Shown: piece by piece, positions 1-64,000 of the stretch
Layout of the letters: every line of letters begins with the position of its first letter
Position numbering within the stretch: the first letter of the stretch is position 1
NCBI GenBank assembly: GCA_038891095.1
Contig: JAWAEV010000001.1
Location: forward strand, 292,468 to 356,467
Reading direction: 5' to 3'
DNA length: 64,000 nucleotides
Source of the DNA: Candidatus Altiarchaeota archaeon
GTDB taxonomy: Archaea > Altiarchaeota > Altiarchaeia > IMC4 > QMZM01
The notes under the pieces: generated by a model
The model's database searches: none
The model's input: the letters and a program-made list of their open reading frames with translations, nothing else
What the model was told of the DNA's origin: nothing
Position numbers and translations under genes: made by a program

Positions 1-1
1 G

Positions 2-157
2 ATGATTTCAAAAAAAATTTCAAAGAGGGATAAAGATATAAAGAGAAGACTAATAAAACTTGAAAAAATTGGAAAAGAACTCGCCTGTAGAATAAAAATT
101 TTGGAGAAAAAACTTAACTTTAAGAAGCTAACAAAAAAGAAAAAAGTGGTTAAGTAA
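2..157 (+). CDS. small basic hypothetical protein or 3' end of a gene entering the window
   Basis: Open frame 2-157 (MISKKISKRDKDIKRR...KVVK*), converging on and overlapping the mtnA stop; not in ORF track; may be partial. Confidence 0.35.
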   Translation: MISKKISKRDKDIKRRLIKLEKIGKELACRIKILEKKLNFKKLTKKKKVVK

Positions 158-1211
158 AAACATTAACTAACTTTTTTTTAATTTCACTTGGCTTGAAAAT
201 TCCAACATTAGTTATGAATGCCGTAACAAATCTCTTTGGAGTTATGTCAAATGCAGGATTTCTTGCTTTTGCCCCTTTTGGGGCAATTCTTCTTTTTCCT
301 AAATATAAAACCTCATCATCTGTTCTTTCTTCAATTTTTATTTCCTTGCCTGAATTGCAATTTTTATCAAAAGTTGTTAAAGGTGCAGCAACATAAAAGG
401 GAATGGAATTTTCCTTTGCTAAAACTGCCTTCTCATATGTTCCAATTTTATTTGCAAAATCACCATTTATTGCAATCCTGTCTGCTCCAACAATGCATAG
501 ATCAACTTCACCTTTCTGCATGAAATAACCTGCTGCATTATCAGCAATTATTGCATGTGGAATTCCCTCATTTATTAACTCCCAAGAAGTTAATTTTGCT
601 CCTTGTAATCTTGGCCTTGTTTCATCAACCCAAACAAAAATTTTCTTTTTTGAATAGTGAGCTTCTCTTATCACAGCAAGAGCTGTGCCATGGTCAACAC
701 ATCCTAAAGCACCTGCATTGCAATGAGTTAAAATTTTATCCCCATTCTTTATCAATTTATTTCCAAAAATTCCAATTTTTTTACAAGCAATCTCGATTTT
801 TTTTGCATATTTCTTGCTAGAAATAATTGCAACTTTTTTTGCTTCATTCACAGATTTCGCTTTTTTTATTTTTTCTGTTATCTCATCAACAGCATGAAAA
901 AGATCAAATGCTGTCGGCCTTGTGCTAATGAGAACTTTTTTTGCTTTTTCTAAATGCTCAAAAAATTTCTTCATATTTTCTCCTTGAAATTCTAATGCTG
1001 CCTGTGCCATTGAATAAGCAGATACTGCACCAATTGCTGGTGCCCCCCTTACTATCATATTTTTTATTGCTAATGCGGTCTTCCTGTGATTTTCTGATTT
1101 GTAAATTTCAAATTTTTCAGGCAATTTTCTTTGGTCAATAAGGAAAATAGTCTTGTTGGACATCCAAACTGTTTTATATTCTCTATGGCCTTCGCTAAAT
1201 CTTACTTTCAT
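150..1211 (-). CDS. mtnA: S-methyl-5-thioribose-1-phosphate isomerase (eIF-2B-like family)
   Basis: Motifs IDQRKLP, MIVRGAPAIG, RPTA, THCNAGALG, DETRPRLQGAKLT, GADRI, NKIGTY, NPAFDITP; ATG at 1211 preferred over TTG 1223. Confidence 0.9.
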   Translation of the reverse strand: MKVRFSEGHREYKTVWMSNKTIFLIDQRKLPEKFEIYKSENHRKTALAIKNMIVRGAPAIGAVSAYSMAQAALEFQGENMKKFFEHLEKAKKVLISTRPTAFDLFHAVDEITEKIKKAKSVNEAKKVAIISSKKYAKKIEIACKKIGIFGNKLIKNGDKILTHCNAGALGCVDHGTALAVIREAHYSKKKIFVWVDETRPRLQGAKLTSWELINEGIPHAIIADNAAGYFMQKGEVDLCIVGADRIAINGDFANKIGTYEKAVLAKENSIPFYVAAPLTTFDKNCNSGKEIKIEERTDDEVLYLGKRRIAPKGAKARNPAFDITPKRFVTAFITNVGIFKPSEIKKKLVNVFT

Positions 1212-1315
1212 TTTATAACTCAAATTTTTTTAATTTATATACTAAAATGTAAATTTTAATAATGATGGTTTTTCTAAAAATATGAACTGGGATTATAGAA
1301 TTCTAAACAGGAAAA

Positions 1316-1447
1316 ATGATATGCGACATCTGTGGTAAAACTGTTGATAAGGTATATGTATGCTCTGATTGCGGCTCTTTATTTTGTGTCAAATGTGGTA
1401 ATGTTGAGAAAAAACTCTGCAAAGATTGCGAAAGCTTAGAATTTTAA
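1316..1447 (+). CDS. 43-aa zinc-finger micro-protein with four CxxC motifs
   Basis: Manual translation MICDICGKTVDKVYVCSDCGSLFCVKCGNVEKKLCKDCESLEF*; below ORF-track cutoff. Confidence 0.8.
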   Translation: MICDICGKTVDKVYVCSDCGSLFCVKCGNVEKKLCKDCESLEF

Positions 1448-1490
1448 ATTTTTATTTTATTTTTATCAAATATTTTCTCTTTTATTATTA

Positions 1491-1709
1491 ATGGAAATAA
1501 AAGGTTTTCAAGAGTATAGAAAAAGGGAATTTTGTAATTCTGTTAAATGTCCAGTGCAATTGGAGTTGAATAAAACAAAAGAAAACTCAGAAGAATATGA
1601 AAAAATTAGAGATGAATGCAAAACAAACTGCAGATTTTCAGCAAGAGATTTTCATTATTGGTTGATTAACCATGGATACATTATTATTAAACCAAAAGAG
1701 GTGAAATAA
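1491..1709 (+). CDS. small Cys/His-containing hypothetical protein translationally coupled to lsrF
   Basis: 72 aa, CxxxxC...CxxxC...H; stop overlaps lsrF ATG (TAATG); GAGGTGA SD for lsrF inside its 3' end. Confidence 0.75.
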   Translation: MEIKGFQEYRKREFCNSVKCPVQLELNKTKENSEEYEKIRDECKTNCRFSARDFHYWLINHGYIIIKPKEVK

Positions 1710-2497
1710 TGGACTGGGGGATGAAAAATAGGTTGTCAAGGATAATAAAGCCTAAGGATAAGAGAACAGTTATGCTCGCTGTTGATCATGGATATTTTAT
1801 GGGGCCAACAACTGGTTTAGAAAATTTTGAAATTGTGAAAAAAATTTTACCTTATGCAGATGCCATAATGCTGACAAGAGGTGCTTTAAGGAATTATATT
1901 CAGCCAGAAGAAGATATACCAGTAGTATTGAGAGTTTCTGGCGGAACAAGCATAATAGGTAAGGAACTACTACATGAAGGTATAATAACCTCGATAAAAG
2001 ATGCTTTAAAACTGAATGTTTCTGGCTTAGCATTTTCTATAATGGTTGGTTCAGAATTTGAAAGAGATACCTTGTTAGGATTAGCAAAAATTGTTGATCT
2101 TGGCGAGGAATATGGAATTCCTGTAGTGGCAGTAACAGCAGTAGGGAAAGAATTAGTTAGAGATGCCCGTTACTTAGCATTAGCATCAAGAATTGCTGCT
2201 GAATTTGGTGCACATATTGTTAAGACATATTATTGTGAAAATTTTGAAAAAGTTGTTGATAGTTGCCCTGTGCCAATTGTTATTGCTGGTGGTAAAAAAA
2301 TTTCTGAGGAGGAAGCATTGAAGATGACTTATGATGCTATTCAGAAAGGTGCTTCTGGTGTAGATATGGGGAGAAACATCTTCCAATCAGAAAATCCAAA
2401 AGCGATGATTAAGGCAGTGAAAGCAATTGTTCATGAAAATTTCTCTGCAAAGGAAGCGATTGAAATGTTTAAGAAAGAAAAAGGGGAAACCAGATAA
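1709..2497 (+). CDS. lsrF: LsrF-type 3-hydroxy-5-phosphonooxypentane-2,4-dione thiolase (DhnA/class I aldolase fold)
   Basis: MDWGMKNRLSRI, MLAVDHGYFMGPTTGLE, Schiff-base Lys in HIVKTYY, GVDMGRNIFQS closely match LsrF. Confidence 0.88.
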   Translation: MDWGMKNRLSRIIKPKDKRTVMLAVDHGYFMGPTTGLENFEIVKKILPYADAIMLTRGALRNYIQPEEDIPVVLRVSGGTSIIGKELLHEGIITSIKDALKLNVSGLAFSIMVGSEFERDTLLGLAKIVDLGEEYGIPVVAVTAVGKELVRDARYLALASRIAAEFGAHIVKTYYCENFEKVVDSCPVPIVIAGGKKISEEEALKMTYDAIQKGASGVDMGRNIFQSENPKAMIKAVKAIVHENFSAKEAIEMFKKEKGETR

Positions 2498-2563
2498 CAC
2501 AAGTTCGCTTTTAGCTCCAAAAAGGATTAAGAGAATAAAATGTTCGCTTAATAGTTGTTATGC
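2492..2563 (+). other. degenerate attC-like (or attI-like) recombination site
   Basis: AGATAAC (2492-2498, contains lsrF stop) ... GTTATGC (2557-2563); internal direct repeat GTTCGCTT at 2503 and 2542; weak inner pairing. Confidence 0.4.
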
Positions 2564-2851
2564 TCAATTGCGAGTCGCCCATAAACGAGATCGCCACCGA
2601 AATTCTTCTTTTGTTGCCTCGTTAAAATTCACAAAATGAAAAGGAAAAAACGAAATTGCTTCGCAAATCGTCTAAGAAAATTTTAACGAAATTTTTTCTT
2701 GTTCTTTACGAGAGAGTGCTGCCGTTACGTTTTTGATTCTTTTTTTCTGAAGAAAATAAGGTGGTTAAGAAAGGGGGTGTCGTTTCAAGTCGTTTTCAAC
2801 TTTATTAATACATTTATCAGGATTTTTTAATCTCGTGCTCCCAGAAGACAC

Positions 2852-2879
2852 TTTACTTTTTAAGTCAAAAAAATATAAT
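2852..2879 (+). promoter_or_regulatory. bacterial sigma70-like promoter upstream of the FecR-domain cassette gene
   Basis: TTTACT-16nt-TATAAT followed by GGAGG SD before ATG 2898. Confidence 0.35.
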
Positions 2880-2897
2880 TAAAATGGAGGGATTATT

Positions 2898-4262
2898 ATG
2901 AAAAAATTATCATTTCTTTTATTGGCAACGGGTATGCTTTTAGTTGCTCAAAATTTCTCTGTACTTGCCGAAGAATCTCTATGGCCGCAAGGCGATTTTG
3001 ATTTAGTTTATCCTGTCTATAGAATGTATACTCCCTCAGATCCGGCACCAATAGATAAAGATTACAAAATTCTTTTTGCTTTTTCTCCGCTTTCAGTAAG
3101 GGATGGAAAAGTTTCTACAATTGTCACTCGTCGAACTCCTCTATCATATACTCTTGCCTCTCAACAATTTGATGGCGATGGCATTATCAAAATGGATGGC
3201 GTGTATGATAAAGAAACCGGGAAAATCAGCGGACAATATGAAATTAATTTACAGACTAAAAGTAGAGTAAGCAATTTAAATGCCGGACTACGTTATAGTG
3301 AAGGCTGGGTTGAACGGTCAGAAAGTGGTACTTTTCAAGGACAGGTGATAAAAGACCACGTGGTTTTAAATTTTGCCTGCAAAAAATCAAGTGGACAATA
3401 TTATCGGAAGTACAGAGACAATAAAGAAGAAAGCGGCTCAATAAGCAAGTGTACATATTTTTTCAATAAAGTAGCTTATCAGGTTATACCAATAGTAAAA
3501 TCAGAACCGGCAACTTACAAACAAGAACCCGCAGAAACACCTAAAAAACATGTTGATTCAGGTGTCAGAGTGGCTGGGATGACTGGTCAGTGCGATATTG
3601 AAATCGATGGAGTCAGACGTCCTCTTAAAATGGATGATGTTATTCCTGTTGACGCCCATATTATTACAGAAGAGGACAGCAAAATTATCCTTGCTTTTAC
3701 TGATATGAGCACTTTTGTGGTTGAACCTGAATCTCATATTGTTATAAGCGCTCCAGCTGAAAAAGAAAGCAAACTTAAATTAGTTGCCGGAAACATTTGG
3801 GCCAATATTAAAAAAATGATTAAAGATGGAACAATGGAGGTGGAAATGAATCAGGCGGTGGCAGGAATCAAAGGAACAACTTTTGTCTGCGAGGAAAAAG
3901 ACGGGAAATCAACCCTAAAAGTATTTGAAGGTGTGGTTGATTTTAAATCCAAGGCAAGCAGCGAGACGGTTCAGGTAAAAGGCGGAGAAAAAGTTGTGGC
4001 TGATAATAAAGGACTTTCGCCAGTCGAGAAATTTGATACATTTGAGGAAGTACAATCTTTAATGAAATTAAGAAATGAAGAAGATATTAATTGGGCAGAG
4101 GGCGAAGAAAAAGAAACACAGGATTTATCGGCAACTAAAAAACCAGAAATAACAAAAGAAAAAGCCTCTAATCAATGGCTGTTTATTGGAATAATTCTAA
4201 TTTTGGCACTAATAATAATATTAGTGGGATTAAAGATCGCTAGAAAAGCTAAAAGTAAATAA
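2898..4262 (+). CDS. secreted, C-terminally membrane-anchored FecR-domain protein
   Basis: Signal peptide; FecR-like segment (IITEEDSKIILAFTDMS...LKLVAGNIW...VAGIKGTTF...LKVFEGVV); C-terminal TM helix plus basic tail. Confidence 0.75.
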   Translation: MKKLSFLLLATGMLLVAQNFSVLAEESLWPQGDFDLVYPVYRMYTPSDPAPIDKDYKILFAFSPLSVRDGKVSTIVTRRTPLSYTLASQQFDGDGIIKMDGVYDKETGKISGQYEINLQTKSRVSNLNAGLRYSEGWVERSESGTFQGQVIKDHVVLNFACKKSSGQYYRKYRDNKEESGSISKCTYFFNKVAYQVIPIVKSEPATYKQEPAETPKKHVDSGVRVAGMTGQCDIEIDGVRRPLKMDDVIPVDAHIITEEDSKIILAFTDMSTFVVEPESHIVISAPAEKESKLKLVAGNIWANIKKMIKDGTMEVEMNQAVAGIKGTTFVCEEKDGKSTLKVFEGVVDFKSKASSETVQVKGGEKVVADNKGLSPVEKFDTFEEVQSLMKLRNEEDINWAEGEEKETQDLSATKKPEITKEKASNQWLFIGIILILALIIILVGLKIARKAKSK

Positions 4263-4530
4263 AGAATTTATCGCCATAATGATATGACTAAAATCGAAGA
4301 AATTTTAAAATTTAAAATCAAGCCGAAAGAAAAGGATATAGAATTTAAGCCGCGAGAACTCTATAAACCTCAACGCTTTGTCTCCTAAATGACTAATCGC
4401 AAAATCAATATAAAGTTCGACAAATTCGGGGTTTTCCTGTGAGGCGTATTCCAGAGACTCTATCAGATGTCCCTTGGTCACTAGCAGATGCTAATTATTC
4501 AAAACCCAACGATTCCCTCAACAAACCTGT

Positions 4531-4619
4531 ACATAACAGTGGATAAACGGTCGACTCTCGCATAGTCTCACCCAAATGCTCGCTGACATTCGCACTTCTT
4601 ATGTCCGCAGCTGTTAGGC
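4531..4619 (+). other. attC site
   Basis: R'' ACATAAC (4531-4537) and R' GTTAGGC (4613-4619); TAACAG/CTGTTA pairing; partial inner arms GGATAA/TTATGTCC; 89 bp. Confidence 0.65.
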
Positions 4620-4662
4620 GAAATGCCCAAACCCGACTTTGAAAATCGGAGGTAATAGAACT

Positions 4663-5274
4663 ATGGAAACAAAATTAGACCTGACAAAGGAATACAAAAC
4701 CTATTATACAGCAAGAACAAACCCTAATGTAGTTGAATTTGGTGAAATTCCATTTTTGACTATTGAGGGCAAAGGTGAACCCGCTGGAGAAGTTTTTACA
4801 AAAGCAGTTGAAGCTTTGTATCCTCTTGCCTATAGTGTCAAAAATATCTCTAAAAAGCAGGGTAAAGATTTTAGTGTCCCAAAATTAGAGGGATTATGGT
4901 GGGTAGAGCCTGATAGACCTGCTTTGGAGGTGCCTCGCGAAGAATGGCGCTGGAAACTTCTTATTCGTATGCCTGATTTTGTTACTTCAGATATGGTAGA
5001 GAAGGCAAAAGAAGAGGTTTTCAAAAAGAAAGGAATAACTCTGGTTAAGGAAATCAAGTTCGAAAAGATTAAGGAAGGTAAATGCATTCAGATATTGCAC
5101 ATAGGGCCATATTCAACAGAGCCAGAGTCGTTATCAAAAATGCGAAAATTGATGGAACAGAAAAATCTTGTTGAAAATGGTCTTCACCATGAAATCTATC
5201 TTTCTGACCCACGAAAGGTTGCTCCAGAAAAGATGAAAACTATTTTAAGGCAACCAGTGAAAGAAAGAGGTTAG
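4663..5274 (+). CDS. GyrI-like small-molecule binding domain protein
   Basis: KLDLTKEYK.YY, IEGKGEP, PKLEGLWW, WRWKLLIRMPDFV, HIGPYSTE, HHEIYLSDPRK, TILRQPV; GGAGGT SD before ATG 4663. Confidence 0.88.
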   Translation: METKLDLTKEYKTYYTARTNPNVVEFGEIPFLTIEGKGEPAGEVFTKAVEALYPLAYSVKNISKKQGKDFSVPKLEGLWWVEPDRPALEVPREEWRWKLLIRMPDFVTSDMVEKAKEEVFKKKGITLVKEIKFEKIKEGKCIQILHIGPYSTEPESLSKMRKLMEQKNLVENGLHHEIYLSDPRKVAPEKMKTILRQPVKERG

Positions 5275-5279
5275 AAAAA

Positions 5280-5966
5280 ATGCAATTTAACAACATCTTA
5301 AAAAAACTAAAATCCCTATCTAATCCCAGAGCCGTTGAAGGCATGGTTAAATACGGGATTACCGCTGAGAGAGCTTATGGCGTGTCAATTCCGAATTTAA
5401 GAAAGATTGCCAAAGAAATAGGAAAAGACCATAAACTTGCTCAACAACTTTGGAAATTAAATATTCGAGAAACTCGAATACTTGCAAGTATGATTGATGA
5501 CCCTGTATTAGTGACCGAGAAGCAAATGGAAAAATGGGTAAAGGAGTTTGATTACTGGGAAATCTGTGACCAGATCTGTCAAAATCTTTTTACTTACTCT
5601 AAATTTGCTTATCAAAAAGCCATAGAATGGAGCGAAAGAGACGAAGAATTCGTAAAAAGGGCAGGGTTTGCTTTAATGGCTTGGTTAGCTTTTAAAGATA
5701 AGAAAGCAAAAGATGAGCAATTTGAAGTATTCTTTCCAATCATAAAAAGAGAATCTACTGATGATAGAATCCTTGTTAAGAAAGCTGTGAATTGGGCATT
5801 AAGACAGATTGGGAAACGAAATATTGCCTTGAATACAAAGGCAATTGAAACTGCGAAAGAGATTCAAAAGATAGAATCTAAAAGTGCTAAATGGATTGCT
5901 CAAGATGCAGTCAAGGAATTAACGAGCAATGCAATCCAAGAAAGATTGAAAGAAAGAGGTAAATAA
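5280..5966 (+). CDS. DNA alkylation repair protein (AlkD-like HEAT-repeat glycosylase family)
   Basis: YGVSIPNLRKIAK, RETRILA, FDYWEICD, EEFVKRAGF, VKKAVNWALRQIGKRN. Confidence 0.88.
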   Translation: MQFNNILKKLKSLSNPRAVEGMVKYGITAERAYGVSIPNLRKIAKEIGKDHKLAQQLWKLNIRETRILASMIDDPVLVTEKQMEKWVKEFDYWEICDQICQNLFTYSKFAYQKAIEWSERDEEFVKRAGFALMAWLAFKDKKAKDEQFEVFFPIIKRESTDDRILVKKAVNWALRQIGKRNIALNTKAIETAKEIQKIESKSAKWIAQDAVKELTSNAIQERLKERGK

Positions 5967-6020
5967 TATGGATGGACTTGGGCACTCTGCAGTGCTTCGA
6001 ACCTTGCCCCTATCGGGGTC

Positions 6021-6102
6021 GCTTAACACAGCATATACGACTCACTTCGTTCGCCCAAATTTCGGCTACGCCGAAACTTCGTATATGACGGAGCCGTTAT
6101 GT
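6021..6102 (+). other. attC site
   Basis: R'' GCTTAAC (6021-6027), R' GTTATGT (6096-6102), perfect inner arms CATATACGA/TCGTATATG, central hairpin TTTCGGC-TAC-GCCGAAA; 82 bp. Confidence 0.82.
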
Positions 6103-6245
6103 GAAATTCGAAAACCTGCCTCTCACAAAAAGAGATCGTAAATTATGACTATTTTGTTGCATTCGTAAGTTTATATAAGGAAGAGGGCACTAGATTTAAT
6201 ATTAAAAGTTCTAATAAATTTATAAGAGCTGATTTTACTTTTCTC

Positions 6246-6584
6246 ATGAAAACTTGGATTAAATGCGGTATGATGGGATTAACAATTTGGGTTTTACTCT
6301 TTTTAGCATTTTATATTAGTGATTATCTAGTAAAATGTTCATTACCAACAAATGACTCTGGGTCTCCATTAGTAGGTAGTAGCTGTTGGAATTCTATTCA
6401 GGAGTTAATATTAATGATTTTTGCAGTTTTAAGTTTTCCTTTTCTTTTAGTTGGGGCAAATCCGAATATGACTACTGTTGGTCCTTTTCGTGTTATGCTT
6501 TTTTGGATTGGTAGCATGATATCTTTTGTTTTGTGGGGAATGTTAACTGGATGGATAATTGAAAAAATACTTGAGGCAAAGTAA
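6246..6584 (+). CDS. hypothetical membrane protein (3 TM), last cassette ORF
   Basis: 112 aa, three hydrophobic segments; follows attC. Confidence 0.7.
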   Translation: MKTWIKCGMMGLTIWVLLFLAFYISDYLVKCSLPTNDSGSPLVGSSCWNSIQELILMIFAVLSFPFLLVGANPNMTTVGPFRVMLFWIGSMISFVLWGMLTGWIIEKILEAK

Positions 6585-6656
6585 CAGTAGGTTTAAATGT
6601 AGTCGTTTATCTTTACATTAGCATTTTAATTTCAATTTTCATATAATTTTCTTGCT

Positions 6657-7655
6657 ATGAAAGTTGCAGTTTACTATAGCAACAATGATATTCGCATAGA
6701 AGAAAGACCAATTCCAAAAATTAGCAAAGGTGAAATTTTACTTAAAGTTATTTCTTCAGGAATTTGTGGTAGTGATGTAATGGAATGGTACCGCATTAAG
6801 GAAGCTCCGAAAGTTTTAGGACATGAAGTTACTGGCATAGTTGAAAAAGTTGCTAAGGATGTGAAAAAATTTAAAGTTGGTGATAGAATTTTTGTGACGC
6901 ATCATGTTCCTTGTAATAAATGCAAATATTGTCTTCAAGGAGAAGAGACTGTTTGCAAAACTCTAAGAAGAACAAATTTTTATCCTGGTGGCTTTTCTCA
7001 ATACATAAGAATTCCAAAAATAAATGTAGAAAAAGGCACTTTTTTATTGCCAAGAGAAATTTCATTTGACGAAGGAACTTTTATTGAGCCATTAGCTTGT
7101 GTTATTCGCAGCCAAAGAAAAGCAGGTATAGAAAAAGGTCATAATGTGCTTATAATTGGCTCAGGAGTTTCAGGTTTATTACATATACAGTTAGCTAAAT
7201 TGAAGAAAGCAAAGAAAATTGCTGTTATTGACATTAATCCTTACCGCCTTAAAATTGCAAAAAAATTCGGAGCAAATTTTACAGCAAACGCAAATGAGAA
7301 TTTAGATGAGAAATTTGATAGAGTTATTGTTTGCACTTCTGCAAAGGAAGCAATAGAGAAATCATTTAAATTTGTTGATAATGCTGGAACAATTTTATTT
7401 TTTGCTCCAACAAGTCCAGAGAGCAAGATAGAAATGCCATTTAATGAGCTATGGTTTAAATGTGTTAAAATTATAAGTTCATATGCTGCTGCAGAAAAAG
7501 ACATTAAAGAGGCGATAAAAATTTTGAAGGAAAAGAAGATGAATTTAAAAGGAATGATTACGCATAAACTACCATTACAAGAAACATTAGAAGGCTTTAA
7601 AATTGTTTCTAAAGCTGATAGATCCATGAAAGTTATTATAAAACCACAAGAGTAA
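6657..7655 (+). CDS. zinc-dependent (MDR) sugar/polyol dehydrogenase, NAD-type
   Basis: GICGSD, GHE, structural Zn CNKCKYC...C, GSGVSG Rossmann motif, acidic residue in DINPYR. Confidence 0.92.
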   Translation: MKVAVYYSNNDIRIEERPIPKISKGEILLKVISSGICGSDVMEWYRIKEAPKVLGHEVTGIVEKVAKDVKKFKVGDRIFVTHHVPCNKCKYCLQGEETVCKTLRRTNFYPGGFSQYIRIPKINVEKGTFLLPREISFDEGTFIEPLACVIRSQRKAGIEKGHNVLIIGSGVSGLLHIQLAKLKKAKKIAVIDINPYRLKIAKKFGANFTANANENLDEKFDRVIVCTSAKEAIEKSFKFVDNAGTILFFAPTSPESKIEMPFNELWFKCVKIISSYAAAEKDIKEAIKILKEKKMNLKGMITHKLPLQETLEGFKIVSKADRSMKVIIKPQE

Positions 7656-7688
7656 ATTTTTATTTCTAAAATTTAATATCTATGTGAA

Positions 7689-8279
7689 ATGGATAGCAAA
7701 ACTCAAAGCAACAAAGTTATGATAGGAGATTATCTTGGCACAATAGAAGAGTTCCTATTAGGTGAAGGTACTTATGCTGAAAATGGAGAAATTTTTGCTG
7801 CAAGAATTGGAGAGAAAGTTGTTGATAAAGAAAGACATATTGTTAAAGTTATCGGTAAAAAACCTGTTGAATTACAAGTAGGACAAATTGTTTTTGGAAA
7901 AATAATTGATGTGAAAAAAAATTTCATAACTGTGACAATAAAAAAAATTCAAGGTTTTAATGAGGAGTTAGATATAAATGCAAATTTATATGTTGCAAAT
8001 ATTTCAGATAGCTATGTTAACAAACCAGAGGATATGTTTGGGATTGGTGATATAATAAAGGCAAGAGTTATAAAAATTGATATTGATCTTGTAGATATTT
8101 CAACAAAAGGCGATTTTGGAGTTGTAAAAGCATTCTGTAAGAAATGTAGATCTCAATTGGTGAAATCTGAAAAATTCAAAGAACGATTAGTTTGCGAAAG
8201 CTGCGGCAGTAAAGAAGTGAGAAAAATTGCTAGTGATTATGGAAATGTAGTAGAAACGACAACTATGATACATGTCTAA
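7689..8279 (+). CDS. csl4: exosome complex RNA-binding protein Csl4
   Basis: GDYLGTIEEFLLGEGTY, S1 domain, C-terminal CKKC...CESC Zn ribbon, RKIASDYG. Confidence 0.93.
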   Translation: MDSKTQSNKVMIGDYLGTIEEFLLGEGTYAENGEIFAARIGEKVVDKERHIVKVIGKKPVELQVGQIVFGKIIDVKKNFITVTIKKIQGFNEELDINANLYVANISDSYVNKPEDMFGIGDIIKARVIKIDIDLVDISTKGDFGVVKAFCKKCRSQLVKSEKFKERLVCESCGSKEVRKIASDYGNVVETTTMIHV

Positions 8280-8383
8280 TTCTCGAGTTTATCACATCTT
8301 CAGTTTTGTTTAAGATATACCTTGCAATGTTTTTCCTTGATCAACCAAGATTTTGATATAATAAAAAATTTATTTAAAAAAAT

Positions 8384-9079
8384 TTAAGGTGTAGGTACAA
8401 CGATATCTCCTTCCATAAACCAGCTATTAACTTTCCTTGTTGATATAAAAGGGTCAACAGATTTCACTACCGTAGTAGGTGTTTTAACAATCAGTTTTTT
8501 AGACAATGACGACCATCCAGCATTTTTTAAGTGTTCAGCATTTCTGGTTATGAGAAGTTCTTCTGCAGCTTCTCTAGAGGTTAAATCCCTTGAAAAACTA
8601 AAACTAAATCTATGACTAGTTGATTTAAAACTGTTTGAGAATAATTTGTTTGCAGCTTTAGGTACTGTTACTTTTGTAAACTTGATACCGCCTACCATCA
8701 TAGTGACGCTATCTAATGCATACTCCGCTGCACTATTAAACTTTTGCCTATATCTTTTGTATTTATCTTCTTTAGTTTCCCATGTAGCTCCAGCACCACC
8801 AATTCTCACAGGATTGTTACTTTTAAGGGTTGCGCTTTCGATCTTCCGTGACAACTCCTCGTTTAAGTCAATAGTTTTCTTAATACCAAGAGAACTAATA
8901 GTAAGTCCATCATCTTTTTTTGATAGCATAGAGCTTACGGTCAGTTTAGAAAGTATTAGAGAGCTATCAGAAGAACCTGCAGAAACGAGCAGAGAAAAAA
9001 CAGATAACACCAAAATCAAAAAAACAGATCCAAGAAATAATCGTATAATTTCCATATTCTCAATGCTTTTTATTTTCAT
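8384..9079 (-). CDS. secreted hypothetical protein
   Basis: Signal peptide, Ser/Lys-rich N-region, no recognisable domain. Confidence 0.65.
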   Translation of the reverse strand: MKIKSIENMEIIRLFLGSVFLILVLSVFSLLVSAGSSDSSLILSKLTVSSMLSKKDDGLTISSLGIKKTIDLNEELSRKIESATLKSNNPVRIGGAGATWETKEDKYKRYRQKFNSAAEYALDSVTMMVGGIKFTKVTVPKAANKLFSNSFKSTSHRFSFSFSRDLTSREAAEELLITRNAEHLKNAGWSSLSKKLIVKTPTTVVKSVDPFISTRKVNSWFMEGDIVVPTP

Positions 9080-9465
9080 CTTTGTAGCACCAACAGGTAT
9101 ATGTCTTTCAAGGATATAAAAACTTTCTTTCTCAGATTTACGACATTAGTATAATTTCTATGCAAAATTATCTAAGAGAACATTCGTATTTCTTTCAACA
9201 ATATTAGCTATTCAACTAAATAATAAGATAAACTTCTGTAACAATTTAGCTCATGACCTTCTCTTAATATCTTTGGGCTTTTAGACAATTGTTTTATTAA
9301 TTACTAATCTTATTATCTATCTGAGCAGAGTACCATTTAAACCTAAGGATAATTAAGTTAACTTATCGTAATATTTTTCAATAGCGCACAATAATTTTGC
9401 ATTCCCTAAAAAATTTTTAATATATTATTCCATTAAAAACGAATAATCTCCTTATGTGAGAGAAA

Positions 9466-10434
9466 ATGGGGGTAAACTTAAAAGATATTTTACCGCATGA
9501 AAGAATTGACTTTTCTTTTTTGAAAGGAAAAATTGTTGCTGTAGATGCACTAAATTCATTATATCAATTTTTGTCTTCAATAAGACAACCTGATGGAACT
9601 CCACTGATGGATTCGAAAGGTAGAATTACTTCACATCTATCTGGATTGCTCTACCGAACTGTTAGATTATTGAGTTTAGGTATAAAGCCTATTTATGTTT
9701 TTGATGGTGAAGCACCAAAGCTAAAAATGAGGGAATTAGAACAAAGAAAGGAATTTAAGAGGGAGGCAGAAATTGAATGGAAAAAAGCACTCTCTGAAGG
9801 TAGAATTGAAGATGCAAAAAAATTTGCACAAAGAACATCAAGGGTTACAGATTCTATGCTTGAAGATGCTAAAAATTTACTCAACTTTATGGGAATTCCA
9901 TTTGTTCAAGCTCCAAGCGAAGGTGAAGCGCAATGCGTTTATTTATGCAAAAAAGGTGATGCTTTCTGTGTCGGCTCTCAGGACTATGACTCATTACTTC
10001 TTGGTGCAGAAAAATTAGTTAGAGGTTTAACCCTTTCTGGTACCTTAGAACTTGAAATGATTAAATTGGAGGATGTCCTTAGAGAGTTAGGGATAACAAG
10101 AGAGCAATTAATTGACATTGGAATCTTAGTTGGAACTGACTTTAATGATGGTGTTAAAGGTATTGGCCCAAAAAAAGCTCTGAAAATTGTTAAGGAAGGT
10201 AAATTAAAAACATTGCAATTGGATTTTGATTTAAATGAAATTAGGGAAATTTTTCTGAATCCAAAAGTTTCAGACAACTATAAAGTTGAATTTAAAAGAC
10301 CAAACACTGAAAAATTAGTGGATTTCCTTTGTAATGAGCATGACTTCTCGGAGGATAGAGTTAGAAAAGCCTCTGAGAATTTAGAAAATGCTCTGACAGA
10401 ACTCTCACAAAAAAATTTAAGTGCTTGGTTTTAG
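9466..10434 (+). CDS. fen: flap endonuclease 1
   Basis: MGVNL, DALNSLYQFLSSIRQPDG, SEGEAQ, SQDYD, GTDFN..GIGPK, C-terminal PIP box QKNLSAWF. Confidence 0.97.
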   Translation: MGVNLKDILPHERIDFSFLKGKIVAVDALNSLYQFLSSIRQPDGTPLMDSKGRITSHLSGLLYRTVRLLSLGIKPIYVFDGEAPKLKMRELEQRKEFKREAEIEWKKALSEGRIEDAKKFAQRTSRVTDSMLEDAKNLLNFMGIPFVQAPSEGEAQCVYLCKKGDAFCVGSQDYDSLLLGAEKLVRGLTLSGTLELEMIKLEDVLRELGITREQLIDIGILVGTDFNDGVKGIGPKKALKIVKEGKLKTLQLDFDLNEIREIFLNPKVSDNYKVEFKRPNTEKLVDFLCNEHDFSEDRVRKASENLENALTELSQKNLSAWF

Positions 10435-10547
10435 CAGTTATCATTAATCTTAGTGCAATTATTTTATTATTAAATCCTTTCTTTATAAATTTAGACATTT
10501 ATTATTCAAATTTTAATGTTTAATAGGAAAATTTTTAGTTGTTTAAT

Positions 10548-11048
10548 ATGAATGTTGCTAAAATGGAAAAAATTGATAAAAATTGGAGGGTTGTAAATTT
10601 ATTGAAAGTTTTTATTTTTGTTTTTTTCTTAGCAATTTTTATTTATTCTGCCCCATATATATGGAATGCGATTGGTATAGGGACTAATGTTCCATTATTT
10701 AACATAAAACAAGAAATTTTTCTTTTTTTGTTTTCATTAATTACATTTTTTATTCTGCTCTACATAATTTGGATATATCTTTTTTATAGAAATTTTCACT
10801 ATGAATTAGCTAAGGACTTTGTTAGGATAAAGAAGGGTATTTTAACAAAGAGCGAGATAATGATACCATACAGCAAGATAAGAGATGTCAAAATTTCTCA
10901 GGGAATTTTACAAAGATTTTTTAATATATCAACTCTAACAATTGAGTTAATAAGTTATAGCGAAGCTGACATTGTTGAAAGTGAAATTCCAGGAATAGCA
11001 AAAGCTGATAAAGTTGCAGAAAAAATATTATTAAAGGTAAAAGGTTAA
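10548..11048 (+). CDS. membrane protein with bacterial PH domain (bPH_2)
   Basis: Two TM helices then IKKGILTKSEIMIPYSKIRDVKISQGILQRFF; start uncertain. Confidence 0.8.
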   Translation: MNVAKMEKIDKNWRVVNLLKVFIFVFFLAIFIYSAPYIWNAIGIGTNVPLFNIKQEIFLFLFSLITFFILLYIIWIYLFYRNFHYELAKDFVRIKKGILTKSEIMIPYSKIRDVKISQGILQRFFNISTLTIELISYSEADIVESEIPGIAKADKVAEKILLKVKG

Positions 11049-11101
11049 TTAGGAAAGTTAAAAATTTAATATATTTTCTTTTCTTCTTTAATTATTTTGA
11101 T

Positions 11102-12013
11102 ATGAAGATAATTTTTCTTGGTACTTCGGGGGCTGTGCCAACTAAGGAAAGAAACCTCTCTTCAATTTTTTTGGAATATCTTGGAAATTATTTTTTGTTT
11201 GACTGTGGTGAAGGCACACAAAGACAGATGCTTAATGCGAAGATAAATTTTATGAGAATAAATCATATTTTCATTTCACATCTACATGCTGACCACTTTT
11301 TGGGCTTAGGTGGTTTAATACAAAGTATGAATTTTTTAGACAGGAAGAAGGAATTATGTCTCTATGGGCCAAAGGGTTTTAGGAAAACAATGGAACATAT
11401 GCTCTCTATGGGTACATTTATTTTAAATTCCTTTTCTATAAAAGTTCATGAAATTTCTGGAGGTATTGTTCTTGAAGATGATCGCTATTTAATTTCCGCA
11501 ATTAAAAATTCTCACAATATTAACTCTTTAGCATATAAATTTGAGGAAAAACCAAAGAGAAAATTTTTGAAAGAGAAAGCTCTTAAGCTTGGAATTCCTG
11601 AAGGCCCACTATTCTCAAAATTGCAAAAAGGGAAAGAGGTTATTATTTCTGGAAGAAAAATTTCACCAGATGAAGTATTATCAGAACCAATTCAAGGCAG
11701 AAAAGTTGTTTATTCCGGAGATACAAAATTTTGCAAAGAGCTTATTGAATTTGCAAAAAATGCAGATGTTCTAATACATGAATCAACATTCTCTGAAAAT
11801 GAAAGAGAAAAAGCTGATGATTCAGGACATTCAACAGCAAAAGATGCTGCAACTATTGCAAAAGAAGCAAATGTAAAAAAACTTTTTTTGACTCATATTT
11901 CTCAAAGATACGTCAATCCTGAAATTCTAGAAAAAGAGGCAAGAGAGATTTTCCATGAAAGTTATATTGCAAAGGATTTTCTAAAAATAAAAATTGAGAA
12001 GCACGATATTTAG
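11102..12013 (+). CDS. rnz: ribonuclease Z
   Basis: FLGTSGAVPTKERN, DCGEGTQ, SHLHADH, exosite GIPEGP, YSGDT, HEST, HST, THISQRY. Confidence 0.97.
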   Translation: MKIIFLGTSGAVPTKERNLSSIFLEYLGNYFLFDCGEGTQRQMLNAKINFMRINHIFISHLHADHFLGLGGLIQSMNFLDRKKELCLYGPKGFRKTMEHMLSMGTFILNSFSIKVHEISGGIVLEDDRYLISAIKNSHNINSLAYKFEEKPKRKFLKEKALKLGIPEGPLFSKLQKGKEVIISGRKISPDEVLSEPIQGRKVVYSGDTKFCKELIEFAKNADVLIHESTFSENEREKADDSGHSTAKDAATIAKEANVKKLFLTHISQRYVNPEILEKEAREIFHESYIAKDFLKIKIEKHDI

Positions 12014-12050
12014 TTTTGTTTTGAAATATATTATTAATAGTTTTAATTTT

Positions 12051-12124
12051 GGGATCGTGGGGTAGTTTGGTTATCCTTCGAGCTTTGGGAGCTCGCGACC
12101 GGAGTTCAAATCTCCGCGATCCCA
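12051..12124 (+). tRNA. tRNA-Pro(TGG)
   Basis: GGGATCG/CGATCCC acceptor stem, anticodon arm CGAGC-TTTGGGA-GCTCG, TTCAAAT T-loop; no encoded CCA. Confidence 0.95.
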
Positions 12125-12141
12125 CTATGCTCATTTTTAAA

Positions 12142-13686
12142 ATGGAAGTTAAAGTCAGAACTATTGATCTAGACGCTGGTGGAAAAAATATCGTAATTCT
12201 TAATAAGAATGATGCTGAAGAGCTTGGTGTTTATCCCCTCGATAGAGTTATGTTAGAATATAAAGGAAAGGCTACGACTGCTATTGTGAATACAAGTGAA
12301 AAATTTGTAAAAAAAGGGGAGATTCTTGTTTATAATGAAGTAAAACAAGAGTTGAACTTGCGAGGATATGCTAAGGTTAATGTAAAAAGAAGGGAAAAAC
12401 TTAGCTCGAAGGAGTTTATAAGACAAAAAATAGAGGGTTTACAACTTCGTAAGAATGAATTAGAAAGTATTGTTAACGATGTTGTAGAGAAAAAACTAAA
12501 TGATCTGGAACTTGCGGCGTTTATCACAAGTTTGTATATTCATGGGATTTCAATTGAGGAGGCAGCGTATCTAAGCGAGGTAATAGCTAATGGCGGAGAA
12601 CAATTAAGATGGGATAAGGAGTATGTCATGGATAAACACAGTTTAGGTGGTGTTCCAGGAGATAAAACAACTCTTTTAGTTGTGCCAATAGTTGCTTCTG
12701 CTAATCTAACTATTCCAAAAACTTCTTCAAGAGCAATAACTTCCCCAGCTGGCACAGCAGATAGAGCAGAATGTATAATGCCTGTTAACTTATCAGTCAA
12801 AGAAATAAAAAAAGTTGTTGAAAAAACAAATGCATGTATTGCATGGGGAGGGGCATTAAACATGGCTCCTGCAGATGATCTTTTTATAAGAATAGAATAT
12901 CCATTAGATTTAGATCCACTATTTATGCCATCAATAATGGCAAAGAAAAAAGCTGCTGGCTCAACACATTTAGTTTTAGATTTGCCCACAGGTTCTGGAA
13001 CAAAAATTGAAAATCTTGAAAATGCTAAAAAAATTGCTGAAAATTTTCTTGATTTAGGACAAAAGTTAGGAATTAAAGTGCAATGTGCAATAACTTTTGG
13101 TGAGGAACCAATTGGAAATTGTATTGGTCCAGCTTTAGAAGCAAGAGAAGCTCTGATGGCATTAAAAACAGGCAAGCCAAAAGACTTAGTTGAGAAAGCA
13201 TGCTCTTTAGCAGGAATTTTATTTAGCATGGTTGGAAAAGGTGATAAAAAAACAGCTTATAAAATACTGCACTCTGGAAAAGCAGAGAAAAAATTTAGAG
13301 AGATTATAGCAGAGCAAGGAGGAGATGAAAAAATTCATTTTGAGGATATAAAAGTTGGTGAAAAAACTAAAGACTTCTGTGCTGAATGCTCAGGAGTGAT
13401 TCTCAGCATAAAGAATCATGAAATTGCAAAAACTGCAAAAATTGCTGGAGCACCAAAAGATAAAGAAGCAGGAATTTTGCTGTATAAAAAAATTGGAGAA
13501 TTTGTTGAAAAAGGTGAACCATTGTTTAGAATATATGCAAAGAAAGATGAAAAACTAAGAGAAGCTGCTGAATTTGCAACTAAAACAAATCCTTTTGTTA
13601 TTGTGAGTAAGAACAAAAATATGGTTATGGAAATTTTGAGTAAAAGAGAAAATAGCTATAGAAAAGTTTTCACAATTGAAAGGTAA
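12142..13686 (+). CDS. AMP phosphorylase (thymidine phosphorylase family, NMP degradation)
   Basis: N-terminal extension, DKHSLGGVPGDKT, KTSSRAITSPAGTAD, GIGPALEA-like motif, AGAPKDKEAG; real start ATG 12142 after the tRNA. Confidence 0.93.
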   Translation: MEVKVRTIDLDAGGKNIVILNKNDAEELGVYPLDRVMLEYKGKATTAIVNTSEKFVKKGEILVYNEVKQELNLRGYAKVNVKRREKLSSKEFIRQKIEGLQLRKNELESIVNDVVEKKLNDLELAAFITSLYIHGISIEEAAYLSEVIANGGEQLRWDKEYVMDKHSLGGVPGDKTTLLVVPIVASANLTIPKTSSRAITSPAGTADRAECIMPVNLSVKEIKKVVEKTNACIAWGGALNMAPADDLFIRIEYPLDLDPLFMPSIMAKKKAAGSTHLVLDLPTGSGTKIENLENAKKIAENFLDLGQKLGIKVQCAITFGEEPIGNCIGPALEAREALMALKTGKPKDLVEKACSLAGILFSMVGKGDKKTAYKILHSGKAEKKFREIIAEQGGDEKIHFEDIKVGEKTKDFCAECSGVILSIKNHEIAKTAKIAGAPKDKEAGILLYKKIGEFVEKGEPLFRIYAKKDEKLREAAEFATKTNPFVIVSKNKNMVMEILSKRENSYRKVFTIER

Positions 13687-13692
13687 CTTAGA

Positions 13693-14493
13693 ATGTATGT
13701 GGTGAAAGCATCTGGTAGAAAAGAAGAATTTGATGAAAAGAAAATTTTTAGAACTTGTATTAGAGCAGGTGCGTCTAAAAAATTTGCAAATGAAGTTGCA
13801 AAATCTGTAAAAGAGAAATGCTATGAGGGTATTACAACAAGAGAGATCTTGGAGTTAACACTAAAATTTCTAAAAAAGGAAAGGCCAGGAATTTCTTCAA
13901 GATATGACTTAAAAAGGGCAATTATGTGTCTTGGTCCAACAGGATTTCCATTTGAGCAATTTTTTGCTGAGATTTTGCAGAACTATGGATATGAAACCTG
14001 TGTTAGAAAAATTTTCAATGGTAAATGTGTTGAACAGGAAGTCGACATTGCAGCAAAAAAAGATTCACTTAAGTATATGATAGAATGTAAGTATCATAAC
14101 GAACTCGGAATTTATACTGGACTAAAAGTTGCACTCTATACATATGCAAGATTTCTTGATTTAAGTGATAAATTTGATAAAGCATGGCTTGTTTGTAATA
14201 CAAAACTCACTAATGAGGCAATAAAATATTCAAATTGTGTTGGAATAAAAATAACAAGTTGGCACTATCCAAAAGATGAAAGTCTTGAAAAATTGATTGA
14301 GAAAAAAAAGCTTTACCCTATAACAATTTTAAAATCTTTAAATTTTTGTGAGAAGATAAAGGTAATGCAAGCAAATTTTTTGCTAATTGAAGATTTTCTT
14401 AGGTATAGTAAAGAAGAGCTCAGAAAGAGAACTAAAATAAAAATGGGAAGTTTAGAAAAAGCAATTGAAGAGACAAAGAATATTTTGTTATAA
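13693..14493 (+). CDS. ATP-cone domain fused to Mrr-type restriction endonuclease domain
   Basis: VVKASGRKEEFDEKKI (ATP cone); GFPFEQF, QEVDIAA...MIECKYH PD-(D/E)xK motif. Confidence 0.85.
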   Translation: MYVVKASGRKEEFDEKKIFRTCIRAGASKKFANEVAKSVKEKCYEGITTREILELTLKFLKKERPGISSRYDLKRAIMCLGPTGFPFEQFFAEILQNYGYETCVRKIFNGKCVEQEVDIAAKKDSLKYMIECKYHNELGIYTGLKVALYTYARFLDLSDKFDKAWLVCNTKLTNEAIKYSNCVGIKITSWHYPKDESLEKLIEKKKLYPITILKSLNFCEKIKVMQANFLLIEDFLRYSKEELRKRTKIKMGSLEKAIEETKNILL

Positions 14494-14500
14494 TTTAAAT

Positions 14501-15100
14501 TTATTTTCCTTTCCTCTCATGAGCTTTTATACTGGGTCTTAATTTCTCTGTACCTTTACCCTTCTTTGTTAAGCCGCGAGATTTTTTTCCAGCTGGAGTT
14601 AAGCCTCGATAAACTCTTTTTGTATGCTGCTTTTCACAAATCCAGTTTATATCTTTATCTGCTTTTATTGCAGGGTGGTGTTTATCAACAAGTATGACCT
14701 CGTACCATTTATGTTTTCCATCTTCTAAAATCCAATAAGAACCAAGAACTTCCAAATTTGGAAATTTTTTTTGAGCACGTTCTTCTGCAATTCTTTGAAT
14801 TGATTTTTCTGGAGTTATCTTTTCAACACCCATCCTCTTTGGTCCTCTTCCAGAATTTGGCCTTGATTTTCTCATACCACCTTTTCTTACTCTTACCCTA
14901 GCAATAACAAAACCCTGCTTTGATTTATAGCCATATCTTCTTGCTTTGTCAATTCTTGTTGGTTTTTCTATTCTCACAACAGATGCTGAATCTCTGAAAA
15001 TTTTTTTCCTTTCAAGAAGAAGTTTTTTTAACTCCTTATTTTCCCTGCTTTTCTTTGTTATTCCACGATATAGTTCCTTAACATATTTGTAATAGCCCAT
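14501..15100 (-). CDS. rpl15e: 50S ribosomal protein L15e
   Basis: RIEKPTRIDKARRYGYKSKQG, FPNLEVLGSYW, RGLTPAGKKSRGL. Confidence 0.97.
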   Translation of the reverse strand: MGYYKYVKELYRGITKKSRENKELKKLLLERKKIFRDSASVVRIEKPTRIDKARRYGYKSKQGFVIARVRVRKGGMRKSRPNSGRGPKRMGVEKITPEKSIQRIAEERAQKKFPNLEVLGSYWILEDGKHKWYEVILVDKHHPAIKADKDINWICEKQHTKRVYRGLTPAGKKSRGLTKKGKGTEKLRPSIKAHERKGK

Positions 15101-15104
15101 TTTT

Positions 15105-15149
15105 ATACCCTTGTGGATTCAAGATAAGCTCACATTTCCGAACGGGTTT
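15105..15149 (-). promoter_or_regulatory. candidate eL15 ribosomal-protein leader RNA
   Basis: Minus strand ACCC-GTTCGGAAA-TGTG-AGCTTATCTTGAATC-CACA-A-GGGT just before ATG: nested ACCC/GGGT and TGTG/CACA pairings in AT-rich context. Confidence 0.55.
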
Positions 15150-15210
15150 ATTAATCTTTCTTCTAATATTCTTTTATATTCTCAGTTAATGAATAAAAAT
15201 AAGCATTGAA

Positions 15211-15834
15211 ATGCCACTAAGAGCAATACTAAGATTTCTAAGGAGATTTTTTTGGAGGAAAAAAGTTATAAGATTGGGCTTATATGGCCCACCTAACTCA
15301 GGAAAGACAACACTAGCAAACAGAATCTCTATTGACTGGACTGGTGAACCAGTTGGAACTGTTTCTGAAATTCCACATGAAACAAGAGAAGTTCAAAAGA
15401 AAGAGCGAATAACAGTGAGGTTTGGAAATAAAAAAATCGTGATGAGTTTAATTGATATGCCGGGAATTGCAACAAAAATCGACTATGAAGAATTCCTTAA
15501 ATATGGGCTAACAAAAGAAAATGCAAAACAAAGAGCAAAAGAAGCAACGAAAGGTGTAATAGAAGCAATAAAATGGCTTGAGCATGTTGATACTGCATTA
15601 GTTGTTTTAGATTCGACAAAGGATCCATACACACAAGTTAATATAACAATAATTGGAAATCTTGAAGCAAGAAAAATTCCAGTTATATTAGTTGCGAATA
15701 AAACTGATTTAAAAGATTCAAAACCAGAATTGGTTGAAGAAGCATTTCCACAGCATCCGGTTGTGAAAGTTTCAGCTCTTAAGGGATATAATTTAGAAGA
15801 ATTATACAACGCTATATATAAATATTCAAAATGA
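15211..15834 (+). CDS. oapA: Era-like GTP-binding protein OapA
   Basis: GPPNSGKTT, PHETRE, DMPG, NKTD, SAL; DPYTQVN signature. Confidence 0.88.
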   Translation: MPLRAILRFLRRFFWRKKVIRLGLYGPPNSGKTTLANRISIDWTGEPVGTVSEIPHETREVQKKERITVRFGNKKIVMSLIDMPGIATKIDYEEFLKYGLTKENAKQRAKEATKGVIEAIKWLEHVDTALVVLDSTKDPYTQVNITIIGNLEARKIPVILVANKTDLKDSKPELVEEAFPQHPVVKVSALKGYNLEELYNAIYKYSK

Positions 15835-16184
15835 AAATAGAGCTCGAATTTATTTCATCAGATGTTCTTAACCCAATGGGCGAGGACAGTAAAATAGAGT
15901 ATATCATAGAAAAGATAAAAAAGGATAAAATTATCATAACAGATGATAACCTCTCTCATAGAGAAGAAGCTCGGCTTATTGAGGAAACAATGAAAAGGAT
16001 AAATGAGAATTTTCCAGGAATTGAAGTTTCAACACTTGGAGAGACAAAACAAGGGATTAGAGAAAAGCTTATAAGACTACTTGGTGGAAAAACAGGCGGG
16101 CTTACAATAATTGGACCTTCCAAGCTAATAAGAAAAATAAAAAAAGAGCCACAACAAATCTTTGTTTTAGCTGAGAAGAAATAA
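15831..16184 (+). CDS. oapB: OapB / DUF2073 family protein
   Basis: EEARLIEETM..I..FPGIEV, GLTIIGPS; ATGA overlap with oapA. Confidence 0.82.
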   Translation: MKIELEFISSDVLNPMGEDSKIEYIIEKIKKDKIIITDDNLSHREEARLIEETMKRINENFPGIEVSTLGETKQGIREKLIRLLGGKTGGLTIIGPSKLIRKIKKEPQQIFVLAEKK

Positions 16185-16185
16185 A

Positions 16186-16566
16186 ATGCCTCATAAATGT
16201 GCTCGTTGCGGAGAAATTTATGATGATGGCGCTCCTGAATTAATTCAAGGTTGCAAATGCGGAGCAAGGGTTTTTTTATATATTCGTGTTGGAGAAAACG
16301 AAAGTAAAGAGGAGGTTATTGCTAAGCTGAAGGGAAAAGAAATTTCAAGTTCTGATTTAGAATGGTTAGATAAGGAATTTGGAGATAAATTACAAGCAGA
16401 AGGAAAGACAATACATCTTGATGTTGAGACATTAGAAAGAATTGATGAAGGTAAATTTAAATTAGATGTTGCCTCTTTAATGAGAGGAAAACCAGTGGTT
16501 ATAAAAGCAAAGGAAGGAGTTTATTACATAGATATCCCATATGCATTTAAGAAAAAGAAGAAATAA
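16186..16566 (+). CDS. oapC: OapC / DUF2072 Zn-ribbon protein
   Basis: MPHKCARCG...GCKCG, EGVYYID. Confidence 0.85.
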   Translation: MPHKCARCGEIYDDGAPELIQGCKCGARVFLYIRVGENESKEEVIAKLKGKEISSSDLEWLDKEFGDKLQAEGKTIHLDVETLERIDEGKFKLDVASLMRGKPVVIKAKEGVYYIDIPYAFKKKKK

Positions 16567-16671
16567 CAGATGAAAATTTAGTAGATAAAAAAGTCTAATG
16601 TAGGATGCCAGAATATCTCCTTCTAATATTTACTTTGCAATAGTTATGATACATGAAAGAGAATTTATAAG

Positions 16672-17499
16672 TTAAACTTTCAACTTTGAGGAAATTTCTT
16701 TTGCTTGAAAATTTGCTTTTTGAAGCAAATAAGGAATTGTTTCTTTTGTTGGAATTTCTGTATTTAATGCCAAATTTAAAGTTTCGTTATATGCTCGTTG
16801 GATGAACAACTTTACAGTGTATTTAGTATAGAAATTTAAATTTAGTGATAAATTTATTGCCTCTCTTATTGCAGAATTAATTTTTTGATTAACAACATTT
16901 TTATTAATCATGAGAACATCTCTGCTGTAGATTAAACCATTATTATAAATCGCTCTTATACTGAACGAAATTTCTTTTGGAAAAACATTTAATCTTGGTA
17001 AAATTGCTGCAAGTTCTTTTGAAATAGAACTATTTGCTTTTGCAACAACTGAATTCTCTGTGACAAAAATTTTTCCACCCTTTATCTGAGCTTTTATGCC
17101 AACTTTTTGTAGTTCTGCAAGAATAGGTCCTGCTCTCAGACTTGTTTCTCCTGCAGGAATGACTATATCATAAGGTGCTTTATCTCCAGGTTTTAGTGGT
17201 GCAAATGTTTTATTTTCTTCAATTAGACTATTTACTTGTAATGGATCTAATTCTGAGAGCAATAATGCTGTTGAACCTTCAACCTCATTTACAATTTTGC
17301 TAAGTTTTGATTTTTCAAGAGCCTTTTTTATAATGCTTTTCTTACTAACATATATCTGAAGTTTATCCCTTAACTTTTTTCTCATAAGTTGAAATTGCTT
17401 TGAAGGAATTCCTAAAATTCCAACAACTGCAACTGTTTTTGATTCAGAAATTTTCTTTGATAATTCTTCAACTTGCCTTAGTTTCCAATCTGCAACCAT
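16672..17499 (-). CDS. rpl10: 50S ribosomal protein L10 (P0), lacking acidic C-terminal tail
   Basis: ADWKLRQVEEL, GIPSKQFQLMR, PGDKAPYDIVIPAGET; three stalk-binding helices at C-terminus. Confidence 0.93.
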   Translation of the reverse strand: MVADWKLRQVEELSKKISESKTVAVVGILGIPSKQFQLMRKKLRDKLQIYVSKKSIIKKALEKSKLSKIVNEVEGSTALLLSELDPLQVNSLIEENKTFAPLKPGDKAPYDIVIPAGETSLRAGPILAELQKVGIKAQIKGGKIFVTENSVVAKANSSISKELAAILPRLNVFPKEISFSIRAIYNNGLIYSRDVLMINKNVVNQKINSAIREAINLSLNLNFYTKYTVKLFIQRAYNETLNLALNTEIPTKETIPYLLQKANFQAKEISSKLKV

Positions 17500-17550
17500 T
17501 TTGAGAAATAAAATATATAATAGCAGTTGTTATTTAAATTAGAATCTAAA

Positions 17551-18255
17551 TTAGGGGCAGTTAACAAAGTAGAACTCTACAAAATCATTATTTTTCATTC
17601 CTAAGGCTTTCCATGTACCATCTGCTAAATCAATCCCTGCCAGATTTTTAACTTTTCTTCCAAAAGTATCTAAACCATTATTATAATTCCAATAAAATGC
17701 TGCGTGTGCTTCAGGTAAGCCTCTTGGTAATGTCGTAAAGGTTTCTCTATCAAAATCCCAATAGTTATCCTTAGTATTCCAAGGCCCAGTGTCTTTAACT
17801 CTTTCGATTACACTCTTACCATTTTTTGGATTTATAACTTTAACGCACTTATTTTTTGCTTTATATGAAGGCAACGCAACAAATCTATCATTCTCCTTGA
17901 TTATATGGCCAGTTGATGTTTTTTTGCCAACTAAACCTTCTCTTGTTGCAAATACTGTAAATGGCTTTGCCATATAACTTACTGTTGGTGTAGTTAAAAT
18001 TTTTCCAGAATAAAAATTTTCTGTTTTTAATTTATTATTTTGTATACTTACTAAATTTGAAGGTTTTTTAGAGATAGTACTTATACTTAACTTTTGTTGA
18101 TTACTGTTGTATAGAACGCTATTTTTATTATTTGCTATTTTTGATATGCTAACTGAAGAAATTGGTAGATTTGAAATTTCAATTTTATCTGCACAACAAA
18201 TTTGTAAAAAATAAAAAACAAAAATTGATATTATAAAAAAACTTATGTTTTTCAT
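17551..18255 (-). CDS. secreted RlpA-like/double-psi beta-barrel protein (possible glycan-active enzyme)
   Basis: Signal peptide, S/K/N-rich linker, then FATREGLVG..T..G..I...D.FVALP, D.GPWNTKDNYW, AGIDLADG. Confidence 0.7.
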   Translation of the reverse strand: MKNISFFIISIFVFYFLQICCADKIEISNLPISSVSISKIANNKNSVLYNSNQQKLSISTISKKPSNLVSIQNNKLKTENFYSGKILTTPTVSYMAKPFTVFATREGLVGKKTSTGHIIKENDRFVALPSYKAKNKCVKVINPKNGKSVIERVKDTGPWNTKDNYWDFDRETFTTLPRGLPEAHAAFYWNYNNGLDTFGRKVKNLAGIDLADGTWKALGMKNNDFVEFYFVNCP

Positions 18256-18322
18256 TCTAAATTAAAAATTTTTTATGAATATTATATTAAATTCTATATA
18301 TAAAAATTGATATTATATCTTT

Positions 18323-19246
18323 TCATAAAAAATTTTTGAATAATGCGCATCTGTATGGGTCAGAAGCATTTAGGTTTTTAGTTATGGCATAAGCCCTTGC
18401 TTTACAACCTTTTCCACATATATTCTTTTTTTCACATTTACCGCAAGATTTTTCAAGACCTTCTCTTACTTTCTTTACTACATCTGAATTTAATGATTTT
18501 GAAAGTTCTCCGAAATTAAACGCATTCCCTACAATTAGTTCTCTTAGCATAGGACAAGGAGTTATTTTTCCATCTGCAAGAACAGCAACTCTTGAATAAC
18601 CAACTCCGCATGATGGCATTACAACTTTGTCATTAGAATTTAAAAATTTTTTTATTATTTTAGCATATTCCTTAGCACAAATACCATTGTTAATTGCCCT
18701 TCCTGTCGGGACAACAACATCAACTCTATAGTCAGAAACACCAAATTTCTGTAATAATTTTATCATCTTGTCAATCTCATTTTTATTTTTTTTAGAAAGA
18801 ACTGTGCTAACTCGAACAGGAATTTCAAATGAATTGCAAATTTTTATAGCATTTACCGCTTTTTTAAAAGAACCTCTTATACCACGAATTTCATCATGAA
18901 TTTTGGAAGATACAGCATCTAAACTTATTTGAACATATTTGATAAATTCTCTTTTTTTAGAGATATCTTCTGCAAATTTATAAAAAAAGAAGCCATTTGT
19001 TTCAAGCTCTATTCTCAAGCCCATCTCTGCAGCATAGTTAAAAATTTCAATAAAATTTTTATGCAATGTTGGCTCACCACCAGTTAAAGCGATTCTATTT
19101 CCTCCGATATCTGAAAACTCATTTATAATTCTCAATGCTATGTCTACTGGCATATCAATTCCATTTCTCTTTGAATTTGCATAACAATGTTCACATCTAA
19201 GATTGCATTTGCTTGTTAATTCAAGATCAATTTTTTCAAGTTTCAT
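18323..19246 (-). CDS. radical SAM protein with SPASM domain
   Basis: CNLRCEHC, TGGEP, ETNG, ISLD; SPASM CGVG..DGKITPC..CGKC...CGKGC..RAY...DPYRC. Confidence 0.93.
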   Translation of the reverse strand: MKLEKIDLELTSKCNLRCEHCYANSKRNGIDMPVDIALRIINEFSDIGGNRIALTGGEPTLHKNFIEIFNYAAEMGLRIELETNGFFFYKFAEDISKKREFIKYVQISLDAVSSKIHDEIRGIRGSFKKAVNAIKICNSFEIPVRVSTVLSKKNKNEIDKMIKLLQKFGVSDYRVDVVVPTGRAINNGICAKEYAKIIKKFLNSNDKVVMPSCGVGYSRVAVLADGKITPCPMLRELIVGNAFNFGELSKSLNSDVVKKVREGLEKSCGKCEKKNICGKGCKARAYAITKNLNASDPYRCALFKNFL

Positions 19247-19270
19247 TTTTTAGGTAAAATTAATAAAAAG

Positions 19271-19303
19271 AAGCCTTAACATTGGCGCCTCATGTTAAGG
19301 CTT
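19271..19303 (-). terminator. perfect 12-bp hairpin with U-tract between micro-ORF and radical SAM gene
   Basis: AAGCCTTAACAT / ATGTTAAGGCTT, 9-nt loop, followed on the minus strand by CTTTTTATT. Confidence 0.7.
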
Positions 19304-19314
19304 AAAAATTTTCC

Positions 19315-19353
19315 CTATTTTGGAAGAACTGTTAGGATAACTTTTCTTTCCAT
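19315..19353 (-). CDS. 12-aa micro-peptide MERKVILTVLPK (candidate radical SAM substrate or leader peptide)
   Basis: GAGGTGA SD (19359-19365) 5 nt before ATG; TAG at 19315-19317; BRE/TATA-like AAAAGTTTTTTTCATAT about 19388-19404. Confidence 0.5.
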   Translation of the reverse strand: MERKVILTVLPK

Positions 19354-19654
19354 TTTTCTCACCTCGCAAATTTTTATCTTGATGCGAATATGAAAAAAAC
19401 TTTTGCTGAACTGTAGAGAGCATAAGTAGAAGGTAGAGAGCAAAAAAAGAACACAGAACAGCAAAAGTTATAAGTAAATTTATTGCAATAAAATCAAACA
19501 AAATAAAAGCATTATAGATGTAATTATTTTAGAAATTTTAGAATTAAGCCTAAGTGAATTTGAAAGTAGTGCATTTTTATTTGCTTTCTTGGACTTTATT
19601 TCTGACATTTTAATAATGGTATAAAATTAGATTTAGTAGATTAAAAATTAGAAT

Positions 19655-20290
19655 TTATAAAACTCTAACTGGCTCTGACATTGTTCTTTTTATGTATATT
19701 GAAGAAATTTTATCTTCTGGAATTTGCCTTTCAATTGCTATCAAAACTGTATTGAAATTCTCTAAAAGATCATCAGCTGACATATCTTCTGTGCCAATCG
19801 GAACATGAACTGCTAAACCTTTCTTTGATTTTATTCTCACAGAATTTTTATACTTTGAAATAATTTGTTCTAAATCTACATTTGATGGTAAAGGCTGAGG
19901 CATTTTTCCTCTTGTTCCAAGAACAACTCCCCAAAATTTTCCAACAACTGGTAGAAGTTCTGGTTGAGATAGAAACCAATAACATTTACTTGCAATTTTT
20001 CTTATCTTTCGTTTATCTCTTGAGTATTCCTCTATTTCATGTCTGTCAAAAACATAATTGGAAAATTTTTTTGCTTTTAAATTTAAATCACCATCAGCAA
20101 AAACCCCAATTTCAGTTTCTTTCCCTCTGCTTTTTGGTAATTGTACAATAAGATTTAACTTATCTTTTGTTTCCAGATCAACACCATGCTTAAAATTTAC
20201 TATCATTTCAATACTCTGCTTGAATTTGCCTTTCTTTTTTTCTTTTTTCAAAAGTTCTTCCATTTTTTCAGAAATTTTTTTCTTATCCAT
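19655..20290 (-). CDS. rpl1: 50S ribosomal protein L1
   Basis: KFKQSIEMIVN, LGTRGKMPQP, IGTEDM, KRTMSEP; ATG 20290 just after rpl11 stop. Confidence 0.93.
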   Translation of the reverse strand: MDKKKISEKMEELLKKEKKKGKFKQSIEMIVNFKHGVDLETKDKLNLIVQLPKSRGKETEIGVFADGDLNLKAKKFSNYVFDRHEIEEYSRDKRKIRKIASKCYWFLSQPELLPVVGKFWGVVLGTRGKMPQPLPSNVDLEQIISKYKNSVRIKSKKGLAVHVPIGTEDMSADDLLENFNTVLIAIERQIPEDKISSIYIKRTMSEPVRVL

Positions 20291-20291
20291 T

Positions 20292-21032
20292 TTATTTCTT
20301 ATCTTCCTTAACTGCTTTTTCTTTTTGTTGAGATACAACATCTACTGGTAATAACTGCTCATAAATTTGCTTTGGAATTCCTTCTTTCTCTAATCTATCT
20401 ATTATTTGCTCCCTTGTTTTGCCTTGCATCTCATCAATAATTTTCTTTGTTTTTGCTTCAAGTTCTGCTCTTCTTGTTTCAATTTCCTTTCTTAATTTTT
20501 CTCTCTCCTCCTCAAGTTTTTTAAGTTCCTCTTCTGTTAATTCTGTTTTACTTGCCAATATTTTATCTTTGTATTTACCTCTATTTATTTCTTCAATTAT
20601 TTCTCTTGCATTTTTTCCTTCAACAAGTACTCCTAAGGATTGGCAAGTCCCTAAAACTTCTTTAACTTTTGCTATATTATCTTTTCCTAAGAAAGCATCG
20701 CTCTTCATTTTTGCAATTTTTATCACTTGCTCTATTGCTAAATCCGCAACTTTTTCTGTTTTTGGGTTAGATGCGCCTTTTTCTATTCCTGCCTCTTTCT
20801 TTATTAACGCTGATGTTGGAGGTGTACCAACTTCTATAGTATAGCTTTTTGTGTCACTATCAACTATTATCCTAACTGGGACTTTCATTCCAACGAAGTC
20901 TTTTGTCGCATCATTAACAGCTTTTATTACTTCATTTATATTTAAACCTAATGGACCTAACATTGGACCAAGTGGTGGTCCAGGTGATGCTTTACCACCA
21001 TCGATTAATTGCTCTACTATCTCTTTTGTCAT
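20292..21032 (-). CDS. rpl11: 50S ribosomal protein L11 with long C-terminal extension
   Basis: GGKASPGPPLGPMLGPLG, GMKVPV, PPTSALIK, GTCQSLGV. Confidence 0.96.
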   Translation of the reverse strand: MTKEIVEQLIDGGKASPGPPLGPMLGPLGLNINEVIKAVNDATKDFVGMKVPVRIIVDSDTKSYTIEVGTPPTSALIKKEAGIEKGASNPKTEKVADLAIEQVIKIAKMKSDAFLGKDNIAKVKEVLGTCQSLGVLVEGKNAREIIEEINRGKYKDKILASKTELTEEELKKLEEEREKLRKEIETRRAELEAKTKKIIDEMQGKTREQIIDRLEKEGIPKQIYEQLLPVDVVSQQKEKAVKEDKK

Positions 21033-21034
21033 TT

Positions 21035-21604
21035 TTATTCTTCTTCAATCTCATGAGAGACTTCTTTATTTTCTTCTTCTGTTTTTTGAGAAATTTCAGT
21101 TTCCTCCTCTTTTTTTATTAATTTTATATCATATGCTTTAACAATAACTGGAATTGGAACAGTTGCTTCAATAAGCTCTACAGTAATTTGATTCTTTGTG
21201 GTATCTATCCTAGCAACTCTTGCCTTTTCTCCTTTGAACGGCCCGTTAATCAATTCAACTAAATCTCCTTTGTTAACTCTCTCAACAATTGGTGTTGGTC
21301 TTAGTATTTTTTCTAACTCATCTAAGGTTATAACTCCTGCAGAATCTAAACTTCCTTTCTTTCTTAGTAAAAGTCCCTTTGTATGAGAGATCCCTCTAGC
21401 TAAATTATCAACTGCTCCTGGATTTTCAGCCTCGACTAAAACATAGCCTTTTAGTTCAGGAGCATATAAAATTGAGTAAATCCCACTCTCTGATTCATTA
21501 TTTTTCTTTCTTGCAATTACTTCCTCATACATAAGTTGGGATACGATTTTTTCCTGATTTGTTGTTACTTTAACAATATATATCTTTGTATTTTGCTCTG
21601 ACAT
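21035..21604 (-). CDS. spt5: transcription elongation factor Spt5 (NusG)
   Basis: NGN domain (KGYVLVEA) and KOW GDLVELINGPFKGEKARV. Confidence 0.96.
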   Translation of the reverse strand: MSEQNTKIYIVKVTTNQEKIVSQLMYEEVIARKKNNESESGIYSILYAPELKGYVLVEAENPGAVDNLARGISHTKGLLLRKKGSLDSAGVITLDELEKILRPTPIVERVNKGDLVELINGPFKGEKARVARIDTTKNQITVELIEATVPIPVIVKAYDIKLIKKEEETEISQKTEEENKEVSHEIEEE

Positions 21605-21659
21605 TTTATAGTGAGAGAATTAAGATTTGGTTAAATTAAAATAAAAATAGCGCAGATTT

Positions 21660-21848
21660 TTATTTAATTAAATTTGATATGGTCTTGGATATAAGGAACA
21701 CTAAAAATCCTATAAGACCTATGACAATTATTCCAACACCTGTAATTTTTGCAATTTCAAGGTATTCATATCTTTTTGGTTTTCTTGTTAATCTAAGTAT
21801 CCTTCTAACTTCAAGAAAAATTTCAACTATCTTATTCTTTATACCCAT
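21660..21848 (-). CDS. secE: protein translocase subunit SecE (Sec61 gamma)
   Basis: RRILRLTRKP..EY..IAKITG.GI..IG.IGF; conserved ftsZ-secE-spt5 context. Confidence 0.93.
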   Translation of the reverse strand: MGIKNKIVEIFLEVRRILRLTRKPKRYEYLEIAKITGVGIIVIGLIGFLVFLISKTISNLIK

Positions 21849-21908
21849 TCTGAGAGATAAAAATAATAGAATTTTAATAAATTTATTGCCTCAGTAGTTA
21901 AGAGGATA

Positions 21909-23069
21909 TTACACATATTTAAGTCCTATGTCTGTAGCATGCTCTGTTTTCCCTTCTTCTATCATCTCTTCAAGTTCCTCTTCATATTTTGGAGTTCTAA
22001 CACCTGAAAGAATGATTAATGTCTTTATTATATTTCTATCTAAAGAATCATCAATTTGTGCTCCCCAGATTATTGCTGCATTTGGTGATATACTTTCAGA
22101 AACGATTCTTACTATTTCCTCTGACTCTTCTAGGGTCATATCTCTTGATCCAATAACATTAACTAATGCTCCAGTTGCTGTACTTATATCTGTATCAAGC
22201 AATGGGGACTTTAATGCTTTTTCAACACTCTCTCTTGAACGATCTTCCATTGGTGTGTCTTTTGTTGATGAACCCATACCAATTAATGCTGTTCCGCCAC
22301 CTGACATTATTGCTTTAACATCTGCAAAATCCAAATTTATCAATCCTGGTTTAGTAACCATTTCTGTAATTCCCTTTACAGCATTTGCAAGCAATTCATC
22401 AGCAACTTTAAATGCTGCATTTAGAGGTAAATTTGGTGCAATTTCTAAAAGTCTATCATTTGGGATAACTATTACAGTATCGGTATATTTTCTCAATTTT
22501 TTCAGTCCCATGAGAGCATTTCTTGCTCTAACTCTGCCTTCAACAGTGAAAGGCAAAGTAACAACACCAATTGTTAGAGCATTTTGCTCTTTAGCGATTT
22601 CTGCAATTACAGGCAATGCTCCTGTACCTGTACCCCCACCAAGGCCACAAGTGACAAAAACCATATCTGCTCCTGTTAGAACTTCTGCTATTTTTTTCGC
22701 ATCTGCTTCTGCACATTTCTCTCCAATCTCTGGATTATTGCCAGCACCAATTCCACCAGTAATTGAAGCACCAATTAAAATTTTTGTAGGTGTTTTTGTA
22801 TACAAAAGATCAAGAGCATCTGTATTTACCGCAATTACATCACCACCATGAATCCCCATCTCCATTAACCTGTCAAGAGTATTTGAACCTGCGCCACCTG
22901 CACCAACAACTTTTATAGCAGTTCTTATACCTTCAACAATTCTCCTAAGCTCTTCATCAGAGTCACCAAACTTTCTTTCCATTTCTCCTGTTGGATTTAA
23001 TTTTTTCTTTTCAGTTTTTTCTTCATCTAAATTCGCTCTATGAATAGCATTCTGAATAATTGCTTCCAT
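21909..23069 (-). CDS. ftsZ: cell division protein FtsZ (FtsZ1 type)
   Basis: GAGGAGSN, GLGGGTGTG, INLDFADV. Confidence 0.98.
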   Translation of the reverse strand: MEAIIQNAIHRANLDEEKTEKKKLNPTGEMERKFGDSDEELRRIVEGIRTAIKVVGAGGAGSNTLDRLMEMGIHGGDVIAVNTDALDLLYTKTPTKILIGASITGGIGAGNNPEIGEKCAEADAKKIAEVLTGADMVFVTCGLGGGTGTGALPVIAEIAKEQNALTIGVVTLPFTVEGRVRARNALMGLKKLRKYTDTVIVIPNDRLLEIAPNLPLNAAFKVADELLANAVKGITEMVTKPGLINLDFADVKAIMSGGGTALIGMGSSTKDTPMEDRSRESVEKALKSPLLDTDISTATGALVNVIGSRDMTLEESEEIVRIVSESISPNAAIIWGAQIDDSLDRNIIKTLIILSGVRTPKYEEELEEMIEEGKTEHATDIGLKYV

Positions 23070-23149
23070 TTTAAATCACCTTTTAAATTCTTAAACAGAA
23101 AAATTTATAGAATATAATATTGATTGCGGGTATAAAAAGTATAAAATTA

Positions 23150-24064
23150 TTAAAATCCTTTGGATGCTAAATCCAAAAGTATCTGCAATTTTTTCTTTGT
23201 TGTTTCTTGGATAAATTGCAATTCTTTCTCTTTTCTTTCAGGTCTAAAAAGATGTCTATATCTGCCCTGAATTTTCAAGTAATCTTCAACCGGTTTTAAA
23301 TTTTCAATACTTGTTGGTAGATTTACAAAATGTTTTCCATTTATAATTTCATATAAAGGAAAAACTCCTGTGAGAACAGCTAACTTTGCTATTTCAACAG
23401 TTTTTTCTGTAGGATAACGCCAACCAGTTGGGCATGGAGCAAAAAGATTTATAAAAGTTGGTCCTTTTGTTTCAACTGCTTTTCTTATTTTTTTAAATGC
23501 ATCTAATGGAAAAGCAATTGATGCCTGAGCTAAATATGCTGAGTTATGCGCTGCCAATATGTGCATTATGTCCTTCTTACATTGCTCTTTTCCTATGGAA
23601 AATTTTCCTGCAGGGGAAGTTGTTGTTGATGCAGCAAAAGGTGTCGCACTACTGCGCTGTACGCCTGTATTCATATAAGCTTCGTTCTCATAACAGATAT
23701 AGCAAAAATTATGGCCTCTTTCAAATGCTCCTGAAAGATGCCCAAAGCCTATATCATAAGTAGCTCCATCACCACCTATAGCAATAACTTTCACATCTTC
23801 TTTTCCCTTAAATTTTAAAGCTTCAGAAATTCCTGATGCTATTGCTGCAGCATTTTCAAAAGCACCGTGAATCCATGGTAATTTCCATGATGTTTCTGGA
23901 TATGGAGTTGATACAACTTCCATACAACCAGTTGCTTCGACTAAGATAGAATTCTTTCCTGCTGCTTTTGTTATTAGCCTAAGTGCTATTGCTGCTCCAC
24001 ATCCAGAACATGCTCTATGCCCTGAAACAAAATATTCCTCTTCTGGTAAGCTAAATATTGCCAT
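23150..24064 (-). CDS. porB: pyruvate/2-oxoacid:ferredoxin oxidoreductase beta subunit
   Basis: GHRACSGCG, GGDG TPP motif, NEAYMNTG.Q, PCPTGW. Confidence 0.93.
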   Translation of the reverse strand: MAIFSLPEEEYFVSGHRACSGCGAAIALRLITKAAGKNSILVEATGCMEVVSTPYPETSWKLPWIHGAFENAAAIASGISEALKFKGKEDVKVIAIGGDGATYDIGFGHLSGAFERGHNFCYICYENEAYMNTGVQRSSATPFAASTTTSPAGKFSIGKEQCKKDIMHILAAHNSAYLAQASIAFPLDAFKKIRKAVETKGPTFINLFAPCPTGWRYPTEKTVEIAKLAVLTGVFPLYEIINGKHFVNLPTSIENLKPVEDYLKIQGRYRHLFRPERKEKELQFIQETTKKKLQILLDLASKGF

Positions 24065-24073
24065 TTTAGAATA

Positions 24074-25243
24074 TTAGAATATCCACTCTTGCTTTTTTAC
24101 TTTTCCTTCCTTTACTAATTTATAAATTTTTTCTATATTCCCAAAGGTTATATCTCTACCACCTAAGCCAACTATAAAACTGCTTATTTCTGGTTTTTTT
24201 TCATTATAAAAAGCAGACCTTATTTCATCAAATACCGGAGAATTTGCACCTAAGGAAATTGCTCTTTCAATTACAGCAATTTTTTCCATATCTTTTAAAT
24301 TTTTAACTATTTCTTCCTTTGGAAATGGTCTATAGCATAATATCTTCAAAAGCCCTACTTTCTCACCCTTCTCGCGAAATTTATCTATCATGAATTTTAA
24401 AGTTCCGCATAAAGAGCCAAGAGCAACAAATGCAACTTTAGAATCTTCAAGTTTATATGCTTCAACAACATCATAATTTTTTGGCCTTGAATTTTCTATC
24501 TTAACTGGAAATTTTTCTGAAAATTCTTTAAAGACTTCTTTTATTTTTGTTATAGAATTTTCAATAGCCTTTTGTTGAGAATATTTTATCTCCATAAAAT
24601 GTGAAGGAAAAGCTATTGGTCCAAAAGTCATTGGTTTATCAGGATCAAGATATATTTCTGCTTTATATTCTGGTAGAAATTCATCTATTTCCTCTTGTGC
24701 AGGGATAAACACTGGCTCATAAACATGCGAAAGTGTAAATCCATCTATACAAACCATTGAAGGTAGCAAAATATCTTTGCTCTCAGAAATTTTATATTGC
24801 ATTATTGTAAGGTCAAAAGCCTCTTGTGAAGTTTCAGCATAAAATTGTAACCAGCCAGAATCTCTTACAGAAATAGAATCCTGGTGGTCACCCCAAATAT
24901 TTATCGGTGCTGATAAAGCTCTATTTGCAACTGTCATTCCAATTGGTAAACGCAATCCTGAAACAACAAAAAGAACCTCAAACATTAATGCCAATCCTTG
25001 TGAAGATGTAGAAGTGTAAGTTCTTACTCCTGTAGCTTCTGCACCTAAACAAGCAGATAATGCCGAGAATTCTGACTCAACATTTATATATTTTGCATTA
25101 ATTTCATGATTTGCAACCATCTCTGAAAGTCTTTCAACGATATGAGTCTGCGGTGTTATAGGATAAGCTGCAATAACCCCTGGTTTTATCATCTTAACTG
25201 CTTCTGCTATAGCATGTGAAGTTTCCAAAATTTTTTTAGTCAT
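24074..25243 (-). CDS. porA: pyruvate/2-oxoacid:ferredoxin oxidoreductase alpha subunit
   Basis: YPITPQT, ESEFSA, TSSQGL, GLGGRDI; ATG 25243 overlaps porD stop. Confidence 0.93.
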   Translation of the reverse strand: MTKKILETSHAIAEAVKMIKPGVIAAYPITPQTHIVERLSEMVANHEINAKYINVESEFSALSACLGAEATGVRTYTSTSSQGLALMFEVLFVVSGLRLPIGMTVANRALSAPINIWGDHQDSISVRDSGWLQFYAETSQEAFDLTIMQYKISESKDILLPSMVCIDGFTLSHVYEPVFIPAQEEIDEFLPEYKAEIYLDPDKPMTFGPIAFPSHFMEIKYSQQKAIENSITKIKEVFKEFSEKFPVKIENSRPKNYDVVEAYKLEDSKVAFVALGSLCGTLKFMIDKFREKGEKVGLLKILCYRPFPKEEIVKNLKDMEKIAVIERAISLGANSPVFDEIRSAFYNEKKPEISSFIVGLGGRDITFGNIEKIYKLVKEGKVKKQEWIF

Positions 25244-25542
25244 TTTTTCTCTTTTATCATAGTTATTGCTTTTTTTGGACACTCATTTGCACAAATTCCA
25301 CAACCTTTACAATAATCTAAATTTGCATCGAATTTCCCATTATTTTTTTTGAAAATACAACCCTCGGGACAAAAAACCCAACAAAGACCGCAAGATATGC
25401 ATTTATCAAAATCAAAAACAGGTCTATATGCTCTCCATGCTCCTGTTTTTGTTATCACTGTTGAACCATTACTTTCCAAAATTCCAGCAAGTGTTATTTC
25501 TTTTTCATTAACATTTATCTTTATTTTTTCAAATTCAGTCAT
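25240..25542 (-). CDS. porD: oxidoreductase delta subunit (2x4Fe-4S ferredoxin)
   Basis: TGAWR..RP, CISCGLCWVFCP, CKGCGICANECP. Confidence 0.93.
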   Translation of the reverse strand: MTEFEKIKINVNEKEITLAGILESNGSTVITKTGAWRAYRPVFDFDKCISCGLCWVFCPEGCIFKKNNGKFDANLDYCKGCGICANECPKKAITMIKEKK

Positions 25543-26083
25543 TTTTAGATTTTATAGCTTTCTCATAAGTTTTTTCAACTAATAAAATATTTTTATTTGC
25601 AATCTCTTCTGGAAATTGTTCTTTAATAGCTTTACAAATTGATTCTTTACTTACTAAATTTGTAAAAGCAGAAAATGCTCCTAAAATTCCTGTGTTTACT
25701 ATATCTGCACCTAAAATTTCTAATGCTGAAGAGGAGACATCAACTGTAAAAATTTTTACATTTATATTTTTAAATTCGCTTGGCTTTTTTTCTGTGTTTA
25801 TTATTGCCATACCATTTTCTTTTAAGCCTTCAAATATATTTGATACATAAAACAAAGTTGGGTCCATAACAACCAATATGTCTGGCTCATAAACTGCTGT
25901 TCTCTCTTTTATAAATTTGTCAGAAATTCTTGTGAAAGCCTGTACTGGAGCACCTCGTCTTTCAACACCAAATATTGGAAATGCCTGTGAAAATTTACCA
26001 TCATAGAATGCTGCTATTGCTAAGATTGTTGCAGCAGTAACAGCACCCTGACCACCTCTACCATGAAACCTTATCTCTTTCAA
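25535..26083 (-). CDS. porG: oxidoreductase gamma subunit
   Basis: EIRFHGRGGQGAVTA, FGVERRGAPV; TTG start at 26083. Confidence 0.92.
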   Translation of the reverse strand: MKEIRFHGRGGQGAVTAATILAIAAFYDGKFSQAFPIFGVERRGAPVQAFTRISDKFIKERTAVYEPDILVVMDPTLFYVSNIFEGLKENGMAIINTEKKPSEFKNINVKIFTVDVSSSALEILGADIVNTGILGAFSAFTNLVSKESICKAIKEQFPEEIANKNILLVEKTYEKAIKSKND

Positions 26084-26153
26084 TTTTTTATGATTGAATA
26101 TTAATATGATTTTAAGTTTAAGTTTAAGCATATATGTAAAGTACAGAAGAAAA

Positions 26154-26417
26154 ATGATAGGCATTATAGCAAATTATCGTGGGAGTAAAAGAACTCAACA
26201 TAAAAGTCAGATTATTGTAATTCCAGAAGGGATAACAAAAAGGGAAGATGCTAAAAAACTCTTAGGTAAAAGAGTTGAATGGATAAGTAAAACAGGTAAA
26301 AAAATTTCAGGAAAAATTTTAAGAGTTCATGGTAATAGAGGTGCAGTAATAGTGAAATTTGAAAGAGGACTTCCAGGACAAGCATTAACAACAAGTGTAG
26401 AAATTTTTGATAAATAA
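26154..26417 (+). CDS. rpl35ae: 50S ribosomal protein L35Ae (eL33)
   Basis: IIANYRGSKRTQ, GKILRVHGNRGAV..KF..GLPGQA; ATG 26154. Confidence 0.95.
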   Translation: MIGIIANYRGSKRTQHKSQIIVIPEGITKREDAKKLLGKRVEWISKTGKKISGKILRVHGNRGAVIVKFERGLPGQALTTSVEIFDK

Positions 26418-26418
26418 T

Positions 26419-26552
26419 GCCGCTGTAGCGCAGACTGGGAGCGCAATCGGCTGAAGACCGCAAAATTCAAAAAATTTTTAAAGTTGCAGAATAATTCTTT
26501 TCCATTGCGGTCTGTTACCGATGTGTCGTGGGTTCAAATCCCACCGGCGGCA
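26419..26552 (+). tRNA. tRNA-Phe(GAA) with 60-nt canonical intron (26457-26516)
   Basis: GCCGCTG/CGGCGGC acceptor, ATCGG/CCGAT anticodon stem, GAA at 26453-26455, BHB with outer helix CCGCAA/TTGCGG. Confidence 0.92.
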
Positions 26553-26658
26553 TTTTTCTAATTTAGAGTTAAAGATTTAGCTATAAGAATGCTGCGTCTC
26601 CTTCTGCATTTTTATTTAATTTATAAAACTGAAATGTAATTTTTAACAATTTGGAAAA

Positions 26659-27981
26659 ATGAAAAAGAAGGTTTTAATTTTAGGAGCTGCTGGAATGGAT
26701 TACCATGTGTTTAATACTGTTTTTCGTGATAATCCTAACTATGAAGTTGTTGGATTTACAATGGCTGCAGAGCAAAATCTTGGAACTGTTGGAGAGCTGA
26801 GAAATTATCCAAAAGAGTTAGCTGGTAAATTATATCCTAATGGAATACCCACTTATAGAGAGGAGGATATGGAGAAAGTTATAAAAGAAAAAAATGTAGA
26901 TATGGTTGTGCTTGCTTATTCTGATATTTCTCATAACTATGTTATGCATTTAGCTTCAAGGGCATTAGCAAGTGGTTCTGACTTTAAGTTAATTGGCACA
27001 AAACATGCAATGCTAAAATCAAAAAAGCCCATTGTCGCAGTTTGTGCTGTTCGTACAGGTTGTGGTAAAAGCCAATTTTCACAAAAAATTACTGAAATTT
27101 TAAAGAAAGAATTTGGTAAGAAGGTTGTTGCCATTAGAGAGCCAATGCCGTATGGAAATTTAATTGAACAGAAATGTATGAGATTTTCATCTTATGAAGA
27201 TTTAGATAAGTATAAATGCACAATTGAAGAGAGAGAAGAATATGAGGCATATATTGAAAAAGGCTTAACAATTTATAGTGGAGTTGACTATGGAGAAATT
27301 TTGAAAGAAGCTGAAAAAGAAGCTGAAATTATTGTTTGGGATGGTGGTAATAATGAAATTTCATTTTATGTTCCAAATTTACAGATTGTAATTGCTGATC
27401 CACATCGCGCAGGACATGAGTTGCTTTATCACCCTGGTGAAGTAAATGCAAGAATTGCAAATGTTGTTATTATAAACAAAGTTAATACTGCTAAAAAAGA
27501 GAATGTTAAAATTGTTAAGGAGAATATAAGAAAGATTAATCCAAGAGCTGAAATTATTGAGGCTTCTTCTGTTGTGAAAGTAGAACAACCTGAGAAGGTA
27601 AAAGGTAAAAAAGTTCTGGTTATTGAGGATGGGCCAACTTTAACTCATGGAGATATGCCCTATGGAGCAGCAACAGTTGCAGCAAGAGAACTTAACTGCG
27701 AGATAGTTGATCCAAGAGAAAATGCAGTTGGCTCAATAAAAGAAACTTATAAAAATTTCCCACATCTTGATAAGATATTACCAGCAATGGGGTATAGCAA
27801 AGAGCAAATGAAAGAGCTTGAAGATACCATAAATAAAACTGAATGTGATTTTGTTCTTGTTGGAACTCCAATAAATTTATCAAAATTACTTAAGATTAAT
27901 AAACCTGCTGTAAGAGTTAGGTATGGCCCAGATGAAAAAACAGTAGATAGATTGAGAGAAATTCTTAAAAGAGTCATATAG
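26659..27981 (+). CDS. COG2403 P-loop ligase (arginine synthetase ArcE-like / cyclic 2,3-DPG synthetase family)
   Basis: ILGAAG.D.H.FN, AVRTGCGKS, PMPYG, TIEEREEYE, WDGGNN, EDGPTLTHG, PAMGY. Confidence 0.8.
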   Translation: MKKKVLILGAAGMDYHVFNTVFRDNPNYEVVGFTMAAEQNLGTVGELRNYPKELAGKLYPNGIPTYREEDMEKVIKEKNVDMVVLAYSDISHNYVMHLASRALASGSDFKLIGTKHAMLKSKKPIVAVCAVRTGCGKSQFSQKITEILKKEFGKKVVAIREPMPYGNLIEQKCMRFSSYEDLDKYKCTIEEREEYEAYIEKGLTIYSGVDYGEILKEAEKEAEIIVWDGGNNEISFYVPNLQIVIADPHRAGHELLYHPGEVNARIANVVIINKVNTAKKENVKIVKENIRKINPRAEIIEASSVVKVEQPEKVKGKKVLVIEDGPTLTHGDMPYGAATVAARELNCEIVDPRENAVGSIKETYKNFPHLDKILPAMGYSKEQMKELEDTINKTECDFVLVGTPINLSKLLKINKPAVRVRYGPDEKTVDRLREILKRVI

Positions 27982-28079
27982 CTGTAATTTATATACATCC
28001 AAACCCATTAATATTATACACTGAAGTTAATGCTGAAAATATAACTAAAAATTCTTTATTTTAAATGAGGTGACTCCTT

Positions 28080-28625
28080 ATGCTCAAGAAAAAAAGCAAG
28101 AAAGAGGATCTAATGCACTTATCAAAAGTTGATGAAAAATCTAAAGAGAAAACTGATGAAAAAAATTTGGAGGAAAAGTTAAAGGAGTGTGAAGATCAGC
28201 TACTTAGACTAAGGGCAGAATTTGAAAATTATAAAAAACAGCTTGATACACAATACATGGAAAATGTAAAAAATGCAAATGCTTCCCTAATAAAAGAAAT
28301 TTTGCCAGTTATTGATGAATTTGAAATTGCAATTGAAAATATAAGGAAAAAGGATGAAAAAACCGCAGAGGGTATTGAATTGATCTACAAAAAAATGATG
28401 AAAATTCTCGAGCAAAATGGTTTAAAAGCAATTGACTCTGTTGGAAAAAAATTTGATCCTTACTACCATGAGGTATTAATGAATGAAAATTCAGAAAAGG
28501 AAGATGGCATAATTCTTGAGGAATTCCAGAAAGGTTATCTATTTAATGGAAAAGTTATAAGACATTCTAAGGTTAAAATTTCTTGTCATATAGAGGATCA
28601 AAAAGGAGGTAATAAAAATGGCTGA
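28080..28625 (+). CDS. grpE: nucleotide exchange factor GrpE
   Basis: [31 protein letters not shown]....VIR; GAGGTGA SD. Confidence 0.95.
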
Positions 28626-30483
28626 AAAAATTAAAAAAGAAAAGATTATTGGTATCGATTTAGGGACATCGAACTCTCAAGCAGCAGTTATTTTAGGTGG
28701 AAAACCAACGATAATACCATCAGCTGAAGGAGCAACTTATGCTGGGAAAATGTTTCCTTCTGTTGTTGCATTTACAAAAGATGGTCAAATTTTAGTTGGT
28801 GAACCAGCGAGAAGACAAGCAGTTAGTAATCCTGAAGGCACTGTAACTGAAGCAAAAAGAAAGATGGGTCAGGATTACAAATACAAAATTTTTGGTAAAG
28901 AGTATACACCACAACAAATTTCTGCATTTATTCTACAAAAGATAAAAACTGATGCTGAGACATTTCTTGGAGAAAAAATTAGAAAAGCAGTAATAACAGT
29001 TCCTGCATATTTCAATGACAACCAAAGGCAAGCAACAAAAGATGCTGGAGCAATAGCTGGCTTGGAGGTTGTTCGTATCATCAACGAGCCTACTGCTGCA
29101 TCTCTTGCATATGGAATTGATAAAGCTGAAGAAGAACATAAAATTCTTGTTTTTGATTTAGGTGGTGGTACACTTGATGTAACAATTCTTGAGTTTGGGA
29201 ATGGTGTTTTTGAAGTGAAAGCAACTTCTGGGGATACACAATTAGGTGGCACAGATATGGATAGAGTACTCATGAAATGGCTAACAAGTGAATTTGAAAA
29301 AGAAACAGGAATTGATCTGAGTAAGGATAAAGTTGCAATTCAGCGTGTTAAAGAAGCTGTTGAAAAAGCAAAAATAGAGTTATCAACTGTTATGGAAACT
29401 GAGATAAATTTACCATATATAACTGCTGATGCTTCTGGGCCAAAACACTTAATTAAGAAACTAACAAGAGCAAAATTAGAGGAGCTGGTAATGCCAATTA
29501 TCGAACGCTGCAAAAAACCAATGGAACAAGCATTGAAAGATGCAAAATTAAGTAAGGAGGAAATAACTAAGGTAATTCTTGTAGGAGGTCCAACAAGAAT
29601 GCCAATAGTTCAAAAATTTGTTGAGGATTTTATTGGCAAGAAAGTTGAAAGAGGGGTTGATCCAATGGAATGTGTTGCTATTGGAGCTGCAATTCAGGGT
29701 GGTGTTCTTGCAGGTGAAGTTAAAGATATAGTTCTTTTAGATGTCACACCTTTAACATTAGGTGTTGAAACCCTAGGTGGAATTGCAACTCCTTTAATTC
29801 CAAGGAATACGACCATACCAACAAGAAAATCCCAAATTTTTACAACTGCTGAAGATTTTCAAACAGCAGTTACAATCCATGTCGTTCAAGGTGAAAGACC
29901 TCTAGCTAAGGATAATACATCCTTAGGACAATTTAATTTAGTTGGGATTCCACCAGCTCCAAGAGGTGTTCCACAAATAGAAGTAACATTTGATATTGAT
30001 GCGAATGGAATTTTGAATGTAACTGCAAAGGATTTAGGAACTGGAAAAGAGCAAAAGATAACTATAACAGCATCGACAAAACTTTCAAAAGATGAAATAG
30101 AAAGGATGATAAAAGAGGCAGAAAAATATGCTGAAGAGGACAGGAAGAGAAAGGAGATAATTGAAACTAAAAATAATGCAGAGTCATTAATTTATGCAAC
30201 AGAGAAGACACTATCAGAATTTTCAGATAAAATTTCTAAAGAACAAAAAGAAAGCATAAATGAGAGGATTAAAGAGCTGAAGGATGCTATCTCTAAGGAC
30301 AATATAGGTGAGATAAAGAAGAAAATGGATGAATTAAGTAAAGAGGTGCAAAGAGTTGGAGCAAGTATATATCAACAAGTACAACAAACAAAAGAATCAC
30401 AAAAACAAGAAGTAGATGATGGAAAAGAAAAAGAAAAAAATGTTGTTGATGCAGAATATGAAGTTGAAGATGAAAAAAAGTAA
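28618..30483 (+). CDS. dnaK: molecular chaperone DnaK
   Basis: [45 protein letters not shown]. Confidence 0.98.
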
Positions 30484-30494
30484 AAATTTGAAGA

Positions 30495-31622
30495 ATGGTA
30501 AAAAGGGATTACTATGAAATTCTTGGAGTTAGGAGAAATGCAACCACTGATGAAATAAAAAAAGCTTATAGAGAACTTGCAAAGAAGTATCATCCTGATG
30601 TTAACAAAAATCCTGATGCTGAGGAAAAATTTAAAGAAATTTCTGAAGCTTATGAGGTTCTTTCTGATGAAAATAAAAGAAGGCAATATGATATTTATGG
30701 TCATTCTGTTACAGAAGATTTCTTTGGCAAGGGTGGATTTTCATGGGAAAATTTCACACATTTTTCTGATATTGAAGATATCTTTGGTGAGGATATTTTT
30801 GATATGTTCTTTGGAGGTTTTGGAAGTAGATTTAAGAGAGATAGCAAAAGAAAAGGTAGAGATTTAAGATATGACTTAGAGATAAGTCTTGAAGATGCCG
30901 CCTCTGGAGTAAAAACTGAGATAAATGTTCCAAGAACTGAAATTTGTAAAGCATGTAATGGCACAGGTGCAAGTTCTTTAGAAAAGATAAAAACATGTCC
31001 AAAATGTAATGGAACTGGCCAAGAAAAACATGAAAGAAGAACGCCATTTGGATTTTTTTCATCAATAACTCTATGTAATAGATGTGGTGGTGAAGGTAAA
31101 ATAATTGAAGAAGCTTGTAAAATTTGTGATGGCTCAGGAAGAGTGCAAAAAACAAGAAAAATAATGGTAAAAATTCCTGCAGGTGTTGATTCTGGCTCAA
31201 GATTGAGAATTCCAAATGAAGGCGAGCCCGGTTATAAAGGCGGACCAAATGGTGATTTATACATTGTAATTCATGTAATGCCACATGAATTTTTCAAAAG
31301 GGATAATGATAACTTAATATGTGAAGTGCCTTTGACATTCTCGCAAGCAGCACTTGGGGATGAAATAGAGGTACCAACACTAAAGAAAAAAATTAAGGTT
31401 AAAATTCCATCAGGCACACAAACAGGGACAATTTTTAGGTTAAGAGGCGAAGGAATGCCAAATATTGAAACTAAAGAAAAAGGAGATTTACTTGTCAAGG
31501 TAAGGGTTGAAACACCAAGAAAACTTAGCAAAGAAGAGAGAGAAATCTTCGAAAGACTAAGAGAAATTGAGAAAAAAAGTAGAAAAGATTTTTTCAGTAA
31601 ATTTAAAGAGAAATTTTTTTAA
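30495..31622 (+). CDS. dnaJ: molecular chaperone DnaJ
   Basis: J domain with HPD, four CxxCxGxG repeats. Confidence 0.98.
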
Positions 31623-31651
31623 CTTTTAACTTTAAAATTTAATTTTTTTAT

Positions 31652-31816
31652 ATGCTAAAACATCCAAGTATAAGGGGGGAGATAGAAAAAGACAACACTG
31701 ACAGAATTATTCTGATTACTGCAGCGATTTTGATATTTTTTGTTTTCTTAATATGGTTTTTCTTTGGCTACAAATATGTTTGGATTCCATCAGAGCAAAG
31801 CTTCAGTTCAATTTAG
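31652..31816 (+). CDS. 54-aa single-TM micro-protein
   Basis: Manual translation MLKHPSIRGEIEKDNTDRIILITAAILIFFVFLIWFFFGYKYVWIPSEQSFSSI*; fills gap after dnaJ. Confidence 0.55.
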   Translation: MLKHPSIRGEIEKDNTDRIILITAAILIFFVFLIWFFFGYKYVWIPSEQSFSSI

Positions 31817-32119
31817 TTTTTTTAGTAAATTCGAGACAAATGAAATTCCCTCATTAAGGATAGCCTCTCCTTTTTTTGTTATTACATAGTATCGACGAGG
31901 CCTTCCACTCTTGTCATTTAGCTTTGATGTTACATATCCGGAGCTTTGTAATCTGTATAGAACAACATAAGAAGAAATTTTTCCAATTTTAAAGCCAAAT
32001 TTTCTCTCTATTTCATTTGGAATTTCATATGCGTACATTGGCTTCTTTTTCAGTAAAGCCAGTATATAAAGCCACAGTGTTTCTTTTGTAATTTTCCTTC
32101 TCAATCTGTTTAACGGCAT
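31808..32119 (-). CDS. PadR family transcriptional regulator
   Basis: LWLYILALL.KKPMYAYEI, YVVLYRL, RRYYVITKKG. Confidence 0.9.
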   Translation of the reverse strand: MPLNRLRRKITKETLWLYILALLKKKPMYAYEIPNEIERKFGFKIGKISSYVVLYRLQSSGYVTSKLNDKSGRPRRYYVITKKGEAILNEGISFVSNLLKKLN

Positions 32120-32186
32120 TTTATTTATTAATTTGTTTTATGAATATATAATATTTTATATCTGTGAAATATATAATTAGAATAAA

Positions 32187-33275
32187 ATGGTAAAAGAAAT
32201 AAGAGTTGCGATTATAGGAGTTGGTAATTGTGCATCATCTCTTGTTCAAGGTGTTTGCTATTATAAAAACATTGATGGTAATTCTCCACCAGTTTCTGGT
32301 CTTATGCATAATGTTCTTGGAGGTTATAAAATTTCTGATATAAAATTTGTTGCTGCATTTGATGTCGATAAGAAAAAAGTTGGTAAAGATCTAAGTGAAG
32401 CTATCTTCTCTAAACCAAATTGCACAAAAAAATTTTCAGATGTTCCAAAGCTAAATGTCATTGTTAATAAAGGACCAGTGCTTGATGGAATTTCAGAAAC
32501 AACAAGAAAAATTTTTGAAATTGATGAAAAACAAAAGCCAGTTGATGTTGCTGATGTTCTTAAAAAAAGCAAGGCAGAAATTGCAATAAATTATCTTCCT
32601 GTTGGTTCAGAAGAAGCAACTCGCTACTATGCAAATGAATGTTTGAAAGCAAATGTTGCATTTATAAATGCTATGCCTGTTTTTATAGCATCTTCAAATG
32701 AATGGGTAAAAAAATTTCAAGATAGAAAGTTACCATTAATTGGCGATGACATTAAATCACAAGTAGGAGCAACAATTTTGCACAGAAGTTTAGTAAAATT
32801 ATTCTCTGATAGGGGTGTAAAAATTGAAAATACTTATCAACTAAATTTTGGCGGAAATACTGACTTTTTAAATATGTTAGAAAGACAAAGATTAAAATCA
32901 AAAAAAATTTCAAAAACTGAAGCAGTGCAATCTCAACTCCCAAAAAGAATTTCAGAAGAAAATATTCATATAGGCCCAAGTGATTATGTTCCTTGGTTAA
33001 AAGACAAAAAAATTGCTTTTATAAGAATTGAAGGTAAAAAATTTGGGGATATACCGATAACTCTTGAATGTAGGCTCGAGGTTGAAGATTCACCTAACTC
33101 TGCTGGGGTTATGGTAGATGCAATAAGATGTGCAAAATTAGCACTAGATAGAGGAGTGGGCGGTGTGTTAATATCTGCATCGGCATATTTCATGAAACAT
33201 CCACCACAACAATTCTCTGATTCAGTTGCAAGAGAGATGTTAGAAGAATTTATAAATGGCGAAAGAGAAAGATAA
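32187..33275 (+). CDS. ino1: myo-inositol-1-phosphate synthase
   Basis: [48 protein letters not shown]. Confidence 0.96.
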
Positions 33276-33289
33276 ATAGAAAAGCAAAA

Positions 33290-33877
33290 ATGCTGAAATC
33301 AAAAACAGATATTGAAAAATTGACTGTAAAATTAGGTATAGTATTTTCTCAATTTAGATTATCACCAAATACATGGACTCTCTTGTCTTTAATTTTTGCT
33401 TTTTTTGGATTTCTTAGCTTAACTGTTTGTCATGATATTATAAAAGGATTAACTTTCTTTGCACTTTCTGGATTTTTAGATATGGTAGATGGCGCAGTTG
33501 CAAGAGTTACTGGAAGAGCAACAAATTTTGGAGCTTTTTTAGATGGTATAACGGATAGATATGTAGAATTTTTTCTTTATTTTGGACTTTTGATTTTTGG
33601 GGTTAATGGCTTATATATAGCACTTTTGATTTTCGGTGCAATAATGCCAAGTTTTGTGACAGCATACTCATGTTATAGAAATGTCATAACAGAAAAAGAT
33701 GAGCACAAAAAAATGGCTGGTTTAATCGAAAGAGCAGAAAGGCTTATGTTGATTTATTTTTCTATGCTGCTTGGAATTTTCGATTTAATTTTTTTAGATT
33801 ATGGAACTTTAATTACTGCTATACTAAGCAATATTACTGCACTTCAAAGAATTTTATTTGTTTTTAGGCATAGGTAG
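33290..33877 (+). CDS. CDP-alcohol phosphatidyltransferase (probable archaetidylinositol phosphate synthase)
   Basis: PN..T, DxxDGxxAR...GxxxDxxxD motif; adjacent to ino1. Confidence 0.9.
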   Translation: MLKSKTDIEKLTVKLGIVFSQFRLSPNTWTLLSLIFAFFGFLSLTVCHDIIKGLTFFALSGFLDMVDGAVARVTGRATNFGAFLDGITDRYVEFFLYFGLLIFGVNGLYIALLIFGAIMPSFVTAYSCYRNVITEKDEHKKMAGLIERAERLMLIYFSMLLGIFDLIFLDYGTLITAILSNITALQRILFVFRHR

Positions 33878-33913
33878 AGATATATTTAAAGAAAATTACA
33901 ATAGTTCTATGAT

Positions 33914-34285
33914 ATGATAACTCCTGAAAGACTTACTAAGGAAAGATTAGTAAGAGAACTAATAAAGAAACACAAAAATTTTTTAGAAGAATATAGGAAA
34001 AGATTTGAGTTTTTGGAGAGGATGAGAATTTTGAAAGATAAGCAAGAACAGATAGAGCATTGGCTGAGCAAAAGTAAAAATTCTGAAGAAGAGGAAAAAT
34101 ATATAAAAGAACTTCAGGATGTTGATAAGGAATTAGAAATTTTAAGAAAAGAATTAAATTTAGAAGATAAAACAAATGAAAAAATAAGTGAGCACTCGAT
34201 ACTAAAAAACAAGATTGTTAATGAAGAGAATGCAATTGCTTACTGGGAAGAAAAATTAAAAAGTTTTAGCAAAGAGAATGGATGA
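33914..34285 (+). CDS. coiled-coil hypothetical protein
   Basis: 123 aa, E/K-rich heptads; overlaps next gene. Confidence 0.7.
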   Translation: MITPERLTKERLVRELIKKHKNFLEEYRKRFEFLERMRILKDKQEQIEHWLSKSKNSEEEEKYIKELQDVDKELEILRKELNLEDKTNEKISEHSILKNKIVNEENAIAYWEEKLKSFSKENG

Positions 34286-35186
34286 AGCTAAATTAAAAAA
34301 AGATATAAAAGCTCTAAGAGATGAGATAGCAAAGGAAAACAAACAGATAAAAAATATTTACTATGAGATGCGAGTTTATAATAAGAAGGCTAATGAATTC
34401 AGAGAAGCAAGGGATAACGCAAATAAAAAAAGTAAAGAATTAAGAGAAAAAGTAAAGAGTATAATTGACGAGCGAAAGGAAATAGAAAAAAAAATTAAAG
34501 AGTTAAAAGAGAGTAAAAATAAGCTGATAGAGAAAGTGAAATTCTTAAGCAAGGAGCTAAGCGATAAAAAAGATGTGCGAAATTCTCTAAATAAATTCGC
34601 TAAAGGAAATTTTATACTGCTTATGGATGCGTATGTTGAGAGATATGAAAAAATTCTGAAAAAAAATATGCCGCTTGAAGATGAGATAAAACTCTTTGAA
34701 AAAATTTTTGATATTAGGGAGAGACTCATAAAGGCAAAAGAGGCTGATTCTTTACATAAGGAGATTCTTGAAGAATACAAAAAGGCAAAGTCTATTGATG
34801 AGGAAATTTCTGTTATAAATGAAAAGATTAGAGACTATGTAAATGAGTCAAAGAAGAAACATGAAGAAGCAAAAAATATATTTTCAGAAATTGATAAATT
34901 GCGAGAGATTGGCGATGAAAATCACAAAAAGTTAATTGCAGTATATGAAGAAATGAAACCATTTAAAGAGAAAATAAGAAGTATAAAAGAGAGAATAAGG
35001 AAAATTCAATCTGAGTTAGAACCATTAAATGAGCAATTAAGAGAACTTCATAAGAGCAAACAAGAAGCTGAAAAAGAAGAAACTCTTATGGAAGCAAAAA
35101 AGAAAATAAAGGAAAGTAGGAGATTAGATATAAGAGAATTTAGACTTCTTCTTGAAAGAGGGGAAATAAATCTTGGAGAATCATGA
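34278..35186 (+). CDS. archaeal coiled-coil protein (COG1340-like)
   Basis: Long heptads with RD..N, AD..H repeats, C-terminal LDIREFRLL. Confidence 0.72.
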   Translation: MDEAKLKKDIKALRDEIAKENKQIKNIYYEMRVYNKKANEFREARDNANKKSKELREKVKSIIDERKEIEKKIKELKESKNKLIEKVKFLSKELSDKKDVRNSLNKFAKGNFILLMDAYVERYEKILKKNMPLEDEIKLFEKIFDIRERLIKAKEADSLHKEILEEYKKAKSIDEEISVINEKIRDYVNESKKKHEEAKNIFSEIDKLREIGDENHKKLIAVYEEMKPFKEKIRSIKERIRKIQSELEPLNEQLRELHKSKQEAEKEETLMEAKKKIKESRRLDIREFRLLLERGEINLGES

Positions 35187-36317
35187 CATAAGAAATTGTA
35201 TTTCTTCCTCAGTTAAATTGAAATGCTCCATTAGTTCCTCTTTTTTAATTTTATTTTTTTCTATAAGAATTTTATAAAGTGGTAAAAATTTCTCTATTAT
35301 TGCTTTTTCAGAATCATGAATTTCTTTTGAAAGCTTTTCTGCAATGCTCTTTTTTAAATTTCTCTCACTTTTTGTTTGTGCCATATGAATTATATAAAAG
35401 GGAAATCTATATCTCGCAAAGTGTATTTTATCACCCCTTGAAACATTAACACCAGCACTCATTAGAGTATTTGCATAGCCCAAAAATCCCCAATGCTGCC
35501 TCTCTTGAATTCTTCCAATGAAGATATCTGCCTTTGAGATATAGTTATAAACTTTTGCTAAATTTTCTTTTTCAAATACAAAGGATGGCACATTTTCATC
35601 AATCCACAGTAAGATATCTCTTGGCTGCTGATCAACATCATAAACTGACCTAATGGCTTCTTTTATATCTTTTCTTATCAGAATTTTACTTAGTAGAGAG
35701 TATATATCGGTGATTTTATCTCTTTGTACTAATAAAGACAAATCTTTATCAGAAATTCTATTTTTTCCTTTCGTTATCATTTCCAAATCAATAACTGCTG
35801 CCCTTATATCGCCCTGAGAATTTTCTGCTATTTTGCTCAATAAATTTTTCTCTACATATATGCCCTCACTTTTACAAATTTTTTCAAGTAATGCAGTAAT
35901 TGAACTTGACATTGGTTTTCTCATTTGGACTTTTTCACAAATTTTTTTTATTGTTGATAATCTCTTTGATCCAATGTCAGATGTTATCACAACCGTTGGA
36001 GCATTTGTTTCTTTGAGAAAATTAGTAACTTTGCTTATATCATCTATATTCTCAACATCATCAAAAACTATAAGTCTTTTCTTCCCGAACAAATTCTGAG
36101 TTTCTGAAACATTTAGCAAATTTGGTAAATCTTCATTTTTTACAAAAAATGGTTCGAATTTTTCTGAGAGCAGTTGCACAAGGGTTGTTTTTCCACAACC
36201 ATGCGGGCCATAAAGAAGAATTGGCTTCTTCCAGTGATAACTCTGTAATTTTTTCACAACAGATGAATTTCCAATAAATTCATTAAAGTTTTTTGGTCTA
36301 TATTTCTCTATCCACAT
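35181..36317 (-). CDS. rfcL: replication factor C large subunit
   Basis: MWIEKYRPK, GPHGCGKTT, GDIRAA, LLWIDEN, ADIFIGR. Confidence 0.92.
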   Translation of the reverse strand: MWIEKYRPKNFNEFIGNSSVVKKLQSYHWKKPILLYGPHGCGKTTLVQLLSEKFEPFFVKNEDLPNLLNVSETQNLFGKKRLIVFDDVENIDDISKVTNFLKETNAPTVVITSDIGSKRLSTIKKICEKVQMRKPMSSSITALLEKICKSEGIYVEKNLLSKIAENSQGDIRAAVIDLEMITKGKNRISDKDLSLLVQRDKITDIYSLLSKILIRKDIKEAIRSVYDVDQQPRDILLWIDENVPSFVFEKENLAKVYNYISKADIFIGRIQERQHWGFLGYANTLMSAGVNVSRGDKIHFARYRFPFYIIHMAQTKSERNLKKSIAEKLSKEIHDSEKAIIEKFLPLYKILIEKNKIKKEELMEHFNLTEEEIQFLMS

Positions 36318-36410
36318 TCTTAAAAAACGAAACTATTTTATATATTAAAAACATATGTTTTAAAGGAGAATTAATCAAAATTTAGCATAAAATCTAAGAG
36401 GTGATAAGAA

Positions 36411-37319
36411 ATGTTTACGCCTGAATTTTTATTGCGAAATTTTGTATATGAGTTGAGAATTTTTACATGGAATGTATTTCAGTTATTTGTTGCTGTTGTT
36501 GTTGGCTTGATTCTTGGCTGGCTTGTCTCAAAGGTTGTTAATAGGTTATTAAAACTGGCAGAACTCCAAAGAACATTACTTAGATATGGAGCAATAACAA
36601 CCATCTTCTGGGATTCTGCTGTTGGCTTTCTATCGCATTATTTTATGTGGCTAACACTCATACTAATTATATATGCTGTATTTCCAGGAAATTTATTAAT
36701 AAAAGCACTTGCTGAATTCTTTGTGAAATTATTTGGCTTTATCATATTTACATTAGTTGGAATACTACTTAGTGGTGTTCTCTACAAGATATCAAAGCAT
36801 ACATTAATTGCAATTGGTTTGGAAGAGGAACTAGAAAAACATAAAATTGCTGATAAACTTGGGGGAGTCTCATTGATAAACATACTTGCAGGGATTCTCA
36901 AGTGGTTTGTAATTATAGTTTTTGTAAAGCAAGGGGTAGAACTTCTTGGATTGGGAGCACTTACTGATGTAACGCATCAGCTCTATAATTACATTCCACA
37001 GGCAATTTTGGGAATTTTAATTTTGTTAGCAACTCTAATTCTCGCTGATTTAGCATCTTCAAACATAAGGAAAAGAGCATATGGTTTTGCAGATGCTCTT
37101 GGTATGGCTACTGAAGTTGTGATAATTTTCTTTGGAATCATAATCGCTCTCCCAAGATTGTTAGGTGTGTCAGATCCACAAGGTCAGATATTTCTACAAT
37201 CAATATCAGTAATGACAGATTCTTTTAAACTTTTAATGTTAGGAGTTTCAGCAGGAATAGCACTTGCGATTGGTTTGGGTTTAAAGGATTATGTGGCAAA
37301 GATGAGCAAGAAGTTGTAA
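36411..37319 (+). CDS. MscS-related conserved TM-helix repeat protein (CmpX-like)
   Basis: Multiple TM helices, YIPQAILG, GIALAIGLG.KD. Confidence 0.72.
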   Translation: MFTPEFLLRNFVYELRIFTWNVFQLFVAVVVGLILGWLVSKVVNRLLKLAELQRTLLRYGAITTIFWDSAVGFLSHYFMWLTLILIIYAVFPGNLLIKALAEFFVKLFGFIIFTLVGILLSGVLYKISKHTLIAIGLEEELEKHKIADKLGGVSLINILAGILKWFVIIVFVKQGVELLGLGALTDVTHQLYNYIPQAILGILILLATLILADLASSNIRKRAYGFADALGMATEVVIIFFGIIIALPRLLGVSDPQGQIFLQSISVMTDSFKLLMLGVSAGIALAIGLGLKDYVAKMSKKL

Positions 37320-37378
37320 GGAAACAGTTCTCTACTTTTTTATTTTTTAATGAACTTAATGCGTATATTTCTTTTAGA

Positions 37379-37906
37379 TTAAATCATAAAAATTTTTTCT
37401 ATCTCCTCTAAATTTTTCACAACTTTTATGCCTTGCACTTTTGAAATTTTTTTTACATTGTAAATGTCAATATCTCTTATTTGCAATGTAATCTTTCTGC
37501 CATCTGGAGCTTTGGTTCTTTCAACTTTTCTGAAATCTGTAGGTAAGAGAATTACCTCTAAAGAATTTTTTAGTCCTTGTGAGACAATATTACTTATCAG
37601 AGAATCTGCTATTCCATAAGCAATTTTTGCTGTTGTATTTGCTGAGCAAGGCATAACAAAAATTTTATCAAATTCTCTATTTGCAATTTTTCCTATAAAA
37701 GGAAAACTATGGCCTTGATCTTTCTCAAGAATAATCCTCTCTGAAATTTTTTTTATTTTCTCATAAAAGCCATACATTCTTAAAACTTCAAAACCAGCAT
37801 TTGAGATTGCAATTGTTATCTCATTATTTTTTGAAATTTTTTCCATTAACTCAATTGTCTCTTCAAGTAAATGCCCTGAACCAGTTATACACCATAAAAT
37901 CTTCAT
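37379..37906 (-). CDS. archaeal flavoprotein (HFCD/AfpA-like)
   Basis: WCITGSGH.L, PCSANTTAKIAYGIADSL, LPTD. Confidence 0.82.
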   Translation of the reverse strand: MKILWCITGSGHLLEETIELMEKISKNNEITIAISNAGFEVLRMYGFYEKIKKISERIILEKDQGHSFPFIGKIANREFDKIFVMPCSANTTAKIAYGIADSLISNIVSQGLKNSLEVILLPTDFRKVERTKAPDGRKITLQIRDIDIYNVKKISKVQGIKVVKNLEEIEKIFMI

Positions 37907-37941
37907 TTTTATATATTAGTTGAGCATATCATATATTCAAA

Positions 37942-39366
37942 ATGAAGGATATTAATGAAAATTTTTTAAGAAAAGCAAATGAAATTGCAAGGGAGATTAT
38001 AAAAAGGAATAATTTTCTTGTTGTAAGTCATTATGATGCTGATGGTGTTTCAGCATGCGCAATAATAATTGATCTCCTAAAAAATTTAAAAAAAGATGTT
38101 GACTTTAGGATAATAAAACAATTGGACTCAACAACGATAGATGAATTTAAAAACAGTAGGGATAAGACGATAATTTTTACTGATATGGGATCTGGCCAGA
38201 TTTCGCTTATAGAAAAATCAGGAATAGGAGATTTTTTTATTTTAGATCATCATATGCCAGAAAAAGAGAATGAGAGGCAATTAAATCCAATGTTTTATGG
38301 CTATGATGGTGGTTTAGAAATAAGTGGCTCAGGTGTTGCATATATGGTAGTAAGAGCATTAAATTTTAGGAATATGGCACATATTGCAGTTGTTGGATCT
38401 GTTGGAGATATGCAAGACTCGCAAGGAAAATTAGAGTCTTTAAATAGAGTTATAGCCATGGATGCTATAAATGAAGGAACTTTAAAAATTGAAAAAGATA
38501 TAAGACTCTTTGGTAGGCAATCCAGACCATTAGCGCAGATGTTAGCATATGCGTCTGATCCTCTATTGCCTGGGATTTGTGGTGATGAAACTGCTGCTTT
38601 TAATTTTCTTCAAAATTTAGGTATAAAATTGAAAAGAGATGATGGCTTGTGGAAACATTATATTGACCTTAACAAAGAAGAAAAGGAAAAAATAATTTCT
38701 GGAATTTATATGTATCTACTTGACTGTGATGTTCCAGAGTATATAATACAAGGAATTTTTGGTGAGGTTTATACTCTTCTGAAAGAAGAAGAAAGGACAG
38801 AGTTAAGAGATGCTAAAGAATTTGCAACTTTGTTAAATGCATGTGGCAGACAAAACAGCTCTGAAACAGGAGTATATATCTGTTTAGGTGATAGAAAAGA
38901 ATATCTAAAAAAAGCAAAGAATCTTCTTGAAAAGCACAGAAAAGCATTAAGACAAGGAATTACATATATGAAAGAGAAGGGTGTTTCTGAAATGTCCCAC
39001 TTATACTACTTTGATGCTTCGGGTATTATAGATGAGAATATCGTTGGTGTTATCTCCGGCATGGGCTATGGAGCAAAAATCTTTCCTCCTGATAAACCAA
39101 TAATCTCATTTGCAGATGATAAAGACAATGAATCAATGGCAAAAGTTTCTGCAAGAGCGAACTGGTCCTTAGTGAGAGAGGGCATCCATTTAGGAAATGC
39201 TCTTAGAGTTGCAAGTAGATTTATCGGAGGTGAAGGTGGTGGCCATAACATTGCAGCTGGTGCAAAAATACCAAAGGATAAAAAGGGTGAGTTTCTAGAA
39301 AAATTGAATGAAATTTTTAAAGAGCAAATTAGTAAAAAAATTAGGAAATGTAATTTATATAGCTGA
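37942..39366 (+). CDS. RecJ/GAN-like DHH family nuclease
   Basis: SHYDADG, TDMGSG, LDHH, GD.QD, LNACGR, GGGHNIAAG. Confidence 0.92.
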   Translation: MKDINENFLRKANEIAREIIKRNNFLVVSHYDADGVSACAIIIDLLKNLKKDVDFRIIKQLDSTTIDEFKNSRDKTIIFTDMGSGQISLIEKSGIGDFFILDHHMPEKENERQLNPMFYGYDGGLEISGSGVAYMVVRALNFRNMAHIAVVGSVGDMQDSQGKLESLNRVIAMDAINEGTLKIEKDIRLFGRQSRPLAQMLAYASDPLLPGICGDETAAFNFLQNLGIKLKRDDGLWKHYIDLNKEEKEKIISGIYMYLLDCDVPEYIIQGIFGEVYTLLKEEERTELRDAKEFATLLNACGRQNSSETGVYICLGDRKEYLKKAKNLLEKHRKALRQGITYMKEKGVSEMSHLYYFDASGIIDENIVGVISGMGYGAKIFPPDKPIISFADDKDNESMAKVSARANWSLVREGIHLGNALRVASRFIGGEGGGHNIAAGAKIPKDKKGEFLEKLNEIFKEQISKKIRKCNLYS

Positions 39367-39387
39367 AATCTAATTAAAGTTTACTAA

Positions 39388-39436
39388 TTCTGGATGGTTT
39401 GTCCATATGGACTACCATGCCAATTAGGCTCCAGAG
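39388..39436 (+). promoter_or_regulatory. candidate uS15 leader RNA (three-way junction)
   Basis: TCTGGA/TCCAGA closing stem enclosing TGGT..GTCC-ATAT-GGAC.ACCA and GCC-AATTA-GGC hairpins, upstream of rps15. Confidence 0.55.
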
Positions 39437-39512
39437 TAGATTAAATTTACCATTCCAATTAATTAGTATGCATTATTAGCGTTTTTATTAAAATTTATTT
39501 TACTTAGTTAAA

Positions 39513-39965
39513 TTGGCACGGATGCACATAAGAAGGAAGGGTAAATCTGGCTCAAAAAGACCAGGAATTAAGGGTAGGTTAGCTTTTGTTAATTATACTA
39601 AGGAGGAAATTGAAGAGCTTATATTAAAATTAAGAAAAGAGGGAAACTCCCCTTCAAAAATAGGATTAATTTTAAGAGATACTTACGGTATACCTTCAGT
39701 TAAAGATATTACTGGTAAAAAAATTAGTTTCTTTTTAGAGAAAAATTCACTAAGTCCTGAATTACCAGAGAATCTTGAAAATTTAATTAAGAAAGCTGTA
39801 AATTTGAGAAAACACTTAGAAAAAAATAAAAAGGACATTCACAACAGAAGAAGTCTGCAATTGATTGAGTCTAAGATTCATAGATTAGTGAAGTATTATA
39901 AGAGAGAAGGTAAACTCCCAGGTGATTGGGTCTATGAACCTGAAAAAGTTAAATTGAAGGTATAA
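39513..39965 (+). CDS. rps15: 30S ribosomal protein S15 (uS15/S13e)
   Basis: [35 protein letters not shown]; TTG start. Confidence 0.97.
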
Positions 39966-39966
39966 A

Positions 39967-40197
39967 ATGCACAAAGCATTGCTTTTAACAGAATCAAAAG
40001 ATGCTAAAAATATAGCAAAATCATTAGATATTGACAATTTAAACAGAGAGAATTTAAAGGTAAGTACAAAACTTTTCAAAGGTAGAATAAGAACAAAGGT
40101 TAAAGCAGATAAGATATCAACGCTGCTAAGCACATTGGATGACATTATAAGATGCCAAATAATTGCTGAAAAAAATATAAAGAATGGCAACTGTTAA
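39967..40197 (+). CDS. pcc1: KEOPS complex subunit Pcc1
   Basis: A..IAKSL..DN, I.AD.ISTL..TLDD; conserved rps15-pcc1-rps3ae context. Confidence 0.75.
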   Translation: MHKALLLTESKDAKNIAKSLDIDNLNRENLKVSTKLFKGRIRTKVKADKISTLLSTLDDIIRCQIIAEKNIKNGNC

Positions 40198-40738
40198 GAA
40201 AGGGTGGAAAGAAAAGAAAATTTACAGAATAATTGCTCCGGATAGCTTTAATCAGCAAGAAATAGGTGCAACTTTTTCTTCTGATGAAAAAAAACTTATA
40301 GGTAGAAATATTGAAGTTTCTCTGCGAGATTTAACAGATGATAAAACAAAACAGCACATTAAGGTTGTTTTTGAGATTTTTAATGTTGAAAATGGAGTTG
40401 CAAAAACAAAATTCAAGAAATTTTATACAAGTGCTCAGTATTCAAGATCTAAAATAAAAAAAGGTATAAGCAAAATAGAGACAAAAATGAAGTTAAAACT
40501 CTTAGATGCCAATATTTGGTTGAGAAGTGTAATTGCAACAAATAAAAAAATTCAGACATCAAAAGCTACTGATATGAATAAAAAAGCTATTGAAATTATT
40601 GAAAAAAACAAGGATATGAAATTCAACGATTTTCTGCACATTGCTTTGTTTGGAAAATTAGCAAGTGAAATTTATTATAGTGTAAAGAAAATTTCGCCTG
40701 TGAAAAGAGTTGAAATTGAAGAACTTAGGTTGATATGA
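40184..40738 (+). CDS. rps3ae: 30S ribosomal protein S3Ae (eS1)
   Basis: WKEKK.Y.IIAP..F, GRNIEVSL.DLT, KKISPVKRVEI. Confidence 0.93.
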   Translation: MATVKKGWKEKKIYRIIAPDSFNQQEIGATFSSDEKKLIGRNIEVSLRDLTDDKTKQHIKVVFEIFNVENGVAKTKFKKFYTSAQYSRSKIKKGISKIETKMKLKLLDANIWLRSVIATNKKIQTSKATDMNKKAIEIIEKNKDMKFNDFLHIALFGKLASEIYYSVKKISPVKRVEIEELRLI

Positions 40739-40740
40739 GT

Positions 40741-41014
40741 TGCTTTTCTGCTAAATCTAAAATAACAACTCTTCCAGGCTATTCTTGAAAAAATTTTGAG
40801 TTTTAAATTAACTTTTTTATATCTTTTGGTTTGCACCCTGAAGAAGATGAAACAATTAAAACTGTTAAATTAGTATAAATTCTATAATTTTGAAAAATTT
40901 GCCAATCAAATTTTCTAAACTACTAACTCTACAGTGAAGACAATATTTAGCCCAAAAAGAAGTTCAATCTTTCCAAGGTTTAAAACCATATTTCAAAACT
41001 GAAAAATTTTCCAT
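40741..41014 (-). pseudogene. probable decayed gene fragment
   Basis: Protein-like frames broken by stops, e.g. LTVLIVSSSSGCKPKDIKKLI*NSKFFQE*PGRVVILDLAEKQ; family not recognised. Confidence 0.3.
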
Positions 41015-41070
41015 GACTGTAAAGTTAAGAGTTTTGCCTATTTTTTTATTTAACAAATTTTTATAGTTCT

Positions 41071-42498
41071 TCAAAATTTTTGATCTCCTTTGGAATTTTC
41101 ATCCTCAAAACTTTCGCAGAACTTTATTGCCTTTGGAATTCTCTCAATTACATCTGTTGCAGTGAAATAATAACTAAAATCTTTCAGTGCAATATCGCCA
41201 GCAAGACCATTTATAAATGCTCCTGCAGATGCAGCATAAAATCTATCTGCTTTAACTGATAAAGCTGCAATAACTCCCGCGAGCACATCACCTGTGCCAC
41301 CAACAGTCATTCCTGGATTTCCTGTTCTATTGAGTTTTGTTCTATGCCCATCAGAAATTATGTCAATATTGCCTTTTAAAACAATTATAGCTTTGAATTT
41401 TTTTGCAAACTTTTCAACTAATTTAACTCTCTCAGAAAAATTTTCACTAAATTCAGAAAAAAGAATTTTAAATTCATTAGCATGTGGCGTAAGTATCATG
41501 TTTTCCTTTATCTCTCTTGGATTGATTAATTTTAGGGCGTCTGCATCCACGATAACGGTTTTTTTTGTTTCATTTAAAAATTTTTTCACTGCAATTCTTG
41601 TCTTTTCTTCTAAGCCTAAACCATTTCCAATAACCGCAACATCAAAGTCTATTTCTGAAATTAAATCTAAGTCATCAGAATATAAAAAAAATTCTGAATT
41701 TAAAGTGTTGATAATGATATTTTCATCATATGGAATTTTTTCAGCAACATATTTTGGGCATGCTACAATTGAGATATCAGCACCTGCTTTTAATGCTGCT
41801 TTTGCAACTAAAATTGGAGCTCCAATAAAATTTTTACTGCCACCTATAATGAGAATTCTACCAAAGTCTCCCTTATGCTCATCTCCCTTTCTTTTTGGTA
41901 GTGCATAAAGAACATCTCCAGGACCAACAAATGTCTCTGCCTCCTTTGGAATTCCTATTGAAACAACTTTTGCATTCTCTGTCTTTTTTATATGAAATGA
42001 AATGACCTTATCAGCCTTAATTCCTGGCGTTGGAATATCTGCAGATATTTTGAAAATTTTTAGAGAGTTTATAAAGTTAACTAATGTTTTTACTGGCTCT
42101 CTGAGCTCGCCTTTTGCTCCAACTCCAAGAATTGCATCTATTATAGCATCACAGTTGTAAAGTTTTTCCTTTAATTTAAAAACATCTGATGAATCTGAAA
42201 TTTCAAAAATTTCTATGCTTGGCAGCTTTATTAATAATTCAAAATTTTTTTGGGCTTCTTTTGTTCTTTCTCCTTTAATTGCAAATACTTTTACTTTCTT
42301 GCCAAAAGATGCTAAATGCCTTGCAGCAACAAAACCATCACCGCCATTATTCCCAGTACCACAAAATATCGCAACTGAAGAGAAATTCTCAGCTTCTTTC
42401 GCAAGTTCTCTACCAGCATTTTCCATTAATAACTCAGTAGAAATTCCTAAATATTTGGAATTTATATCAATGATTTTTGTAAGTTCTGAGATTTCCAT
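41071..42498 (-). CDS. nnr: bifunctional NAD(P)H-hydrate epimerase/dehydratase
   Basis: LMENAG, GNNGGDG, HKGDFG, DADA, TPH..EF, GGTGDVLAG. Confidence 0.95.
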   Translation of the reverse strand: MEISELTKIIDINSKYLGISTELLMENAGRELAKEAENFSSVAIFCGTGNNGGDGFVAARHLASFGKKVKVFAIKGERTKEAQKNFELLIKLPSIEIFEISDSSDVFKLKEKLYNCDAIIDAILGVGAKGELREPVKTLVNFINSLKIFKISADIPTPGIKADKVISFHIKKTENAKVVSIGIPKEAETFVGPGDVLYALPKRKGDEHKGDFGRILIIGGSKNFIGAPILVAKAALKAGADISIVACPKYVAEKIPYDENIIINTLNSEFFLYSDDLDLISEIDFDVAVIGNGLGLEEKTRIAVKKFLNETKKTVIVDADALKLINPREIKENMILTPHANEFKILFSEFSENFSERVKLVEKFAKKFKAIIVLKGNIDIISDGHRTKLNRTGNPGMTVGGTGDVLAGVIAALSVKADRFYAASAGAFINGLAGDIALKDFSYYFTATDVIERIPKAIKFCESFEDENSKGDQKF

Positions 42499-42504
42499 TA
42501 TGGA

Positions 42505-44682
42505 TTAAATATAAGCTGGGACTTTTTTCTTTTCTTCATCCTTAGATTTTTCTTTAAAAAACTCAAATTGCTTTATATCTTGTTCTGAAATAGATGGCTT
42601 TATCTTCTCTAATGCCTTTTCAAAATGTTCCATGGTAACTTTTGATGCTTTTATATCTTCTCTCAAAGCAATCATTGCAGCTTCTCTACAAACTGCTTCA
42701 ATATCAGCTCCACTATAACCATGAGTTCTCTTTGCAAGTTCTTCAAGTTTTACATTCTCAATTGGCATTTTTCTTGTATGAACTTTGAATATTGAAAGCC
42801 TTGCTTTTTCATCTGGCGCTGGCACAAGTATTTTTGAGTCAAATCTTCCAGGCCTTAGTAATGATGGATCAAGAATATCTGGCCTATTAGTTGCACCAAT
42901 AATAACAACATTTTCAATATTTTCAATTCCATCCATTTCTGTAAGAAGCTGATTTACAACTGTTTCAGTTACATGAGAGCCTGCGTAAATACCTCTTCTT
43001 GGAGCTAAAGCATCAATTTCATCAAATAAAACTATGCAAGGAGCAACTTGCTTTGCCTTTTTAAAAACTTCCCTAACTCCGCGCTCGCTTTCACCTACCC
43101 ACATTGAAAGCAACTCAGGACCCTTAACAGCAATAAAATTTGACTCTGATTCAGATGCAACTGCCTTTGCAAGAAGAGTTTTTCCACAACCTGGTGGCCC
43201 ATATAAGAGTATTGCCTTAGGAGCTCTTATTCCCATTCTCTTAAAAACATTAGGATGCTTTAATGGCCATTCTATTGCCTCTCTAAGTTCTCTCTTAACA
43301 TCCTCTAAGCCACCAATGTCATTCCATTTAACTTCAGGGACTTCAATTAAAACTTCTCTTAATGCTGATGGTGTAACAATTTTTAATGCTTCCATAAAAT
43401 CTCTCCTTTCAACTCTTAGCTTATCTAAAATTTCTGCAGGGATTGTATCTTTTTCAAGATCAATTTTTGGCAAAATTCTTTTCAATGTCTGCATTGCTGC
43501 TTCTCTTGCCAAAGCAGCTAAATCCGCCCCAACAAAGCCATGAGTTATCTTGGCTATTTCTGCTAAGGAGACATCATCTGCTAATGGCATACCTCTTGTA
43601 TGAATTTGCAAAATTTCCTTTCTTCCATTTCTATCTGGAACACCTATCTCAATTTCTCTATCAAATCTTCCTGGTCGGCGAAGAGCAGGGTCAATTGAAT
43701 TTGGTTGATTTGTTGCTGCTATCACAATAACATTCCCTCTAGTTGTAAGTCCGTCCATTAAAGCTAAAAGTTGAGCAACAACTCGCCTTTCAACCTCTCC
43801 ACGAGTTTCTTCTCTCTTAGGAGCAATTGAATCGATTTCATCTATGAAAATTATTGCTGGAGCATTATCTTGAGCTTCCTTGAATATGTCTCTTAACTTT
43901 CTTTCTGATTCCCCATAAAATTTATCCATAATTTCAGGCCCATTAATTGGTATGAAATAAGCATTTGATTCAGACGCAACAGCTTTTGCTATTAGAGTTT
44001 TTCCTGTGCCAGGAGGGCCAAAAAGCAAAACACCTTTGGGAGGAGTTATTCCAAGTTTTTCAAAAAGCTCAGGATGCTTCATTGGCAATTCAACCATTTC
44101 TCTAATACGAGAAATCTCCTCTTTTAAGCCACCAATATCTTCATATCTAACAGTTGGAATTCTTTTTAACTCAACTGGTTTTGATTTTATTTCTATTTTT
44201 GTCTCTTCTTGAACTTGAACTATACCTTTAGGAGAAGTGTCTGCAACAACAAATGGGATAGCATCACCTAAAATTCCAATTGATAAGTTATCTTCCAAAA
44301 CTAAAGGCCTACCTAAGAGTCTTTGTTTTAAATGAATTGAGAAATCCTCACCAAATCTTATCTCATGTCTTACAGGAGCAATAACAACCTTCTTTGCTGG
44401 CTCAACTTTTGCTTTCTTAACAGTCACTTTATCTCCAAGTGAAACACCGGAGTTTTGCCTTATCAAACCGTCCATTCTTATAATTCCTTCACCATAATCC
44501 TGTGGATGCAAAGGCCAAACTATTGCACTTGTTATTTTTTTACCAGAAATTTCAATTATATCGCCAGATGTTATCTTTAGCTTTTCCATTGAGTCACTAT
44601 CAATTCTCACGATACCACGACCAACATCACTTTGTAGTGCTTCAGCAACCTTTAGTTCAATTTTTTCAAATTTTTCAACCAT
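42505..44682 (-). CDS. cdc48: CDC48/VAT family AAA+ ATPase
   Basis: N-domain plus two AAA modules ([22 protein letters not shown]); ATG 44682. Confidence 0.97.
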
Positions 44683-44723
44683 ATTAATTATAATACAGAT
44701 TAGATAAAGATAAATTTGATGTT

Positions 44724-45947
44724 TCACCAATATTCATTCTTCATTAGCTCTCTTAACAAAATTGTTGCATATGCCCCTTTCGGTATTGAGAATTTAATTA
44801 CAACTTTTTTACAATCTTTTGAGAATTCATCATCTGCTATAGCTAAAATTTCAAAATCTTTAAATTCAAAGAAACTATCTCTTTCACTACCTTCAGAACT
44901 CATTTCAGGTATTTCCTTGATAAGGAAATCCTCCTTTTTTATTCCTTCATTCTCAAGAATTTTTTCTGTTATTTCATCAATATTACTCTTATACCCAACT
45001 AAAGGTAACTTCTCAGGATAGATTTCTTTCTTTATGCAAAAACTTAAGGCTTTGTTAAAAATATATGCCTGATAAGCATGGATGAACATCAACCTGAGTT
45101 TTTTTGGAAGTTTTCTTAGAGCACCAATATAATCGTTCTTTGCTTTTATAAGATGGTTTAGCATTGTTATCTCGTAGCTTAAATTTTTGGGAAAAATTTT
45201 TATAGCCTCTCTAAAATCTTGTTTCTCTGAAAGAAATTTTCTTGCATTTCTTGATTTTTCAGATTCAGACTGAGAATACTCTGCGAGATATAGCATTACA
45301 GCTTCTTTAAAATTTTTCTTTAAAATTTCTTTGCCAACAAGATGTGTTATTGGTCTTTGTATTCCAAATCTCTGCAAACCAAAAAAACCTGGAATTTTAA
45401 AATTTAATTCTTTTATTGTGGCATTTATATTTTCTTTTATTTCATTCTCACTTTTATGAATTTCTCTTATAGTTATTGTAAATCTATTTCCAAGCAGGTC
45501 CCCAAGATTAATTCTTTCTTTCTCATATTTTGGATCTCTTATTTCAATATCTTTAATTTTGATCTTCATTAAATTTTCAATTGGAACATTCCATAATGAA
45601 ACTCTCTGTGTTGTTATCGCTCTTTTATCTTTTGTTCCTGAAAAGCCAAATCTTTTCCTACTAACTCTTAACCTCTTTGAAATTTCCCTTATGGCTCTTA
45701 GAGTATCCCAATTATATTTCCACAAAGTGAAGTGCACATAGCTTGTTATTTCTTTTTTATCATTAGAATTTTTATCTTCTGTATTCAAAGAAAGAATTTT
45801 ATCCTCAGGATAAATTTCTTCAACTATAAAATCTTCAGGCAATTTTTTTATTTTTCCTCCAATACCTTCTGTTTTTGTAGCATAAACTTCTAAACCTACA
45901 ATTTTTTCAAGTTTTGGCGGTGTATTTTCTATTATTTCTGCAATCAT
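44724..45947 (-). CDS. truD: tRNA pseudouridine(13) synthase
   Basis: [41 protein letters not shown]. Confidence 0.96.
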
Positions 45948-45974
45948 TCTAAATTACATTAATAATATAATAAT

Positions 45975-46277
45975 ATGGAAGAATTTTCTAAATTACAAAA
46001 GCAAGTTTTTGAGTATGATGAGAAAAATAATTGGCTAGCAGACGATAGCAGAGAAATTGTTTTGCATATGCAAGAAGAACTTGGAGAAATAGCAAGAGAA
46101 ATTTTAAGATTTTGTGAATATAAAAAGGATAAAATTTTTTTAAAGGAGAAATTATCAGAAGAAATCTCTGACCTTTTTTACTTAACTCTAAAATTGGCAA
46201 ACAAATTTCAAATTCAATTAGATGAATCCTGGAGCAATATGTGGGAGAGATATAAAGCGAAAGTTAGTAGAAAGTAG
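45975..46277 (+). CDS. MazG-like nucleotide pyrophosphohydrolase
   Basis: EELGEIA...EEISD. Confidence 0.85.
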   Translation: MEEFSKLQKQVFEYDEKNNWLADDSREIVLHMQEELGEIAREILRFCEYKKDKIFLKEKLSEEISDLFYLTLKLANKFQIQLDESWSNMWERYKAKVSRK

Positions 46278-46278
46278 A

Positions 46279-46965
46279 ATGCCACAAAAATCTTTACTGA
46301 TTTCGGAGGAACAATTTGAAAAATTAAAAAAATCAAAAATTGTTAGGAAAGGAAATTTAAAATCAGAATATGAAAAGTTAAGGGGCAAAATTGATAAATC
46401 AACAGTTGTTGTTTATGAAGGTAAACATGGGCTCACATTGCTTATACAAAATTTAACTCCTTTAGTTGAAAAGAAGGTCGATGATATAATTGGAAAAGAA
46501 AAAAAGAGGGTTATTGAGATTGATGATAGCGGCTGGGGCGAGCCAATTGGTGGAGTTTTTATTGTAGGTAGGGATTTAGAAACTGGTAAAATTTCAAAGC
46601 AAGAAATTCCAGTAAATTTTTTTCAAGAGCCAAATTTTAAGGCAGGTAAGTACTATATCGAAACGATACGCGCTGTAAATGCTATACTCTATGAGCTTGA
46701 TGCAGAACCAACAAAAACACTTATAAAAATTTGCCCAGGAGAAATTTTTTCACATGTTTATAGATTTCTTGAAAATAATGGATATGAATGTAAAAAAGTT
46801 AAAATTCGTGGCGAAACGCAAAGAATTGCAGAAAAGGCCTTTGATTCTTATCTAAAAAAAATAGGTTGTCCCAGAGGCTATAAAAAGATGAAAAAATGGT
46901 TGGAAGAAAATAGAGAAGAAAGAGAAAAATTTGCAAAAACTGGTTGGAAAGAATTCAGAAAATGA
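46279..46965 (+). CDS. RNase HIII-like protein with atypical active-site motifs
   Basis: N-terminal TBP-like segment (EYEKLR..IDKSTVVVY) plus RNase H fold IEIDDSGWGEPIGG; ATG 46279. Confidence 0.55.
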   Translation: MPQKSLLISEEQFEKLKKSKIVRKGNLKSEYEKLRGKIDKSTVVVYEGKHGLTLLIQNLTPLVEKKVDDIIGKEKKRVIEIDDSGWGEPIGGVFIVGRDLETGKISKQEIPVNFFQEPNFKAGKYYIETIRAVNAILYELDAEPTKTLIKICPGEIFSHVYRFLENNGYECKKVKIRGETQRIAEKAFDSYLKKIGCPRGYKKMKKWLEENREEREKFAKTGWKEFRK

Positions 46966-48059
46966 ATGAAAAACTTGATCCCTGGGAAGTTGAAAGTATA
47001 GAGAATTATGAAAAACTATTTAAGGAATTTGGTATAGAGCCTTTTAGTAAATTTAAAGAGAAATTTTCTGAGAATAAGTATATGAGGCGTGGTATAATTT
47101 TTGGTCATAGAAACTTTGAAAGAATAGCAAATGCTATAGAAAATAAAAATAAATTTTGTATGATAACAGGACTCATGCCATCTGGGAAATTTCATTTTGG
47201 GCATAAGATTGTTGCTGAGCAGATAATATGGTATCAAAAGCTAAATGCTAAGATTTATGTATGTGCTGCCGACATTGAATCATATCTAATGAGAAATGTA
47301 AAATTTGATGAAGCAAGAAAAATTGCAATTAATGAATATCTAAGAAATTACATTGCTTTAGGTTTAACTGAAAAAAATTTGACTTTTTGGTTTCAATCAG
47401 ATTATAAAGTTCCTTATTACAGACTTAGAGATGTTTTCTCTAAAAAAGTCACATTCAATGAGTTAAATGCTGTATATGGCTCTTTAGAGCCAAGAAAAAT
47501 TTTTTCTTCCCTTACACAAGTTGCTGACATACTACATATGCAATTAAAAGAATTTGAAGGTCCCATGCCAACTGTAGTCCCTGTTGGCGCAGATCAAGAT
47601 CCACATATAAGACTTACAAGAGATATAGCAGCAAGATTTAGCAAAGAATATGAATTTATTTTACCATCTTCAACATATCATAAATTTATGCCTGGTTTGC
47701 AAGGAGGTAAGATGTCATCATCTGATGAGAAATCTTACATTGCTCTCACTGACAAACCAGAAAAAGCAAGAAAAAAAATTATGGAAGCAAAAACTGGTGG
47801 TAGAGCAACAATTGAAGAGCAAAGGAAAAAAGGCGGCATCCCTGAGCAATGTATGATTTTTGAAATTTACAAATTCCACTTAATTGAAGATGATAAAGAA
47901 CTTGAGAAAATTTATAATGAATGTAAAACTGGAAAATTACTTTGCGGAGAAGATAAAAAAAGATGCTCTGAACTTATGGAAAAATTCTTAAAGGAACATC
48001 AAAAAAAATTGAAAAGTCAAAAAACTGAAAAAATTGTTGAGAAAATTTTAAATATTTAA
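46962..48059 (+). CDS. trpS: tryptophanyl-tRNA synthetase
   Basis: LDPW, HFGH, GADQDPH, KMSSS; ATGA overlap. Confidence 0.96.
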   Translation: MNEKLDPWEVESIENYEKLFKEFGIEPFSKFKEKFSENKYMRRGIIFGHRNFERIANAIENKNKFCMITGLMPSGKFHFGHKIVAEQIIWYQKLNAKIYVCAADIESYLMRNVKFDEARKIAINEYLRNYIALGLTEKNLTFWFQSDYKVPYYRLRDVFSKKVTFNELNAVYGSLEPRKIFSSLTQVADILHMQLKEFEGPMPTVVPVGADQDPHIRLTRDIAARFSKEYEFILPSSTYHKFMPGLQGGKMSSSDEKSYIALTDKPEKARKKIMEAKTGGRATIEEQRKKGGIPEQCMIFEIYKFHLIEDDKELEKIYNECKTGKLLCGEDKKRCSELMEKFLKEHQKKLKSQKTEKIVEKILNI

Positions 48060-48260
48060 TTCAGATTATGTATAGATTCTTCTGATGGATAAACTTGTAT
48101 AGACCAAACAAATGACTTTGCAAGTTGTTTACTTAATTCTACATTCAGTTCTCAATGTTAATTCCTAATTATTTAAGGGCTTCTTTTTCTATAGCCCATG
48201 CGCGATTATTTTAATCTCTATGTCATCAAACTTAGATTGAAGAAAATTAAGAAAATGAAG

Positions 48261-48863
48261 TTATGTAAATATTCCTTGCTCTCTGCATTCAAATTTTTCA
48301 ATGCCCGTTGTTGTTTTAGTTATTTTCTCATATAACGAATTTCCTTTTGAATCAATAGCAACTATTAAAGGACCAAAATTTTTAACTTCAAGCTCATAAA
48401 CAGCTTCTGCTAAGCCTAAATCCTCCCAATAAACATTTTTTATTTTTTTAATCTGTTTAGTTGTAATAGCTCCACAACCACCAGTCATTGCTAAATAAAC
48501 ACAAGAATTCTTCATTGCTTTTACAACTTCTCCACTCATACCACCTTTACCAATTATTGCTCTAATTTTGAATTTTTTTATTATCTTCTTAGCATAGGGG
48601 TTTAGCCTTGTTGAAGTTGTAGGTCCAATTGAGAAAATTCTAAAATTGTTTTTTTCTTTTTTTGCTATTGGTCCAGAATGGAGAATAACAGAATTTTTCA
48701 ATTTGAAAGGCAGTTCTTTTCTTTTTTCCAAAAATTTTAAAATTCTGATGTGTGCTTTATCTCTTGCTGTAAAAATTATTCCTGAAATATATACTATATC
48801 AGCAACTTTTAGCTCTTTTATTCTTTCTTCGTTTATAGGAACATTTAATTTGAATTTTTTCAT
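48261..48863 (-). CDS. Fe-S fumarate hydratase/tartrate dehydratase beta subunit
   Basis: TARDKAH, GPTTS.R, IGKGG, DSKGNSLY; ATG 48863. Confidence 0.92.
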   Translation of the reverse strand: MKKFKLNVPINEERIKELKVADIVYISGIIFTARDKAHIRILKFLEKRKELPFKLKNSVILHSGPIAKKEKNNFRIFSIGPTTSTRLNPYAKKIIKKFKIRAIIGKGGMSGEVVKAMKNSCVYLAMTGGCGAITTKQIKKIKNVYWEDLGLAEAVYELEVKNFGPLIVAIDSKGNSLYEKITKTTTGIEKFECREQGIFT

Positions 48864-48864
48864 T

Positions 48865-49728
48865 CTATGAAAATTTAACTTTTCCATTTGAGGAGATTCT
48901 AACATTTGCTCTTCTCATTGCCCAACATCCAAAAGAAATAGCAATTGGCAAACTTGCTATATGAGTATCTGCAGTTTCTATCGCAACTTTCAAACAAGTT
49001 ATATCACCACCTAAACCCATTGTACCAATTCCTAATTTATTTATCTCATTTAAAATTTCTTCTTCAAGTTTTGCAATCTCTCTATTCTTATTTTTTTCAT
49101 CTAATTTCCTTAGTAATGCTATCTTAGCTAACTTCATTGCTTGTTCTGAGCTGCCACCAATACCAACTCCGAGAATTATTGGCGGACAAGAATTTTTTGA
49201 TTTCTCTTTAACTTTTTCAAGAATGAATTTTTTTATTCCTTCAGTAGTTTCATTTGGACTTAGATTTTTATAGGAATTCATATTTTCAGAACCAGCACCT
49301 TTAGCAATTAAACTTATTTCAATTTCTCTTTTATTTGGGATAAATTCGAAATTTATCTCTGGCTGCTTATTTCCCAAATTTGAATTTCTTGGCTTTCTAT
49401 TTATTGCATCAACTAAATTTTCTCTCAGTGGAATTTTTTTTGTTGCGATTACTATTGCACTTTTTATTGCTCTCTCAATCTCTGTAATCTTTGTTTCATC
49501 ACCAAGTCTTACATAAAATGTAAGAAGTCCTGTATCCTGACAAATTGGTAAAGAATTTTTCCTTGCAAATTTTACATTCTTTAAAATTTCTCCTAATTGG
49601 ATTCTCGCTAATTCATTTGTTTCTCTTTTATAAGCCTCTCTTAACTTTTTTTCAACATCTCTTGGTAATGAAGTTTCCACTCTCTTAATCAATTCAAAAA
49701 TTTCATTAACAAGCTTTGTCTTTTTCAT
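48865..49728 (-). CDS. Fe-S fumarate hydratase/tartrate dehydratase alpha subunit
   Basis: PICQDTG, KGAGSEN, CPP, GIG.MGLGG, HIASLP, CWA.R. Confidence 0.93.
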   Translation of the reverse strand: MKKTKLVNEIFELIKRVETSLPRDVEKKLREAYKRETNELARIQLGEILKNVKFARKNSLPICQDTGLLTFYVRLGDETKITEIERAIKSAIVIATKKIPLRENLVDAINRKPRNSNLGNKQPEINFEFIPNKREIEISLIAKGAGSENMNSYKNLSPNETTEGIKKFILEKVKEKSKNSCPPIILGVGIGGSSEQAMKLAKIALLRKLDEKNKNREIAKLEEEILNEINKLGIGTMGLGGDITCLKVAIETADTHIASLPIAISFGCWAMRRANVRISSNGKVKFS

Positions 49729-51344
49729 GGATATTCTATACTACTTCTGTATAAAATTGAAAATATTGGTAATATGAAGAATAGTATTGCAAAGACAAAT
49801 TTAATTTCATATGTAAGGCCTAAAATGTTCTCTTTCAAGAGATAAAACCCATTGACTGCCCCTAAGATAAAGCCAATTAATGCTCCACCAAGTACATCCA
49901 CAATAGAGTGAACTCTTAGCTTAACTCTTGAATAAACATAGAGAACTCCTAATGGCAAAAGAATTAAAGATAAAAAAGGCCCTGCTCTTGGGATAAAGTA
50001 AACAAATGTTATTGCACCAATTGAAGTAAGGGAATGTAAAGAAGGGAATCCATACTTTACTATTGGTGTGTTAATATAAGGCACTTTCCTTTCTGTTTTG
50101 AATATATACTTTAGAATAAGACCTATTATCACTGAGGAAATTATGAATATTAAAGCTGAAGAGAATATATGAAAAATTTCATCAATTTTTGGATAGAGAT
50201 ATGAAGCGTACATAAGAGCAATTAAAAGAAATGGTACCTCTGGCATTTTGTCTATAAAGTTGTAAATAGCAAAATTTTTACTTTCTTTATCAACAAATTT
50301 TTTAAATTTTATTGTAAAAATCTGCTCACTCTTTTCTTTATCTCCTTTTTTTATTATGCGCTCATAGTATGGTAAGTAAATAAAATGGCTAAATGAAACT
50401 TCAGCATTAAAAGTTTTACTTAGCATGTCTCTTACTTTTTCAGGATCATAATTTTTTTTCTCAGGTTTAAAATTTTCTGGCAAGTTATTTGATTTTTGTA
50501 GATATGCATCTAGATTATATGAACTTTTAATTTTTGTTAATTTTCTATTTAGAATAACATACTTTTTTGTAGCAATTTTAGAGGCATAAGAAATTTCAGT
50601 TGGTTTCATCTTTAGAATCTCTGCAAAAGAATCTGTTAGTATTATAATTATCGAGAGAAGTTCATCAGCTATAACCTGGAGAATGCCTCTTCCATATGTT
50701 TTTACTTTAATAAGTTCATTGCTTTCCAAAATAGAAAGCTCCTCCTTAGGAATTTCTTCATAACTCAAAGCTTTTTTAACTGAAATGTCAAAAAGAATTT
50801 TTCTTGCTGATTCTGGAAGCTGTAAAACTCTTTTCAAGTATTCTTCCTTTGAAATTTTATTTCCATCCAACTTATAAATTTCAGCTGTAGTTAGATCAAC
50901 ATAAAGCTTATCTTTTCTGTCTTTTTCTCTTATTTCGTAAACTCCAAGAACTCTTGCTTTTCTTTCTATTTTCTCATCCGCTGTTGGGAGTATATCAGTA
51001 GAAAAACATTCAGAAATTTCCTCCTCTTTCTCTTCAACTTCAAGTTCACTTTCATTAAGAACTGCAATAAAATGCTCTCTTGCAAATTTTTCTAAATTCT
51101 CTTTCAATGGAAATTTAGTTATAATTAGACCTTTATCTGCTTTATTTGTATTTATGAATAAAAGGAAATTTTCAAGTTCTTCTATAGATAAGTCCTGTTC
51201 ATTTACTAATATAGCAACTTTTGATATGGCTCCAAAAGCATCTTCACATTCAGCAATGTACCTATGCTCAGGAAAATTGTTTATTGATATTAAGAATAGA
51301 TTAAATTTTTCTTTAAGTAAATTTTTGATAGAATTTTCATCCAT
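49725..51344 (-). CDS. fusion: degenerate Mrr-like N-domain + unknown middle + C-terminal PAP2 membrane phosphatase
   Basis: KADKGLIIT...FAREHFI.VL; PAP2 motifs LKYIFKTERK, FPSLHS, SRVKLRVHSIVD. Confidence 0.7.
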   Translation of the reverse strand: MDENSIKNLLKEKFNLFLISINNFPEHRYIAECEDAFGAISKVAILVNEQDLSIEELENFLLFINTNKADKGLIITKFPLKENLEKFAREHFIAVLNESELEVEEKEEEISECFSTDILPTADEKIERKARVLGVYEIREKDRKDKLYVDLTTAEIYKLDGNKISKEEYLKRVLQLPESARKILFDISVKKALSYEEIPKEELSILESNELIKVKTYGRGILQVIADELLSIIIILTDSFAEILKMKPTEISYASKIATKKYVILNRKLTKIKSSYNLDAYLQKSNNLPENFKPEKKNYDPEKVRDMLSKTFNAEVSFSHFIYLPYYERIIKKGDKEKSEQIFTIKFKKFVDKESKNFAIYNFIDKMPEVPFLLIALMYASYLYPKIDEIFHIFSSALIFIISSVIIGLILKYIFKTERKVPYINTPIVKYGFPSLHSLTSIGAITFVYFIPRAGPFLSLILLPLGVLYVYSRVKLRVHSIVDVLGGALIGFILGAVNGFYLLKENILGLTYEIKFVFAILFFILPIFSILYRSSIEYP

Positions 51345-51393
51345 TGTTAGAAATTATGTTCAGAAGTTAAATATAGTATCAAGAGCGTTAATA

Positions 51394-52242
51394 TTACTTT
51401 TCAGAAAAAATCTCTCTTATCTTTGCAATACTTCCAAGTATGCTGGATGTTTCAATTGGAAGGAAAATTTTTGTTGCTTTTCCATCTGCTATCTTTTCCA
51501 AAGTTTCAAGATATTTAACTGCTATTAAATCATTTGTTGGGACTCCCCTATGAATAGCATCATATACCATATGAATTGCTTTGCTTTTTCCTTCTGCTTC
51601 TAATATCGCAGCTTGCTTTTCACCTTCTGCTTTTAAAATTGCTGCTTGTTTAAAACCTTCTGCTTCTAATATTGCTGCTCTTCGCATTCTTTCAGCTTTC
51701 ATTTGTTTAGTCATTGCATCTGCGATATCTTTTGGTGGTTCAATTTTCTTTATTTCAACCTTAGTAATTTTTAAACCCCATTCATCAGTTACTTTCTCTA
51801 AGGTTTGTGTTAGAGTTAAATTTATTGAATCTCTTGAAGATAGTGTTTGATCCAAATCCATTGCACCAATAGTATTCCTTAAGGCAGTTTGAGCTAACAT
51901 AGATGTCGCAAGAGAAAAATTTTCTATATTGTATATTGACTTTTTAGGATCAAATATTCTGAAATAGATAACTGCATCAGCAATAACAGTTGCGTTGTCC
52001 TTAGTAATAACCTCTTGTGGAGGCACATCAATAATTCTCTCTCTTATATCAACAACATATAGCTTCTCTATAAACGGGAGAACAAAAACAATTCCTTGAT
52101 CAACTGTTTTTTTATATTTACCAAAACGCTCTATAATGCCTCTCTCAAAAGGGCGTATAACTTTAATATTTCTCACTACCAAAAATACTAAAACAATTGT
52201 TAATATAAGAAAAAAAAATATGAATAATTGTAAAAGTGCCAT
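51394..52242 (-). CDS. SPFH/Band 7 (stomatin/QmcA-like) membrane protein
   Basis: N-terminal TM, ERFGKY, PPQEVITKDN, QMKAER..RAAILEAEG. Confidence 0.95.
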   Translation of the reverse strand: MALLQLFIFFFLILTIVLVFLVVRNIKVIRPFERGIIERFGKYKKTVDQGIVFVLPFIEKLYVVDIRERIIDVPPQEVITKDNATVIADAVIYFRIFDPKKSIYNIENFSLATSMLAQTALRNTIGAMDLDQTLSSRDSINLTLTQTLEKVTDEWGLKITKVEIKKIEPPKDIADAMTKQMKAERMRRAAILEAEGFKQAAILKAEGEKQAAILEAEGKSKAIHMVYDAIHRGVPTNDLIAVKYLETLEKIADGKATKIFLPIETSSILGSIAKIREIFSEK

Positions 52243-52373
52243 TTTTTATATTAACATGTGACAATTTATATAGAGAATTGATGAATAAAAATTAAATTTT
52301 TATATGCTTTTAAGATTTAGCTTATTAATTTCTGCTTCAATAGATTTTATATCCACATAAGATTAATTAAAAA

Positions 52374-52799
52374 ATGAGGATAGAGTTGAGATATAGAAAC
52401 ATAGAAGCCAGGAGATTTTCATTTGCAAATATGCCAGTCGACATAAATAATAACTCTACTGTTGTTTCTGTTTTGGAAGATGAAGGGAATCTAAAGGTTG
52501 ACTTTGTTTTCACTTCAAATTATGAACCAAATGTAGGACTTATAAGAATTGAAGGGGAGTTAATAGTCAACGATACTAAAGAGAATATAAAGAAAGTTAT
52601 TGAAGAATGGAAAAAGTCAAATAACAAAAACTTACCTGAAAATTTTGCTGAAGAGATACATAATGCCATACTTACAAATTGTATTGTTGAAGCGACAATA
52701 CTTTCAAGAGATGTCCAATTGCCAATACCAATACCTACTCCAAAAATATCAATAAAAGAAAAAAAGCAAAAAAATGAGGAAAGAGTTTATATAAGGTAA
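52374..52799 (+). CDS. conserved archaeal hypothetical protein (SecB-like fold suspected)
   Basis: IEARRF, INNNST, F.FTSNY, I.IEG, LP.PIP.P; co-oriented with rpl31e. Confidence 0.7.
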   Translation: MRIELRYRNIEARRFSFANMPVDINNNSTVVSVLEDEGNLKVDFVFTSNYEPNVGLIRIEGELIVNDTKENIKKVIEEWKKSNNKNLPENFAEEIHNAILTNCIVEATILSRDVQLPIPIPTPKISIKEKKQKNEERVYIR

Positions 52800-52800
52800 A

Positions 52801-53073
52801 ATGAAAAAGAAGGAAAAAACGCAAAAGGAAGATGAAAGGGTTTATATGGTACCATTAGGTAATGCATTTCAAACTCCAAAAACAAGGAGAGCAAGAAAAG
52901 CGATAAATATGATTAGAGAATTTCTGAAAAGACACACAAAAACAGAAAATATAAAAATTGACGCTTCACTAAATGAAAAAATTTGGGAGAGGGGTATAAA
53001 AAAACCTCCAAGAAGAATAAAAGTGAAGGTTATAAAAAAAGATACTGAAACAATTGCAAGTCTTGCTGAATAA
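52801..53073 (+). CDS. rpl31e: 50S ribosomal protein L31e
   Basis: ERVY.VPL, RRARKAI..IREF..RH, LNEKIWERGIKKPPRRI. Confidence 0.96.
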   Translation: MKKKEKTQKEDERVYMVPLGNAFQTPKTRRARKAINMIREFLKRHTKTENIKIDASLNEKIWERGIKKPPRRIKVKVIKKDTETIASLAE

Positions 53074-53074
53074 A

Positions 53075-53725
53075 ATGCATTTTCAACAATTAAGTATTAA
53101 TGGTGAAGACTTTATTGGTTTATTTGGATTAGCAACTGACAGCTATGCTTTACTCTCTGTAAATTTTCCAAAAATTTTTGTTTTAGATGTCCCAGAAATT
53201 AGGACAAAAATTTATGGTAGTGGTCTAATAGGGCTTTTTTGCGCTGGTAATTCTAATGGTTTGTTATTGCCATACTTTGTATCAAGGGAAAATTTATCAT
53301 TTTTCAAAAAATCTCTGAAAGATGTAAATATAGCTCTTCTAAATTCTGAGTATACTGCAATTGGAAATTTAATTGCCTGTAATGATAAAGCAGCAATTGT
53401 TAGTGATAGACTTGACAAGAAAGATATTGATTTAATTTCAAATGTGCTAAATGTTGAGGTTTTTCAGAGAAAAATTTCTGAGCATAGTGAAGTTGGCTCT
53501 TGTTGTGTTGCTACAAATAAGGGCTTTATTGCTCATTGGAACGCTGAGAATGAAATAAAAGAGCTAGAAGAAATTTTTAAGGTCCCTGGAAGTGTTAGTA
53601 CTGTAAATTTTGGTTTTCCATTCCCAAGAGCAGGGATAATAGCAAATTCTAATGGCTATATAGTAGGTAAAACCACATCTGGAATTGAGTTAGGTCGCAT
53701 AGATGAAGCCTTAGGTTTTTTGTAG
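53075..53725 (+). CDS. eif6: translation initiation factor aIF-6
   Basis: GNSNGLL, GNLIACND, VATNKG, TVNFG, ANSNG, T.GIELGRI; ATG 53075. Confidence 0.94.
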   Translation: MHFQQLSINGEDFIGLFGLATDSYALLSVNFPKIFVLDVPEIRTKIYGSGLIGLFCAGNSNGLLLPYFVSRENLSFFKKSLKDVNIALLNSEYTAIGNLIACNDKAAIVSDRLDKKDIDLISNVLNVEVFQRKISEHSEVGSCCVATNKGFIAHWNAENEIKELEEIFKVPGSVSTVNFGFPFPRAGIIANSNGYIVGKTTSGIELGRIDEALGFL

Positions 53726-53730
53726 ATGAA

Positions 53731-54822
53731 ATGCAAAAAACTGGAATAGCAAACTTACCATTGCATTATGGAAAAGCTCCAAAATGGCTTTTTCAAAGGA
53801 TGGTAGAACTCTCTGCGAAAATTTCCGAAATTATAATCTATGAATATTCACAAGAAGAATTTTTAAAAAGACTTTCGGATCCTTACTGGTTTCAGGCATT
53901 TTCTTGTGTTTTGGGTTATGACTGGCACAGCTCTGGAACAACTACTGTGACATGTGGTGCACTAAAAGAAGCACTTAAAAAAGAAAATTTAGGAGTTGCT
54001 GTCTGCGGAGGAAAAGGAAAGGTATCAAGAAAAACTCCTGATGAAATAATTTTAAATGCAGAAAATTTTTCATTATCTACAGAAAAAATAGATAAGTTAA
54101 AATATGCAAGTAAAATGGCTGCAAAAGTTGATAACTGTTGCATTCAAGATTGCTATCAACTTTATCATCATTCATTTTTCTTTGATGAAAAAGGAAATTG
54201 GGCTGTTGTTCAGCAAGGTATGAATGATAACTTTGCAAGAAGATATCATTGGCTTTCTTCTGACTTAGGTAGCTTTGTAAATGAGCCTCATACTGCTATA
54301 TGCTGTGAAAGAAAAGAAAAAGATGTGTTAGATATGACTGCCAAAAACTCTGAAGAAGCAAGAAAAATTTCTGTTGATCTTGTTAATGAAAATCCGGAGA
54401 AATTACTAAAATTTTCAGGAAAACAAAAAACTCTTTCTTGCTATGAAGAACTTACAATGCCTCGTCATCACGAAATTTATAGAATTGATCTAAAAAAGCA
54501 AGATATTGAAGCCTTAAAGAAAGCTTATGAAATTCAACCAAAAAATTATGAAGAGCTAGTTTCATTGCAAGGGATTGGAGCTAAAAGAATTAGAGCTCTT
54601 GCGTTAATCTCAGAATTGATTTATGGTGCTAAGCCATCATGGCAAGATCCTGTGAAATTTTCATTTTCGCATGGCGGAAAAGATGGCTCTCCTTTCCCAG
54701 TAAAGAGAAAAATTTATGATAAGTCAATCTCAACTTTAAAAGAAGCAATAGAGCAAGCAAAAATTGGGAATAAGGAAAAACTCTATGCTATAAAAAGACT
54801 AAATGAATTTTTACATTGCTGA
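53731..54822 (+). CDS. DUF763 family protein
   Basis: LPLHYGKAP.WL, DWHSSGTTT, QQGMN, ARRYHW, HGGKDG. Confidence 0.9.
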   Translation: MQKTGIANLPLHYGKAPKWLFQRMVELSAKISEIIIYEYSQEEFLKRLSDPYWFQAFSCVLGYDWHSSGTTTVTCGALKEALKKENLGVAVCGGKGKVSRKTPDEIILNAENFSLSTEKIDKLKYASKMAAKVDNCCIQDCYQLYHHSFFFDEKGNWAVVQQGMNDNFARRYHWLSSDLGSFVNEPHTAICCERKEKDVLDMTAKNSEEARKISVDLVNENPEKLLKFSGKQKTLSCYEELTMPRHHEIYRIDLKKQDIEALKKAYEIQPKNYEELVSLQGIGAKRIRALALISELIYGAKPSWQDPVKFSFSHGGKDGSPFPVKRKIYDKSISTLKEAIEQAKIGNKEKLYAIKRLNEFLHC

Positions 54823-55077
54823 CTATTCTAAAATTTTGTAAACAACATCATTTGGTCTGACTCTTTCATTTACTTTAATACCAATTTCTTGTCCGGCTTT
54901 TGCTACTTGGACTGGATTTCTTTCAATTTGCATCGACTCAACAACTTGCTCTATATTAGTTGTATGCCCCTCAATTGAAATTTTATCCCCAACTCTAAGC
55001 TCTTCTTCAAGTTTTATCCCAGCAACTCCAACTTTGGAAAAATATGTAAAAACAACTCCAACTCTTTTCTTTTCCAT
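54823..55077 (-). CDS. translation elongation factor-like / U32 C-terminal beta-barrel protein
   Basis: YFSKVGVAGI, GD.I.IEGHTT, QVVESMQI, GIKV..RVRPND; ATG 55077. Confidence 0.82.
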   Translation of the reverse strand: MEKKRVGVVFTYFSKVGVAGIKLEEELRVGDKISIEGHTTNIEQVVESMQIERNPVQVAKAGQEIGIKVNERVRPNDVVYKILE

Positions 55078-55124
55078 TTTTATTTTTAATTTGTTATAGT
55101 TAAAATAGGGATAGAAAATATAAA

Positions 55125-55394
55125 ATGCAAATTGAAATTGCAGATATATTAAATTTTGTTTATTTAATTTATAACGCCCTCCGCAAAGGAATTCAATTAA
55201 TTCTTGAAGAAACAATAATAAAGGCTTCTCCTAAATTAGCAGAAAAATATGCAGACGCTCTCTCATTGTTAATAACAATAACTGCAATTTGGCTCATAAT
55301 AGAATTCTCAACAAGTTTGAAGAATATTGTAAAGGCGGTTGTTATTTTTGGTTGGATTTTACTTATAATTAGTATTGCAATAAGTATTTTTTAA
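55125..55394 (+). CDS. small membrane protein
   Basis: 89 aa, two C-terminal TM helices. Confidence 0.7.
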   Translation: MQIEIADILNFVYLIYNALRKGIQLILEETIIKASPKLAEKYADALSLLITITAIWLIIEFSTSLKNIVKAVVIFGWILLIISIAISIF

Positions 55395-55575
55395 ATTTAG
55401 CACCTCGATATATTTTTTGACCCATCTATTCAAAGACTTAAAACATTTTATCAGTTCTTTTCCTGAGATTGTTAAAGAGTACTCGACTCGGGAATCCTAT
55501 TAAAACCTCTCTAAAAGATTTCCATTTCTTTCCTAAAATTTTTATTATATTAGTTAGAGGGCATGTTTTTTCCAT
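55394..55575 (-). pseudogene. HxlR/DUF24 family regulator pseudogene (internal deletion + frameshift)
   Basis: MEKTCPLTNIIKILGKKW joined directly to REV, then in a shifted frame RVEYSLTISGKEL...LNRW; HTH core missing. Confidence 0.75.
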
Positions 55576-55660
55576 CTTTGTTATTTTTCTTTTTTTGAGA
55601 TATTTTCATGATATATGCTCTTCATTTTTTGTTGTTAATATTTAAGTATACATTATATAT

Positions 55661-55677
55661 TTACTTTAAAAAGGTAA
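55661..55677. promoter_or_regulatory. candidate HxlR-type operator
   Basis: Imperfect inverted repeat TTACT-N7-GGTAA between the HxlR pseudogene and cytochrome b5 gene. Confidence 0.35.
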
Positions 55678-55726
55678 TTAACAATACTATAAAAAGTTAC
55701 TATTAGGTATTAGGGGGAATTAAAAA

Positions 55727-56131
55727 ATGGGAACAGGAAATTTGATAAAAGGAATTTTGGTATTTGCAGTTGTTATAATTGTTGGATTAGGTATTTGGTT
55801 TTTTGTTATAAACACAGGAAACACTTCAAAAACATCTCCTCCCGAAACAGACCTTAGTGAAGTGAAATTCTACACTTTGCAAGATGTCTCAAAGCATAAC
55901 ACGAAGGAAGATTGTTGGATGGTGATTGATAAGAGGGTATATGATGTCACAAATTTTATTGCTCTTGGGAAGCATGGTCCTGCAATACTAGAAGGCTGCG
56001 GAAAAGATGCAACTAAATTATTTAACAGTAGGACAAGGGATGATGGAACAAAAATTGGTTCTGGAACACCACACTCAGAAACTGCAAGAAATCTCACAAG
56101 AAATTATTACATTGGAAACTTGAAAGAATAG
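55727..56131 (+). CDS. membrane-anchored cytochrome b5 domain protein
   Basis: N-terminal TM; HNTKEDCWMVI..RVYDVT, H ligand, CGKDAT, HS ligand, YYIG. Confidence 0.9.
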   Translation: MGTGNLIKGILVFAVVIIVGLGIWFFVINTGNTSKTSPPETDLSEVKFYTLQDVSKHNTKEDCWMVIDKRVYDVTNFIALGKHGPAILEGCGKDATKLFNSRTRDDGTKIGSGTPHSETARNLTRNYYIGNLKE

Positions 56132-56159
56132 ATGGAAAGAATATGATATTTTTTATACA

Positions 56160-57482
56160 ATGAAAAGAGAGGATAAAAACAAAATAGTAAAAACAATCAT
56201 ATTTGTTTCCATATCTTTTTCTCTATTTTTTATTTTTTATACTGTTTTTGCCCATACAAATTCCAGTAGGGTCTCAGCAAACTATTTTTTGTATTTAATG
56301 GGAAGATTAATGGGCCTTATCAGTTTTCTTTTTTTGTCTATTCTTATAATTTCTGGTGACACAGCAAGATTCTTTGATAGATTTTTTGGGATGGATAGGA
56401 TAATAAAATTTCAGAGAAAATTTTCTTTGATAATTTGTATATTTGTTGTACTGCATCCTGTATTTTTTATTGCAGCAGAGAGTGTACCTGCTCTTGATTA
56501 TCTGCTGCCAAACTTCTCAGTACTTCCTTTAGCTTTGGGCACATTGTCTTTTTATATTTTTATTGTTATACTGATAGCATCAAGACTATATAAGAGAATA
56601 TCATATGATGGATGGCAATATCTCCATGTTCTGACATATATTCTTTTCTTTTTCGTTTTGTATCATGCTGTAAATATTGGTTCTTCTTACAATTCCTCGG
56701 CACTTGTAAAAACAATTTATTTTTTCATGTTGATTTTTGTGTTGATAGGTATAGTATATAGAACAAATTATAAGCTCAAGCAAAGAGGTTTGAAATTTTT
56801 TGTTAAAAATATTGAATGGGAAACAAAAGACGCTTTTACTTTAACTTTAAAGCCAAACAAACAATTTTCATTCAAAGCAGGACAATTTTGTTTTTTGAGA
56901 CTGAAAAAAGATAAGTTGTATGCAAGACATCCATTTACAATATCTAGCTCTCCAAAGGAAGAAAATTTGAGCTTTACAATGAAGTTGACAGGTAGATTTA
57001 CAAAAGCGGCTTCGGAGTTAAAAAAAGGGGAAGAAGTTATTGTAGACGGTCCTTTTGGTATATTCACAATTGAAGATCATGAAAAAGACTTAGTATTCAT
57101 TGCAGGCGGTGTTGGAATTGCTCCTTTTATGAGTATGATAAAAAATCAACTTGAGAGTGAGAAAAAACAGAACGTCCTTTTGTTGTATGGCTCAAAAACG
57201 AAAGACGATATAATATTCAAAAAACAATTGGATAGTGTAAAAAAGGTTTGGTTTAAGAAAGTGTATGTGTTGGATAAAGTTGATAGTAATGATACTTCTA
57301 CAGAAAAATTTGAAAAAGGGCCTATAAGAAAAGAAATGATAGAAAGTTATGTTAAAGATGTGAAAAATTCATTGTTTTACATTTGTGGTCCAGAACCTAT
57401 GAAGGAATATGTGAAAAAAATATTGCTATCCGAACTAAAAGTCAGTAAAAATAACATAAGGATTGAAAGTTTCTTTTGGTGA
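56160..57482 (+). CDS. ferric reductase/NADPH oxidase-like flavocytochrome (TM + FAD + NAD(P)H domains)
   Basis: TM His residues, HPFTISS, GPFG, AGGVGIAPF, ICGP, ESF. Confidence 0.9.
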   Translation: MKREDKNKIVKTIIFVSISFSLFFIFYTVFAHTNSSRVSANYFLYLMGRLMGLISFLFLSILIISGDTARFFDRFFGMDRIIKFQRKFSLIICIFVVLHPVFFIAAESVPALDYLLPNFSVLPLALGTLSFYIFIVILIASRLYKRISYDGWQYLHVLTYILFFFVLYHAVNIGSSYNSSALVKTIYFFMLIFVLIGIVYRTNYKLKQRGLKFFVKNIEWETKDAFTLTLKPNKQFSFKAGQFCFLRLKKDKLYARHPFTISSSPKEENLSFTMKLTGRFTKAASELKKGEEVIVDGPFGIFTIEDHEKDLVFIAGGVGIAPFMSMIKNQLESEKKQNVLLLYGSKTKDDIIFKKQLDSVKKVWFKKVYVLDKVDSNDTSTEKFEKGPIRKEMIESYVKDVKNSLFYICGPEPMKEYVKKILLSELKVSKNNIRIESFFW

Positions 57483-57499
57483 GTTCCATATCTTAAAAA

Positions 57500-58018
57500 T
57501 CATTTACTTGAATGTAAAGATTTGATTCGCTCCTCGCCATTTATCTTTTCTATGACTTCTAATGTTCCTTTTGGAACTAAATTTTTCCATTTTCTTCCTG
57601 ATATGATTCTTTTTCTTATCTCTGTGCCAGAATAGTTCTTTCTGTTGAAAAGAGGAGTTGTTCTAACCTCGTAATTTCTATCTTTGAATAGTCTTTTTTC
57701 TAATTTTCCATTTGTGTAAACAACATCAAATTTTCCAACAATTTTCTCGACATGAGAGACCCATTTTTTGTCATCTCCAATGTCTGGAATTTCGAAAATT
57801 TCATAAGGAATAGAGATATTTCCTCGCAATGATTTTTCAATCATCTCCCCTCTCTCAAAAGCTGAGAAAGGATTTTCTTCTGTATTTTTAAATTGCGAAC
57901 TACCTATACCAATTTTTATCTTTATTATATCTTTTGAATTTGATGCTTTTTTTATCAACATTAAATGTCCTAAGTGAAATGGTTGAAACCTTCCTATGAT
58001 CAATGCTATTTTTTTCAT
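57500..58018 (-). CDS. nadM: nicotinamide-nucleotide adenylyltransferase
   Basis: IGRFQPFHLGH, GSSQ, NPFS..ER, YSGTEIR; ATG 58018. Confidence 0.95.
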   Translation of the reverse strand: MKKIALIIGRFQPFHLGHLMLIKKASNSKDIIKIKIGIGSSQFKNTEENPFSAFERGEMIEKSLRGNISIPYEIFEIPDIGDDKKWVSHVEKIVGKFDVVYTNGKLEKRLFKDRNYEVRTTPLFNRKNYSGTEIRKRIISGRKWKNLVPKGTLEVIEKINGEERIKSLHSSK

Positions 58019-58108
58019 ACAATTTAACTTCTGAATATTATATATAAGTGAGATTCCGGAGAAAATTAATTGGAAGCACTCGTTTTTAGGTATATAAAAA
58101 CACTTAAG

Positions 58109-59623
58109 ATGGAAATTGGTCAAGTAATTGGAGCAACAACATTGAGAGCATTTCGCTTTGTTATAAAAGAGGGCCAAGAAAAATATGCTAAGAGAGATGA
58201 ATTTGTTTCTGTAAAAGAATCCGTAACTGGAAAGGAAGTTTTAGGTGTAATAAAAGAGATCACAATCTCAAATGAACTCTTGCCGGAAGAATTTGGTAGA
58301 GATTTAAGGTTGGAGGAAATTGCTCTTAATGAGGGCGAGTATCCTGTGCCAACAGTCAAAATTCTTGGCTATGAGGAAGATGGTAGCATAGAGCTTCCAA
58401 GATATGGTATTAAGCCTGGAACAAGCGTTGAATTAGCAAGTGATGAAACTCTGAGAAAAATTTTAAGGCAAAATGAAAAAAAATCTGCATTTATTGGCAC
58501 TTTATCAACAAGAAAGTCTGTGCCAGTTTACATTTCACTGAATGATATGATCTCAAGACATTGCGCAATTCTTGCGATGACAGGAGCTGGAAAAAGTTAC
58601 ACTGTTGGTGTTATCATTGAAGAAATAATGAAAAAGAAGGGCTCAGTGATTGTTGTTGATCCTCATGGTGAATATAAAAATATAAAAATTGAAGGTTCAA
58701 AAACAAAAGTCTATAACATTAAAGGTGAGAATAAGATAAAGGTTGAGGCTTCTTCTCTAAGAATAGGTGATTTTTCAAATTTAATTCCAGACATTACTGA
58801 TCCTCAAAGAGACCTCTTAGATGAAATACTTAGCAGAATTTCAAAATTCTATGAAAAATTTAATTTAGATGCAATCATAAAAATTTTAAATTTGCTTTAT
58901 GATATTAAGGAGGGCCTACCCTCTTCTGGAGAGGAGATAATTCCTGATAGGGGACTTAAAGATTTAGCAAAAAAAGTTTCTACTGCGACGATTGGAGCAT
59001 TACTTAGGAGAGTTGAAAGGTTAAGAAGAATGGAAATTTTTGATGTAGAAGGCACAGCAATTGAAGAAATTGTTGCAAGAAATCAATTAACTGTTTTAGA
59101 TCTTTCTGATGCAGATGAGAGAGTTTCTGAGACAATAGTTGCATCTATTGCAAGAAAAATTTTTGATATGCGAAGGAGATATGTTAAGGATAATGAAGGT
59201 GGTTTGGATATACCAACTTTTCTAATAATTGAGGAAGCACATAATTTTGCTCCAAGAGTTACTGAAGAGAGAGAGGTTTTATCAAAGTATGTATTGAGAA
59301 AAATTGCAAGAGAAGGAAGAAAATTTGGCGTAGGCCTTTGTATAGTCTCACAGCGTCCTGGGAAATTAGATTCTGACATTCTTTCCCAATGTAACACACA
59401 GATAATAATGAAAATTGTAAATCCTTCTGATCAGGAATATATAAGGCAATCTGTAGAGAGTGTAACAGAAGATATAGTTAGAGATTTACCTTCTTTGGCA
59501 AGAGGGGAAGCAATAATTGTTGGCTCTGCAATAAAATTGCCAGTGACTGTTAAAATAAGAAAAAGAGAGACTGAAGTTTTGGGTAATGATATTGATATAG
59601 TTGATGCTTGGAGTAAAGAATGA
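58109..59623 (+). CDS. HerA/DUF87 family ATPase with HAS barrel
   Basis: RHCAILAMTGAGKS, DPHGEY, IEEAHNF, REGRKFG, SQRP; ATG 58109. Confidence 0.92.
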   Translation: MEIGQVIGATTLRAFRFVIKEGQEKYAKRDEFVSVKESVTGKEVLGVIKEITISNELLPEEFGRDLRLEEIALNEGEYPVPTVKILGYEEDGSIELPRYGIKPGTSVELASDETLRKILRQNEKKSAFIGTLSTRKSVPVYISLNDMISRHCAILAMTGAGKSYTVGVIIEEIMKKKGSVIVVDPHGEYKNIKIEGSKTKVYNIKGENKIKVEASSLRIGDFSNLIPDITDPQRDLLDEILSRISKFYEKFNLDAIIKILNLLYDIKEGLPSSGEEIIPDRGLKDLAKKVSTATIGALLRRVERLRRMEIFDVEGTAIEEIVARNQLTVLDLSDADERVSETIVASIARKIFDMRRRYVKDNEGGLDIPTFLIIEEAHNFAPRVTEEREVLSKYVLRKIAREGRKFGVGLCIVSQRPGKLDSDILSQCNTQIIMKIVNPSDQEYIRQSVESVTEDIVRDLPSLARGEAIIVGSAIKLPVTVKIRKRETEVLGNDIDIVDAWSKE

Positions 59624-59901
59624 ACTATATTTCTAAATTTAAAAGTAAAACCAACTTACTAAGTAGGAACATAGAAAAGATCTTCGATATAGTTCTAGTT
59701 ACTCCTACTTTTATCATTTAGAAATTTCTTTTTCTTTTGTGAATGAAAGCACTTTATTTTTTAAAAAAAAGGCTTCTAATGATAAAAAATTAAGAATGTA
59801 ATGCGCTTATATCTCAAGTAAAAAGATATAAAGAAGGGATAGCGTTAGTGATCTCTATTTCTTTCCCTCAATTTTCTCTATTTAAAAAGAAATAGAAAGT
59901 T

Positions 59902-59989
59902 CGCCGAGGTTGGGATTTGAACCCAAGCCCCCCAGTTGGAGGACAAGCTCTCAAGGCTTGCGCGTTAGTCCGAACTCCGCCACCTCGGC
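59902..59989 (-). tRNA. tRNA-Ser(TGA)
   Basis: GCCGAGG/CCTCGGC acceptor, CAAGC-CTTGAGA-GCTTG anticodon arm, long variable arm, G discriminator. Confidence 0.95.
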
Positions 59990-60059
59990 ATTTAAACTTA
60001 TGACTACATTAAAAAATCAAACTTCAATTTAATATTATGAAATTATATGAAAATATGAA

Positions 60060-60692
60060 ATGATTTCAGAGATAATAAATAACTCGCTCTCTTCGAATAC
60101 ATATATTTTGTTTGATGAAAAAACAGCAATAATTGATCCAGGAATTTCAGAGAAAAAATTGTTAGGTAAAATTAATGAAACAGCTGTGAGTTATATAATT
60201 TTAACACATTGTCATTATGACCATATCGCTTGTGCAAAAAAATTAAAAGAAATTACAAATGCAAAAGTTTTAGCTCATTACTTCTCTGAGGAAATTTTTA
60301 GAAGTTCTCTCAGGAAAAAAATTATACTTTCCGAACTTTTTAGTGCAGAGGATATTAAACTTGAAATTGACATAAAATTGAAAGAAGGTGACGAAATAAA
60401 TTTAGGTTATATGAAATTAAAAATTCTTCATACTCCAGGACATACAAAAGATAGCATTTGCCTCTATGAAGAAAAAACAAAGTCATTATTTTCTGGAGAT
60501 ACTGTCTTTAAAGACAGTATCGGTAGAGCGGACTTTCCAACTGGTAATTTTAAAGAGCTTAAAATTTCAATAGAAAAATTGATTAATTTAGATGAAAATT
60601 GTGGCATAGAAAAAATTTATCCCGGACATGGAGAAACTTTCACTTCCAGAGATATAAAAGAAATTTACAAATACTTTTTCAAAGATGGTTAG
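60060..60692 (+). CDS. MBL-fold metallo-hydrolase (glyoxalase II-like)
   Basis: THCHYDH, HTPGH, FSGD, PGHG. Confidence 0.92.
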   Translation: MISEIINNSLSSNTYILFDEKTAIIDPGISEKKLLGKINETAVSYIILTHCHYDHIACAKKLKEITNAKVLAHYFSEEIFRSSLRKKIILSELFSAEDIKLEIDIKLKEGDEINLGYMKLKILHTPGHTKDSICLYEEKTKSLFSGDTVFKDSIGRADFPTGNFKELKISIEKLINLDENCGIEKIYPGHGETFTSRDIKEIYKYFFKDG

Positions 60693-62397
60693 AATTGCGG
60701 TTTTGGATAAGGACAGATGCAATAGCAAAGATTGTGGATTTCTTTGCATAAAAATTTGCCCAAAAGTTAAAACAGGTAATGAAACTATTGTTGTTGATAA
60801 AGAAACAAACAAACCAATAATTTATGAGTCATTATGTTCCGGATGTGGAATTTGCGTTAAGAAATGCCCTTATGAAGCAATACAGATAATAAACCTTCCT
60901 GAAGAACTTTCAGAACCAGTACACCAATATGGAGTTAATGGATTTAGGCTTTATAATTTACCTTCGCCAAGAGAAGGCATTGTCGGAATTCTTGGAAGCA
61001 ATGGGATTGGAAAAACAACATTGCTTAGGATTCTTGCTGGTGAAATAAAGCCTAACTTAGGCAAAGAAATTGCAACTTGGGATGAGATTATTGATAAATT
61101 TCGTGGCAAGGAAATTCAAGACTATCTAAAGAAACTCTCTGAAAAGAAAATAAGAGTTGTGCATAAACCACAATTCGTTGACATTATAGCAAGAAAATTA
61201 AAAGGTGAAGTCTCTGAAATTCTAAGCAAAGTTGATGAAAATTCTAAACTAAATGAAATTGCAGAGAAGCTAAACATGGAAAATTCTCTAAGAAAAAAAA
61301 TTTCTGAACTTAGTGGTGGTGAGCTTCAAAAAGTTGCAATTGCAGCTGCACTGCTAAGAGATGCTGATGTTTATCTTTTTGATGAACCTTCTGCTTATCT
61401 TGATATAAAAGAAAGATTGAATATTGCAAAGGTCATTCGTGAGTTAAATGGAGTAGTTTTTGTTGTTGAGCATGATCTAGTTATTCTTGACTATTTATCA
61501 GATTATGTGCATGTTGTTTATGGCTCACCAAGAGCTTATGGAATTGTCTCAAATATAAAAAGCGTGAGAGTAGGGATAAATGAGTATCTTCTCGGATTTT
61601 TAAAGTCAGAAAGAATTCGATTTAGAGATGAGGTAAAATTTGATGTGACACCAAGAAAAATTAAAAAAGAACTTCTGCCATTAGTTTCATATCCAAAATT
61701 ATCTAAGAAATATGAAAATTTTGAGCTAGAAATTTCAGAAGGAGAATTACATATGAAAGAGACTATTGGAATTCTCGGCCAAAATGCAACAGGAAAAACA
61801 ACATTCATGAAAATTCTTGCATCTGAAATTGAGCATGAAAATGGAAAACTTGAACTTGGACTTAAAATTGCTTATAAACCACAATACATATCAACATCTG
61901 AAAATTTAGTTTCAAATTTGAGTATAAAAGAGGAAATAGCACAGCATTTTAATCTAAAATTCCTTATGAATAAAAAAATTTCTGAGCTTAGTGGTGGCGA
62001 GCTTCAAAAAGTTGCAATTGCAGATTGTCTATCAAAAGATGCAGACATTTACTTGCTTGACGAACCATCTGCTTATCTTGACATTGAAGAGCGCTTAAAA
62101 CTTTCAAAATATTTAGAAAAATTTTCAGAAGAAAAATCTGTAGCAATGCTTATAGTTGACCATGATATCTTGCTAATTGACACACTCTCAAATAAGTTGA
62201 TTATATTCTCAAAGGAATCTCAGAATAAAGGTAAGGCCTCTAAACCAATGGAGCTAAGAGATGGTATGAACACTTTTCTCAAGGAAATGAATTTGACATT
62301 TAGAAGAGATCCTGAAACAGGAAGACCAAGAGCAAATAAACCTGATAGTGTTAAAGACAGAGAGCAGAGAGAAATTGGCGAATATTACTATGTTTAA
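60685..62397 (+). CDS. abce1: ribosome recycling ATPase ABCE1/RLI
   Basis: N-terminal 2x Fe-S domain, two NBDs (LSGGELQ, DEPS), RRDPETGRPRANK. Confidence 0.97.
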   Translation: MVRIAVLDKDRCNSKDCGFLCIKICPKVKTGNETIVVDKETNKPIIYESLCSGCGICVKKCPYEAIQIINLPEELSEPVHQYGVNGFRLYNLPSPREGIVGILGSNGIGKTTLLRILAGEIKPNLGKEIATWDEIIDKFRGKEIQDYLKKLSEKKIRVVHKPQFVDIIARKLKGEVSEILSKVDENSKLNEIAEKLNMENSLRKKISELSGGELQKVAIAAALLRDADVYLFDEPSAYLDIKERLNIAKVIRELNGVVFVVEHDLVILDYLSDYVHVVYGSPRAYGIVSNIKSVRVGINEYLLGFLKSERIRFRDEVKFDVTPRKIKKELLPLVSYPKLSKKYENFELEISEGELHMKETIGILGQNATGKTTFMKILASEIEHENGKLELGLKIAYKPQYISTSENLVSNLSIKEEIAQHFNLKFLMNKKISELSGGELQKVAIADCLSKDADIYLLDEPSAYLDIEERLKLSKYLEKFSEEKSVAMLIVDHDILLIDTLSNKLIIFSKESQNKGKASKPMELRDGMNTFLKEMNLTFRRDPETGRPRANKPDSVKDREQREIGEYYYV

Positions 62398-62618
62398 ATT
62401 TCAACTTCAAATCCTTTCTCTTTTAAAATTCTAATTAATTCTTCTAAATTTTTTCCTTGCTTTTTGATTCCTTGCCTTAATGTTGTTATTCTACCAAGAG
62501 TATTTCTCATAACAGGATTTTTTACACCTAAAAAACCTCGTTCATAAAGTATTTCAATTAGCTCAGGGTATTGATCTGTGAGTTCAAAAATGCTCTTATC
62601 AATACTTATCTTTTTCAT
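62394..62618 (-). CDS. DUF1858 family protein
   Basis: YPELIEIL...GF....NP.MRNTLGR.TTL. Confidence 0.85.
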   Translation of the reverse strand: MKKISIDKSIFELTDQYPELIEILYERGFLGVKNPVMRNTLGRITTLRQGIKKQGKNLEELIRILKEKGFEVEI

Positions 62619-63775
62619 AGCAATCTTTTTTCACCTTCAAGTTTTCTTATCTCTGTGATATCTTGTATTACTTCTAATGTGCCTAAATACACTCCATTTT
62701 GGTCTCTTATAGCGAAATATCTTATATGCACAAATCTACCTTTAAAATTTATCCAAAATTCTGCAACATCTCTTTTGCCTGATTTAAAATCATTTAATAT
62801 TTCTTCAACTTTATCTAAGCTTTGTGGTGGATGACAATTCCTTACATTTCTCTTAAGAACTGCTCTTGGTCTTAGGAATATTCTATTTTTTGTTTCTGAG
62901 AAATATGCAACTGTGTCATTTTTATCAATGAATGTTATATCAACTGGTAAATTATTCAATATGTTCACCAACTCTTCTAATGATAATTCTCCTGAAGGAA
63001 ATTCTATTATTCCGTCATGGTAAACTGGCTCCTCAACTGTTGTTCTTTTGATTTCTTCAACAAGTTTTTCTATGTCTTTTGGAGCTTCTATATAACAGTA
63101 GCCAACATCCCTACTCTGTTTTAGAATTTCTATCCAATCATCAATTTTTAGTTTTTCTAAAGACACTGGAAACAAAATGTTCTCTTCTTTGAAAATCATC
63201 CCCTCAATTTCTTCAATTAGAGGTTTTAAAAAATGTGTTAGGTCTTCAGTTTCAACAATGTCAACTTTATTAATCGCATCTCTTAACATCTGCCTTATAT
63301 CATTGTGCTTACCCCACATAACTTTTGATGGTCCATAAAATCCCGCTCTCTCTAAGTAGGGGAAAAGCAATTGCTCTTTTCTTGTATAATGCTTATCTAT
63401 ATCTCTGAGTTTGTATAACAATTCTCTAATTTTCTCTTTTTTTCTTTCTCCCTTTAGTTGAGATAAAATTTTTTCTATTTCTCTATTCTCAAGTTTAAAA
63501 ATGTATATTGGATGCGCATTTGAAACTTCTTTTAGCTCCTGCTTTAATGCTGTTTCGAAAAGCAGTGCATGTACATTACAAAATTTTTTTATTTCCTCAA
63601 CTGTGATGCCTTCATTTATCAATGATTGCTCAATTTCAGCGATTTCATGAGAGGTTATTGTGCCAATTTCTTTAAGTAGGATTTCTTCTGCTTTTTCAAA
63701 ACTTAAGCCTTGATGTAGTTGCTTTATTATTTCTTTTACAACTTCTTTCTTTTTGTTTTTAAGAATTTCGGCCAT
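62615..63775 (-). CDS. DUF438 / hemerythrin-like / PAS domain protein
   Basis: EIAEIEQ, FCNVH, HYTRKE, VMW..H, KEENIL, C-terminal PAS with NCHPP. Confidence 0.9.
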   Translation of the reverse strand: MAEILKNKKKEVVKEIIKQLHQGLSFEKAEEILLKEIGTITSHEIAEIEQSLINEGITVEEIKKFCNVHALLFETALKQELKEVSNAHPIYIFKLENREIEKILSQLKGERKKEKIRELLYKLRDIDKHYTRKEQLLFPYLERAGFYGPSKVMWGKHNDIRQMLRDAINKVDIVETEDLTHFLKPLIEEIEGMIFKEENILFPVSLEKLKIDDWIEILKQSRDVGYCYIEAPKDIEKLVEEIKRTTVEEPVYHDGIIEFPSGELSLEELVNILNNLPVDITFIDKNDTVAYFSETKNRIFLRPRAVLKRNVRNCHPPQSLDKVEEILNDFKSGKRDVAEFWINFKGRFVHIRYFAIRDQNGVYLGTLEVIQDITEIRKLEGEKRLL

Positions 63776-64000
63776 TTCTTCTAAGATAAATTTTTCCTAA
63801 TTTTTCAACTAAGTTGTGATATTTCCTATGAACACCTTCGCCAATTTCTTCTCTTTCAAATTTTTTAAATTTATTAAAAAGCTCATTTTGAGTTTTATCT
63901 GAGAGATGTGCATCTGCCACCATGTAGAGAATATTATTCTCCTTAGATATATGTTCCCTCAGAAGAGTTATATAGCTAATTGCATTTTTTTCTATCTTTT
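63759..64000 (-). CDS. hemerythrin domain protein, 3' part (truncated by window edge)
   Basis: Manual translation ...YITLLREHISKENNILYMVADAHLS...GEGVHRKYH...RNS*; stop at 63759. Confidence 0.8.
   Translation of the reverse strand, partial: KIEKNAISYITLLREHISKENNILYMVADAHLSDKTQNELFNKFKKFEREEIGEGVHRKYHNLVEKLGKIYLRRNGRNS

Follow-up and report, generated by a model that had tools for sequence, protein, structure and literature searches.

An LsrF-dehydrogenase gene pair beside mtnA in an Altiarchaeota archaeon and its possible role in 5'-deoxyadenosine salvage

The DNA analyzed here, a 64,000-nucleotide stretch from Candidatus Altiarchaeota archaeon (assembly GCA_038891095.1, contig JAWAEV010000001.1, positions 292,468 to 356,467; hereafter the window), includes near its start a locus in which genes for an LsrF ortholog and an NAD-type zinc MDR dehydrogenase are found next to mtnA. 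Comparison with other genomes strongly supports two conclusions: LsrF and this MDR subfamily are a tightly conserved pair over archaeal and bacterial phyla, and orf72-LsrF-MDR is found at the syntenic position where sister genomes have the DHAP-shunt class II aldolase. With somewhat more confidence than doubt, we propose that the MDR oxidizes 5-deoxyribulose-1-phosphate at C4 and that LsrF, together with CoA, would then generate DHAP and acetyl-CoA.

Genes of the locus

The organization of the locus is shown in Table 1. The initial annotation described mtnA as divergent from a unit of a zinc-finger ORF, a 72-amino-acid ORF and lsrF, and all of these ORFs were confirmed in place. The ATG of LsrF overlaps the stop codon of orf72 (TAATG), and the distance from LsrF to the MDR gene is about 4.2 kb.

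Table 1. Features of the mtnA-LsrF-MDR locus, numbered from the first nucleotide of the window
Feature	Coordinates	Strand	Remarks
mtnA	150-1223	-	divergent from 43-aa ORF, orf72 and LsrF
43-aa ORF, zinc-ribbon-like	1316-1447	+	four CxxC pairs
orf72, four-cysteine	1491-1709	+	directly 5' of LsrF
LsrF ortholog	1709-2497	+	DhnA-type class I aldolase fold; 3-hydroxy-5-phosphonooxypentane-2,4-dione thiolase family
Insert, apparently strain-variable	2557-6095		unrelated genes parting LsrF from MDR
FecR-like	2898-4262		in insert; Pfam match
GyrI-like	4639-5274		in insert; Pfam match
DNA-alkylation-repair-like	5280-5966		in insert; Pfam match
orf112	6246-6584	+	between LsrF and MDR
NAD-type zinc MDR dehydrogenase	6657-7655	+	ADH_N + ADH_zinc_N

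The mtnA product is a predicted MtnA-type 5-methylthioribose-1-phosphate/5-deoxyribose-1-phosphate isomerase of the IF-2B family (PF01008, 299.8 bits). It scores well above the cut-offs of TIGR00512 (389.1 bits versus 279) and NF004326 (413.2 versus 271) and below that of the R15P-isomerase model TIGR00511 (237 versus 314), and it is 57-64% identical to the MtnA proteins of relatives in which the gene adjoins the class II aldolase or LsrF.

The LsrF assignment is based on the curated equivalog model NF006081 (403.7 bits, cut-off 297) and on the match to the E. coli LsrF structures 3gkf, 3glc and 4p2v (299 bits, E 2e-88). The protein does not reach the cut-offs for DhnA-type class I FBP aldolase (TIGR01949, 201.5 versus 299.45) or ADH synthase (NF040816, 143.1 versus 430), and it is the only DhnA-family gene product found in the genome. 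According to Diaz et al. (2009, PMC2728841), the active site of E. coli LsrF includes the Schiff-base Lys203, Asp57 and His58, as well as a phosphate site formed by Gly226, Gly227, Gly253 and Arg254. The equivalents of D57, H58, K203, G226, G227, G253 and R254 in the archaeal protein are D26, H27, K172, G194, G195, G221 and R222, and these seven are invariant in 75/75 LsrF-like sequences. An LsrF-specific residue adjoining the lysine, Asp251, corresponds to D219; at this position 43 of the 75 sequences have Asp and the other 32 have Asn, and 14 DhnA paralogs have S or A, so catalysis may vary inside the LsrF clade. The E. coli enzyme has been described as catalyzing a CoA-dependent thiolysis that renders DHAP and acetyl-CoA (PMC7828210). 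Diaz et al. reported that they could not detect its reaction products in vitro (PMC2728841). By homology, the archaeal LsrF may likewise be a CoA-dependent thiolase giving DHAP and acetyl-CoA.

The dehydrogenase (ADH_N, 88.2 bits; ADH_zinc_N, 60.3 bits) has the catalytic zinc ligands C37/H56/E57/E144, the structural-zinc cysteines C86/C89/C92/C100, a Rossmann motif G168-S-G-x-x-G173 (GSGxSG) and an acidic D192 after beta-2, which we take as a sign of NAD preference. The zinc ligands, the GSGxSG motif and D192 are invariant in 13/13 sequences. It falls under every NCBIfam equivalog cut-off, the best being that of L-threonine 3-dehydrogenase (TDH); the TDH and galactitol-1-phosphate 5-dehydrogenase models gave 165 versus 380, 163 versus 458.35, and 145.2 versus 550. 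In the PDB it is most closely related to ketose reductase, sorbitol dehydrogenase, xylitol dehydrogenase, TDH and galactitol-1-phosphate 5-dehydrogenase, with butanediol dehydrogenase also near; the best polyol dehydrogenase match is 198.3 bits, compared with 169.6 bits for the bacterial ADH 1rjw. These closest solved relatives oxidize penultimate secondary alcohols, and the protein is probably an NAD-type zinc MDR of the polyol/secondary-alcohol branch that belongs to no existing equivalog family.

The insert that separates the two genes has a G+C content of up to 0.41, versus about 0.30, and is missing from the LsrF-MDR spacers of 10/12 relatives. In runs X3 and X4, both from the same study, contigs stop at 2561 and resume at 6096 and read depth falls over the insert. 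One 2556 to 6096 joint was found, with a shorter side of only 25 nt that is under the 30-nt caution level. A search for flanking repeats of the insert found none. A co-occurring strain without nucleotides 2557 to 6095 appears to exist. This strain form and 12 of the 13 relatives' loci, where the MDR gene is 3' of LsrF on the same contig and 4 to about 1700 nt away from it, bear out the original idea that the MDR follows LsrF once the cassette is removed. The strain form without the cassette still has orf112 between the two genes, on the contig restarting at 6096; orf112 has no Pfam or NCBIfam family match, and no homolog was found in the relatives' loci.

Two smaller ORFs precede LsrF. The mtnA-orf72 spacer is 32-100 nt in three relatives (L002, L033 and L034), where the 43-aa ORF would therefore not fit, and this ORF is specific to the present genome; its region (1287-1528) is spanned by an RNA-library contig of 100% identity. 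The product of orf72 has zero Pfam or NCBIfam matches, is about 70 amino acids long in its homologs, and has as invariant features C15, C20, C43, C47 and an FH.WL motif. Its AlphaFold2 model consists of four helices (pLDDT 82) and found no fold match in the PDB. LsrF lies directly 3' of orf72 in 53/66 testable metagenome loci, and orf72 can be considered a dedicated neighbor of LsrF that may have a role related to it.

Conservation of the LsrF-MDR pair

The 80 best public loci obtained with an alignment of the MDR subfamily as seed (54 archaeal and 26 bacterial) show LsrF 5' of the MDR gene on the same strand in 65 cases, 43/54 archaeal and 22/26 bacterial, with a gap of no more than 400 nt in 48 of them. 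Twelve of the 15 remaining genomes encode elsewhere an LsrF over the curated cut-off, for a total of 77/80. Among 61 related genomes, an MDR ortholog was found in all 14 that bear LsrF. Only two have the MDR without LsrF (G009 and G060), both with contig breaks at that point, and the remaining 45 genomes, which lack LsrF, do not have the MDR. The MDR is thus a presumptive obligate partner of LsrF.

The association extends to MtnA, so that the linkage of lsrF, MDR and mtnA held when it was looked for beyond the window. mtnA is adjoining and divergent in this archaeon and in G009, G014, G015 and G018, and is inside the locus in 8/54 archaeal loci from several phyla; in G050, mtnP overlaps mtnA at 5-6 kb from the module. 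An MtnA over the curated cut-off was found in 44/50 MDR-bearing genomes searched. MtnA is also near-universal in the clade (over the TIGR00512 cut-off in 51/61 genomes), so genome-level co-occurrence with the module is weak evidence by itself.

Public annotations name the LsrF-like protein an AI-2 aldolase or thiolase, and its function could in principle be the degradation of phospho-DPD, a quorum quenching as in E. coli. We consider this extremely improbable. LsrK and LsrG presumably belong to the FGGY kinase and ABM-domain families, respectively, and neither FGGY_N nor the ABM domain has a match in this genome, which is 93.65% complete, or appears among the annotated neighbor clusters of the module loci. 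Furthermore, the conserved partner is a dehydrogenase, which is missing from the lsr operon as its composition is given in PMC2728841. The absence of lsrK- and lsrG-type genes and of a class II aldolase, first noticed in the window, extends to the whole 93.65%-complete genome (958,546 bp), where the aldolase family PF00596 has 0 matches. The initial annotation would have abandoned its proposal had the linkage not been conserved and lsrK/lsrG been present elsewhere in the genome; the linkage is conserved and no such gene was found.

The module and the class II aldolase

The class II aldolase PF00596 is present in 44/61 related genomes. In the family of this archaeon it adjoins MtnA in 10 genomes, while LsrF and/or MDR adjoins MtnA in the five genomes named above, none of which has an aldolase match. 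ahcY is divergent beyond the aldolase in 4/8 sampled relatives with the aldolase-mtnA arrangement, and G014 and G018 show the order ahcY-MDR-LsrF-orf72 followed by the divergent mtnA. The module is nevertheless not simply an aldolase replacement, since a class II aldolase of the MtnA-adjacent type shares the contig in 8/16 LsrF- and/or MDR-positive genomes, at a distance from orf72-LsrF of no more than about 0.6 kb in seven relatives and of 4.7 kb in one. A class II aldolase is also near the module in 18/80 metagenome loci seeded with orf72. The early suggestion of a route that dispenses with this aldolase consequently fits this archaeon and seven relatives and does not fit eight other relatives, which have the aldolase in or near the cluster.

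The shared slot is also compatible with LsrF being a non-orthologous aldolase, a class I enzyme that would split 5-deoxyribulose-1-phosphate or methylthioribulose-1-phosphate to release DHAP along with acetaldehyde or methylthioacetaldehyde; the MDR would then reduce the aldehyde to the alcohol. Such a reduction is a step of the known anaerobic DHAP shunt, zinc MDRs include aldehyde reductases (the 1rjw match is not far below the best polyol dehydrogenase), and LsrF, a protein of the DhnA class I aldolase fold, retains both the lysine that forms the Schiff base and D57, the general base. We find this reading unlikely, although it deserves consideration. An aldolase alone would suffice as a counterpart of the class II enzyme, yet LsrF and MDR occur together in 77/80 genomes and 14/14 relatives; 36 of the 45 LsrF-less genomes carry the class II aldolase and make the same aldehydes without the MDR, which counts against the MDR as a mere aldehyde reductase. 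The closest solved relatives of the MDR are secondary-alcohol and polyol dehydrogenases, LsrF exceeds only the thiolase cut-off among the family models compared above, and the failure of Diaz et al. to detect reaction products with E. coli LsrF (PMC2728841) does not favor simple aldol cleavage.

The oxidative route that we prefer could alternatively be fed by a pentulose phosphate that does not come from MtnA. Ribulose-1-phosphate or ribulose-1,5-bisphosphate from the AMP-phosphorylase route would render DHAP and glycolyl- or phosphoglycolyl-CoA, and C4 oxidation of 1-deoxyxylulose-5-phosphate likewise gives the LsrF substrate. This genome does include an AMP phosphorylase about 4.4 kb 3' of the MDR gene (TIGR03327, 608.6 versus 535) and a second IF-2B paralog that adjoins a PfkB kinase, and no RuBisCO that could consume ribulose bisphosphate was found in it. 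However, AMP phosphorylase is found in 0/93 other module loci (13 from relatives and 80 MDR-seeded), and RuBisCO is present in 52/61 relatives including all 13 that are LsrF-positive, and in those genomes the module therefore does not stand in for RuBisCO. The isomerase adjoining the module is of the MtnA type rather than the R15P-isomerase type, and we know of no sink for glycolyl-CoA or phosphoglycolyl-CoA. A different feed is accordingly quite improbable.

Proposed route and comparison with known systems

In the route that we favor, 5'-deoxyadenosine, and perhaps methylthioadenosine, would be deaminated and phosphorolysed to 5-deoxyribose-1-phosphate by enzymes whose genes are seen in relatives, and MtnA would convert this compound to 5-deoxyribulose-1-phosphate. 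The NAD-dependent MDR would oxidize the penultimate carbon (C4-OH) to yield 3-hydroxy-5-phosphonooxypentane-2,4-dione, which would form a Schiff base with the conserved lysine of LsrF and be cleaved by this enzyme with CoA to DHAP and acetyl-CoA. That C4 oxidation gives the LsrF substrate, as the initial annotation argued, is correct on paper. Its three-enzyme salvage route finds genomic backing in the pairing, the MtnA link, the aldolase slot and the lack of lsrK and lsrG; its chemistry, that is, both catalytic steps and the substrate, is deduced from sequence and gene context, with which 5-deoxy and 5-methylthio substrates agree equally.

In favor of the route, the genome also encodes 16 radical-SAM genes, TPI and the PFOR alpha subunit. 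The PNP/MtnP family (PF01048), present in 53/61 relatives, has no match in the 93.65%-complete genome; in G014 and G015 the phosphorylase has a flanking gene whose homolog here is truncated at the start of a contig (C4), so an assembly gap is likely. In relatives, genes for an MTAP-like phosphorylase and for a 5'-deoxyadenosine-deaminase-like hydrolase are clustered, which also speaks for the route. Against it, nothing convincing was found in this genome for an MtnK-type kinase (17.9 bits), and the ADP-forming acetyl-CoA synthetase domain was not found in it.

Threonine degradation, in which threonine 3-dehydrogenase is followed by 2-amino-3-ketobutyrate CoA ligase, is a close parallel: an MDR turns a CH3-CHOH end into a methyl ketone and a CoA-dependent cleavage frees acetyl-CoA, and TDH is among the best family matches of the present MDR. 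The differences are that the MDR is under both TDH cut-offs, that the substrate would be a sugar phosphate, and that the cleaving enzyme would be a Schiff-base TIM barrel instead of a PLP enzyme. With the Lsr system of E. coli and Salmonella (LsrK, LsrG, LsrF) the locus shares an LsrF with the same active-site residues and a last step with identical predicted substrate and products. There a kinase and an isomerase act on a signal molecule, whereas here LsrK- and LsrG-type genes are missing, the substrate is proposed to arise from oxidation of a 5-deoxypentulose phosphate, and uncultured anaerobes, archaeal as well as bacterial, are the hosts.

The pair could also feed aromatic amino-acid synthesis, the MDR and the LsrF-like enzyme making 6-deoxy-5-ketofructose-1-phosphate from carbon derived from 5-deoxyribulose-1-phosphate as has been proposed for Methanocaldococcus jannaschii. 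LsrF is related to ADH synthase, and both cases would be archaeal fates of 5-deoxyribulose-1-phosphate that involve DhnA-family enzymes. Bacteria generally do not use the M. jannaschii-type route, which is biosynthetic and archaea-specific, while the LsrF-MDR pair is equally linked in bacteria (22/26 loci). The protein belongs to the LsrF clade rather than the ADH-synthase or aldolase clade, being under the ADH-synthase cut-off, and the genome lacks a second DhnA-family gene to serve as ADH synthase. We regard this possibility as very improbable, even if the M. jannaschii proposal, conversion of 5-deoxyribulose-1-phosphate to 6-deoxy-5-ketofructose-1-phosphate, ties 5'-deoxyadenosine salvage to a DhnA-family step (cited in PMC6079011).

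The DHAP shunt or 5-deoxyribose salvage pathway consists of MtnP or DrdK, MtnA/DrdI and the class II aldolase Ald2/DrdA (Beaudoin et al. 2018, PMC6079011). The route proposed here would share its upstream steps, the MtnA-type isomerase, the slot by mtnA/ahcY in sister genomes, and DHAP as a product, and would differ in that a dehydrogenase and a CoA-dependent LsrF-type enzyme replace or supplement the terminal aldol cleavage, with acetyl-CoA and NADH as the predicted further products and not acetaldehyde. The same source refers to "at least four" other disposal options, among them the M. jannaschii route, excretion and moonlighting, and these three are distinct from the LsrF-MDR route. Our literature search found no publication describing an LsrF plus MDR route.

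The module orf72-LsrF-MDR would thus be a salvage module acting on the MtnA product, unconnected with AI-2 signaling. In function it would be an alternative to the DHAP-shunt class II aldolase, providing NADH and acetyl-CoA where the aldolase gives acetaldehyde. In this archaeon, as in hundreds of other anaerobes, the usual place of the aldolase is taken by a zinc dehydrogenase together with a protein that annotations call a quorum-sensing "AI-2 thiolase", and this placement points to an undescribed route by which a toxic by-product of radical-SAM enzymes would become DHAP and acetyl-CoA.

Gene content of the mtnA-lsrF region

The region between nucleotides 150 and 7655 includes mtnA and three genes that we refer to as the module: orf72, lsrF and MDR, the latter coding for a NAD-type zinc dehydrogenase. 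The description of these genes in the initial annotation was accurate, and the ORFs lie where it had placed them. The length of the mtnA-orf72 spacer in relatives argues that the 43-aa zinc-ribbon ORF is missing from related genomes.

Features of the window, of other parts of the same genome (G000) and of loci from related genomes
Feature	Location	Strand	Characteristics
mtnA	150-1223	-	TIGR00512 389.1 vs cut-off 279
43-aa ORF, zinc-ribbon type	within 150-7655		four CxxC pairs
orf72	1491-1709	+	72 aa, four cysteines; stop overlaps start of lsrF
lsrF	1709-2497	+	LsrF ortholog; NF006081 403.7 vs 297; E 2e-88 vs E. coli LsrF structures
FecR-like, GyrI-like and alkylation-repair-like genes, then orf112	between lsrF and MDR
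Cassette (insert)	2557-6095
MDR	6657-7655	+	full zinc-ligand set, GSGxSG, invariant Asp after second strand
AMP phosphorylase	12049-13686	+	TIGR03327 608.6 vs 535
2-oxoacid:ferredoxin oxidoreductase alpha subunit	about 24530-25201	-	POR_N domain, 237 bits
Second, divergent IF-2B paralog adjoining PfkB-type kinase	G000 contig C1 232557-233402 and adjacent locus L122 7957-8886	- (L122)
Truncated phosphoribosyltransferase homolog	G000 contig C4 7-366
Phosphorylase/deaminase cluster	locus L137 5240-9320		genome G014
Phosphorylase/deaminase cluster	locus L138 4603-7241		genome G015

The G000 assembly (958,546 bp in 15 contigs, about 31% GC, 93.65% complete) encodes 16 radical-SAM genes, TPI and a PFOR alpha subunit, as found by genome search. 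The POR_N domain present in the window shows that this genome, small as it is, has a metabolism of acetyl-CoA. Genome-wide searches gave no match for a class II aldolase, the PNP/MtnP family, an FGGY kinase or an ABM domain; an ADP-forming acetyl-CoA synthetase (ACD domain PF13607), sought as a sink, was not found in G000, and an MtnK-type kinase, sought as a source, had no convincing match. The NF006081 search for LsrF by the same method gave no match in the control E. coli genome, although E. coli K-12 carries lsrF; the cause may lie in a first-look filter or in the choice of control strain. This missed control suggests that the absences call for careful reading.

The lsrF-MDR spacer was compared with 13 loci of related genomes that include an LsrF ortholog (59-82% identity). 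An MDR ortholog follows lsrF in 12 of them, at a distance of 4 to 310 nt in ten, the other two gaps being about 1.3 and 1.7 kb wide; in the 13th the contig stops after lsrF, and the MDR of the same genome opens another contig, where it adjoins ahcY. The gene upstream of lsrF is orf72 in 12 of the 13, the contig of the remaining one ending 56 nt past the lsrF start. One of the two long spacers, that of G014, includes an alkylation-repair gene (65% identity), and the lsrF-MDR spacer seems to have received insertions more than once. In G018, a congener of G014, the spacer has no alkylation-repair gene.

Contigs from two other sequencing runs, X3 and X4, which belong to the study that probably yielded G000, are 97-99% identical to the window, end at nucleotide 2561 and resume at 6096. 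A single contig bridges the interval, with 2556 connected directly to 6096, and within the interval depth drops from about 15 to 0-5. As the shorter side of this joint is only 25 nt, it is supportive and not proof; a co-occurring strain seems to be free of the insert that carries the FecR-like, GyrI-like and alkylation-repair genes. A repeat search found no direct or inverted flanking repeats of note around the cassette, and for this reason no mobile-element boundary can be named. The sole RNA-library run, X5, a sediment metatranscriptome from a study other than that of the hot-spring DNA runs, gave three short contigs (100% identical, at 1287-1528, 3315-3526 and 3896-4046) that are confined to the zinc-ribbon ORF and to portions of the FecR-like gene, leaving lsrF and MDR uncovered; X5 is therefore mute on expression of the module.

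The orf72 product belongs to a widespread, unnamed family of small cysteine-rich proteins of about 70 amino acids with four invariant cysteines and an FH.WL motif; its own predicted structure has four helices. Besides the window it occurs in 36 of 93 other loci searched and in 560 metagenome stretches; the Atlas places it in a cluster of 1,908 members that lacks a Pfam assignment, and gives only clusters without a name. Searched against the PDB, the orf72 model had no fold match at E <= 0.001, and the prediction of a complex with LsrF (score 0.00) is mute on binding either way. In metagenome loci collected with orf72 as the seed, lsrF lies directly downstream in 53/66 and MDR is present in 44/52 testable cases.

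Linkage of lsrF, MDR and mtnA

When species-representative genomes were scanned with a profile built from the 13 MDR orthologs, at least 598 stretches matched; linkage was counted in the best 80 of these matches. The 54 archaeal loci come from Hadarchaeota, Bathyarchaeia, Thermoplasmatota, Methanosarcinales, Aenigmatarchaeota and Altiarchaeota, and the 26 bacterial ones from WOR-3, Zixibacteria, Omnitrophota, Planctomycetota, Chloroflexota, Desulfobacterota, Nitrospirota and others. In 65 of the best 80 loci (43/54 archaeal, 22/26 bacterial) lsrF lies upstream of MDR on the same strand, and in 48 the two are no more than 400 nt apart. Of the 15 exceptions, three offer less than 450 nt of upstream sequence. 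Since 12 of the 15 exception genomes encode LsrF above the curated cut-off elsewhere, both genes are present in 77/80 genomes. Among 61 related genomes, an MDR ortholog (at least 50% identity) was found in 14/14 LsrF-positive genomes; the only other carriers were G060 and G009. In G009, MDR abuts mtnA and the contig ends there.

The syntenic position of the module is the strongest evidence for a link to salvage. In five genomes (G000, G009, G014, G015 and G018) mtnA adjoins the module divergently, with lsrF and/or MDR beside it, and a genome-wide search for a class II aldolase, the enzyme of the DHAP shunt (PF00596), gave no match in any of the five. Within the family of G000, this aldolase lies immediately beside mtnA in ten genomes (G001, G002, G003, G004, G006, G008, G013, G017, G020 and G021). 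Across all the relatives, 36 genomes negative for LsrF and MDR gave an aldolase match, and in 22 of them it is no further than 2.5 kb from mtnA. The far side of the aldolase is occupied by a divergent ahcY in 4/8 sampled loci with the aldolase beside mtnA; ahcY also flanks MDR in G014 and G018. The distance between mtnA and the module is 2.4-6 kb in G039 and G050. Of the 54 archaeal loci among the best 80, eight include mtnA. A search of 50 MDR-bearing genomes, with 28 of the 80 left out, found MtnA above its cut-off in 44. The linkage of lsrF, MDR and mtnA and the pathway placement, as proposed in the initial annotation, are well supported; the chemistry that it assigned to the module is a prediction.

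Proposed reaction sequence and its alternatives

We propose that MDR oxidises C4 of 5-deoxyribulose-1-P, and that LsrF with CoA cleaves the product to DHAP and acetyl-CoA. The oxidation would convert CH2OP-CO-CHOH-CHOH-CH3 to CH2OP-CO-CHOH-CO-CH3, and the latter is the substrate named by the curated LsrF family (3-hydroxy-5-phosphonooxypentane-2,4-dione thiolase). The nearest solved structures to MDR are ketose reductase and the sorbitol, xylitol, L-arabinitol, threonine, butanediol and galactitol-1-P dehydrogenases, all known to act on a secondary alcohol that is terminal in the chain or adjacent to its end. According to PMC7828210, E. coli LsrF is a thiolase with acetyl-CoA and DHAP as products. 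Sequence comparison showed that the window LsrF retains D57, H58, K203, the glycine/arginine phosphate site and D251, which are singled out by Diaz et al. (PMC2728841). The D251 position is Ser or Ala in the paralogous DhnA-type proteins of the relatives and Asn in 32/75 LsrF-like sequences. The LsrF-like clade includes a 'DM' form (n = 43, among them the E. coli and window proteins) and an 'NL' form (n = 32), defined at residues 219-220 of the window protein, where the equivalent of the active-site D251 lies, and both forms are linked to MDR.

Alternatively, LsrF could act as an aldolase followed by MDR as an aldehyde reductase. The order dehydrogenase-then-thiolase is favoured because the two genes are almost never apart, because MDR falls in the polyol branch, and because it is missing from all 45 relatives without LsrF, 36 of which have a class II aldolase and hence the same aldehydes to dispose of. 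The logic of dehydrogenase followed by thiolase is that of threonine dehydrogenase, which acts with ketobutyrate CoA ligase. Identification of MDR itself as threonine dehydrogenase was rejected, both on curated cut-offs and because its partner LsrF has a site that binds phosphate.

With an AMP phosphorylase in the window, LsrF and MDR could also be read as standing in for RuBisCO in the AMP pathway. RuBisCO was found in 52/61 relatives and gave no match in the genome-wide search of G000, where either its gene falls in a gap of the assembly or ribulose bisphosphate is used in a different way. The RuBisCO-substitute idea was rejected as the main reading, since RuBisCO and the module coexist in 13/13 LsrF-positive relatives.

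As for the supply of 5-deoxyribulose-1-P by the upstream salvage enzymes, relatives have clustered genes for a purine phosphoribosyltransferase, for an MTAP-like phosphorylase whose 205 bits fall short of its cut-off, and for a hydrolase belonging to the 5'-deoxyadenosine/MTA deaminase family. An unassigned 483-aa ORF was also seen in the G014 cluster. In G050 a bona fide mtnP (TIGR01694 289.3 vs 274.85) overlaps mtnA. The truncated phosphoribosyltransferase homolog of contig C4 is the sole cluster member seen in G000, its neighbour genes being missing. Because this homolog of a flanking gene in G014 and G015 is cut at the first bases of the contig, the lack of a phosphorylase in G000 is probably an assembly gap.

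Co-occurring aldolases and significance of the module

The module is not only a replacement for the aldolase, because a class II aldolase shares the cluster in 8 of 16 relatives positive for LsrF and/or MDR and because of a long bacterial operon. The module-associated aldolases, 44-56% identical to the mtnA-adjacent ones of five LsrF-negative relatives, are encoded directly upstream of orf72 in seven of the eight and on both sides in G044. In the bacterial operon, which is conserved (loci L069, L073 and L114; two Omnitrophota and one Planctomycetia), lsrF and MDR come last, after genes for a B12-binding radical SAM protein, Amidohydro_2, a class IV aminotransferase, an isomerase of the IF-2B family that shares 29-35% identity with MtnA, a fusion of class II aldolase with SCP2, and an aldehyde dehydrogenase; the operon may represent a larger anaerobic salvage or methionine-related pathway. 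Where module and aldolase co-occur, parallel handling of methylthio and deoxy substrates is possible. It is improbable, in our estimate, that the aldolase, MDR and LsrF run a cycle with DHAP as carrier, in which the aldolase would join acetaldehyde (or methylthioacetaldehyde) to DHAP, MDR would oxidise the aldol adduct, and LsrF would then free acyl-CoA and regenerate DHAP. Such a cycle would amount to CoA-acylating aldehyde oxidation without an aldehyde dehydrogenase, and would imply that LsrF, the enterobacterial AI-2 enzyme, was recruited from an older and far more widespread salvage module.

A full-text literature search, with most subscription papers and supplements outside it, found no report that connects LsrF chemistry with the salvage of 5-deoxy- or methylthio-pentoses, or the DHAP shunt with acetyl-CoA, a dehydrogenase and archaea; among the listed papers that name the LsrF substrate, none was on 5-deoxy-sugar salvage, as judged by title or start of the abstract. 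The supplementary cluster figures of PMC6079011, outside the scope of this search, could show LsrF-type neighbours. Public annotation describes these LsrF genes as AI-2 aldolase or thiolase, and the route, if true, would explain why genes with such annotations occur in many uncultured archaea and bacteria. It would also give a function to an unnamed MDR subfamily with at least 598 matching stretches and point to orf72 as a new small cysteine-rich protein family. 5'-Deoxyadenosine is a product of every radical-SAM enzyme and inhibits these enzymes; through an oxidative thiolytic branch, strict anaerobes would gain NADH and acetyl-CoA from it with no toxic aldehyde.

What the first reader, a model, noticed from the sequence alone, without database searches (positions are those of the whole stretch)
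18323..19405. Micro-peptide + hairpin + radical SAM/SPASM enzyme: candidate minimal archaeal RiPP system
Seen on the minus strand: BRE/TATA-like element, perfect GAGGTGA SD, 12-codon ORF MERKVILTVLPK* (19353-19315), a perfect 12-bp hairpin with U-tract (19271-19303), then a SPASM radical SAM gene 24 nt later. Known: precursor-hairpin-maturase is the usual layout giving precursor excess in RiPP clusters, and SPASM enzymes often modify peptides. Unusual: the peptide is very short with no Cys or aromatic residue, and the enzyme has no obvious RRE, so chemistry would be on aliphatic, Thr, Pro or Lys residues (e.g. epimerisation or cross-linking). A regulatory leader peptide is the alternative. Read-through of the TAG would add GKFLSLNMRRQC.
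Basis: partly seen in the sequence, partly recalled or inferred. Interest (0 to 1): 0.75.

Follow-up and report, generated by a model that had tools for sequence, protein, structure and literature searches.

The report
Micro-ORF, hairpin, orphan SPASM enzyme
A 12-codon gene and an unusually strong RNA hairpin sit directly in front of a rare radical SAM enzyme gene in a small archaeal genome, and the same layout recurs in a distant relative, so the tiny peptide is probably either the enzyme's substrate or its regulatory leader.

Summary
The SD and the hairpin are each rare in this 0.96-Mb genome.

New findings:
- The enzyme and a bacterial-type secreted protein form a 2.15-kb insertion between ribosomal genes L1 and L10. 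It is absent from 60 of 60 other genomes of the phylum.
- The enzyme belongs to a very small clade. It is not AhbD/NirJ: its score is far below the cut-off, and HemB and HemC were not found. Its closest solved relatives all modify peptides or proteins.
- The only other clade member whose DNA I could reach (L215, 41% identical, another archaeal phylum) has the same order: strong SD, 15-codon ORF ending in TAG, perfect 11-bp hairpin, enzyme core. None of 145 distant homologue loci has such a micro-ORF.
- A second SD-like micro-ORF starts inside the window's hairpin and stops 3 nt before the enzyme's ATG.

The module is real and conserved. I favour an ultrashort substrate peptide (0.4) over a regulatory leader (0.3). 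No expression or chemistry data exist.

The parts
19359..19365 (-). Shine-Dalgarno GAGGTGA, 5 nt upstream of the micro-ORF's ATG
   Evidence: Read. It is complementary to the 16S 3' end. Genome-wide, 17 of 20 GAGGTGA-N4-7-ATG sites lead ORFs of 39 aa or more.
19315..19353 (-). Micro-ORF 1: MERKVILTVLPK, TAG stop
   Evidence: Translated. An analogous 15-codon ORF, MRKPRLRIEILPTPG with a TAG stop, lies in L215.
19271..19303 (-). Perfect 12-bp hairpin with the 9-nt loop GAGGCGCCA
   Evidence: -15.4 kcal/mol, and one of 7 perfect 12-bp hairpins in the genome.
19265..19269 (-). T5 tract one base after the hairpin
   Evidence: Read. No such tract follows the L215 hairpin.
19250..19282 (-). Micro-ORF 2: MLRLLFINFT. 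Its ATG is the first three bases of the hairpin's 3' arm, and GAGG lies in the loop 5 nt upstream. Its TAA stop ends 3 nt before the enzyme's ATG, in the same frame.
   Evidence: Only 3 of 256 genes with 100 nt or more of free upstream sequence have an SD-like-led ORF abutting their start.
18323..19246 (-). Radical SAM/SPASM enzyme, 307 aa, with no N-terminal RRE and no SD of its own
   Evidence: It has CX3CX2C at C14/C18/C21 and seven SPASM cysteines. The AF2 model has pLDDT 95.
17551..18255 (-). 234-aa secreted protein with a bacterial-type RlpA/DPBB-like C-terminal domain; the second gene of the insertion
   Evidence: The C-terminal ~130 aa are 50-55% identical to many bacterial proteins that are fused to peptidoglycan-binding, SH3 or CBD domains.
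17500..19654 (-). Lineage-specific 2.15-kb insertion between the L1 gene (19655-20341) and the L10 gene (16672-17499)
   Evidence: In 20 of 20 family relatives that have L1, L10 follows it within 28 nt or less. Neither the enzyme nor the 234-aa protein was found in the 60 other genomes of the phylum.
19645..19657 (.). 13-nt direct repeat at the L1-side border of the insertion; partner at 17536-17548
   Evidence: family D19 (12 of 13 identical, 2109 nt apart). It is one of 33 repeat families in the 2.4 kb examined, so only its position is notable.
17536..17548 (.). Partner copy of the border repeat, just after the stop of the 234-aa gene
   Evidence: family D19.

Best explanation
The SD-led micro-ORF and the hairpin form a functional module that travels with a small, uncharacterised clade of RRE-less radical SAM/SPASM enzymes. 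In this genome it arrived inside a 2.15-kb insertion in the L1-L10 ribosomal operon.

Most likely (inferred, not shown):
- The micro-ORF encodes an ultrashort, leaderless substrate peptide of 12 aa here and 15 aa in the relative.
- The peptide is made in excess from a strong SD, while the enzyme gene has no SD.
- The hairpin between them acts at the RNA level, as a 3'-end stabiliser, a barrier or a partial terminator, and so sets the peptide-to-enzyme ratio.
- The enzyme then carries out radical chemistry on the peptide. The two peptides share a basic N-terminus, an aliphatic stretch and a (V/I)-L-P motif. Neither has Cys or an aromatic residue, so thioether or aryl cross-links are excluded and epimerisation or an aliphatic C-C/C-O link would be the candidates.

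Shown: the sequence elements, their rarity, their recurrence in one distant homologue, and the enzyme's class.
Inferred: transcription, translation, and any modification.
For: 1. Layout recurrence. L215 encodes P0121 at 100% identity, which is 41% identical to the window enzyme. It carries GGAGGTG, 6 nt, ATG, 15 codons, TAG, then immediately a perfect 11-bp hairpin (-21.9 kcal/mol), then 18 nt to the first residue BLAST aligns to the enzyme. The micro-ORF has the same frame offset from the enzyme frame in both loci (my reading).

2. Controls. Of 145 loci of distant homologues (26-34% identical), 0 have a 6-nt SD + ATG + closed ORF of 30 codons or fewer within 160 nt upstream of the core. One of 145 has a perfect hairpin of 9 bp or more there, and 0 of 283 control windows reach 10 bp. 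That one locus is an AhbD gene in a heme cluster. Leaving the window out as the discovery case, L215 alone gives about 1/146 for the micro-ORF and 2/146 for the hairpin.

3. The module is unique in this genome. Only 1 of the 16 perfect hairpins has an SD-led ORF ending just before it, and the 408-nt gap has no copy elsewhere in the genome.

4. A strong SD sits on the peptide gene and none on the enzyme gene.

5. Enzyme class. The CX3CX2C motif and the full SPASM cysteine set are present. The best sequence match to a solved structure is SkfB at 6e-26. The top Foldseek hits are SkfB, CteB, SuiB and anSME, all peptide- or protein-modifying enzymes. In a FastTree the enzyme lies in a 15-row clade (support 96), within a 39-row set in which 26 rows carry N-terminal extensions of 71-160 aa.

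6. Known non-peptide roles lack a substrate here. HemB, HemC and sulfatase were not found, and this is the only SPASM protein in the genome.

7. A known precedent for the layout is the 7-aa mccA gene, an intrinsic terminator, then mccB (PMC4231749, abstract read).
Against: - Only two loci could be compared.
- The two peptides are only loosely alike, and the DNA does not align meaningfully. At this length the similarity has no statistical weight.
- By my recollection, 12-15 aa is shorter than any known radical SAM substrate gene.
- No RRE is present in the enzyme, and PqqD was not found in the genome.
- Neither locus has a protease, exporter or second tailoring gene.
- In L215 the enzyme frame is open back to an ATG 109 nt upstream of the micro-ORF, and no canonical in-frame start lies after it. 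There the micro-ORF would be nested out of frame in the enzyme's N-terminal extension.
- The T-tract is not conserved.
- There is no expression evidence.
- The window's second micro-ORF fits a regulatory reading better.
- The coding-potential score of the 12 codons is neutral (-1.4 bits).
Confidence: 0.4

Rival explanations
1. Cis-regulatory leader. The micro-ORF(s) and the hairpin control expression of the enzyme gene, and the peptides have no role of their own. In the window, micro-ORF 2 starts in the hairpin's 3' arm with an SD-like GAGG in the loop, and it ends 3 nt before the SD-less enzyme ATG. Enzyme translation would therefore be coupled to micro-ORF 2 by termination-reinitiation and gated by the hairpin. 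Translation of micro-ORF 1, or slow termination at its TAG (Pro at -2), would modulate the hairpin or the T5 terminator.
For: - Micro-ORF 2's geometry. Only 3 of 256 genes have an SD-like-led ORF abutting their start.
- The enzyme has no SD.
- Coupling by termination-reinitiation needs overlaps or very short gaps in both archaea and bacteria; about 20 nt almost abolishes it (PMC10666635, abstract read). A 3-nt gap qualifies.
- Both micro-ORFs that precede a hairpin end with TAG, the rarest stop here (119 of 754), and both have Pro two residues before the stop.
- In L215 a terminating ribosome would sit on the hairpin's 5' arm.
- In mccA, ribosome binding controls the terminator (PMC4231749, abstract).
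Against: - L215 has no canonical in-frame start codon between the micro-ORF and the enzyme core, so gating of a downstream start cannot be the shared function.
- In the window, micro-ORF 1 stops 32 nt before micro-ORF 2's ATG. That is too far for coupling by the cited work, and a terminating ribosome would only just reach the hairpin base.
- No alternative anti-terminator pairing appears in the folds.
- By my recollection, leader-peptide attenuation has not been described in archaea. I made no search for this.
- The module is used once in this genome.
Confidence: 0.3
2. Relic or by-product. The SD-like sequence, the short frames and the hairpin are remains, or internal features, of a former N-terminal extension of the enzyme gene or of donor DNA. 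The 12-codon ORF is not a gene. The hairpin serves only as an RNA end or terminator for upstream transcripts.
For: - In L215 the enzyme frame is open through the whole region from an ATG that directly follows a stop.
- In the window the same frame upstream is broken by only two stops: the 68-aa TTG ORF, then micro-ORF 2, then the enzyme.
- Clade members carry very variable N-terminal extensions of 0-132 aa.
- The block is an insertion whose second gene is of bacterial type, and hairpin terminators and strong SDs are common in bacteria (recalled).
- The longer ORFs in the gap score as non-coding: 42 aa -3.6 bits, 49 aa -16.6, 68 aa -10.0, all below the 5th percentile of real genes.
Against: - Under this reading it would be coincidence that both loci keep a 6-7-nt SD at proper spacing from an ATG, a closed 12-15-codon frame, a TAG and a perfect hairpin of 11 bp or more, in the same order. 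Controls give 0 of 145 and 1 of 145.
- A perfect 12-bp stem is unlikely to survive without selection. The enzyme's 82%-identical relative shows that the lineage has had time to diverge.
Confidence: 0.2
3. DNA-level palindrome. The 12-bp inverted repeat with a 9-bp spacer is a binding site for a dimeric regulator or a recombination site left by the insertion, not an RNA element.
For: - It lies inside a 2.15-kb insertion with repeat-flanked borders.
- It lies 24-56 nt upstream of the enzyme's ATG.
- The spacer contains the palindrome GGCGCC.
Against: - The L215 counterpart has a 4-nt spacer and an unrelated sequence, which fits an RNA hairpin better than a shared protein site.
- There is no second copy in the genome.
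- There is no match in viral contigs.
- Neither locus has an integrase or regulator gene next to it.
Confidence: 0.05

Closest known systems
Microcin C operon (mccA - intrinsic terminator - mccB); PMC4231749, abstract read
   Same: A tiny SD-led peptide gene (7 codons in mccA), a hairpin between it and the modifying enzyme gene, and an abundant short transcript next to a rare long one. Ribosome binding to the tiny ORF controls the hairpin's function.
   Different: The enzyme there is an adenylating MccB, not a radical SAM. The system is bacterial. The hairpin is a proven terminator, whereas the L215 hairpin has no T-tract. The microcin C operon also carries export and immunity genes.
Sactipeptide and related RiPP maturases (SkfB, CteB, SuiB)
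   Same: These are the best sequence and fold matches among solved structures. They share the radical SAM core plus a SPASM/twitch domain and sit next to a small precursor gene.
   Different: Those enzymes carry an N-terminal RRE of about 100 aa and act on precursors of about 40-60 aa with leaders and Cys or Trp/Lys cores (recalled). Here there is no RRE, the peptide is 12-15 aa, and it has no Cys or aromatic residue.
Anaerobic sulfatase-maturating enzyme (anSME)
   Same: A compact SPASM enzyme without an RRE that binds a short peptide motif directly. Fold match: TM 0.76 normalised to the query and 0.66 to the target.
   Different: Its substrate is a sulfatase, and no sulfatase was found in this genome. 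The sequence match is weak (1.3e-9).
CrpC/CrpA of Methanococcus voltae (PMC13692751, abstract and outline read)
   Same: An archaeal radical SAM/SPASM enzyme that modifies a ribosomally made substrate encoded in the same cluster.
   Different: CrpC has a predicted RRE and installs thioether links on a cysteine-rich protein. Here there is no RRE and no cysteine in the peptide.
Leader-peptide translational attenuation (erm/cat type; recalled, no paper read)
   Same: A short SD-led leader ORF followed by a hairpin that holds the start region of a downstream ORF. In the window, micro-ORF 2's ATG is in the stem.
   Different: The leader ORF does not overlap the hairpin. L215 has no downstream start codon. 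No such system is known to me in archaea.
AhbD / NirJ tetrapyrrole radical SAM enzymes
   Same: AhbD is the top NCBIfam hit, and these enzymes have a similar compact SPASM architecture without an RRE.
   Different: The score is 162.9 bits against a cut-off of 500. HemB and HemC were not found. A true AhbD-type locus (L051) sits among hemB, hemL and ahbA/B-like genes by my reading of the translations, which is unlike this locus.

Membership tests
Radical SAM / SPASM superfamily | CX3CX2C cluster motif and a Pfam Radical_SAM match above the cut-off | tested here: met
   C14, C18 and C21 are invariant in 49 of 49 aligned sequences. PF04055 scores 94.4 bits against 29.5.
Radical SAM / SPASM superfamily | C-terminal SPASM domain with the seven-cysteine pattern | tested here: met
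   PF13186 scores 25.7 bits against 21.5. C213, C231, C268, C271, C277, C281 and C300 are conserved in the four close homologues. The model has pLDDT 95.
AhbD / NirJ (heme b, heme d1 synthesis) | Score above NCBIfam's curated cut-off | tested here: not met
   TIGR04545 scores 162.9 against 500, and NirJ2 scores 138.7 against 500. None of the 10 nearest relatives reaches any curated cut-off.
AhbD / NirJ (heme b, heme d1 synthesis) | Tetrapyrrole pathway present in the genome | tested here: not met
   PF00490 (HemB) and PF01379 (HemC) were not found in the 93.65%-complete genome. The same search found them in 11 of 14 control genomes.
RiPP system with a radical SAM maturase | Small precursor gene next to the maturase, conserved among homologues | tested here: inconclusive
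   Present in the window and in the one reachable clade member, L215, and in 0 of 145 distant loci. Only two loci could be compared, and the peptides are only loosely alike.
RiPP system with a radical SAM maturase | RRE (PqqD-like) domain, fused or separate | tested here: not met
   The enzyme starts 13 residues before the cluster motif. PF05402 was not found in the genome at E 0.1 or below. RREs are often missed by Pfam.
RiPP system with a radical SAM maturase | Peptide is post-translationally modified | not testable with these tools
   Needs mass spectrometry.
Sactipeptide / ranthipeptide class | Cysteine donors in the core peptide | tested here: not met
   Neither MERKVILTVLPK nor MRKPRLRIEILPTPG contains Cys.
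anSME | Sulfatase substrate in the genome | tested here: not met
   PF00884 was not found; it was found in 10 of 14 control genomes.
Microcin C-like layout | Tiny ORF, then hairpin, then enzyme gene | tested here: met
   This is a likeness of layout only: the enzyme is not an MccB.
Leader-peptide attenuator | Hairpin sequesters the start region of the regulated ORF | tested here: inconclusive
   In the window, the ATG of micro-ORF 2 lies in the stem and that ORF abuts the enzyme's ATG. L215 has no start codon after the hairpin.

The most novel reading that the evidence does not exclude
A previously unrecognised kind of ribosomal peptide system in small-genome archaea. RRE-less SPASM radical SAM enzymes act directly on leaderless 12-15-residue peptides encoded immediately upstream. 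These would be the shortest radical SAM substrate genes known to me. A hairpin sets the peptide-to-enzyme ratio. The chemistry would fall on aliphatic, Pro, Thr or Lys residues around a (V/I)-L-P motif. The module would be mobile between archaeal phyla.
Probability: 0.3. Interest if true: 0.8.

Novelty: new variant of a known kind. Interest (0 to 1): 0.55.

Why it matters
If the 12-mer is the substrate:
- It would lower the size limit for gene-encoded radical SAM substrates.
- It would show leader- and RRE-independent recognition.
- It would add a peptide system from archaeal lineages with very small genomes, where almost no natural-product chemistry is known.
- The test is cheap: two synthetic peptides and one 307-aa enzyme.

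If it is a leader instead, it would be a candidate for micro-ORF- and hairpin-dependent gene control in archaea.

Either way, the locus shows that genome miners who ignore ORFs under 20-30 codons would miss the conserved partner of this enzyme clade.

Tried and rejected
**Close orthologues.**
- Neither the enzyme nor the 234-aa protein was found in the 60 other genomes of the phylum.
- Profile A1 found no match at the set threshold (1e-60 or 1e-65) in 400 wider relatives, 42 genomes of the phylum of G061 or 401 genomes of the phylum of G063.
- It found 1 of 371 in the phylum of G064.
- Viral contigs gave no relative and no hairpin match.

**Other ORFs in the 408-nt gap.**
- The 42-, 49- and 68-aa ORFs score as non-coding.
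- The 49-aa frame that contains the micro-ORF has no counterpart in the protein database.

**Other rejected readings.**
- TAG read-through or recoding: TAG is a normal stop.
- A -1 frameshift from the micro-ORF into the enzyme frame: in the window that frame meets a stop inside the hairpin's 5' arm (my reading).
- Rfam: nothing at gathering scores, and only noise in the gap.
- The 234-aa neighbour as substrate: among its 120 listed homologues none lies on a contig of the lengths recorded for P0002-P0004. It has no likeness to L215's 70-aa neighbour.
- The two micro-peptides have no significant match in the genome's six-frame translation (best E 0.18).
- The N-terminal extensions of the neighbouring clade as RREs: 1 of 10 gives a weak sub-threshold PqqD hit, and sequence matches to solved structures do not reach into them.
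- Promoter inference failed.
- The first AF2 model, from a 4-sequence alignment, was poor in the SPASM half and was not used.
- The ESM Atlas gave only generic radical SAM clusters.

**Sequencing runs.** Five rows hold part of the stretch, from 2 studies. This is no evidence of expression.

**Supplementary files** of papers were not opened.
Full report
**Observation**

All elements lie on the minus strand. The sequence reads GAGGTGA (19365-19359), 5 nt, ATG (19353), then twelve codons MERKVILTVLPK ending in TAG (19317-19315). After 11 nt comes a perfect 12-bp stem with a 9-nt loop (19303-19271), then C, then T5. ATG 19246 follows and opens a 307-aa ORF.

The ORF carries Radical_SAM (94.4 bits) and SPASM (25.7 bits), both above Pfam's cut-offs.

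**Is it more than chance?**

- A 12-codon ORF alone means nothing in 31% GC DNA, and its coding score is neutral.
- The SD is different. It is a 7-nt complement of the 16S 3' end.
- The genome has 20 GAGGTGA-N4-7-ATG sites. Sixteen lead ORFs of 56 aa or more and one leads a 39-aa ORF.
- Start codons in this genome usually follow AAA (about 68% A at positions -3 to -1 in 393 genes). Both ATGs here do.
- The hairpin is one of only 7 perfect 12-bp hairpins, and one of 16 with 11 bp or more, in 958,546 bases. Shuffled genomes gave 0-9.
- It folds at -15.4 kcal/mol, and 0 of 200 shuffles fold as well. ViennaRNA still predicts it at 60-70 °C.
- The 16S gene is 51% GC, which by my recollection suggests no extreme thermophily.

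**Surroundings**

The gene order on the minus strand is Spt5, L11, L1 (19655-20341), a 408-nt gap, the enzyme, a 234-aa protein (17551-18255) and L10 (16672-17499).

- In 20 of 20 genomes of the same family that have L1, L10 follows it within 28 nt or less.
- Neither the enzyme nor the 234-aa protein was found in the other 60 genomes held for the phylum.
- So 17500-19654 is a lineage-specific insertion. A 13-nt direct repeat sits at both borders (D19).
- The 234-aa protein has a signal-like N-terminus. Its C-terminal domain is 50-55% identical to many bacterial proteins that are fused to peptidoglycan-binding, SH3 or CBD-like domains.
- Its 98%-identical relative is labelled Candidatus Altiarchaeota archaeon by its source.
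- The gap is unique in the genome and matches no Rfam family.

**The enzyme**

- It begins 13 residues before CX3CX2C, so it has no RRE, and it keeps all seven SPASM cysteines.
- Among 5.8 billion clustered proteins only three are close: 82, 59 and 53% identical. A scan of 1.84 billion representatives adds P0121 at 41%.
- AhbD is the best NCBIfam hit but reaches 162.9 of the 500 bits required. None of 10 relatives reaches any curated cut-off.
- HemB, HemC, sulfatase and PqqD were not found in the 93.65%-complete genome, and this is its only SPASM protein.
- A model built from 49 sequences has pLDDT 95. Its best Foldseek matches are SkfB, CteB, SuiB and anSME. SkfB is also the best sequence match among solved structures.
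- In a FastTree of 118 hits, the four close sequences form a clade (support 100) inside a 15-row clade (support 96) with P0121. That clade lies within a 39-row set in which 26 rows carry N-terminal extensions of 71-160 aa.
- FastTree support values are local only. The 35 hits longer than 520 aa or lacking the motif were left out.

**The comparative test**

DNA for P0002-P0004 could not be obtained. A profile search of 371 genomes of another archaeal phylum found one strong hit, E 5e-81. That phylum is the one holding a record titled Candidatus Aenigmatarchaeota. The hit is locus L215, which encodes P0121 exactly.

Just before L215's enzyme core lie, in order:
- GGAGGTG (1417-1423), 6 nt, ATG (1430);
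- fifteen codons MRKPRLRIEILPTPG, ending in TAG (1475-1477);
- immediately afterwards, a perfect 11-bp GC-rich hairpin (1478-1503, -21.9 kcal/mol);
- 18 nt to the first residue that BLAST aligns to the window enzyme.

The order is the same as in the window. By my reading, the offset between the micro-ORF frame and the enzyme frame is also the same. Both peptides start basic, continue aliphatic, contain (V/I)-L-P, have Pro two residues before the stop, and end in TAG.

As a control, I examined 145 loci of distant homologues (26-34% identical):
- 0 have a 6-nt SD, an ATG and a closed ORF of 30 codons or fewer within 160 nt of the core.
- 1 has a perfect hairpin of 9 bp or more, and 0 of 283 control windows reach 10 bp.
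- That one locus is an AhbD-type gene sitting after hemB in a heme cluster.

Within the window's genome, none of the other 15 perfect hairpins has an SD-led ORF of more than 2 codons ending before it. The module is therefore specific to this enzyme clade, as far as two loci can show.

The DNA itself does not align. The likeness is one of architecture.

- The hairpin's 3' arm begins with ATG (19282), and the loop holds GAGG 5 nt upstream of it.
- This second micro-ORF, MLRLLFINFT, ends in TAA 3 nt before the enzyme's ATG, in the same frame.
- Only 3 of 256 genes with free upstream sequence have an SD-like-led ORF abutting their start.
- The enzyme's ATG has no SD.
- A 3-nt gap is within the range where termination-reinitiation works. 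Gaps of about 20 nt abolish it (PMC10666635, abstract).

**Weighing the readings**

The precursor reading explains several things:
- a strong SD on the peptide gene and none on the enzyme gene;
- the enzyme's class;
- the absence of known non-peptide substrates;
- the fact that the module moved with the enzyme into the insertion.

It matches the layout of mccA, terminator, mccB (PMC4231749, abstract). An archaeal SPASM enzyme acting on a cluster-encoded substrate has been reported, though that enzyme has an RRE and its substrate is cysteine-rich (PMC13692751, abstract).

Against the precursor reading:
- the peptide's size;
- the missing RRE;
- the absence of accessory genes;
- the loose peptide similarity;
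- L215's enzyme frame, which is open from an ATG upstream of the micro-ORF with no canonical start after it.

The regulatory reading explains micro-ORF 2 and the shared Pro-x-TAG ending. However, it cannot gate a downstream start in L215, and the window's first micro-ORF ends too far from the hairpin and from micro-ORF 2.

The relic reading would make the two-locus recurrence a coincidence.

I put the readings at 0.4, 0.3 and 0.2, with 0.05 for a DNA-level site.

**Limits**

- Only two loci were compared.
- There is no chemistry.
- Statements about RRE sizes, precursor lengths, erm/cat leaders and archaeal termination at T-tracts are recalled, not tested here.

Noticed in passing
window 17500-19654: The enzyme and the 234-aa gene form a 2.15-kb insertion that splits the otherwise contiguous L1-L10 ribosomal gene pair (contiguous in 20 of 20 family relatives). 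L10 must now be expressed without L1. 13-nt direct repeats sit at both borders (17536-17548 and 19645-19657).
   Followed up: partly
window 17551-18255 (-): Secreted 234-aa protein whose C-terminal ~130 aa are 50-55% identical to bacterial RlpA/DPBB-like domains that are fused to peptidoglycan-binding, SH3 or CBD modules. This is a bacterial-type cell-wall-directed domain in an archaeon and a likely horizontal transfer.
   Followed up: partly
window 18264-18279 and 18322-18337: A perfect 16-nt inverted repeat made only of A and T, with arms 42 nt apart, spans the enzyme's stop and the start region of the 234-aa gene (I19).
   Followed up: no
window 19283-19291 (-): The 9-nt hairpin loop GAGGCGCCA holds the self-complementary GGCGCC flanked by purines. 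By recollection, this is the layout of kissing-loop dimerisation hairpins.
   Followed up: no
window 19413-19451: Two 19-nt direct repeats 20 nt apart (GTAGAGAGCA... on the plus strand, D8) lie in a pyrimidine-rich stretch of the minus strand upstream of the micro-ORF.
   Followed up: no
proteins P0126, P0130, P0164: A sister subclade of the enzyme has low-complexity N-terminal extensions with one to three copies of an (I/V/L)-S-P-Q-N-P-like motif in the enzyme's frame. These are possibly substrate-like repeats fused to the enzyme, or upstream ORFs merged by gene callers.
   Followed up: no
L215 109-993, 2484-2696, 2716-3651: The P0121 locus is flanked by a second, unrelated radical SAM gene (294 aa), a 70-aa ORF with a GCCPG motif that starts 6 nt after the enzyme's stop, and a beta-propeller protein.
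   Followed up: partly
window 20292-21032 (-): The L11 ORF is 246 aa, but the family models cover only residues 1-159. The C-terminal ~85 aa overlap the called start of L1, whose homology begins near residue 15-18.
   Followed up: no
window 26419-26552 (+): A 134-nt tRNA match by Rfam that ARAGORN does not report, probably an intron-containing tRNA. ARAGORN finds only 12 tRNAs in the whole genome.
   Followed up: no
G000:C1 about 357160 (+), just past the window's end: An intergenic GAGGTGA-led 39-aa ORF made almost entirely of Asp and Glu (MKKFEDEEEDEE...), upstream of a 150-aa ORF.
   Followed up: no
L051 2667-8631: A distant homologue (30% identical) sits in what looks, by my reading of the translations, like an alternative heme cluster: an AhbC/NirJ-like gene, hemB, the AhbD-like gene, ahbA/B-like genes and hemL. 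A 16-bp palindromic hairpin follows hemB. It is a useful contrast to the window's locus.
   Followed up: partly
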